Below, one piece after another: positions 1-5,386 of a stretch of 5,386 bases of DNA. Source of the DNA: Shigella phage SGF3. How positions within the stretch are numbered: position 1 is the stretch's first letter; the number at the start of each line of letters is the position of its first letter. Below the pieces are notes generated by a model. That model had not been told where the DNA came from. It ran no database searches and was given only the letters and a program-made list of their open reading frames with translations. The stretch is from the sequence record MN266305, one strand, 5' to 3'. A program made the position numbers and the translations under genes.

Positions 1-269
1 ATGCGTCCAAGAAGTTCAAGATTGCTGAGGGTCAATGGTATCGCTATGCACCGTCTTACGTTTCTCCTGCATATCACCTCCTTGAAGGCTTCCCATTTAT
101 TCAGGAACCGCCTTCTGGTGATTTGCAAGAACGTGTTCTTATTCGCCATCATGACTATGACCAGTGTTTCCAGTCTGTTCAGTTGCTGCAGTGGAATAGC
201 CAGGTGAAATTTAATGTGACCGTTTATCGCAATCTGCCGACTACTCGTGATTCAATCATGACTTCGTGA
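1..269 (+). CDS. F: Major capsid protein F, 3' portion (continues from 4372..5386 across the circular junction; first codon spans 5386,1,2; stop TGA at 267-269)
   Basis: Frame 3 translates without stops to ...GNASKKFKIAEGQWYRYAPSYVSPAYHLLEGFPFIQEPPSGDLQERVLIRHHDYDQCFQSVQLLQWNSQVKFNVTVYRNLPTTRDSIMTS*, matching the phiX174 F C-terminus as I recall it. 1015 nt + 269 nt = 1284 nt, the phiX174 F length. Confidence 0.93.
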   Translation, partial: ASKKFKIAEGQWYRYAPSYVSPAYHLLEGFPFIQEPPSGDLQERVLIRHHDYDQCFQSVQLLQWNSQVKFNVTVYRNLPTTRDSIMTS

Positions 270-300
270 TAAAAGATTGAGTGTGAGGTTGTAACGCCGA

Positions 301-328
301 AGCGGTAAAAATTTTAATTTTTGCCGCT
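301..328 (+). repeat. AT-rich imperfect inverted repeat (hairpin) in the F-G intergenic region; position matches the phiX174 primosome assembly (PriA/n') site and the TF terminator region
   Basis: agcggtaaaaatt (301-313) pairs with aatttttgccgct (316-328) with one G-T wobble; the non-coding spacer 270-379 lies between the F stop and G start. Confidence 0.6.
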
Positions 329-379
329 GAGGGGTTGACCAAGCGAAGCGCGGTAGGTTTTCTGCTTAGGAGTTTAATC

Positions 380-907
380 ATGTTTCAGACTTTTATTTCT
401 CGCCATAATTCAAACTTTTTTTCTGATAAGCTGGTTGCCACTTCTGTTACTCCAGCTTCTTTAGCACCTGTTTTACAGACACCTAAAGCTGCATCGTCAA
501 CGTTATATTTTAATCAGTTGACGGTTAATGCAGGTAATGGTGGTTTTCTCCATTGCATTCAGATGGACACATCTGTCAATGCCGCTAATCAGGTTGTTTC
601 TGTTGGTGCTGATATTGCTTTTGATGCCGACCCTAAATTTTTTGCCTGTTTGGTTCGTTTTGAGTCTGCTTCGGTTCCGACTACTCTCCCGACCGACTAT
701 GATGTTTATCCTTTAGATGGTCGCCATGATGGTGGTTATTATACTGTTAAGGATTGCGTGACCATTGACGTCCTTCCACGTGAGCCGGGCAATAATGTTT
801 ATGTTGGTTTCATGGTTTGGTCTAACTTTACCGCTACTAAATGCCGCGGATTGGTTTCGCTGAATCAGGTTATCAAAGAGATTATTTGTCTCCAGCCGCT
901 TAAGTGA
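380..907 (+). CDS. G: Major spike protein G (175 aa)
   Basis: ATG at 380 preceded by AGGAG (368-372, 7-nt spacing). Protein [19 protein letters not shown]...[10 protein letters not shown] matches phiX174 G with roughly 9 substitutions (from memory). The ORF-track start at 335 is an unsupported upstream extension. Confidence 0.93.
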
Positions 908-915
908 GGTGATTT

Positions 916-1902
916 ATGTTTGGTGCTATTGCTGGTGGTATTGCTTCCGCTCTTGCTGGTGGCGCCATGTCTAAATTGTTTGGAGGCGGTCAAAAAGCCG
1001 CCTCCGGTGGCATTCAAGGTGATGTTCTTGCTACCGATAACAATACTGTAGGCATGGGTGATGCTGGTATTAAGTCTGCTATTCAAGGTTCTAACGTTCC
1101 CAACCCTGATGAGGCCGCACCTAATTTTGTTTCTGGCGCTATGGCTAAAGCTGGTAAAGGACTTCTTGAAGGTACGTTGCAGGCTGGCACTTCTGCCGTT
1201 TCTGATAAGTTGCTTGATTTGGTTGGACTTGGTGGCAAGTCTGCCGCTGATAAAGGAAAGGATACTCGTGATTATCTTGCTGCTGCATTTCCTGAGCTTA
1301 ATGCTTGGGAGCGTGCTGGTGCTGGTGCTTCCTCTGCTGGTATGGTTGACGCCGGATTTGAGAATCAAAAAGAGCTTACTAAAATGCAACTGGACAATCA
1401 AAAAGAGATTGCCGAGATGCAAAATGAGACTCAAAAGGAGATTGCTGGCATTCAGTCGGCGACTTCACGCCAGAATACGAAAGACCAAGTATATGCACAA
1501 AATGAGATGCTTGCTTATCAACAAAAGGAGTCTACTGCTCGCGTTGCTTCTATTATGGAAAACACCAATCTTTCCAAGCAACAGCAGGTTTCTGAGATTA
1601 TGCGTCAGATGCTTATGCAAGCTCAAACGGCTGGTCAGTATTTTACCAATGACCAAATCAAAGAGATGACTCGTAAGGTCAGTGCTGAGGTTGACTTAGT
1701 TCATCAGCAAACGCAGAATCAGCGGTATGGTTCTTCTCATATTGGCGCTACTGCAAAGGATATTTCTAATGTCGTCACTGATGCTGCTTCTGGTGTGGTT
1801 GATATTTTTCATGGCATTGATAAAGCTGTTGCCGATACTTGGAACAATTTCTGGAAGGACGGTAAAGCTGATGGTATTGGCTCTAATTTGTCTAGGAAGT
1901 AA
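916..1902 (+). CDS. H: Minor spike / DNA pilot protein H (328 aa)
   Basis: ATG at 916 with GAGG at 906-909. 987 nt, the same as phiX174 H. Gly/Ala-rich N-terminus [25 protein letters not shown] and coiled-coil-like Q/E-rich middle, as in phiX174 H. Confidence 0.95.
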
Positions 1903-1911
1903 CCGTCGGGA

Positions 1912-1940
1912 TTGACACCTTTCTAATTGTATGATTTCAT
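1912..1940 (+). promoter_or_regulatory. Candidate sigma70 promoter PA for gene A: -35 TTGACA (1912-1917), 17-bp spacer, extended -10 TG-a-TTTCAT (1932-1940)
   Basis: Perfect -35 consensus in the H-A intergenic region; the -10 is a 4/6 match with an upstream TG. Position corresponds to the phiX174 PA region. The exact -10 assignment is uncertain. Confidence 0.5.
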
Positions 1941-1965
1941 GCCTCCAAATCTTGGAGGCTTTTTT
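1941..1965 (+). terminator. Stem-loop plus T6 tract (rho-independent-terminator-like, TH position) that also contains the gene A Shine-Dalgarno
   Basis: gcctccaa (1941-1948) / ttggaggc (1952-1959) form a perfect 8-bp stem with a 3-nt loop, followed by tttttt (1960-1965) and then the A start codon. GGAGG at 1954-1958 sits inside the 3' arm. Confidence 0.7.
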
Positions 1966-3507
1966 ATGGTTCGCTCTTATTACCCTTCTGAATGTCACGC
2001 TGATTATTTTGACTTTGAGCGCATTGAGGCTCTTAAGCCCGCTGTTGAGGCTTGTGGCATTTCTACCCTTTCTCAATCTCCGATGCTTGCCTTTTATAAG
2101 CAGATGGAAAACCGCATCAAGCTCTTGGAAGAGATTCTGTCATTTCGCATGCAGGGCGTTGAGTTCGATAATGGTGATATGTATGTCGACGGTCATAAGG
2201 CTGCTTCTGATGTTCGTGATGAGTTTGTATCTGTTACTGAAAAGTTAATGGATGAATTGGCACAATGTTACAACGTGCTCCCCCAACTTGATATTAATAA
2301 CACTATAGACCACCGCCCCGAAGGGGACGAAAAATGGTTTTTAGAGAACGATAAGACGGTTACGCAGTTTTGCCGTAAGCTGGCTGCTGAACGTCCTCTT
2401 AAGGATATTCGAGATGAGTATAATTACCCTAAAAAGAAAGGTATTAAGGATGAGTGTTCAAGATTGTTGGAGGCCTCCACTATGAAATCGCGTAGAGGCT
2501 TTACTATTCAACGTTTGATGAATGCAATGCGTCAGGCTCATGCTGATGGCTGGTTTATCGTTTTTGACACTCTTACGCTGGCTGATGACCGCTTAGAGGC
2601 GTTTTATGATAACCACAATGCTTTGCGTGACTATTTTCGTGATATTGGTCGTATGGTTCTTGCTGCCGAGGGTCGTAAGGCTAATGAATCACATGCCGAC
2701 TGCTATCAGTATTTTTGTGTGCCTGAGTATGGTTCAGCTAATGGCCGTCTTCATTTCCATGCGGTGCATTTTATGCGGACACTTCCTACAGGTAGCGTTG
2801 ACCCTAATTTTGGTCGTCGGGTACGCAATCGCCGCCAGTTAAATAGCTTGCAAAATACGTGGCCTTATGGTTACAGTATGCCTATCGCAGTTCGCTATAC
2901 GCAGGACGCTTTTTCACGTTCTGGATGGTTGTGGCCTGTTGATGCTAAAGGTGAGCCGCTTAAAGCTACCAGTTACATGGCTGTTGGCTTCTATGTGGCT
3001 AAATACGTTAACAAAAAGTCAGATATGGACCTTGCCGCTAAAGGTCTAGGAGCTAAAGAATGGAACAACTCACTAAAAACCAAGCTGTCGTTACTTCCCA
3101 AGAAATTATTCAGAATCCGAATGAGCCGCAACTTCGGGATGAAAATGCTCACAATGACCAACCTATCAATGGAATGCTTAATCCAGCTTACCAAGCTGGG
3201 TTACGACGCGACACCGTTCAATCAGATATTGAAGCAGAACGCAAAAAGAGAGATGAAATCGAGGCTGGCAAAAGTTACTGTAGCCGACGTTTTGGCGGCG
3301 CAACCTGTGACGACAAATCTGCTCAAATTTATGCGCGCTTCGATAAAAATGATTGGCGTGTCCAACCTGCAGAGTTTTATCGCTTCCATGACGCAGAAGT
3401 TAACACTTTCGGATATTTCTGATGAGTCGAAAAATTATCTTGATAAAGCAGGAATTACTACTGCTTGTTTACGAATTAAATCGAAGTGGACTGCTGGCGG
3501 AAAATGA
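1966..3507 (+). CDS. A: Replication initiation protein A (513 aa), HUH rolling-circle endonuclease
   Basis: ATG at 1966 after the GGAGG-containing hairpin. Protein [25 protein letters not shown]... matches phiX174 A. HUH motif in [10 protein letters not shown]; catalytic tyrosine pair in [10 protein letters not shown] (codons 343 and 347, nt 2992-2994 and 3004-3006). The ORF-track start at 1927 is an upstream extension. Confidence 0.95.
2284..2313 (+). other. Origin of (+)-strand rolling-circle replication (30-nt ori; gene A protein nick site between G2290 and A2291)
   Basis: caacttgatattaataacactatagaccac is identical to the phiX174 30-nt origin as I recall it, at the same offset (318 nt) from the A start codon. 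Confidence 0.85.
2482..3507 (+). CDS. A*: A* protein (in-frame internal initiation within gene A; 341 aa)
   Basis: In-frame ATG at 2482 ([16 protein letters not shown]...), 516 nt downstream of the A start, the same offset as phiX174 A*. Upstream GGAGG at 2469-2473. Confidence 0.7.
2848..2880 (+). promoter_or_regulatory. Possible PB promoter region upstream of gene B (inside gene A): -35-like TTGCAA (2848-2853), -10-like TACAGT (2872-2877)
   Basis: phiX174 is known to have a promoter for B inside A. The hexamers here are weak matches and my positional recall is imprecise. Confidence 0.3.
3060..3422 (+). CDS. B: Internal scaffolding protein B (120 aa), encoded entirely within gene A in a different frame
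   Basis: ATG at 3060 with AGGAG at 3048-3052. Protein [15 protein letters not shown]...[12 protein letters not shown]; the C-terminal half matches phiX174 B, the N-terminal third is more diverged. Stop TGA at 3420-3422. Confidence 0.93.
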
Positions 3508-3592
3508 GAAAATTCGACCTATCCTTGCGCAGCTCGAGAAGCTCTTACTTTGCGACCTTTCGCCATCAACTAACGATTCTGTCAAAAACTGA
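3422..3592 (+). CDS. K: Protein K (56 aa), overlapping the end of A/B and the start of C
   Basis: ATG at 3422-3424 overlaps the B stop (TGATG). Translates [56 protein letters not shown], matching phiX174 K. Below the ORF-track size cut-off. Confidence 0.85.
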
Positions 3593-3764
3593 TGCGTTGG
3601 ATGAGGAGAAGTGGCTCAATATGCTTGGCACGTTCGTTAAGGACTGGTTTAGATATGAGTCACATTTTGTTCACGGTAGAGATTCTCTTGTTGACATTTT
3701 AAAAGAGCGTGGATTACTATCTGAATCCGATGTAGTTCAACCATTAATAGGTAAAAAATCATGA
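3504..3764 (+). CDS. C: Protein C (86 aa), DNA maturation / switch from RF replication to ssDNA synthesis
   Basis: ATG at 3504 overlaps the A stop (ATGA, stop 3505-3507). Protein [86 protein letters not shown]. 261 nt, as in phiX174. Confidence 0.92.
3691..3720 (+). promoter_or_regulatory. Candidate PD promoter inside gene C: -35 TTGACA (3691-3696), 18-bp spacer, -10 TACTAT (3715-3720)
   Basis: Perfect -35 hexamer and a 4/6 -10. The predicted start near 3727-3729 corresponds to the phiX174 D-promoter start as I recall it (about nt 358 in reference numbering). Confidence 0.6.
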
Positions 3765-4219
3765 GTCAAGTTACTGAACAATCTGTACGTTTCCAAACCG
3801 CACTGGCTTCTATCAAGCTGATTCAGGCCTCTGCTGTTTTGGATTTAACCGAAGATGATTTCGATTTTCTGACGAGCAACAAAGTTTGGATTGCTACTGA
3901 CCGCTCTCGCGCTCGTCGCTGTGTAGAGGCTTGCGTTTATGGTACGCTGGACTTTGTGGGATACCCTCGCTTTCCTGCTCCTGTTGAGTTTATTGCTGCC
4001 GTCATTGCTTATTATGTTCATCCCGTCAACATTCAAACGGCCTGTCTCATCATGGAAGGCGCTGAGTTTACGGAAAACATTATTAATGGCGTCGAGCGTC
4101 CGGTTAAGGCCGCTGAGCTGTTCGCGTTTACCCTGCGTGTACGCGCAGGAAACACTGACGTTCTTACTGACGCAGAAGAGAACGTCCGCCAGAAATTACG
4201 CGCAGAAGGAGTGATGTAA
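3761..4219 (+). CDS. D: External scaffolding protein D (152 aa)
   Basis: ATG at 3761 overlaps the C stop (ATGA). Protein [34 protein letters not shown]...RQKLRAEGVM appears identical to phiX174 D (from memory). Confidence 0.96.
   Translation: MSQVTEQSVRFQTALASIKLIQASAVLDLTEDDFDFLTSNKVWIATDRSRARRCVEACVYGTLDFVGYPRFPAPVEFIAAVIAYYVHPVNIQTACLIMEGAEFTENIINGVERPVKAAELFAFTLRVRAGNTDVLTDAEENVRQKLRAEGVM
3939..4214 (+). CDS. E: Lysis protein E (91 aa), MraY inhibitor, encoded within gene D in the +1 frame
   Basis: ATG at 3939. N-terminal transmembrane segment MVRWTLWDTLAFLLLLSLLLPSLLIMFIPSTFKRPVSSWKAL is conserved with phiX174 E; the C-terminal tail differs (…KRTSARNYAQKE). 276 nt, as in phiX174. Confidence 0.92.
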   Translation: MVRWTLWDTLAFLLLLSLLLPSLLIMFIPSTFKRPVSSWKALSLRKTLLMASSVRLRPLSCSRLPCVYAQETLTFLLTQKRTSARNYAQKE

Positions 4220-4335
4220 TGTCTAAAGGTAAAAAACGTTCTGGCGCTCGCCCCGGTCGTCCGCAGCCGTTGCGAGGCACTAAAGGCAAGCGCAAAGGTG
4301 CTCGCCTTTGGTATGTAGGCGGTCAACAATTTTAA
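4219..4335 (+). CDS. J: DNA-binding / packaging protein J (38 aa, highly basic)
   Basis: ATG at 4219-4221 overlaps the D stop (TAATG), with AGGAG at 4206-4210. Translates MSKGKKRSGARPGRPQPLRGTKGKRKGARLWYVGGQQF*, matching phiX174 J. Confidence 0.9.
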   Translation: MSKGKKRSGARPGRPQPLRGTKGKRKGARLWYVGGQQF

Positions 4336-4340
4336 TTTCA

Positions 4341-4354
4341 GGGGCTTCGGCCCC
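4341..4354 (+). terminator. J-F intergenic GC stem with UUCG tetraloop (GGGGC-UUCG-GCCCC); TJ terminator / mRNA-stabilising hairpin position
   Basis: ggggc ttcg gcccc is a perfect 5-bp GC stem with a UUCG loop, 17 nt upstream of the F start, followed by the GAGGA Shine-Dalgarno at 4361-4365. Confidence 0.7.
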
Positions 4355-4371
4355 TTACTTGAGGATAAATT

Positions 4372-5386
4372 ATGTCTAATGTTCAAACTGGCGCAGAGCG
4401 CATGCCGCATGACCTTTCTCACCTCGGTTTCCTTGCTGGTCAGATTGGTCGTCTTATTACCATTTCAACTACTCCGGTTATCGCTGGCGACTCCTTCGAA
4501 ATGGACGCCGTGGGCGCTCTCCGTCTTTCTCCATTGCGTCGCGGCCTTGCTATTGACTCTACCGTAGACATTTTTACTTTTTATGTCCCTCATCGTCATG
4601 TTTATGGTGAGCAGTGGATTAAGTTTATGAAAGATGGCGTTAATGCCGCTCCGCTCCCGACCGTTAACACTACTGGTTATATTGACCATGCCGCTTTTCT
4701 TGGCACGATTAACCCTGATACCAATAAAATTCCTAAGCATTTGTTTCAGGGTTATCTGAATATCTATAACAACTACTTTAAAGCGCCGTGGATGCCTGAC
4801 CGTACTGAGGCTAACCCTAATCAGCTTAACGAAGATGATGCTCGTTATGGCTTCCGCTGCTGCCATCTCAAAAACATTTGGACTGCTCCGCTTCCTCCAG
4901 AGACTGAGCTTTCTCGCCAAATGACAACTTCTACCACGTCTATTGACATTATGGGTCTGCAAGCTGCTTATGCTAATTTGCATACTGACCAAGAACGTGA
5001 TTATTTCATGCAGCGTTACCGTGATGTTATTTCTTCATTTGGAGGTAAAACGTCTTATGACGCTGACAACCGTCCTTTACTTGTCATGCGCTCTAATTTC
5101 TGGGCATCTGGCTATGATGTTGATGGAACTGACCAAACGTCGTTAGGCCAGTTTTCTGGTCGTGTTCAACAGACCTATAAACATTCTGTGCCGCGTTTCT
5201 TTGTTCCTGAGCATGGCACTATGTTTACTCTCGCGCTGGTTCGCTTCCCGCCTACAGCGACTAAAGAGATTCAGTACCTCAATGCTAAAGGTGCTTTGAC
5301 TTATACCGATATTGCTGGCGACCCTGCCTTGTATGGCAATTTGCCTCCGCGTGAAATTTCTATGAAAGATGTTTTCCGTTCCGGTA
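4372..5386 (+). CDS. F: Major capsid protein F, 5' portion (338 codons plus 1 nt; continues at 1..269 across the circular junction; full length 427 aa)
   Basis: ATG at 4372 with GAGGA at 4361-4365. MSNVQTGAERMPHDLSHLGFLAGQIGRLITISTTPVIAGDSFEMDAVGALRLSP... runs open to the window end and matches phiX174 F apart from a few substitutions. Confidence 0.95.
   Translation, partial: MSNVQTGAERMPHDLSHLGFLAGQIGRLITISTTPVIAGDSFEMDAVGALRLSPLRRGLAIDSTVDIFTFYVPHRHVYGEQWIKFMKDGVNAAPLPTVNTTGYIDHAAFLGTINPDTNKIPKHLFQGYLNIYNNYFKAPWMPDRTEANPNQLNEDDARYGFRCCHLKNIWTAPLPPETELSRQMTTSTTSIDIMGLQAAYANLHTDQERDYFMQRYRDVISSFGGKTSYDADNRPLLVMRSNFWASGYDVDGTDQTSLGQFSGRVQQTYKHSVPRFFVPEHGTMFTLALVRFPPTATKEIQYLNAKGALTYTDIAGDPALYGNLPPREISMKDVFRSG

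Follow-up and report, generated by a model that had tools for sequence, protein, structure and literature searches.

The window, i.e., the whole stretch of 5386 nt that was analyzed, carries the 11 genes of the phiX174-like phages on one strand, nested or overlapping in the standard order (Table 1), and all of its 10 distinct proteins passed the Pfam gathering scores, in every case for microvirus families. As the first-pass annotation had stated, gene order and overlaps are those of phiX174: the 11 genes are intact, lie at homologous coordinates and share identical overlaps (TGATG between B and K, ATGA between A and C and between C and D, and TAATG between D and J). No loss-of-function changes were found in the essential genes. 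Position 1 of the window corresponds to phiX174 position 2016, and any phiX174 coordinate is converted to the window by adding 3371, modulo 5386. The cut that opens the sequence falls within gene F, which runs off the end of the window and, as had been proposed, resumes in frame at its start; the joined ORF has 1284 nt (427 codons and no internal stop), the length of F in phiX174 (1001-2284). The best match of its product among solved structures was chain F of 9K3M (phage PJNS001), followed by the phiX174 capsid entries 1AL0 and 2BPA. The protein encoded by gene A has the motifs HFH (residue 263) and YVAKY (residues 343 to 347), gene K does not differ from phiX174 at a single nucleotide, gene D has 23 nucleotide differences with no amino acid change, and protein E has Pro21 in its N-terminal membrane helix. 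The base composition (A 24.2%, T 31.0%, G 23.3%, and C 21.5%) is T-rich, like that of the phiX174 viral strand. Neither tRNA genes (ARAGORN) nor Rfam matches at gathering thresholds were detected in the window.

Table 1. Genes and other sequence features, numbered from the first position of the window
Feature	Position	Strand	Remarks
Gene F, major capsid protein, 3' part (269 nt)	1..269	+	Stop codon TGA at 267-269; continues the frame of 4372-5386 over the junction
F-G intergenic region	270..379	+	Strong hairpin; differs from phiX174 at only 1 nt
Gene G, major spike protein, 175 aa	380..907	+	Pfam Phage_G, 394 bits
Gene H, minor spike/DNA pilot protein, 328 aa	916..1902	+	Pfam Microvir_H, 712 bits
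H-A intergenic region	1903..1965	+	Hairpin at 1941-1959, then TTTTTT, directly before the gene A ATG
Gene A, rolling-circle replication initiator, HUH endonuclease, 513 aa	1966..3507	+	Pfam Phage_GPA, 207 bits
Origin of viral-strand synthesis, CAACTTGATATTAATAACACTATAGACCAC	2284..2313	+	30 nt identical to phiX174 4299-4328; inside gene A
Gene A*	2482..3507	+	In-frame internal ATG homologous to phiX174 4497; open to the TGA of A
Gene B, internal scaffolding protein, 120 aa	3060..3422	+	Other frame within A; Pfam Phage_B, 167 bits
Gene K, 56 aa	3422..3592	+	Overlaps the 3' end of A and the 5' end of C; Pfam Protein_K, 140 bits
Gene C, switch to ssDNA synthesis/packaging, 86 aa	3504..3764	+	Pfam Phage_C, 170 bits
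Sigma-70 promoter-like site, TTGACA-18-TACTAT	3691..3720	+	10 of 12 consensus matches
Gene D, external scaffolding protein, 152 aa	3761..4219	+	Pfam gpD, 326 bits
Gene E, lysis protein, MraY inhibitor, 91 aa	3939..4214	+	Nested in D; Pfam Microvir_lysis, 77.8 bits
Gene J, DNA-binding/packaging protein, 38 aa	4219..4335	+	Pfam Microvir_J, 60.9 bits
Gene F, major capsid protein, 5' part (1015 nt)	4372..5386	+	ATG at 4372, no stops; Pfam Phage_F, 569.9 bits

Replication origin, intergenic regions and life cycle

The replication origin annotated in NC_001422 at 4306 corresponds to window position 2291, and the gpA nick is expected at G|A between 2290 and 2291. Folded as DNA, the F-G hairpin reaches -17.1 kcal/mol (z = -3.74) with a 12-bp stem (GCGGTAAAAATT/AATTTTTGCCGC); by analogy with phiX174, where this region carries the terminator of F and the site at which the PriA (n') primosome assembles to start complementary-strand synthesis, it would serve both functions. 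The H-A region, with a terminator-like hairpin of 8 pairs and 5 nt of difference from phiX174, sits where the latter has the H terminator/PA region, and the transcription start annotated at 3962 in NC_001422 falls at window position 1947. The promoter-like site lies at the position of the phiX174 PD promoter (phiX 320-349) and presumably corresponds to it. A generic promoter and terminator scan gave no more sites in the window than in shuffled sequence, and only the two sites coinciding with known phiX174 signals were used from it.

It should be noted that sequence, gene set, motifs, circular contiguity and relatedness were read directly, while the life cycle is drawn from knowledge of phiX174. 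By analogy, the ssDNA circle would be converted into the duplex replicative form via the host primosome at the F-G intergenic hairpin, and gpA, using Tyr343 and Tyr347 of its HUH endonuclease, would nick the 30-nt origin in its own gene and start rolling-circle replication. The C protein would switch synthesis to packaging into procapsids (made of F, G, and H with the scaffolds B and D), J would condense the DNA, and E is predicted to block MraY and so bring about cell lysis.

Circularity and the cut point

The window had been taken for a complete, permuted circular phage genome rather than a chromosomal region, and the behavior of its ends bears this out. They adjoin in every relative, and phiX174 aligns as one continuous HSP over the end-to-start junction of the doubled window. 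Two Logan contigs from independent public read assemblies, ERR14098658_836 (5416 nt, exact terminal overlap of 30 nt, 3 mismatches to the window) and SRR13447425_61861 (5412 nt, exact terminal overlap of 26 nt, 2 mismatches), both reduce to circles of 5386 nt, with break points elsewhere, and read across the cut point; both encode exactly the A and H proteins of the window. The length is that of exactly one unit genome without extra sequence, and the expected lack of host flanks or cargo was confirmed, the ORFs beyond the phiX174 set having no family match. Signs of an integrated or temperate microvirus (host flanks, integration module, attachment sites) were not found, and none of 5,426 complete E. 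coli genomes contained a match to the window. It is almost certain, from the sequence comparisons, that the window is a complete, unit-length, natural genome of a phiX174-like microvirus (Sinsheimervirus, PJNS001/WA4 group), given as the viral (+) strand and opened arbitrarily in F. None of the results speaks against this reading. The consequence is mainly one of bookkeeping, i.e., the window is best handled as an entire phage genome rather than a chromosomal region, with its features read against the phiX174 map.

The terminal base (5386) is an A, where 10 of the 10 genomes compared (8 GenBank records and the 2 Logan contigs) have a G, and it is the sole base that separates the window from both near-identical Logan circles. 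For these reasons, the A is probably a mistake at the end of the contig, where a G belongs. As written, the codon at the junction is A|AT (Asn339 of F), and all the relatives have GAT (Asp). A 61-nt query across the junction matched PJNS001 alone in the phage collection (60/61), which says nothing about the terminal base of other strains, since their SNPs near the junction block megablast seeding. Exact-pattern scans for a 31-mer spanning the junction (R at the variable base; IMG/VR) and for a 41-mer specific to the window (GTDB genome contigs, contigs of JGI metagenomes, and IMG/VR) gave no match, so the window's own record is absent from these three collections. A search by accession found no paper on runs ERR14098658 and SRR13447425.

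Relatives and laboratory derivatives of phiX174

Among phage records, 161 span 80% or more of the window, and every one of these is phiX-like. After rotation, alignments of 5386 columns without gaps, which confirmed the reported equality in length with phiX174, gave identities of 99.39% (PJNS001), 97.07% (WA4), 95.67% (S13), and 95.49% (NC_001422), so that the drop to far below ca. 90% identity to phiX174 with a different gene order, which the first-pass annotation had named as evidence against its reading, did not occur. The ca. 5.4-kb circular genome, the HUH initiator with its pair of catalytic tyrosines and the location of the 30-nt origin within gene A are features of the phiX174-like group (Bullavirinae; in the 2026 taxonomy, Eubullaviridae, genus Sinsheimervirus), and both the external scaffold D and the separate major spike G, which gokushoviruses lack, are present. 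The ICTV species threshold is ca. 95% or more genome-wide nucleotide identity. By nucleotide identity, the genome is a species-level relative of phiX174 and would fall within Sinsheimervirus phiX174, with a borderline value against the type genome. GenBank taxonomy places WA4, MED1, and ID34 within this species, the only one named in the genus. The genome type is ordinary and already well known, not novel.

The closest relative, PJNS001 (PQ479934; cryo-EM structure 9K3M; PMC12328618), is also 5386 nt long and differs by 33 substitutions. Its proteins G, J, K, and C are identical to those of the window, F, H, D, and E differ by one residue each, and there are six amino acid changes in A and four in B. 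PJNS001 was isolated on rfaL-deficient Salmonella ATCC14028 (PMC12328618). Between the window and PJNS001, only 1 residue of F, none of G, and 1 of H differs, so the host is probably a rough-LPS Salmonella or E. coli. The window also adds a near-identical relative to a phage with an available capsid structure and receptor data. The GenBank record of PJNS001 has only 7 annotated CDS. Another phage, PJNS002, was rejected as a match for the window by its 5486 bp and its 26-residue J protein (PMC12328618). The next group, at 96 to 97% identity, comprises WA4 (DQ079893), the wild isolates of the ID, NC, and WA series, MED1, and Salmonella phage alphaalpha, with 158 to 192 substitutions (over 5386 positions, 192 for MED1 and 186 for ID34); they share with the window its 11 genes, their coordinates and the species-level group.

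Both phiX174 and S13 agree with the window in length, gene order and all overlaps. The 243 substitutions from NC_001422 (193 transitions and 50 transversions) leave the origin and the K, D, and J proteins identical and fall overwhelmingly at third codon positions in A, D, F, G, H, and J (for first, second and third positions, 9/2/60 in F and 0/3/26 in H). In the nested genes B and E, they fall on other codon positions, and these proteins are only 89% and 90% identical, respectively, because substitutions that are silent in A and D change amino acids when read in the nested frames. Read from codon positions, this pattern bears the mark of purifying selection on a functional genome with overlapping genes.

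The equal length of 5386 nt and the equal architecture are also what would be expected if the window were the Illumina PhiX control (laboratory phiX174) carried along as an assembly contaminant. Such contamination is common, as exemplified by six 5386-bp “plasmids” in PLSDB (from Vibrio, Cellulomonas, Edwardsiella, and E. coli) that are ca. 95.5% identical to the window; of these, two were retrieved, and their only departures from NC_001422 are at five sites (587, 833, 2731, 2811, and 3133), where the control type has the signature alleles 587A, 833A, 2731G, 2811T, and 3133T. However, the window differs from the control-type genome at 242 sites and has just three of the five alleles, its differences are mainly synonymous, as expected of long natural divergence, and the genomes closest to it come from wild isolates (PJNS001, WA4, alphaalpha, and ID34). 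The alignment thus rules out the spike-in that the first-pass annotation had suggested checking for, and we give it practically no chance. The window is a genuine environmental strain and should not be filtered as spike-in.

A descendant of phiX174 from an experimental-evolution line is hardly conceivable either. Hundreds of evolved phiX174 genomes have been deposited in GenBank, including the HM753xxx series (host E. coli or Salmonella), but these records stand, like their ancestor, at ca. 95.6% to the window. As far as is known, evolved lines carry from a few to some tens of substitutions relative to phiX174, mostly amino acid changing, whereas the 243 changes found here are mainly synonymous, at third positions, and spread across all the genes. 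Moreover, two unrelated public runs hold near-identical genomes.

Differences from PJNS001 in genes A and B

The differences from PJNS001 are not evenly distributed. Within window positions 2229 to 3260, in genes A and B, we found 23 of the 33 (binomial P = 4e-10), and the remaining 4354 nt have 10. Between 2200 and 3300, MED1 (98.4%), ID34 (98.1%), and SP14 (98.1%) are all closer to the window than PJNS001 (97.9%), and in the A/B segment, the distance between the window and PJNS001 (ca. 2%) equals that of either to MED1, SP14, or WA4. Both the clustering and the closer similarity to other strains could also derive from the assembly of two co-occurring phiX-like strains into a chimera, but the same A/B alleles appear in two independent assemblies of different runs, whose 2 to 3 mismatches to the window include none in A/B, and this explanation seems very unlikely to us. 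The mosaic must therefore belong to the lineage (or to PJNS001) and not to the assembly.

The clustering suggests a recombinant replication module. We rather favor, with some reservation, a scenario in which the segment from ca. 2229 to 3260 (the interior of A plus B) of either the window lineage or PJNS001 was recombined in from an unsampled Sinsheimervirus, with the structural module remaining near-clonal. If so, phiX174-like phages of rough Salmonella or E. coli would recently have exchanged a module in nature. Recombination in wild microvirid coliphages was reportedly described by Rokyta et al. in 2006, and the A/B signal, which agrees with that work, is not surprising.

Circularity, relatives and the cut point

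The first-pass annotation described a complete circular genome of phiX174 length, linearised inside gene F. After rotation, the 5386 nt of the window aligned without gaps over exactly 5386 columns with PJNS001 (a Salmonella phage, PQ479934, the nearest isolate), WA4, S13 and phiX174 AP100 (EF380009), at identities of 99.39%, 97.07%, 95.67% and 95.58%, respectively, which bears out the length. Against the phiX174 reference (NC_001422) there were 243 mismatches (95.49% identity). When the window was doubled, phiX174 matched it as a single HSP (3372 to 8757), so that window position 1 corresponds to phiX174 position 2016 and the two ends are contiguous in phiX174, as had been proposed. By megablast, 570 of 50,697 phage records matched the window, 161 of them covering at least 80% of it, and every record among the best matches listed was phiX-like.

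An exact-protein look-up among Logan assemblies of public runs, using the gpA and gpH of the window as queries, allowed us to recover two contigs carrying both: ERR14098658_836 (5416 nt, exact terminal overlap of 30 nt) and SRR13447425_61861 (5412 nt, 26 nt), with 3 and 2 mismatches to the window. Both collapse to 5386-nt circles, are broken 37 and 1084 nt from the window start and read straight through its junction, which supports a circular genome. Near-identical circles in two public runs also place this lineage in at least two other samples. An integrated element could be rejected, as the window contains no flanking DNA and no match to it was found in complete E. coli genomes; together with the Logan circles and every testable defining feature of phiX174-like microviruses, all present here, this upholds a complete, circularly permuted phage genome rather than a chromosomal region. 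Judging by its 95.5 to 97.1% identity to recognised members, it belongs to Sinsheimervirus phiX174, the sole named species of the genus. It is an ordinary example of an already known kind: the virus species is known, the genome is complete, and a published isolate is 99.4% identical to it. The T-rich composition (A 24.2, T 31.0, G 23.3, C 21.5 percent) is that of the viral strand.

The ATG of a 68-aa ORF (1-207, +), out of frame inside F and open in all relatives, is the exact window start; the cut point is otherwise arbitrary and coincides neither with the GenBank convention nor with that of either Logan contig. The sole position differing from both Logan circles is 5386, A in the window and G in all ten compared genomes, i.e., PJNS001, WA4, S13, phiX174, MED1, ID34, SP14, alphaalpha and the two 99.95% identical circles. 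Since the chance of one private change falling on a terminal base is about 2/5386, this A probably arose through an error at the contig end or during circularisation. Its effect is to replace Asp (GAT) by Asn (AAT) at F codon 339.

Gene content, signals and predicted biology

The + strand ORFs included reading frames of phiX174 sizes, and all 11 phiX174 genes were intact, with the characteristic overlaps TGATG (B/K), ATGA (A/C and C/D) and TAATG (D/J), so that gene order and overlaps are indeed those of phiX174. Gene F runs open for 1015 nt from its ATG to the 3' end and resumes in frame at position 1 as far as a TGA (267-269), 1284 nt without an internal stop, exactly as first described.

Features of the window; each gene is intact and homologous in coordinates to phiX174
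Feature	Position	Strand	Remark
Gene G	380-907	+	
Antisense ORF, 189 aa	865-1434	-	opposite H
Gene H	916-1902	+	
Hairpin and T-run	1941-1959		directly upstream of gene A
Gene A	1966-3507	+	
30-nt origin	2284-2313		identical to phiX174 4299-4328; annotated nick position 4306 falls at 2291
Gene A*	2482-3507	+	
Gene B	3060-3422	+	
Gene K	3422-3592	+	
Gene C	3504-3764	+	
Candidate promoter	3691-3720		TTGACA-18-TACTAT; PD promoter position
Gene D	3761-4219	+	
Gene E	3939-4214	+	
Gene J	4219-4335	+	
Gene F	4372-5386 + 1-269	+	
Antisense ORF, 175 aa	4465-4992	-	opposite F

All ten distinct proteins passed the Pfam gathering thresholds (Phage_GPA, Phage_B, Protein_K, Phage_C, gpD, Microvir_lysis, Microvir_J, Phage_F, Phage_G and Microvir_H). 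The HUH motif of gpA (HFH at residue 263) and both of its catalytic tyrosines (YVAKY, 343-347) are retained, as is Pro21 of protein E. The intergenic regions are nearly invariant relative to phiX174, with 1 nt changed in each of J-F and F-G, 5 nt in H-A and none in G-H. The hairpin obtained on folding the F-G spacer as DNA is a strong one (-17.1 kcal/mol, z = -3.74); in phiX174 this spacer carries the F terminator and the site of PriA primosome assembly. No tRNAs or Rfam families were found in the window. By homology, replication, assembly and lysis would follow the mechanisms of phiX174.

The antisense strand of phiX174 is not transcribed. The 175-aa antisense ORF is open in 11 of 11 compared genomes and the 189-aa one in 10 of 11 (SP14 has one stop), weak evidence at a divergence of 5% or less, and both are most likely non-coding.

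PJNS001 came from wastewater, was isolated on rfaL-deficient Salmonella ATCC14028 and lost infectivity when rfaJ was deleted in addition; its capsid structure is 9K3M (PMC12328618). Among solved structures, it was also the one that the window F protein matched best. The two phages differ by one residue in F, none in G and one in H, and the F difference is the suspect terminal base, so the same receptor dependence would be expected. The PJNS001 record (PQ479934.1) annotates only 7 CDS, omitting A*, B, K and E, all intact in the window at homologous positions in a gapless alignment.

Divergence and a probable mosaic A/B segment

Changes from NC_001422 (193 transitions, 50 transversions) fall mostly at third codon positions in the "outer" genes (first/second/third: A 9/6/51, D 3/0/21, F 9/2/60, H 0/3/26, J 0/0/6). 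The nested genes are hit at other positions (B 11/3/4, E 0/9/2), hence only 89 to 90% protein identity for B and E, with D, J and K at 100%. This pattern reflects purifying selection on an overlapping-gene genome, one that works and has diverged in nature, and not a laboratory artefact.

PJNS001 differs from the window at 33 positions, and 23 of these fall in 2229-3260, a segment of the interior of gene A and of gene B (binomial p = 4e-10 for this span, and 1e-6 when gene A is taken as a unit defined beforehand). In this segment PJNS001 shows 6 to 9 mismatches per 400-nt window, the same as MED1, SP14, WA4 and ID34; outside it, PJNS001 shows 0 to 3 and the others mostly far more, up to about 30. 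A search with 2200-3300 ranked MED1 first (98.4%), then ID34 and SP14 (98.1% each) and PJNS001 (97.9%). A generally fast-evolving gene A was rejected, WA4 having 23 mismatches in 1101 nt of the gene versus 135 in the rest of the genome, and assembly errors were ruled out because both Logan contigs reproduce the A/B alleles. The simplest reading of these alignments is recombination with an unsampled relative, in the lineage of the window or of PJNS001, which suggests that 2229-3260 is a recombinant replication/scaffold module.

Sequencing controls and misfiled records

The question of spike-in contamination was settled in the negative: the window differs at 242 sites from an Illumina-control-type genome and carries only 3 of its 5 alleles. 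In the plasmid collection, six 5386-bp "plasmids" (Vibrio, Cellulomonas, Edwardsiella, E. coli) matched the window at about 95.5%; these PLSDB/RefSeq entries (NZ_AP024892.1, NZ_AP026443.1, NZ_AP028091.1, NZ_OR345925.1, NZ_AP024868.1 and NZ_AP024880.1) are phiX174. The first two differ from NC_001422 at only five sites (587, 833, 2731, 2811 and 3133), the Illumina control variants, which marks the entries as spike-in contamination deposited under the name of plasmids. The SP14 record (PP501405.1) has 5513 nt, i.e., 5386 + 127; no exact terminal repeat was found in it, and the 127-nt block, extra relative to all other genomes, lies at alignment columns 507-633 within gene D and looks like assembly redundancy. 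Its taxonomy, Caudoviricetes although the phage is a phiX-like microvirus, looks like a mis-filing.

Follow-up and report, generated by a model that had tools for sequence, protein, structure and literature searches.

The 5,386-nt stretch of DNA analysed here (the window) raises the question of whether a genome resembling that of phiX174 gene for gene owes its differences from the laboratory reference to host adaptation, since a sequence-only reading had seen substitutions concentrated in its capsid and spike proteins. We propose instead, with a probability of roughly 0.9, that the window is a wild phiX174-like microvirus, almost certainly Shigella phage SGF3, of the lineage of Salmonella phage PJNS001, and that its differences are ordinary clade divergence, with only the spike protein G evolving faster.

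A circularly permuted phiX174-like genome

The window is a full phiX-like genome, circularly permuted and opened inside gene F; phiX174 position p becomes window position (p-1+3371) mod 5386 + 1. Alignment to phiX174 NC_001422 gives 243 substitutions, no indels and 95.49% identity. All 11 genes lie at phiX174 coordinates with starts, stops and overlaps intact across the 5,386 nt, the F frame continuing across the window ends and encoding 427 aa. The features, all on the + strand, are as follows.

1966 to 3507, +: gene A, replication initiator, 513 aa (phiX174 3981-136; Pfam PF05840 Phage_GPA, 3.7e-61)
2284 to 2313, +: viral-strand origin, 30 nt, within gene A, CAACTTGATATTAATAACACTATAGACCAC, identical to phiX174 4299-4328
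2482 to 3507, +: A*, from an in-frame internal start of A
3060 to 3422, +: gene B, internal scaffolding protein, 120 aa, overprinted in A (Pfam PF02304)
3422 to 3592, +: gene K, 56 aa, overlapping A and C (Pfam PF12283)
3504 to 3764, +: gene C, 86 aa (Pfam PF12025)
3691 to 3720, +: promoter-like site TTGACA-18-TACTAT 5' of gene D, at the phiX174 P_D position (consensus scan)
3761 to 4219, +: gene D, external scaffolding protein, 152 aa (Pfam PF02925)
3939 to 4214, +: gene E, lysis protein, 91 aa, overprinted in D (Pfam PF04517)
4219 to 4335, +: gene J, DNA-binding core protein, 38 aa (Pfam PF04726)
4336 to 4371, +: J-F intergenic region with GC-rich hairpin GGGGCTTCGGCCCC
4372 to 5386, +: gene F, major capsid protein, 338 codons and the first base of codon 339 (Pfam PF02305, 6.8e-171)
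1 to 269, +: gene F, C-terminal part, from the rest of codon 339 to the stop, continuing 4372-5386
270 to 379, +: F-G intergenic region
380 to 907, +: gene G, major spike protein, 175 aa
695 to 697 and 782 to 784, +: lineage-specific G codons D106 and E135
491 to 493, 512 to 517 and 668 to 670, +: other variable G codons, A38, N45-Q46 and A97
916 to 1902, +: gene H, pilot or minor spike protein, 328 aa (M234 codon at 1615-1617)
1903 to 1965, +: H-A intergenic region with TTGACA and TATGAT hexamers
1941 to 1959, +: terminator-like hairpin GCCTCCAAATCTTGGAGGC and T-run in the H-A intergenic region (scan)

Every protein matches its own Pfam family with a score far above the cut-off (Phage_GPA, Phage_B, Protein_K, Phage_C and gpD, and likewise Microvir_lysis, Microvir_J, Phage_F, Phage_G and Microvir_H). 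The circular layout of ~5.4 kb (A, A*, B, K, C, D, E, J, F, G, H) is that of the phiX174-like Bullavirinae of the Sinsheimervirus phiX174 clade, and the 95.49% identity to NC_001422 falls within the spread of isolates filed under the species, for which the ICTV threshold of nucleotide identity is 95%. The NCBI entry for SGF3 (taxid 2608295) reads 'unclassified Sinsheimervirus'. The window is thus a natural member of the phiX174 clade, as the sequence-only reading had recognised.

The conserved 30-nt origin of the clade, recognised by protein A, is present at 2284-2313 and is identical to that of phiX174; its nick site is the equivalent of phiX174 4305/4306, and NC_001422 has its rep_origin annotated at 4306. 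Promoter hexamers and hairpins are also retained. The P_D-like hexamers are the same as in phiX174, and from what is known of that phage the site at 3691-3720 would act as P_D. The H-A hexamers TTGACA and TATGAT fall where P_A of phiX174 is placed. The F-G intergenic region differs from phiX174 at one of 110 nt (5.5% of its sites are variable clade-wide), the J-F region at one of 36, outside the hairpin, and the H-A region at five of 63; four of these five differences (T, T, T and A) are common to S13, WA4 and alphaalpha, so these are private states of the phiX174 reference.

The genome would work as that of phiX174 does: protein A would nick the 30-nt origin to start rolling-circle replication, B and D would act as scaffolds for a T=1 capsid built of F and bearing G pentamer spikes, J would package the ssDNA, H would form the DNA-delivery tube and E would lyse the host. 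The receptor, going by the literature on relatives, would be the rough lipopolysaccharide (LPS) core.

Within the phage collection searched, the nearest nucleotide match is PJNS001 (PQ479934; 99.39% identity across the genome, 33 differences), followed by WA4 and SP14 at ~97.1%. Independent sequencing runs also yielded five circular Logan contigs, at distances of 3 to 75 nt from the window, and near-identical genomes are found altogether in six independent public sequencing runs and two isolated phages. In neighbor-joining trees, whole-genome and per gene, the window is nested within the PJNS001/SGF3-like group. Wild isolates differ from phiX174 at 92-265 positions, a range that takes in the window's 243, as had been expected of it; S13 differs at 119 positions, about half as many.

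Two artificial origins can be weighed on this evidence. Carry-over of the phiX174 sequencing control, or a laboratory-evolved phiX174 line, would account for the 5,386 length and the gene map, both the same as in the control, and many 'phiX174' evolution-experiment records are among the matches. We nevertheless reject it: there are 243 substitutions from NC_001422, and identity to each listed laboratory or evolved phiX174 record is 95.5-95.6%, not the 100% of a pure control phage; the substitutions are mainly synonymous and match wild-isolate states; and the window carries the wild F243, not L243, the temperature-sensitive lesion of the laboratory strain (PMC2935103). An engineered, decompressed or recoded phiX174 has nothing in its favor and is likewise rejected, since the overlaps A/A*/B/K/C, C/D, D/E and D/J are at native coordinates with no indels, the substitutions match natural polymorphisms, and the near-identical genomes come from independent runs and isolates. 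The sequence-only reading had excluded such a construct on the same grounds of intact overlaps.

Divergence from phiX174

The differences from the laboratory reference are ordinary clade divergence under strong purifying selection. The substitutions comprise 193 transitions and 50 transversions, with codon position 3 taking 60 of 71 changes in F and 26 of 29 in H. They amount to 57 amino-acid changes (A 13, B 13, G 9, F 9, E 9, H 3, C 1; D, J and K none). Gene A has 66 nt differences behind its 13 changes, H has 29 behind three, and C has nine behind one (A77V). D (24 differences) and J (six) vary only synonymously, their proteins being identical to those of phiX174 as had been noted, and K differs at none of 171 nt, lying inside a 233-nt run free of substitutions. 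Against phiX174, dN/dS is 0.197 for G, 0.061 for A, 0.036 for F, 0.037 for H and 0 for D and J.

The claimed concentration in capsid and spike proteins holds only in part. At the nucleotide level there is no enrichment of structural genes: F+G+H differ at 131/2799 positions (4.68%) and the rest at 112/2587 (4.33%; Fisher p=0.55). At the amino-acid level F+G+H have 21/930 changes versus 14/845 in A, C, D, J and K (p=0.40), and F+H taken together are no different from that set (odds ratio 0.96, p=1.0). G alone is enriched, about threefold (9/175 versus 26/1600, p=0.005).

Amino-acid change is densest in B and E (22/211 versus 35/1775, p=1.6e-8), both of which had been noted to differ, E toward its C-terminus. 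The 13 amino-acid changes of B come from 18 nt changes, of which 14 are synonymous in A and non-synonymous in B; the nine of E, all at residues 43-89, are without exception D-synonymous third-position changes that land on codon position 2 of E. The high protein change in B and E thus arises because substitutions that leave A or D unaltered change the amino acid read in the embedded frame, and these differences are by-products of overprinting that carry no separate signal. Across the clade, 4.7-9.6% of sites are variable in most overlapped regions, versus 16-18% in F and G.

Much of what looks like change in F, G and H is change in the reference rather than in the window phage. In 14 of the 57 amino-acid differences the phiX174 laboratory strain is the odd one out; the window state of F I4V, H217R, L243F and V319A, of G L20A, S28L and N113D, and of H S70N and D137G is found in 15-16 of 16 other clade genomes. 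Most of the window's amino-acid states are polymorphisms common to wild clade members, and the only fixed, lineage-specific changes are G A106D, G T135E and A H44Y.

A possible objection is that the window is a recent recombinant mosaic of phiX-like lineages, its uneven differences marking breakpoints, not selection. Substitution density is indeed uneven along the genome (chi-square p=0.0004), and the nearest relative besides PJNS001 shifts by region, from alphaalpha at the F end and F-G spacer to ID34/NC41/WA11 in G and NC1/NC7/MED1 in D/E. Gene trees disagree with one another (contig L016 and MED1 are among those that switch clade); a gene A portion making up 19% of the genome holds 23 of the 33 differences from PJNS001 (binomial p=4e-10), and six sub-lineage changes cluster in 170 nt, two of them common to WA11. 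However, the F, G, H and A trees all recover the PJNS001/SGF3-like group as monophyletic, so any mosaicism is older than the group, and part of the unevenness tracks gene-overlap constraint (the 4.7-9.6% versus 16-18% of variable sites above). We give recombination of this kind somewhat less than an even chance, and it would complement ordinary clade divergence, not replace it.

Spike, capsid and pilot proteins in relation to host

The expected number of about nine amino-acid changes in G proved exact: L20A, S28L, T38A, D45N, S46Q, S97A, A106D, N113D and T135E. The resulting protein is 100% identical to chain G of PDB 9K3M, the PJNS001 cryo-EM model. Sites 46, 97, 106 and 135 are multi-allelic across the clade, as are 5.7% of sites in G and at most 1.4% elsewhere, and clade-wide pN/pS is 0.229 for G, 0.046 for F, 0.034 for H and 0.059 for A. 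Clade-wide, G therefore outpaces F and H about fivefold, with its change at a few multi-allelic sites.

The motifs that had been picked out in F (MSNVQ, GNASKK) and H (PNFVSG, AGAGASS, QMLMQAQ) are present. The nine changes in F include I4V, D339N and S340A, the last two read across the window ends. D339N hinges on the A at 5386, the window's final base; the six nearest relatives, one of them a contig 3 nt away, all have G at the equivalent position, and the A may be a contig-end error. With G there, F matches gpF of coliphage ID34 exactly. We found no full-length F carrying N339 on record anywhere, perhaps because the sequence was deposited with its cut point inside the gene. The three changes in H are S70N and D137G, which are the general wild state, and T234M, otherwise found only in contig L015, as is A P217H.

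That the amino-acid changes of F, G and H together record, in concentrated form, adaptation to a new host we consider unlikely. In its favor are the enrichment of G (p=0.005); F Q154E (4831-4833), which lies at the host-recognition site F153/154 (F153, in mature numbering, is experimentally defined as such); F 339/340, two or three residues from the host-recognition site F336 in mature numbering; and the isolation of the nearest relatives from Shigella flexneri and rfaL-deleted rough Salmonella, not E. coli C. Moreover, every one of the three Salmonella-isolated lineages has G T38A, which the sampled E. coli C isolates all lack. For F and H, however, the proposal is refuted by the lack of enrichment relative to A; the window also has no lineage-specific F change and, leaving aside its doubtful last base, shares its F with ID34, while two of its three H changes are general to the wild clade. 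E154 occurs in 12 of 16 other genomes, E. coli C isolates among them; the Salmonella-isolated lineages cluster in trees, and their common G residues may reflect descent, not convergence; and the excess in G is clade-wide, not peculiar to this genome.

Ordinary clade divergence with a fast G still leaves host adaptation plausible for a handful of sites, and the few hypervariable G positions would be the likeliest contributors to differences in LPS-core specificity. It is a doubtful, tentative idea that G residues 38, 45, 46, 97, 106 and 135 (D106 and E135 being unique to the lineage) together with F E154 set the accepted LPS core. If true, this residue set would explain recovery on Shigella flexneri and rough Salmonella, not E. 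coli C, and G would help to determine host range in nature, a role for which phiX174 evolution in the laboratory had pointed almost exclusively to F and H. In phiX174 evolved experimentally on a range of hosts, the changes tied to host recognition were located in F and there was very little change in G, which weakens the assumption that G variation reflects host adaptation.

Comparison with known phages

The genome is not new; it is that of an already known and published wild relative of phiX174. The SGF3 proteins QFG06250.1 (G), QFG06251.1 (H) and QFG06252.1 (A) are residue-for-residue identical to the window's over a total of 1,016 residues, and both phages carry the rare H M234 and A H217; these three exact proteins and the genome length are the basis for equating the window with SGF3. 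SGF3, a Sinsheimervirus whose host of isolation was S. flexneri 1.10599, likewise has a genome of 5,386 bp (Lu et al. 2022, Mol Genet Genomics 297:935).

PJNS001 has the same gene map and identical G, J, C and K proteins; 23 of its 33 nt differences are in gene A. From PJNS001 to the window the changes are E129D, E130K, P217H, D241E, R431K and L432S in A; A11V, V36I, A52T and P55S in B; and D L123F, E K85R, F D339N and H T234M. Its host of isolation is rfaL-deleted Salmonella, not Shigella: rfaL-deleted Salmonella ATCC 14028 is the only strain it lyses, and infectivity disappears when rfaJ is deleted too, which indicates dependence on a complete LPS core (PMC12328618). Its capsid has been solved by cryo-EM at 2.68 A (PDB 9K3M; PMC12328618).

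phiX174 (NC_001422 / J02482), the type of Sinsheimervirus phiX174, shares with the window its length, 11 genes, overlaps and origin 30-mer, and differs by the 243 substitutions (4.51%) and 57 amino-acid differences described above, with identical D, J and K proteins.

The wild coliphages (WA4, ID34, NC1 and others) and S13 belong to the same species-level clade, at 150-235 differences from the window. The wild phiX-like phages of the 2006 Rokyta et al. collection were reportedly isolated on E. coli C. Host counts in the match summary also point to E. coli C for them, the individual records carrying no host. Neither these phages (Rokyta et al. 2006) nor S13 have D106 or E135 in G, and in them, too, G is fast-evolving.

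Genome layout and gene-by-gene differences from phiX174

The 5,386 bases of the window make up a whole genome of phiX174 type, circularly permuted. K-mer voting gave a single offset against the laboratory strain record NC_001422 (phiX174 position p falls at window position (p-1+3371) mod 5386 + 1), and both window ends lie inside gene F, where read-through across the ends gives a 427-residue F protein. MAFFT alignment of the window with phiX174 showed 243 substitutions (193 transitions, 50 transversions) and 0 gaps, for 95.49% identity. All 11 genes (A, A*, B, K, C, D, E, J, F, G and H) are found at phiX174 coordinates with their native overlaps, intact start codons and no internal stops, and all 10 distinct proteins match their own Pfam families with scores far over threshold. 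The 30-nt origin is the same as in phiX174, and the promoter hexamers and intergenic hairpins are retained. The substitutions, native gene map, overlaps and cis elements thus bear out the sequence-only reading on two points, that this is a natural member of the phiX174 clade rather than a sequencing control, and that it is no decompressed or recoded phiX. The 243 differences lie within the 92-265 of wild isolates and are about twice the 119 of S13.

Differences of the window from phiX174 by gene (nucleotide changes; amino acid changes; dN/dS)
A: 66/1542; 13; 0.061
B (overprinted in A): 18/363; 13; 0.91
K: 0/171; 0; n/a
C: 9/261; 1 (A77V); 0.032
D: 24/459, all synonymous; 0; 0
E (overprinted in D): 11/276; 9, all in residues 43-89; 1.47
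J: 6/117, all synonymous; 0; 0
F: 71/1284; 9 (I4V, T93A, E151Q, Q154E, H217R, L243F, V319A, D339N, S340A); 0.036
G: 31/528; 9 (L20A, S28L, T38A, D45N, S46Q, S97A, A106D, N113D, T135E); 0.197
H: 29/987; 3 (S70N, D137G, T234M); 0.037

The residue-level description made from the sequence was accurate: the D and J proteins are unchanged, F, G and H carry nine, nine and three changes, and B and the C-terminus of E also differ. Third codon positions hold 60 of the 71 changes in F and 26 of the 29 in H, and the overall spectrum is one of purifying selection.

Distribution of change and the private states of the reference

The proposed concentration of substitutions in the capsid and spike proteins held for G and failed for the rest. 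At the nucleotide level, F, G and H together have 131 changes in 2,799 sites vs 112 in 2,587 outside these genes (Fisher p=0.55); at the amino acid level they have 21 in 930 vs 14 in 845 for A, C, D, J and K (p=0.40). G taken alone is enriched about threefold (p=0.005), but F and H cannot be told from A, C, D, J and K (odds ratio 0.96). The densest amino acid change is in B and E (22/211, p=1.6e-8). Each of the nine changes in E traces to a third-position substitution that is synonymous in D and falls on E codon position 2; in the A/B overlap, 14 of the 18 nucleotide changes leave the A protein unaltered but replace a residue of B. The high rate in B and E is therefore mechanical, since changes silent in the host frame alter the overprinted frame, and amino acid counts in these two genes mirror silent drift of the host frame.

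To polarise the amino acid differences, we compared each with 16 further genomes of the clade and with six close relatives. At 14 of the 57 differences it is the phiX174 reference that has the private state, the window having the near-universal wild residue; this set includes F I4V, H217R, L243F and V319A, G L20A, S28L and N113D, H S70N and D137G, and A A180T and T402M. Some private reference states are defective, for example F L243, known to make the laboratory strain temperature-sensitive (PMC2935103). Most of the remaining differences are polymorphisms shared within the clade. Only three changes, G A106D, G T135E and A H44Y, are fixed in this lineage and absent elsewhere in the compared genomes, and none of the F changes is lineage-specific. 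Comparing a wild microvirus with laboratory phiX174 alone thus overstates "its" changes, because of the private states of the reference. In the H-A intergenic region (window 1903-1965), which we take to contain promoter P_A, it is once more the laboratory strain that stands apart: there the window has a -10-like hexamer TATGAT vs TATGTT in phiX174, and the reference CCCTCCC is CCTTTCT in the window, S13, WA4 and alphaalpha.

The enrichment in G was placed in context by computing diversity over 17 independent genomes of the clade.

Clade-wide diversity (pooled pN/pS; variable amino acid sites; multi-allelic amino acid sites)
G: 0.229; 17.6%; 5.7%
F: 0.046; 8.6%; 1.4%
H: 0.034; 8.2%; 0.3%
A (non-overlapped part): 0.059; 8.2%; 1.4%

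The faster change of G is clade-wide and not peculiar to the window genome. Four multi-allelic G sites are changed in the window, at residues 46 (S/Q/E), 97 (S/A/P/T), 106 (A/D/Y) and 135 (T/E/M), and several of these changes require two or three nucleotide changes per codon. The pattern fits either diversifying or relaxed selection on the spike, with pN/pS staying well under 1. Fast multi-allelic evolution of spike G is the one real signal here, and the literature already notes it. In 58 lines of experimental evolution, changes in G were limited to eight sites and followed no host-specific pattern, while host-recognition changes were at F residues 101, 102, 153, 336, 361, 364 and 388 (Wichman and Brown, PMC2935103). 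Host adaptation, which had been suggested from the sequence, is a reasonable but unproven idea when limited to a few sites.

One such F residue is changed in the window, where Q154E corresponds to F153 in the experimental-evolution numbering; in experiments with E. coli C, Q154K/R alters LPS specificity (PMC10368449), but E154 is the majority state among the wild phages of our clade comparison. F D339N (the "GNASKK" segment) depends on the last base of the window, 5386, which is A. The equivalent base is G in Salmonella phage PJNS001 (PQ479934) and in all five complete relatives recovered as Logan contigs from public sequencing runs, including one with only two other differences from the window; N339 occurs naturally in NC56. 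D339N may thus be a private variant, or else an artefact of the contig end or of circularisation. With G at 5386, the window F is identical to gpF of coliphage ID34. In H, codon 234 (window 1615-1617) is the sole multi-allelic site in the clade, with T, M (the window) and I (MED1). Mutagenesis of the H tube (PMC7354561) yielded T234I as a second-site suppressor of tube mutants; since T234M adjoins residues covered by that work, it more likely bears on DNA delivery than on receptor choice.

Uneven divergence along the genome

Recombination has been reported for the phiX174 clade. Substitution density along the genome is non-uniform (chi-square p=0.0004), the next-nearest relative of the window varies by region, and gene trees conflict for several genomes, all of which fits such recombination. 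A stretch of gene A that reaches into the A/B overlap (window 2229-3260, 19% of the genome) holds 23 of the 33 differences between PJNS001 and the window (binomial p=4e-10). In the A/B overlap at window 3091-3260, six changes within 170 nt are common only to the window and three Logan contigs (L015, L018 and L019), two of them also being found in WA11; they produce B A11V, V36I, A52T and P55S and A R431K and L432S. This cluster may be a small recombination patch imported from an unsampled donor. Separately, the C-D-J tree moves Logan contig L016 (SRR23754801) out of the group of PJNS001 and SGF3-like genomes to a place beside the NC41/NC5/NC37/NC56 clade, which suggests that its C-D-J segment is recombinant.

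Window 3361-3593 (the end of A and B, and all of K) has 233 nt without a substitution vs phiX174; at the rate of the whole genome, such a stretch should hold about 10. We considered a patch from a phiX174-like donor and rejected it because the stretch is nearly identical in most compared genomes and lies in a multi-frame overlap: over phiX174 1-300 most have 0-4 mismatches to the window (WA11, with 10, is the exception), and across the clade only 4.7% of sites in the A/K overlap are variable. Multi-frame constraint is the likely cause.

Relatives of the window and comparison with known phages

The genome is already known. The window G, H and A proteins are exactly those of SGF3 (QFG06250.1, QFG06251.1 and QFG06252.1), and this match takes in H M234 and A H217, which among all compared genomes only the window and a single Logan contig carry. 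SGF3, which was isolated on Shigella flexneri 1.10599, is a Sinsheimervirus of 5,386 bp (Lu et al. 2022, cited in PMC10204329), and at base level the window is very probably the same genome. In INPHARED, where the SGF3 nucleotide record was not among the matches, the best match is PJNS001 (99.39%, 33 differences), followed by WA4 and SP14 (~97.1%). The window's G protein is also encoded by six Logan contigs from independent runs, five of them complete circles at distances of 3, 17, 18, 35 and 75 nt from the window; a literature search for these six runs found no paper. Trees place the window in the PJNS001/Logan group, with alphaalpha, SP14, WA4 and WA11 as next relatives. No IMG/VR viral contig matched a 31-mer diagnostic of the lineage's G allele; among fetched loci, this 31-mer matched only PJNS001 and the six Logan loci. 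Since SGF3 was published in 2022 and the capsid structure of PJNS001, nearly its twin, followed in 2025, the window has little weight as a discovery, and the useful outcome is methodological.

Three database records deserve remark. SP14 (PP501405), a microvirus filed under Caudoviricetes, has an exact 127-nt tandem duplication in gene D (49-175 = 176-302), which accounts for its 5,513-nt length and truncated D annotation; it is probably an assembly artefact, and after its detection by BLAST we removed it before analysis. The other two, assigned to "phages" of Gram-positive hosts, are MT947439 (Protaetiibacter phage SSC1, 5,386 bp) and MZ417522 (Mycolicibacterium phage J1, 24,953 bp, with a full gene A match). 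Their scores against the window equal those of phiX174 reference records, and both probably include control sequence from phiX174.

In phiX174, A drives rolling-circle replication, procapsids assemble on B and D, J serves in packaging, adsorption is to rough LPS, the H tube delivers the DNA, and E lyses the host. The gene set, origin, regulatory hexamers, hairpins and protein families are seen directly in the window, and by analogy its phage should function likewise: A would replicate it by rolling circle, B and D would build the procapsid and J package the DNA, with adsorption to rough LPS, entry through the H tube and lysis by E. The variable G positions together with F154 may, we infer, tune LPS-core specificity.

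PJNS001 came from wastewater, with an rfaL deletion mutant of Salmonella ATCC 14028 as the isolation host. Wild-type cells are not lysed, and an additional rfaJ deletion abolishes infection (PMC12328618), so that the phage depends on an LPS core that is both exposed and complete. A cryo-EM structure of its capsid was determined at 2.68 A (PDB 9K3M), and its authors named no receptor-contacting G residues (PMC12328618). They count eight F differences from phiX174 (PMC12328618), in agreement with the nine of the window once D339N is set aside. The G chain of 9K3M is 100% identical to the window's G, so that the G signal is now directly testable on a structure with exactly this sequence.

Follow-up and report, generated by a model that had tools for sequence, protein, structure and literature searches.

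The + strand segment between positions 1,966 and 3,592 of the genome of Shigella phage SGF3 (sequence record MN266305) is almost certainly the canonical early-gene block of a microvirus of the phiX174 species: a single segment that, on our reading, uses all three frames and encodes five proteins, A, A*, B, K and C. The arrangement is that of the textbook overlapping genes of phiX174, and as such it is already known. It was described with the first sequenced DNA genome, has been known since 1977, and is the founding example of its kind.

The window, i.e., the whole stretch of 5,386 nucleotides that was analysed, is a complete genome of the phiX174 group of microviruses in circularly permuted form, as established by full-length nucleotide comparison. 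Phage records matching it over at least 80% of its length number 161, and the best full-length identities include those to Salmonella phage PJNS001 (99.4%), SP14 (97.3%), coliphage WA4 (97.1%) and phiX174 itself (95.6%). In ICTV practice a species takes in genomes with about 95% or more genome-wide nucleotide identity. On this measure the window falls within Sinsheimervirus phiX174, with phiX174 at 95.6%, a value close to the threshold, and with WA4, ID34 and NC1 at 96-97%, all of them filed there. Its taxonomic place, judged from sequence, is Microviridae, Bullavirinae, Sinsheimervirus, phiX174 species group. Coordinates convert to the standard phiX174 numbering without gaps over the A-to-J block (window = standard - 2015, or standard + 3371 past the numbering origin). 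The comparison set comprised 18 annotated relatives from three genera, namely 12 phiX-clade genomes, three of the G4 clade and three of the alpha3 clade; junctions and frames were compared directly in the window and seven annotated genomes (phiX174, the three G4-clade and the three alpha3-clade genomes).

Genes and junctions of the block

Gene A, coding for the rolling-circle replication initiator, an HUH endonuclease, occupies 1966..3507 (+), from an ATG at 1966 to a TGA ending at 3507, and is translated into 513 aa. In phiX174 this protein starts and closes rolling-circle replication. The product matches the Pfam family Phage_GPA (PF05840; 3.7e-61, 207 bits vs a cutoff of 31.4), displays the HFHAVHF and YVAKYV motifs, and is 97-99% identical in amino acids to the A proteins of the phiX clade. 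Mechanical ORF calling over-extends the gene upstream to a TTG at 1927; the annotated start in the relatives is the ATG at 1966. At 1941..1959 (+) lies a terminator-like hairpin with a T run, the T_H of phiX174, whose 3' arm holds the Shine-Dalgarno sequence of gene A (GGAGG, 1954-1958); the same overlap of T_H with the ribosome binding site has been described for phiX174 (10.64898/2026.07.25.740675). The phiX174 P_A transcription start (standard 3962, annotated in J02482) maps to position 1947 of the window.

The coding sequence of A also holds the + strand origin that its protein cuts: ahead of the A* start, at 2284..2313 (+), the 30-nt phiX174 origin CAACTTGATATTAATAACACTATAGACCAC is matched exactly, and its nick site (standard 4305/4306; rep_origin 4306 in J02482) maps to G2290/A2291. 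A* itself (2482..3507, +) arises from an in-frame internal start in A and corresponds to its C-terminal part (341 aa; Phage_GPA, 4.1e-46). The proposed restart is there: an ATG at 2482, in the same frame as A and 516 nt (172 codons) downstream of the A start, with a GGAGG at 2469-2473, 8 nt upstream of the ATG.

Gene B, for the internal scaffolding protein, lies at 3060..3422 (+), contained entirely in A and A* but read in frame +2 relative to A, and the ORF list and a scripted check agree on this placement. It encodes 120 aa that match Pfam Phage_B (2.1e-49), and its start is preceded by an AGGAG Shine-Dalgarno sequence. Gene K follows at 3422..3592 (+) in frame +1 relative to A. The first base of its ATG is the last base of the B stop, and the gene spans the A stop and the C start, sharing 86 nt with the end of A and 89 nt with the beginning of C. 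The frame runs without a stop codon or frameshift, and the leucine-rich protein of 56 aa that it encodes matches Pfam Protein_K (3.3e-41, 56/56 residues covered) and is 100% identical to phiX174 K. That K has to be found by hand is borne out, since an ORF list made with the default 60-aa threshold misses it, and lowering the threshold to 30 aa brings it up. Gene C, for the DNA maturation protein, occupies 3504..3764 (+; 86 aa) in the same frame as B, and its ATG overlaps the A/A* stop as ATGA. Reading of the sequence and the scripted check both give the start at 3504, whereas the mechanical ORF of C over-extends to a GTG at 3486; the product matches Pfam Phage_C (1e-50). In phiX174, B is the internal scaffold, and C switches replication to single-strand synthesis and packaging.

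Downstream are gene D, for the external scaffolding protein (3761..4219, +; 152 aa; Pfam gpD, 2.8e-98), which starts on the C stop and stops on the J start, and, nested in D in another frame, the lysis gene E (3939-4214, +; 91 aa; Pfam Microvir_lysis, 5.7e-22). Gene J, for the DNA-binding protein (4219..4335, +; 38 aa; Pfam Microvir_J, 1.7e-16), starts on the D stop. For each of A, A*, B, K, C, D, E and J, the Pfam score exceeds the gathering cutoff by a wide margin.

The initial annotation had proposed this nesting of A, A*, B, K and C, and every start, stop, frame and coordinate in it proved exact by sequence reading, by the ORF list and by the scripted check; its gene names, given by analogy to phiX174, agree with the Pfam families and with the ungapped map to phiX174, and no observation speaks against them. 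Direct reading likewise bears out the junction strings: the B stop meets the K start in TGATG (3420-3424), the C start and the A stop share ATGA (3504-3507), D starts on the C stop in a second ATGA (3761-3764), and J starts on the D stop in TAATG (4217-4221). These stop/start overlaps at B/K, A/C, C/D and D/J measure 1 or 4 nt, and bases 3504-3507 serve all three frames. The description of the boundaries as minimal overlaps holds for such junctions but not for the coding overlaps, which are long (A/B 363 nt, A/K 86 nt, K/C 89 nt).

The architecture is also stable among relatives. The frames relative to A (B 2, K 1, C 2) are the same in the window and in the seven annotated genomes compared, as is the overlap of K with exactly the last 86 nt of A. 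All 12 phiX-clade genomes keep A, A*, B and K intact; breaks are confined to C and D, and consist of a nonsense codon in C in one laboratory isolate and of an artefact at the end of the SP14 record that breaks both genes. The ATGA overlap of A and C is kept in the phiX and G4 clades, and that of C and D occurs in the phiX clade and ID2 only. A regular expression for GYF-stop-ATG, run over all genomes, hit a false look-alike site in gene H in PJNS001 and SP14; these two rows were left out, and the true junctions of both genomes come from the phiX-clade comparison.

Translation initiation and transcription

How would ribosomes reach so many starts on one stretch of RNA? The predicted anti-Shine-Dalgarno energies divide them into two sets. 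Gene A and A* (-9.3 kcal/mol each), J (-8.3) and B (-6.5) all rank in the top 8% of the 148 ATGs of the + strand, and the sites of A and A* in the top 3.4%. The values for K (-3.3 kcal/mol, 28th percentile), C (-4.2) and D (-3.7) are unremarkable, and the starts with these weak sites are exactly those that sit on the TGATG and ATGA overlaps.

A and A* would be translated from the P_A transcript, each by independent initiation driven by its own Shine-Dalgarno sequence, and B would initiate on its own site as well, mainly on P_B transcripts begun inside A. As for K, C and D, their weak sites taken together with the stop/start overlaps suggest translational coupling: these genes are probably fed largely by ribosomes ending B, A/A* and C, respectively, through termination and reinitiation, which would tie the output of K, C and D to that of B, A/A* and C. 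In phiX174, the expression of C fell once the A/C and K/C overlaps had been removed (10.1101/2020.06.10.143693). J has a strong Shine-Dalgarno sequence and so need not be coupled. D, for its part, cannot depend on termination at C only, because in phiX174 it is a very abundant protein.

Transcription offers landmarks of its own. The phiX174 P_B start (standard 4899, J02482) maps to 2884 (+), inside A/A* and upstream of B. A simple scan found no sigma-70 consensus at this position, so that P_B is placed by coordinate transfer only. Further along, a P_D-like sigma-70 promoter, TTGACA-18 nt-TACTAT (3691..3720, +; 10/12 matches), lies inside C and upstream of D. We take this to be the position expected for phiX174 P_D, which starts near standard 358, or 3729 in the window.

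Which open frames are genes

An open frame inside another gene may simply be an accident of composition. Chance was gauged with 5000 synonymous-codon shuffles of A that kept its protein and its codon usage, and the answer differs between the two alternative frames. Stops are frequent in frame +2 of A, with 60 in 514 codons, but precisely at B there is an open run of 121 codons. None of the 5000 shuffles reached an ORF of at least 78 aa in this frame, where the longest ATG-initiated ORF averages 18 aa, so that the B ORF is clearly far beyond chance. Frame +1, in which K lies, has only 22 stops; it is stop-poor because third codon positions are 39% T, and ORFs of at least 78 aa arise in it in 55% of shuffles. 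The share of shuffles with a K-like ATG-initiated ORF spanning the A stop is 2% for the window, 4% for G4 and 26% for alpha3 (P of about 0.02-0.26). The length of K alone is thus not significant evidence, and K rests on homology and on published experiments. An earlier form of the statistic, in which ORF length was pooled over both alternative frames, made B marginal (P of about 0.1); it was replaced by the per-frame split, under which only B is significant, and highly so.

The substitutions tell a related story. The B ORF is open in all 18 relatives. Within the phiX clade, 27 of the 37 changes in the A/B overlap replace an amino acid of B but leave the A protein unchanged, and the divergence of B from its phiX174 counterpart (89% identity) falls mostly at the third codon positions of A. 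Between the window and G4, the A/B overlap retains 90/120 identical residues in A, 66/120 in B (39/60 in its C-terminal half) and 63/119 in the non-coding frame. In the A/K overlap the corresponding counts are 20/28 for A, 20/28 for K and 16/28 for the non-coding frame, and in the K/C overlap they are 21/29 for C and 14/28 for K. Per-frame identity in the overlaps is dominated by A and C, with B and K only slightly above the non-coding frame save for the C-terminal half of B. Selection on B acts mainly in keeping the frame open and in preserving this C-terminal half, and K is under little constraint of its own.

Could K, then, be no functional gene in this phage, its frame persisting through the stop-poor, T-rich composition of frame +1 and through the constraint on A and C? 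We consider this unlikely, while granting that the shuffles make ORFs of its size expected by chance, that identity in its frame barely exceeds that of the non-coding control, and that in a saturation mutagenesis of phiX174 the nonsense and missense variants of K carried no fitness cost (bioRxiv 10.64898/2026.07.25.740675). Openness across genera is insufficient as evidence for K and was set aside as such, since two unannotated ORFs of the same frame in A, taken as controls, are likewise open in all three genera. What speaks for a gene is of another kind. The one-base overlap of the K ATG with the B stop is found in the window and in all 18 relatives from the three genera (as TGATG, or as TAATG in ID21); the alpha3 clade has a 27-nt gap between A and C, which K crosses without a stop although nothing else constrains the sequence there; and a QELxLL..EL.R motif is common to the K proteins of all three genera. 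The protein has, moreover, been detected in phiX174-infected cells (PMC8125068). In phiX174, K is non-essential, which fits the little constraint seen on its sequence, and it is reported to raise burst size, which argues for a function. We thus retain K as a functional gene of the block.

The two control ORFs, at 1931-2248 (105 aa) and 2606-2842 (78 aa), raise the converse question of whether the A region holds more overlapping genes, with one of them as a twelfth, conditionally expressed gene; if true, this would add another layer to the region. We give the idea next to no credence. Neither ORF is interrupted by a stop in the G4 or alpha3 clade, and the 2606 ATG is conserved, but this ATG is forced by a conserved Tyr-Asp of A (TAT GAT), the frame is stop-poor by composition (22 stops vs 60 in frame +2), and neither ORF has a family match. 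Of 82 conserved cryptic ORFs in phiX174, Jaschke et al. knocked out 71 at once and saw no gene-specific defect, and the only peptides that they detected from the cryptic ORFs belonged to one of 23 aa; the remaining 11 of the 82 could not be disrupted, which leaves some room for the idea (PMC6883844). Composition explains the persistence of both ORFs. A doubt of the opposite sort attaches to A*: is the ATG at 2482 merely an internal methionine of A, with no separate product? The alpha3 clade would allow it, for there the aligned position is a Glu, no Shine-Dalgarno sequence is found at that place and no A* is annotated in the records, and in phiX174 the A* protein is non-essential. We nevertheless hold this to be very improbable. 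The site of A* is predicted to be as strong as that of gene A itself; the phiX174 and G4 clades share its Met and its GGAGG even though the A protein has diverged by 32%; and in phiX174, A* has been quantified separately from A by targeted proteomics (bioRxiv 10.1101/2020.06.10.143693). There, too, a role has been described for it: A* binds the double-stranded template and hinders the Rep helicase, thereby holding synthesis and packaging in step (PMC13386984). A* is accordingly kept as a product in its own right.

Annotation value and known relatives

The discovery value of these findings is small, because the phiX174 block has already been dissected by genetics, proteomics, synthetic "decompression" and saturation mutagenesis. 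Expression checks of the kind that the initial annotation had suggested, i.e., ribosome profiling or mass spectrometry of infected cells, are already published for the type phage phiX174. All 11 of its proteins have been quantified by mass spectrometry during infection (PMC8125068), experiments have shown its set of 11 annotated genes to be complete (PMC6883844), and once its overlaps had been removed, C and B fell, A* rose and the burst size dropped from about 145 to 16 (10.1101/2020.06.10.143693). The production of A*, B and K during infection has thus been shown for phiX174, and by analogy the three would be made in SGF3 as well.

The practical value lies in annotation. Automatic pipelines miss these genes: the GenBank record of PJNS001, annotated with RAST, lists 7 CDS only and omits A*, B, K and E, and the SP14 record likewise lacks these four. 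K and J fall below a 60-aa ORF cutoff and so go unlisted, and mechanical calling over-extends A and C. A more general lesson concerns T-rich genomes, in which one alternative frame, that of K, is open for free; length and cross-species openness there are therefore weak evidence of coding. The same openness in the frame of B is strong evidence.

What distinguishes the block of SGF3 from those already known? With phiX174 (J02482) it shares the genome length of 5386 nt, the gene order, starts and stops that map 1:1, identical junction motifs and an identical ori 30-mer, and the proteins are 100% (K), 99% (C), 97.5% (A) and 89% (B) identical. The differences amount to an overall nucleotide divergence of 4.4%, a rotated record, and a detail at the K stop, where the window reads TGATG at 3590-3594, with an extra ATG on the stop, and phiX174 reads TGACG. 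The nearest record, PJNS001 (PQ479934.1), has every gene intact, and its K and C proteins are identical to those of the window; it differs by 33 substitutions, of which 23 are clustered in 2229-3260 within gene A/B, a cluster that may be a recombination patch.

Similarities extend to the other two genera, with the appropriate departures. The G4 clade (Gequatrovirus: G4, ID12 and ID2) has the same nesting and frames, a B of 120 aa and a K of 56 aa, TGATG at B/K and ATGA at A/C, and overlaps of 86 nt (A/K) and 89 nt (K/C), all as in the window. Identity to the window is 68% for A, 55-57% for B, 57-61% for K and 64-67% for C. Its members depart from the window in an A that is 41 aa longer in its N-terminal part and, in G4 and ID12, in a C/D junction that does not overlap (TGAAATG), whereas ID2 has ATGA. 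The alpha3 clade (Alphatrevirus: alpha3, NC3 and ID21) stands further apart, its A being only 40% identical to that of the window. B still lies inside A in frame +2, and K, still beginning on the B stop, covers the final 86 nt of A and runs into the beginning of C. Here, however, 27 nt separate A from C, and K is the only reading frame across them; K measures 53-62 aa, C measures 68 aa, and C and D are set apart by an intergenic gap of 26-73 nt.

Differences from the nearest relative

The 33 substitutions that separate the window from Salmonella phage PJNS001 (PQ479934.1), its closest relative, are far from evenly spread: 23 of them fall at 2229-3260, within gene A and the A/B overlap, i.e., in 19% of the genome (binomial P ~4e-10). 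As for their effect, 17 of these 23 are silent in A, four alter B only, and two alter A only. Some of the alleles in this cluster are private to the window, others are private to PJNS001. The cluster could be a recombination patch, or it could reflect evolution that is locally faster.

Start sites and open frames in gene A

Mechanical ORF calling places the start of A at TTG 1927 (526 aa), upstream of ATG 1966, and that of C at GTG 3486 (92 aa), upstream of ATG 3504; in contrast, the annotated starts of both genes in the relatives are the internal ATGs, at window positions 1966 and 3504. In the record of phage SP14 (PP501405.1), A is annotated over-long.

Gene A also contains two unannotated frame +1 ORFs, at 1931-2248 (105 aa) and 2606-2842 (78 aa), and both are free of stops across the G4 and alpha3 clades. 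Across A, stops number 22 in frame +1 versus 60 in frame +2, and these two ORFs stay open because T-rich third codon positions deplete the stops of frame +1.

Another point concerns the A* ribosome-binding region, where a perfect 10-nt palindrome, GGAGGCCTCC, occupies 2469-2478. Its left half is the A* Shine-Dalgarno sequence, GGAGG, with which the right half, CCTCC, could pair in the mRNA only via a longer-range fold.

Records of the relatives

Seven CDS are annotated for PJNS001 in GenBank; A*, B, K, and E are not among them, despite all four being intact in its sequence. The annotation tool named in the PJNS001 paper is RAST. The SP14 record has only six annotated CDS, and its taxonomy line classes this microvirus under Caudoviricetes. 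At 5513 nt, it exceeds the relatives by 127 nt, which lie at the record ends and, once the record is circularized, break C and D. A simple terminal duplicate is ruled out as the source of these extra bases, with matches at 30 of 127 positions. In the phiX174 laboratory isolate AP100 (EF380009.1), gene C is cut short by a premature stop, and it is annotated at 133..369 versus 133..393 for the unshortened gene.

A second TGATG at the K stop

A further TGATG is found at 3590-3594, where ATG 3592 overlaps the stop of K and opens a 36-aa ORF (3592-3702) inside C. Both the motif and this ORF are probably due to chance. The arrangement resembles the B/K junction of the window; among the relatives, only PJNS001, alphaalpha, and ID1 share it, whereas phiX174 and the remaining relatives have TGACG in its place.

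Follow-up and report, generated by a model that had tools for sequence, protein, structure and literature searches.

Judged from sequence identity with phiX174, positions 2284-2313 of the Shigella phage SGF3 genome are almost certainly the ori+ of a phiX174-like microvirus, embedded in the gene that encodes the initiator. The 30-mer is taken to be the functional unit, and a short hairpin at 2314-2329 lies outside what is essential. The window analyzed was the complete phiX174-like genome of 5386 nt, which was 95.5% identical to phiX174 (colinear) and 99.4% identical to Salmonella phage PJNS001 over the whole genome. SGF3 and phiX174 differed at 243 of the 5386 positions, the differences closest to the origin being those at 2274 and 2352, and phiX174 positions were converted to SGF3 positions by subtracting 2015. 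The origin and the features of the gene which surrounds it were as follows.

1966-3507, + strand: gene A, encoding the rolling-circle replication initiator (Rep) of 513 aa, from the ORF and its translation (phiX174 gene A, 3981..136)
2284-2313, + strand: viral (+) strand origin of rolling-circle replication (ori+), 30 nt, A codons 107-116, from 30/30 identity with phiX174
2482-2484, + strand: start of A*, an in-frame ATG (Met173), from the phiX174 A* start at 4497, equivalent to SGF3 2482
2752-2772, + strand: HUH motif HFHAVHF, residues 263-269 (His263 and His265), from the translation
2992-3006, + strand: catalytic tyrosine pair in GFYVAKYV, Tyr343 at 2992-2994 and Tyr347 at 3004-3006, from the translation

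The 30-mer (CAACTTGATATTAATAACACTATAGACCAC) had a single, mismatch-free occurrence in SGF3 (2284-2313, + strand), and shuffled SGF3 sequences gave no origin match even with up to 3 mismatches allowed. Because the match was unique, perfect and absent from the shuffles at this tolerance, it is far beyond chance. A sequence-only reading of this DNA had placed a phiX174-type origin within gene A and had proposed alignment to phiX174 (NC_001422) nt 4299-4328 as a check; the two sequences were identical at 30 of 30 positions, leaving the core around the G^A nick site without mismatch, and the origin was in frame with gene A, where codons 107-116 encode 10 residues. In NC_001422 the rep_origin feature is placed at 4306 (SGF3 2291), and a phiX174 deep mutational scan puts cleavage at G4305/A4306 (10.64898/2026.07.25.740675). 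By identity, the SGF3 nick site would lie between G2290 and A2291. Additional copies of the cleavage decamer gave no signal in SGF3 (8 matches with at most 2 mismatches vs 6.1 expected), and a full-text literature search with the origin 30-mer returned no match. At the sequence level no evidence counts against the origin assignment.

The A protein matched the Pfam family Phage_GPA (PF05840) over residues 76-354 with 207.4 bits against a cutoff of 31.4, which assigns SGF3 A to the Phage_GPA HUH endonucleases. The earlier reading had ascribed to the A product an HUH motif and the tyrosines Tyr343/Tyr347, and all of these were located in the translation at the residues listed above. Both histidines of H263-F-H265 were invariant across an alignment of five divergent A proteins, the two tyrosines fit the Y-x-x-x-Y spacing, and their Y-V-x-K-Y-V context was also present in the A proteins of G4, alpha3 and L018. 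In phiX174, according to the mutational scan, Tyr343, Tyr347, His263 and His265 are mutation-sensitive (10.64898/2026.07.25.740675). The origin precedes the A* start, in the N-terminal portion of the gene, which is specific to A.

The steps of rolling-circle replication are established for phiX174 and are carried over here to SGF3 by sequence identity. On supercoiled replicative-form DNA, protein A would bind ACTATAGACCA, the origin's 3' half, and melting of the AT-rich spacer would expose CAACTTG^ATA in single-stranded form. One of Tyr343/Tyr347, assisted by Mg2+ held by His263/His265, would cut between G2290 and A2291 and remain linked to the 5' phosphate of A2291, the 3'-OH of G2290 would prime the host polymerase, and the duplex would be unwound by Rep helicase. 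One turn later the second tyrosine would cut the regenerated origin and the first would transfer its strand to give a closed circle; late in infection the circle would be packaged during synthesis.

Comparison of sequences between lineages indicated that the origin is made up of two invariant halves and an 8-nt spacer which is freely variable from one lineage to another.

2284-2293, + strand: 5' conserved half (CAACTTGATA), the putative recognition and cleavage sequence, conserved across lineages
2294-2301, + strand: AT-rich spacer, origin positions 11-18, variable between lineages in the comparison
2302-2312, + strand: 3' conserved half (ACTATAGACCA), invariant in nine lineages

Each of the ten deep lineages had the 5' half in the form C[A/G/T]ACTTGATA, and we take the 3' half to correspond to what the classical model calls the 'key' sequence for binding. 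The spacer was TTAATAAC in phiX and G4, ATAGTAAC in alpha3, TATTAGGC in L057, ATACATGC in L096/L099, TAAAATAC in L097, TATATAAC in L103 and TAAATAAC in L105; origin position 30 also varied between lineages, being C, A, T or G. Within 23 Bullavirinae sequences from four clades a single codon was used at each of the ten origin codons with two exceptions in the spacer, both of them amino-acid-changing substitutions in the alpha3 clade (2 codons each at two spacer positions). Eight of the ten origin codons were thus represented by one codon only despite degenerate amino acids, while the codons adjoining the origin were represented by 5 and 6 different codons and the flanking codons overall by 2-10 each. 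Nucleotide-level conservation in these 23 sequences ended exactly at base 2313. The pattern of halves plus spacer is as expected from the classical model of recognition, spacer and binding sequences, and the uncultivated relatives make a modest addition to it. Fluit, Baas and Jansz in 1985, Brown et al. in 1983, and Aoyama and Hayashi reportedly found the bare 30 bp to be sufficient in plasmids. Synonymous changes at A codons Q107-D115 were detrimental in the phiX174 scan, which attributes this to ori+ (10.64898/2026.07.25.740675), and the origin was unmutated in all 16 viable AI-generated phiX-like genomes (10.1101/2025.09.12.675911).

The closest known system is the phiX174 ori+ itself (NC_001422 nt 4299-4328), with the same 30 nt, frame, codons (A 107-116) and placement upstream of the A* start; the downstream 38 nt, hairpin included, are also as in SGF3, with zero differences within 2275-2351. 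In G4-like phages (Gequatrovirus) the 30-nt block is identical and occupies the corresponding site within gene A, and the alpha3-like (Alphatrevirus) origin has the same gene A placement and differs from SGF3 at 2 spacer positions; in both groups the sequence departs from SGF3 directly after base 30. CRESS-DNA viruses, pC194-/pMV158-type plasmids and relaxase oriT likewise use an HUH/Tyr single-strand nick and a 5'-phosphotyrosine link and, as in phiX174-type replicons, rolling-circle synthesis with strand transfer at termination (PMC5714925). In these other HUH replicons the nick site is typically in or beside a hairpin loop, whereas the SGF3 nick would fall in an unstructured AT-rich stretch. 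In the predicted fold 2284-2313 was unpaired and the sole stem began 24 nt 3' of the nick.

Two structures were predicted directly after the origin.

2314-2329, + strand: short G+C hairpin (CGCCCCGAAGGGGACG), encoding R117-P118-E119-G120-D121, from the single-stranded DNA fold
2330-2342, + strand: AAAAA-TGG-TTTTT, a weak A/T stem, from the DNA fold and clade comparison

The CCCC/GGGG stem which the sequence-only reading had suggested directly 3' of the origin did form in the single-stranded DNA fold, as a stem of 2316-2319/2323-2326 with a GAA loop, outer pairs 2314-2315/2328-2329 and A2327 bulged. The hairpin is real but weak, and its thermodynamics alone are unremarkable: the DNA MFE was -4.2 kcal/mol (z -1.3 to -1.6), about 10% of shuffles folded equally well, and 17 SGF3 loci had a 26-nt window at least as stable, the origin hairpin tying for weakest among them. 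As RNA its MFE was -8.0 kcal/mol. The A/T stem at 2330-2342 contributed little to the stability of the DNA fold (about -1.1 kcal/mol), was confined to the phiX clade (40% of cells pair across the subfamily) and is probably incidental.

Of about ten deeply diverged lineages, four had a hairpin at the equivalent position, a recurrence above chance expectation: the phiX clade, L057 (5 bp, loop GAA), L105/L106 (7 bp, loop CAC) and L103 (5 bp, loop ATCT). L057 (IMG/VR 3300020045_001231), L105/L106 (ERZ22382522 / ERR12549845) and L103 (MH622942) are uncultivated Bullavirinae-like genomes which have the same architecture in gene A (CAACTTGATA, 8-nt spacer, ACTATAGACCA) with the G+C hairpin directly after; their A proteins are only 41-54% identical and their spacers differ, and the L105 copy is cut short, with bacterial genes joined to it. 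The alpha3 clade had no hairpin after the origin (MFE 0), the G4 clade had only a 3-bp ACC/GGT stem, and a distant CTACTTGATA...TAAGTGAC group, which gained a single further member from a second scan of viral contigs with protein profiles, had no hairpin. No covariation of the hairpin was detected across the subfamily, where 45.9% of cells pair vs 49.8% in shuffles and 26-48% in slid controls, and only 2 pairs were changed on both sides. A structure conserved throughout the subfamily was rejected on these grounds, there being no covariation and pairing no better than in shuffles. Two large protein searches were dominated by noisy phiX174 fragments and provided just P0145 and P0161 as useful divergent lineages. 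Scans of metagenomes and genome collections, aimed at variant origins, returned one chance match in a bacterial gene, in two collections (L102, L111), and one intriguing bacterial intergenic match (L110).

Most likely, the hairpin is a flanking feature which some lineages carry and could do without, and published data indicate that it is not essential; a lineage-specific accessory role, in line with the contribution to origin structure which the sequence-only reading had allowed for, is possible. The DO5 mutant, with synonymous changes from nt 4331 (SGF3 2316, a stem base), had a plating efficiency of 1.0 at 37 C (PMC13386984). Lab-evolved phiX174 lines carried C->T at the equivalent of 2328, one of them also R117C at 2314, and at least three hairpin bases (2314, 2316, 2328) are changeable in viable phages. 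The natural phiX-clade isolates listed all matched wild type over the 55 nt queried, an invariance which is uninformative because divergence within the clade is too shallow. With regard to coding, GGG accounted for 2 of the 119 Gly codons in SGF3, the only one outside a gene overlap being G120 in the hairpin, and CCC, used for P118 in the hairpin, for 7 of the 68 Pro codons. GGGG occurred 3-4 times per sequence in the four hairpin-bearing sequences, with one copy at +39, +39, +39 and +41 from the origin start. The rare-codon usage together with the recurrence in other deep lineages suggests nucleotide-level selection in the phiX lineage, and we put the odds that the hairpin is under some selection of this kind at roughly even.

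There is a realistic, if less than even, chance that the hairpin is an incidental coding by-product, in which Arg-Pro-Glu-Gly-Asp gives CCN NNN GGN, and completion to 4 bp and the similar hairpins elsewhere are due to chance and shared ancestry. The Pro and Gly codons set pairs 2318-2324 and half of every other pair, and the z of only -1.3 to -1.6, the 17 SGF3 loci which fold as well and the lack of covariation across the subfamily are all consistent with such an origin, as is a phiX-clade divergence too shallow for invariance to count. In L018 the corresponding R-P-D-G-D is encoded as CGC CCT GAT GGT GAT and makes no stem. However, three synonymous-saturated lineages would all have to keep GGG, the rarest Gly codon, together with a rare CCC Pro codon in the same place, for which the chance of codon retention by codon frequencies was about 0.0045 (L057) and 0.02 (L106), and a very rare tetramer would be needed at the same offset in four lineages. 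A mere Pro-x-Gly by-product is therefore weakened by the codon usage, the GGGG frequency and the additional lineages.

The hairpin may instead be a selected, non-essential accessory cis-element of ori+ in some phiX-like lineages, a reading which we consider possible but somewhat unlikely. It would abut the 30-nt origin in the phiX clade, L057, L105/L106 and MH622942, with the rarest Gly codon holding the stem against codon preference, and it might act as a stem-loop on the displaced or packaged single strand some 25-40 nt 3' of the nick, or in the supercoiled duplex. Its task might be to modulate origin use, by tuning initiation or termination and re-initiation, or to modulate how single-strand packaging begins. 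The 24 nt after the origin folded in the top 2.4% of same-sequence windows in SGF3, 4.4% in L057, 3.3% in L103/MH622942 and 0.2% in L106 (perfect 7-bp stem, -7.9 kcal/mol), giving a Fisher p of ~9e-4 over 9 clades and a binomial of ~1e-3 for 4 of 9, but the test window and threshold were picked after the data were seen. L103 has, at the same place, another stem (CCCTT/AAGGG) and another peptide, and in L106 the stem is kept while the loop changes from GAA to CAC. The rare codons GGG (G120) and CCC (P118) are in the stem, and elsewhere the codon is shared at only 40-41% of identical A amino acids between SGF3 and L057 or L106, so that synonymous sites are saturated in these comparisons; GGGG is also at a near-constant origin offset (+39 to +41) in four lineages. 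Against a selected element, CCCC..GGGG and Pro-x-Gly-Asp are common to three of the four lineages and homologous, so these three are not independent events, and six lineages are without the hairpin, including the well-studied G4 and alpha3 clades, which share the conserved 30-nt origin. The stem is also weak (-4.2 kcal/mol), viable phiX174 variants are altered at 2314, 2316 and 2328, and codons 117-121 are not among the origin-linked detrimental synonymous sites named in the scan's text (10.64898/2026.07.25.740675).

We regard it as improbable that the constraint is at the RNA level, either through the SD-like AAGGGG (by pausing ribosomes, as a standby site, or by driving a tiny out-of-frame ORF) or through mRNA structure inside gene A. 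AAGGGG is common to SGF3, L057 and L103, with ACGGGG in L106, an ATG follows 7-11 nt downstream in SGF3 (2334), L106 and L103, and the RNA fold of 2284-2345 was -13.9 kcal/mol (z = -3.07), matched by 1 of 200 shuffles. However, the small ORF has 6 codons in SGF3 vs 18 in phiX174 and is thus not conserved even within the phiX clade, L057 is without a start codon at a workable distance, and systematic disruption of phiX174 cryptic ORFs uncovered no new gene (PMC6883844). Within 2150-2500 no rho-independent terminator (a G+C stem with 5 or more pairs, then a T run) was found on either strand, no promoter-like site was found, and an Rfam covariance-model search gave no match at E <= 1.

It is also quite unlikely that the G+C runs flanking the origin (CTCCCCC at 2277-2283 and CCGCCCCGAAGGGG at 2313-2326) act in the duplex irrespective of their inverted symmetry, by confining supercoil-driven melting to the AT-rich origin or by an extended protein A contact: two of the 7 genome CCC codons (P106, P118) flank the origin at most 12 codons apart, the AT-rich stretch between both runs is the origin, and in an AlphaFold 3 model of A bound to dsDNA the base pairs of the AT-rich spacer are predicted to be disrupted, but the upstream flank is mostly not G+C- or C-rich elsewhere (TCGGA in G4, TTAAA in L018, CTATCT in L057), PJNS001 already differs at 2280, and the binding data are confined to the 30-mer.

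Few replication elements in biology are as well characterised as the phiX174-type origin and initiator, and the origin and initiator of SGF3 are an already known textbook system whose recognition mainly confirms the phage type. If the hairpin were a selected accessory element it would extend the classical '30-nt origin' in the hairpin-bearing lineages. The recurrence of the hairpin, with its very rare codons and tetramers, is a hint that in some lineages slightly more than 30 nt may belong to the functional origin, and the hairpin question is relevant to the recoding or design of phiX-like genomes.

The window spans an entire phiX174-like genome (genus Sinsheimervirus) in rotated form. Relative to the colinear phiX174 genome (NC_001422) it has 243 substitutions and no indels (95.5% identity), and a phiX174 position minus 2015 gives the window position. 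Genes H, A/A*, B, K, C, D, E, J, F and G were all recovered in its ORF map. The nearest record was Salmonella phage PJNS001 (99.4% identity), whose 33 substitutions are nearly all transitions; 23 of the 33 (about two thirds) lie in 1 kb of gene A (2229-3260), while 4420-5385 and 1-859 contain none. Recombination could account for this clustering in A, as could relaxed or adaptive evolution of the gene. The features of the origin region are as follows.

1966-3507, + strand: gene A, 513 aa, holding the 30-mer in frame as codons 107-116
2284-2313, + strand: viral-strand origin (ori+) 30-mer CAACTTGATATTAATAACACTATAGACCAC, single exact copy in the window
2314-2329, single-stranded DNA fold: hairpin CGCCCCGAAGGGGACG, 4-bp CCCC/GGGG stem, GAA loop, two outer pairs across a bulge
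2482, + strand: internal start of A* (Met173), downstream of the origin
2752-2772, + strand: HUH motif HFHAVHF, residues 263-269 of A
2992-2994, + strand: Tyr343
3004-3006, + strand: Tyr347

The sequence-only reading had described an origin embedded in the A coding sequence and an A product carrying the HUH motif and the Tyr343/Tyr347 pair, and it was confirmed as correctly interpreted. The 30-mer is identical to phiX174 nt 4299-4328, with no mismatch around the G^A nick site, and motif and both tyrosines are present. The rep_origin at 4306 in the phiX174 RefSeq record corresponds to window 2291, shuffles of the window gave no match to the 30-mer even at up to three mismatches, and protein A scored 207 bits against Pfam Phage_GPA (threshold 31). 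That phiX174 has this origin within gene A, and an A protein with the HUH motif and the two tyrosines, is already textbook knowledge; the window's genome is an exact member of the phiX174 type on every testable feature.

By sequence identity with phiX174, for which every step is established, protein A would bind supercoiled replicative-form DNA at the 3' half of the origin, and melting of the spacer would follow. A tyrosine would then attack the G2290/A2291 phosphodiester and become linked to the 5' end, leaving a 3'-OH that would prime synthesis. Once a round was done, the second tyrosine would cleave the regenerated site and the first would reseal the displaced circle (PMC5714925). Most other HUH origins present the nick site in a hairpin loop, whereas in the predicted fold the window's phiX174-type origin does not.

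Codon comparison shows the 30-mer to be a DNA element rather than coding sequence alone. The region was taken from 23 distinct sequences covering the phiX174, G4/ID52/ID18 and alpha3/phiK/St-1 clades and the uncultivated lineage L018. In the codon alignment a single codon was used at 8 of the 10 origin codons despite degenerate amino acids, and variation at the other two (origin positions 11 and 14) was amino-acid-changing and confined to the alpha3 clade. The codons just before and just after the origin took 5 and 6 different forms, respectively, and other invariant amino acids nearby were encoded by 2-5 codons each. Published results agree with the 30-mer as a DNA element. In the complete phiX174 mutational scan (10.64898/2026.07.25.740675), synonymous mutations were detrimental at A codons Q107 to D115 and were assigned to ori+, cleavage was placed at G4305/A4306, and Tyr343, Tyr347, His263 and His265 were highly mutation-sensitive; the origin was also unchanged in all 16 viable AI-generated phiX-like genomes (10.1101/2025.09.12.675911).

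Six further deep lineages were obtained by pattern scans and protein-guided searches (L057, L096/L099, L097, L103 (MH622942), L105/L106 and L100/L101/L122), with A proteins only 36-54% identical to that of the window. All but the most distant group share the layout C[A/G]ACTTGATA, an 8-nt spacer that differs in each deep lineage, ACTATAGACCA and one variable base. This layout matches the classical three-part model, reportedly proposed by Baas, Jansz and van Mansfeld, in which a sequence for recognition and cleavage is followed by an AT-rich spacer and then by the key binding sequence.

The most distant group consists of microvirus-like contigs whose A-like proteins have a conserved core about 33-42% identical. 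At the equivalent place in the gene these contigs carry a related motif, CTACTTGATA, about 9 nt and TAAGTGAC (L100 2788-2817, L101 131-160, L122 1309-1338), perhaps a variant origin in which the 'key' half differs; no hairpin follows it. On the minus strand of a Silicimonas sp. MAG contig (L110 2402-2428; JAJDZT010000121.1, 7305 nt), CGACTTGATAGAAATAACACTATAGACCAC agrees with the phiX-type origin at 27 of 30 positions. It lies between genes, about 175 nt upstream of one for an AAA_15/DUF3696 ATPase and close to one for a phage integrase, and the surroundings contain no microvirus genes. The agreement far exceeds the demands of the search pattern (chance about 4e-4); it may mark the remains of an integrated element, or have some other source. 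With the relaxed origin pattern, the sole metagenome hit and one of the genome hits (L102 1911-1937 and L111 4666-4692) are one sequence, CGACTTGATAAACTCGCCACTATAGACCAA, inside a Bacteroidales protein-coding gene and were judged a chance match. Bullavirinae-like G, H and a cut-off A occur in L105 (1-3918 of ENA ERZ22382522 NODE_354, 116 kb) and L106 (Logan ERR12549845, 5.9 kb). Their A gene ends at residue 305, keeping the HUH motif with the tyrosines beyond the cut, and in both assemblies the phage genes directly abut bacterial FMN-reductase, ArsR and ArsB genes; this arrangement could stem from the integration and decay of a microvirus fragment or from chimeric assembly.

That a short CCCC/GGGG stem can form directly after the origin, as also read from the sequence, was borne out by the single-stranded DNA fold of 2314-2329. 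Several results make this hairpin look ordinary. Its minimum free energy of -4.2 kcal/mol (z-score -1.3 to -1.6) is equalled by about one in ten shuffles, 17 loci in the genome hold 26-nt windows at least as stable, and the hairpins known from the terminators and the complementary-strand origin fold much more strongly (-6.7 to -10.3). Within 2150-2500 it was not terminator-like on either strand and matched no RNA family. Between-clade similarity stops exactly at base 2313; the stem is missing in the alpha3 clade, is a 3-bp ACC/GGT in the G4 clade, and L018 encodes R-P-D-G-D with stem-breaking codons. Across the 23-sequence alignment pairing was found in 45.9% of cells vs 49.8% when shuffled, with no excess over slid controls.

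The hairpin is also altered in viable phiX174 variants. Three laboratory-evolved isolates (EF380024 3F90 and EF380030 250C55, our L028 and L029, and EF380025) carry C->T at the 2328 equivalent, synonymous at D121 (GAC->GAT), and one adds C->T at 2314 (R117C); both changes strike the outer pairs, and the shared one could be due to parallel adaptation or common ancestry. The phiX174 mutant DO5 (PMC13386984) has 39 synonymous changes, the first of them at nt 4331 (the outermost base of the 4-bp stem, window 2316); it still plates with an efficiency of 1.0 at 37 C, and the authors describe its earlier mutation batches as phenotypically wild type. The text of the mutational scan (10.64898/2026.07.25.740675) lists no origin-linked detrimental synonymous site past D115.

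We first concluded that the stem merely reflected Pro-x-Gly codons (CCN NNN GGN), a conclusion weakened by further tests. In the seven major genes of the window's genome GGG accounts for 2 of 119 glycine codons, one fixed by the overlap of A with B, the second being G120 in the stem, and 2 of the 7 CCC codons (among 68 proline codons) flank the origin. CCCC-NNN-GGGG recurs at the window's offset in both L057 (A protein 41% identical) and L105/L106 (54%), where codons are shared at only 40-41% of identical A residues elsewhere, so that synonymous sites are saturated. L057 has TCCCC GAA GGGGA; L106 has a perfect 7-bp stem with a different loop (CGTCCCC CAC GGGGACG, -7.9 kcal/mol), the strongest after-origin hairpin seen; and L103 has at this position another peptide and another stem, CCCTT ATCT AAGGG. 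The 24 nt after the origin ranked in the top 2.4%, 4.4%, 3.3% and 0.2% of same-sequence windows in the window, L057, L103 and L106, respectively, and at 22-100% in the remaining five of the clades tested (Fisher p ~9e-4; binomial for 4 of 9 ~1e-3). GGGG has only 3-4 copies in each of these four sequences, one of them 39, 39, 39 and 41 nt from the origin start. The statistics were computed post hoc, and the motif is homologous in three of the four lineages, so we take the recurrent hairpin and rare-codon signal as suggestive of constraint, not conclusive. The + strand of the whole window has GGGG only at 331 (F-G intergenic, beside the complementary-strand origin and T_F hairpin), 2323 (the hairpin after ori+) and 4341 (T_J terminator hairpin).

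If real, the constraint could act on a hairpin in the displaced single strand, or on the G+C runs in duplex DNA, bounding the melted region or extending the A contact; mRNA structure inside gene A is a further candidate, given that the RNA fold of 2284-2345 reached -13.9 kcal/mol (z = -3.07). In that fold the origin 3' half CUAUAGACCA forms a stem with UGGUUUUUAG (2335-2344) that encloses the CCCC/GGGG hairpin; this extended stem (2303-2344) is absent from the minimum-energy fold with DNA parameters; L106 has an analogous ACCAC/GTGGT complementarity. A translational reading of the Shine-Dalgarno-like AAGGGG, which the window, L057 and L103 have in common and which is followed by an ATG at 7-11 nt in the window and L103 (as is the equivalent site in L106), has low weight because the out-of-frame ORF from 2334 has 6 codons in the window vs 18 in phiX174 and systematic removal of phiX174 cryptic ORFs exposed no hidden gene (PMC6883844). 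In the window this ORF (2334-2354, MVFRER*) starts at the ATG after the Shine-Dalgarno-like GAAGGGGA, and G->T at 2352 relative to phiX174 makes its earlier stop. For these phages, the flanking hairpin might be a lineage-specific accessory element, an idea we hold tentatively and think rather unlikely.

Follow-up and report, generated by a model that had tools for sequence, protein, structure and literature searches.

The window, i.e., the whole stretch of 5,386 nucleotides analysed here, represents a complete circular genome of a phiX174-type microvirus that has been opened inside gene F. Its alignment to phiX174 (NC_001422) is gap-free and contains 243 substitutions (95.5% identity), and window positions are obtained by adding 3371 to the phiX174 position, modulo 5386. 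Being colinear with phiX174, ∼5386 nt long and more than 90% identical to it in nucleotide sequence, the genome belongs to the phiX174 clade (genus Sinsheimervirus). Ten reading frames have been inspected, those of A, B, K, C, D, E, J, F, G, and H, and all are intact; A* lies in the A frame. The region of interest consists of gene D, gene E nested within it, and the adjoining gene J:

3761..4219, + strand: gene D, external scaffolding protein, ATG to TAA, 152 aa (open reading frame and Pfam PF02925 gpD)
3926-3929, + strand: GAGG, ribosome-binding site of E, the same in phiX174
3926..4065, + strand: run of 140 nt identical to phiX174, covering the GAGG, the E start and E codons 1-42 (= D codons 56-101)
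3939..4214, + strand: gene E, lysis protein, 91 aa plus TGA (open reading frame, PF04517, PDB 8G02 chain B)
3966..4034, + strand: transmembrane helix of E, about residues 10-32 including Pro21, sequence LAFLLLLSLLLPSLLIMFIPSTF (hydropathy and conservation)
4065..4211, + strand: cytoplasmic tail of E, codons 43-91 (= D codons 102-151), with 11 D-silent differences from phiX174
4192, + strand: site of K85R, A>G, silent in D (Q144, CAA>CAG) and replacing K85 by R in E
4219..4335, + strand: gene J, DNA-binding core protein, 38 aa (open reading frame; PF04726 Microvir_J, 60.9 bits)

The D protein matches Pfam PF02925 with 326 bits (cut-off 25) and is thus a member of this family; its ATG shares bases with the stop codon of C (ATGA), and its TAA with the J start (TAATG). 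E lies entirely inside D in the +1 frame (offset 178 = 3n+1), such that the third position of a D codon is the second position of an E codon. Family membership of E follows from 77.8 bits to PF04517 Microvir_lysis (cut-off 25, residues 35-74), and the protein also matches chain B of PDB 8G02, "Lysis protein E" (E-value 2.8e-48), as well as 8G01, both entries holding E chains of solved MraY-E-SlyD complexes. The Kyte-Doolittle hydropathy peaks at 2.79 in a 19-residue window from residue 10 (residues 10-28), and a single N-terminal transmembrane helix with Pro21, as is typical of lysis protein E, is present. J bounds the D/E unit at its 3′ end and differs from its phiX174 counterpart by six silent and no replacement changes. 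D and E agree with their phiX174 counterparts in order, length, reading frame, and start/stop overlaps, the two genes occupying 390-848 and 568-843 in that phage.

Gene overlap was first described for the D/E pair, whose asymmetric evolution has entered the textbooks. E is regarded as a de novo frame that arose by overprinting of the ancestral D (PMC8227390); in this article, the discovery of the overlap is credited to Barrell et al. 1976, and studies of its evolution to Miyata and Yasunaga 1978 and Fiddes and Godson 1979. The phiX174 E protein inhibits MraY and depends on the host protein SlyD (PMC12506998, PMC3324380), which binds the soluble domain of E (PMC10688784); the YES complex has been summarised in PMC12506998. 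Judged from the 100% identity of residues 1-42, the E protein of the window would likewise act as a MraY inhibitor with SlyD dependence. By analogy with this literature, MraY binding and inhibition may be assigned to its helix and a SlyD- or stability-related role to its tail.

The closest relative is the Salmonella phage PJNS001 (PQ479934), which has been obtained from wastewater by selection on rfaL-deficient Salmonella (PMC12328618). It differs from the window at 33 of 5386 positions, chiefly silent third positions, and carries D F123L and E K85, unlike the window. The A and H proteins of the window are identical to those on record for Shigella phage SGF3. Even closer are two circular assemblies in the Logan collection (ERR14098658_836, in the following L020, and SRR13447425_61861), each 5386 nt long and 2-3 positions off the window, which stem from two independent public runs and both encode E including K85R, L020 additionally with E P58L. 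Given that the PJNS001 differences are mostly silent and at third positions, and that circles nearly identical to the window have been recovered from two unrelated runs, a synthetic or designed genome has been ruled out, and the window is taken as a natural phage and no construct. Two thirds of the PJNS001 differences (22 of 33) are located in gene A (window 1966-3507); over window 2200-3300 the identity is 98.4% to MED1 vs 97.9% to PJNS001, which suggests that gene A is a recombinant mosaic. The last base of the window (5386, F codon 339) is A, whereas PJNS001, phiX174, and both Logan circles have G; the resulting F D339N either is private to this genome or stems from an error at the edge of the record. 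Regarding the records themselves, E, B, K, and A* are unannotated in PQ479934 (PJNS001) and PP501405, hence database searches that rely on annotation would overlook the E genes of such relatives. SP14 has been classed under Caudoviricetes, and its 5513-nt assembly appears terminally redundant.

The D protein had been described, in an earlier note on this DNA, as apparently identical to that of phiX174, and indeed 152 of 152 residues match, i.e., the two are 100% the same. At the DNA level 24 of the 459 positions differ, and the codon-by-codon comparison has found every one of these differences to be synonymous in D: 21 affect third positions and three are first-position changes of TTG to CTG (Leu), corresponding to pN = 0 and pS = 0.22. 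When 24 changes with the same transition/transversion mix are placed at random, a mean of 7.6 and a maximum of 16 in 20,000 trials are D-synonymous. The distribution of the 24 differences along the gene is uneven, with 13 located 5′ of E, none in E codons 1-42 and 11 in E codons 43-91 (4066, 4108, 4117, 4118, 4133, 4180, 4186, 4189, 4192, 4201, and 4204; D codons 102-148). These 11 sites give rise to nine replacements in E (N43S, K57R, N60S, K81R, C83S, V84A, K85R, V88A, and R89Q); the remaining two are silent in E, one at P65 and the other, a second change in codon 60, when it is taken singly. The frame geometry forces this coupling: out of 196 single changes that would be silent in D within the overlap, 192 (98%) alter E, 19 of them by creating a stop codon, and E replacements are thus a necessary outcome of D-silent drift. 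The divergence that the note placed in the C-terminal half of E has thus been confirmed, all nine replacements lying within residues 43-89 and the quoted sequence strings being correct, and so has the conservation of the transmembrane domain, as residues 1-42 are identical to phiX174. Classified codon by codon in both frames, the differences include neither an amino-acid change in D nor a change in the transmembrane segment of E, the two outcomes that would have contradicted it. An asymmetric constraint on the overlapping genes, with D under strong purification, is supported both in the phiX174 pair and in deeper comparisons.

One part of the overlap, the stretch over E codons 1-42, is frozen. 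The proportion of synonymous D differences vs phiX174 amounts to 0.32 over D1-59, drops to 0.00 over E1-42 (= D60-101), and returns to 0.31 over E43-91; the probability that all 24 D-silent changes miss D60-101 is 3e-4 given the D synonymous sites and 1e-3 when the overlap is considered by itself, and the empty segment is therefore more than chance. D-synonymous divergence over E1-42 is also 2.5-5 times slower in comparisons with G4-like and alpha3-like phages. For G4, a D pS of 0.29 over E1-42 contrasts with 0.76 upstream and 0.81/0.65 downstream, and for NC35 a value of 0.10 with 0.56; the low pS of this segment persists vs G4, WA6, ID8, phiK, and NC35. Within the clade, the fraction of possible silent transitions that are used in 12 colinear genomes is 0.37 in D1-59, 0.10 in E1-42, and 0.23 in E43-91, with a significant deficit of E1-42 vs D1-59 (Fisher P = 0.004). 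At the protein level, residues 10-29 are invariant except for residue 19 among seven Bullavirinae E proteins from three genera, with Pro21 kept, and D residues 56-125 are near-invariant across the same seven phages. The few changes tolerated by the clade in E1-42 (R3H, V36A, and K40R) all fall outside the helix.

The 140 nt from 3926 to 4065 form the fourth-longest stretch identical to phiX174 genome-wide, and one may ask whether a recent recombination with phiX174-like DNA, or an RNA or ssDNA structure, has produced this identity rather than constraint on E. Mosaicism is indeed common to microvirus genomes, as illustrated by gene A with its concentration of PJNS001 differences and its closer match to MED1 over 2200-3300, and the three other longest identical runs equal or exceed this one in length. 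The trough in synonymous divergence, however, appears in every comparison including those with other genera, and merely 5 of 126 sites vary in the clade; with a trough at all depths and such low variation, a single recent transfer is insufficient. Excess RNA structure in the 140-nt run has been looked for and none was found, as the native sequence folds no better than shuffled ones (z = +1.47, with 188 of 200 shuffles folding at least as well), and the tolerated changes spare precisely the helix. Recent recombination has accordingly been rejected on the presence of the trough across genera, and RNA structure on a stretch less structured than its shuffles; taken together, we regard this explanation as exceedingly improbable, and constraint on E remains the preferred reading of the frozen stretch. 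The last change before the 140-nt run, 3925 T>A (D V55, GTT>GTA, silent), directly abuts the 5′ end of the E GAGG and might, in principle, influence the translation of E.

The tail of E behaves differently. In order to describe the kind of changes accepted there, the E replacements resulting from the actual D-silent differences have been compared by Grantham distance with all E replacements accessible through D-silent changes over E43-91, and the identical statistic has been determined for phantom +1 frames of regions without an overlapping gene. For the window vs phiX174, a mean Grantham distance of 41 has been obtained where 87 (sd 14.5) is expected (P = 0.0002), and stratification by the exact mutation type yields 41 vs 81 (P = 0.0009); at the clade level, the observed/expected ratio is 0.66 (P = 0.007), all of these values resting on n = 11-14 events that are partly linked by phylogeny. 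The phantom frames of D1-59, J, F, G, and non-overlapping A show ratios of 0.89-1.07 that are not significant in the pair or in the clade, and with H included the controls of the window-phiX174 pair range over 0.82-1.01. The H phantom frame, the one control that deviates, is itself mildly conservative (ratio 0.82-0.85, P = 0.02 in the window-phiX pair and 0.0002 in the clade), which leaves room for a composition effect on the Grantham statistic. The +1 frame of H (916-1902) contains an open frame of 203-205 codons at 1058-1669 on the + strand, while the +2 frame holds ∼40 stops; the internal frame is unbroken in all but one of the 12 clade genomes, the exception being S13, and its conservative bias is probably an effect of the biased composition of H.

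These data bear on the notion that residues 43-91 are wholly neutral and merely record the D-silent mutations in a passive manner. Several observations are in line with it: the silent rate of D in the tail (0.31) is indistinguishable at the pair level from that of non-overlapping D (0.32), E proteins of seven Bullavirinae range from 75 to 105 aa in length and become unalignable between genera beyond about residue 66, and the lytic activity has been placed in the membrane-spanning region (Buckley and Hayashi 1986, as cited in PMC8227390; PMC4825663). Against it stands the finding that the accepted changes have about half the Grantham distance expected (P = 0.0002-0.0009), with pair controls at 0.82-1.01. 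The radical options open in the tail vs phiX174, namely L>S at six sites, L>P at three, Y>C, C>Y, and E>G, have all been left unused, and premature E stops are absent from all 12 clade genomes but occur in 14% of random draws. Moreover, SlyD binding by the soluble domain of E has been published (PMC10688784). Full neutrality of the tail is therefore considered unlikely. A reduced number of silent changes relative to non-overlapping D is not significant in the clade (12 of 52 vs 21 of 57 transitions, 0.23 vs 0.37, P = 0.15), and with the silent rate not lowered, the case for tail constraint rests on the kind of change and not on its number.

The results on the tail suggest that it is weakly constrained, i.e., tolerant but not fully dispensable. 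The earlier description of the E C-terminus as dispensable thus stands insofar as replacements are tolerated, but it goes too far in view of the significantly conservative character of the accepted changes and the published SlyD binding. One may postulate, tentatively and at slightly less than even odds, that purifying selection maintains the physicochemical character of the tail, with its basic charge and the Leu, Pro, Cys, and Tyr residues that it has kept; E35-91 comprises 10 basic residues in the window and 11 in phiX174. Docking to, or stabilisation by, SlyD would be a plausible reason for such a selection. If it were confirmed, the natural D-silent polymorphism would amount to a free mutational scan of the E tail, and K85R as well as P58L of the sister genome L020 would become candidate variants of lysis timing. 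The latter results from a C>T transition at the equivalent of window 4111, which is silent at D codon 117; P58 is a proline invariant in seven of seven aligned Bullavirinae E proteins, and P58L belongs to a radical type that is otherwise absent. L44, K46, T47, M50, L56, L59, and S62 are further invariant positions of the tail.

Adaptive change in the tail, by positive selection at residues 81-89 for lysis timing or chaperone use in Salmonella- or Shigella-type hosts, could be proposed from the six differences that crowd into 27 nt (4178-4204, the top 0.45% of windows genome-wide), from the rarity of K85R and from the closest relatives, which are found among Salmonella and Shigella phage records. 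Genome-wide, however, this cluster ranks level with three others of 27 nt, one of them in non-overlapping D, and E81-89 has been rejected as a special hot spot on this basis. Most of the tail alleles also occur in coliphages isolated in screens on E. coli C, and all changes are conservative, which indicates purifying rather than diversifying selection. We therefore hold positive selection to be very unlikely and retain weak purifying constraint as the favoured account of the tail.

Eight of the nine E alleles are in fact the common states among wild phiX-like isolates (WA4, NC1, NC7, NC41, NC56, ID34, MED1, and PJNS001), and the minority states are carried by lab phiX174, S13, and WA10. On the sequences compared, it is lab phiX174 whose E is an atypical set of alleles relative to wild phages. 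WA4, NC1, NC7, NC41, ID34, and others, which reportedly come from the collection of Rokyta et al. in 2006, share with MED1 the residues S43, R57, S60 (most of them), R81, S or F at 83, A84, A88, and Q89 at an unchanged or nearly unchanged D, and R85 occurs in none. Serine is present at residue 43 in five of five outgroup E proteins, and S43 is therefore ancestral and N43 of phiX174 derived; polarisation by outgroups is clear for this residue only and ambiguous for 57, 60, and 81-89, the tail being poorly alignable between genera. R89Q corresponds to G833A (= window 4204), which has been reported as a polymorphism between lab phiX174 stocks that is replacing in E and silent in D, at a position well removed from the transmembrane region, the essential part of E (PMC4825663). 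K85R (A4192G) is the only E change missing from the 12 other phiX-clade genomes. A search of 50,697 phage records has returned no identical E, the best match reaching 98.9% and lacking K85R, and the exact E sequence of the window has no entry in the protein collection, in which E is often unannotated.

We consequently interpret the region, with a probability of about 0.9, as the D/E overlapping pair of a natural microvirus of the phiX174 clade, governed by an asymmetric constraint that is dominated by D and supplemented by a weak filter on the E tail. The substitution pattern, its statistics, the persistence across genera, and the conservative bias have been demonstrated directly in the analysis. 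D, the older frame according to the literature, is subject to very strong purifying selection, and only D-silent changes survive in it, nearly all of them at D third positions. E is a passenger frame read one base later, so that almost each of these mutations replaces an E residue. Over the ribosome-binding site, the N-terminus, and the transmembrane helix of E, both frames veto change, leaving the DNA frozen. The cytoplasmic tail would impose a weak filter only: D-silent changes build up there at a rate near the silent background, and those surviving are mild (K>R, N>S, V>A, C>S, and R>Q) and preserve the basic, Leu- and Pro-containing character of the tail.

All features of asymmetric overprinting are found here, i.e., silent change in the older frame, replacement in the nested frame, and a deficit at the essential part of the nested protein. 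The asymmetry of D and E as described is correct and already well known, accounts of it going back to 1976-79, and the statistical evidence for a weak constraint on the E tail is the only mildly new aspect. Such a constraint fits the MraY-E-SlyD structure of 2023, and the test applied to the tail could steer the design of E variants for bacterial ghosts or for work on MraY inhibitors.

A comparable situation has been observed in the A/B overlap (window 3075-3437; phiX174 5075-51), in which 18 nucleotide differences translate into 13 amino-acid changes in B and are mostly silent in A, with a pN of 0.049 in gene B close to its pS of 0.053. In both pairs the older frame is silent and the nested frame is replaced, B being offset by 2 from A and E by 1 from D; the internal boundary is sharper in D/E, with its frozen E1-42 vs the tolerant E43-91. 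Since A/B displays a signature like that of D/E, we regard the latter as a genome-wide property of overprinted genes and not as specific to D/E. The longest stretch identical to phiX174 (232 nt, window 3361-3592) comprises the end of A/B, all of K (3422-3592), and the start of C, and thus the doubly or triply coded A/K/C region. In gene K, 0 of 171 nt differ vs ∼8 predicted at 4.5% divergence (P = 4e-4), and 5 of the 171 sites vary in the clade.
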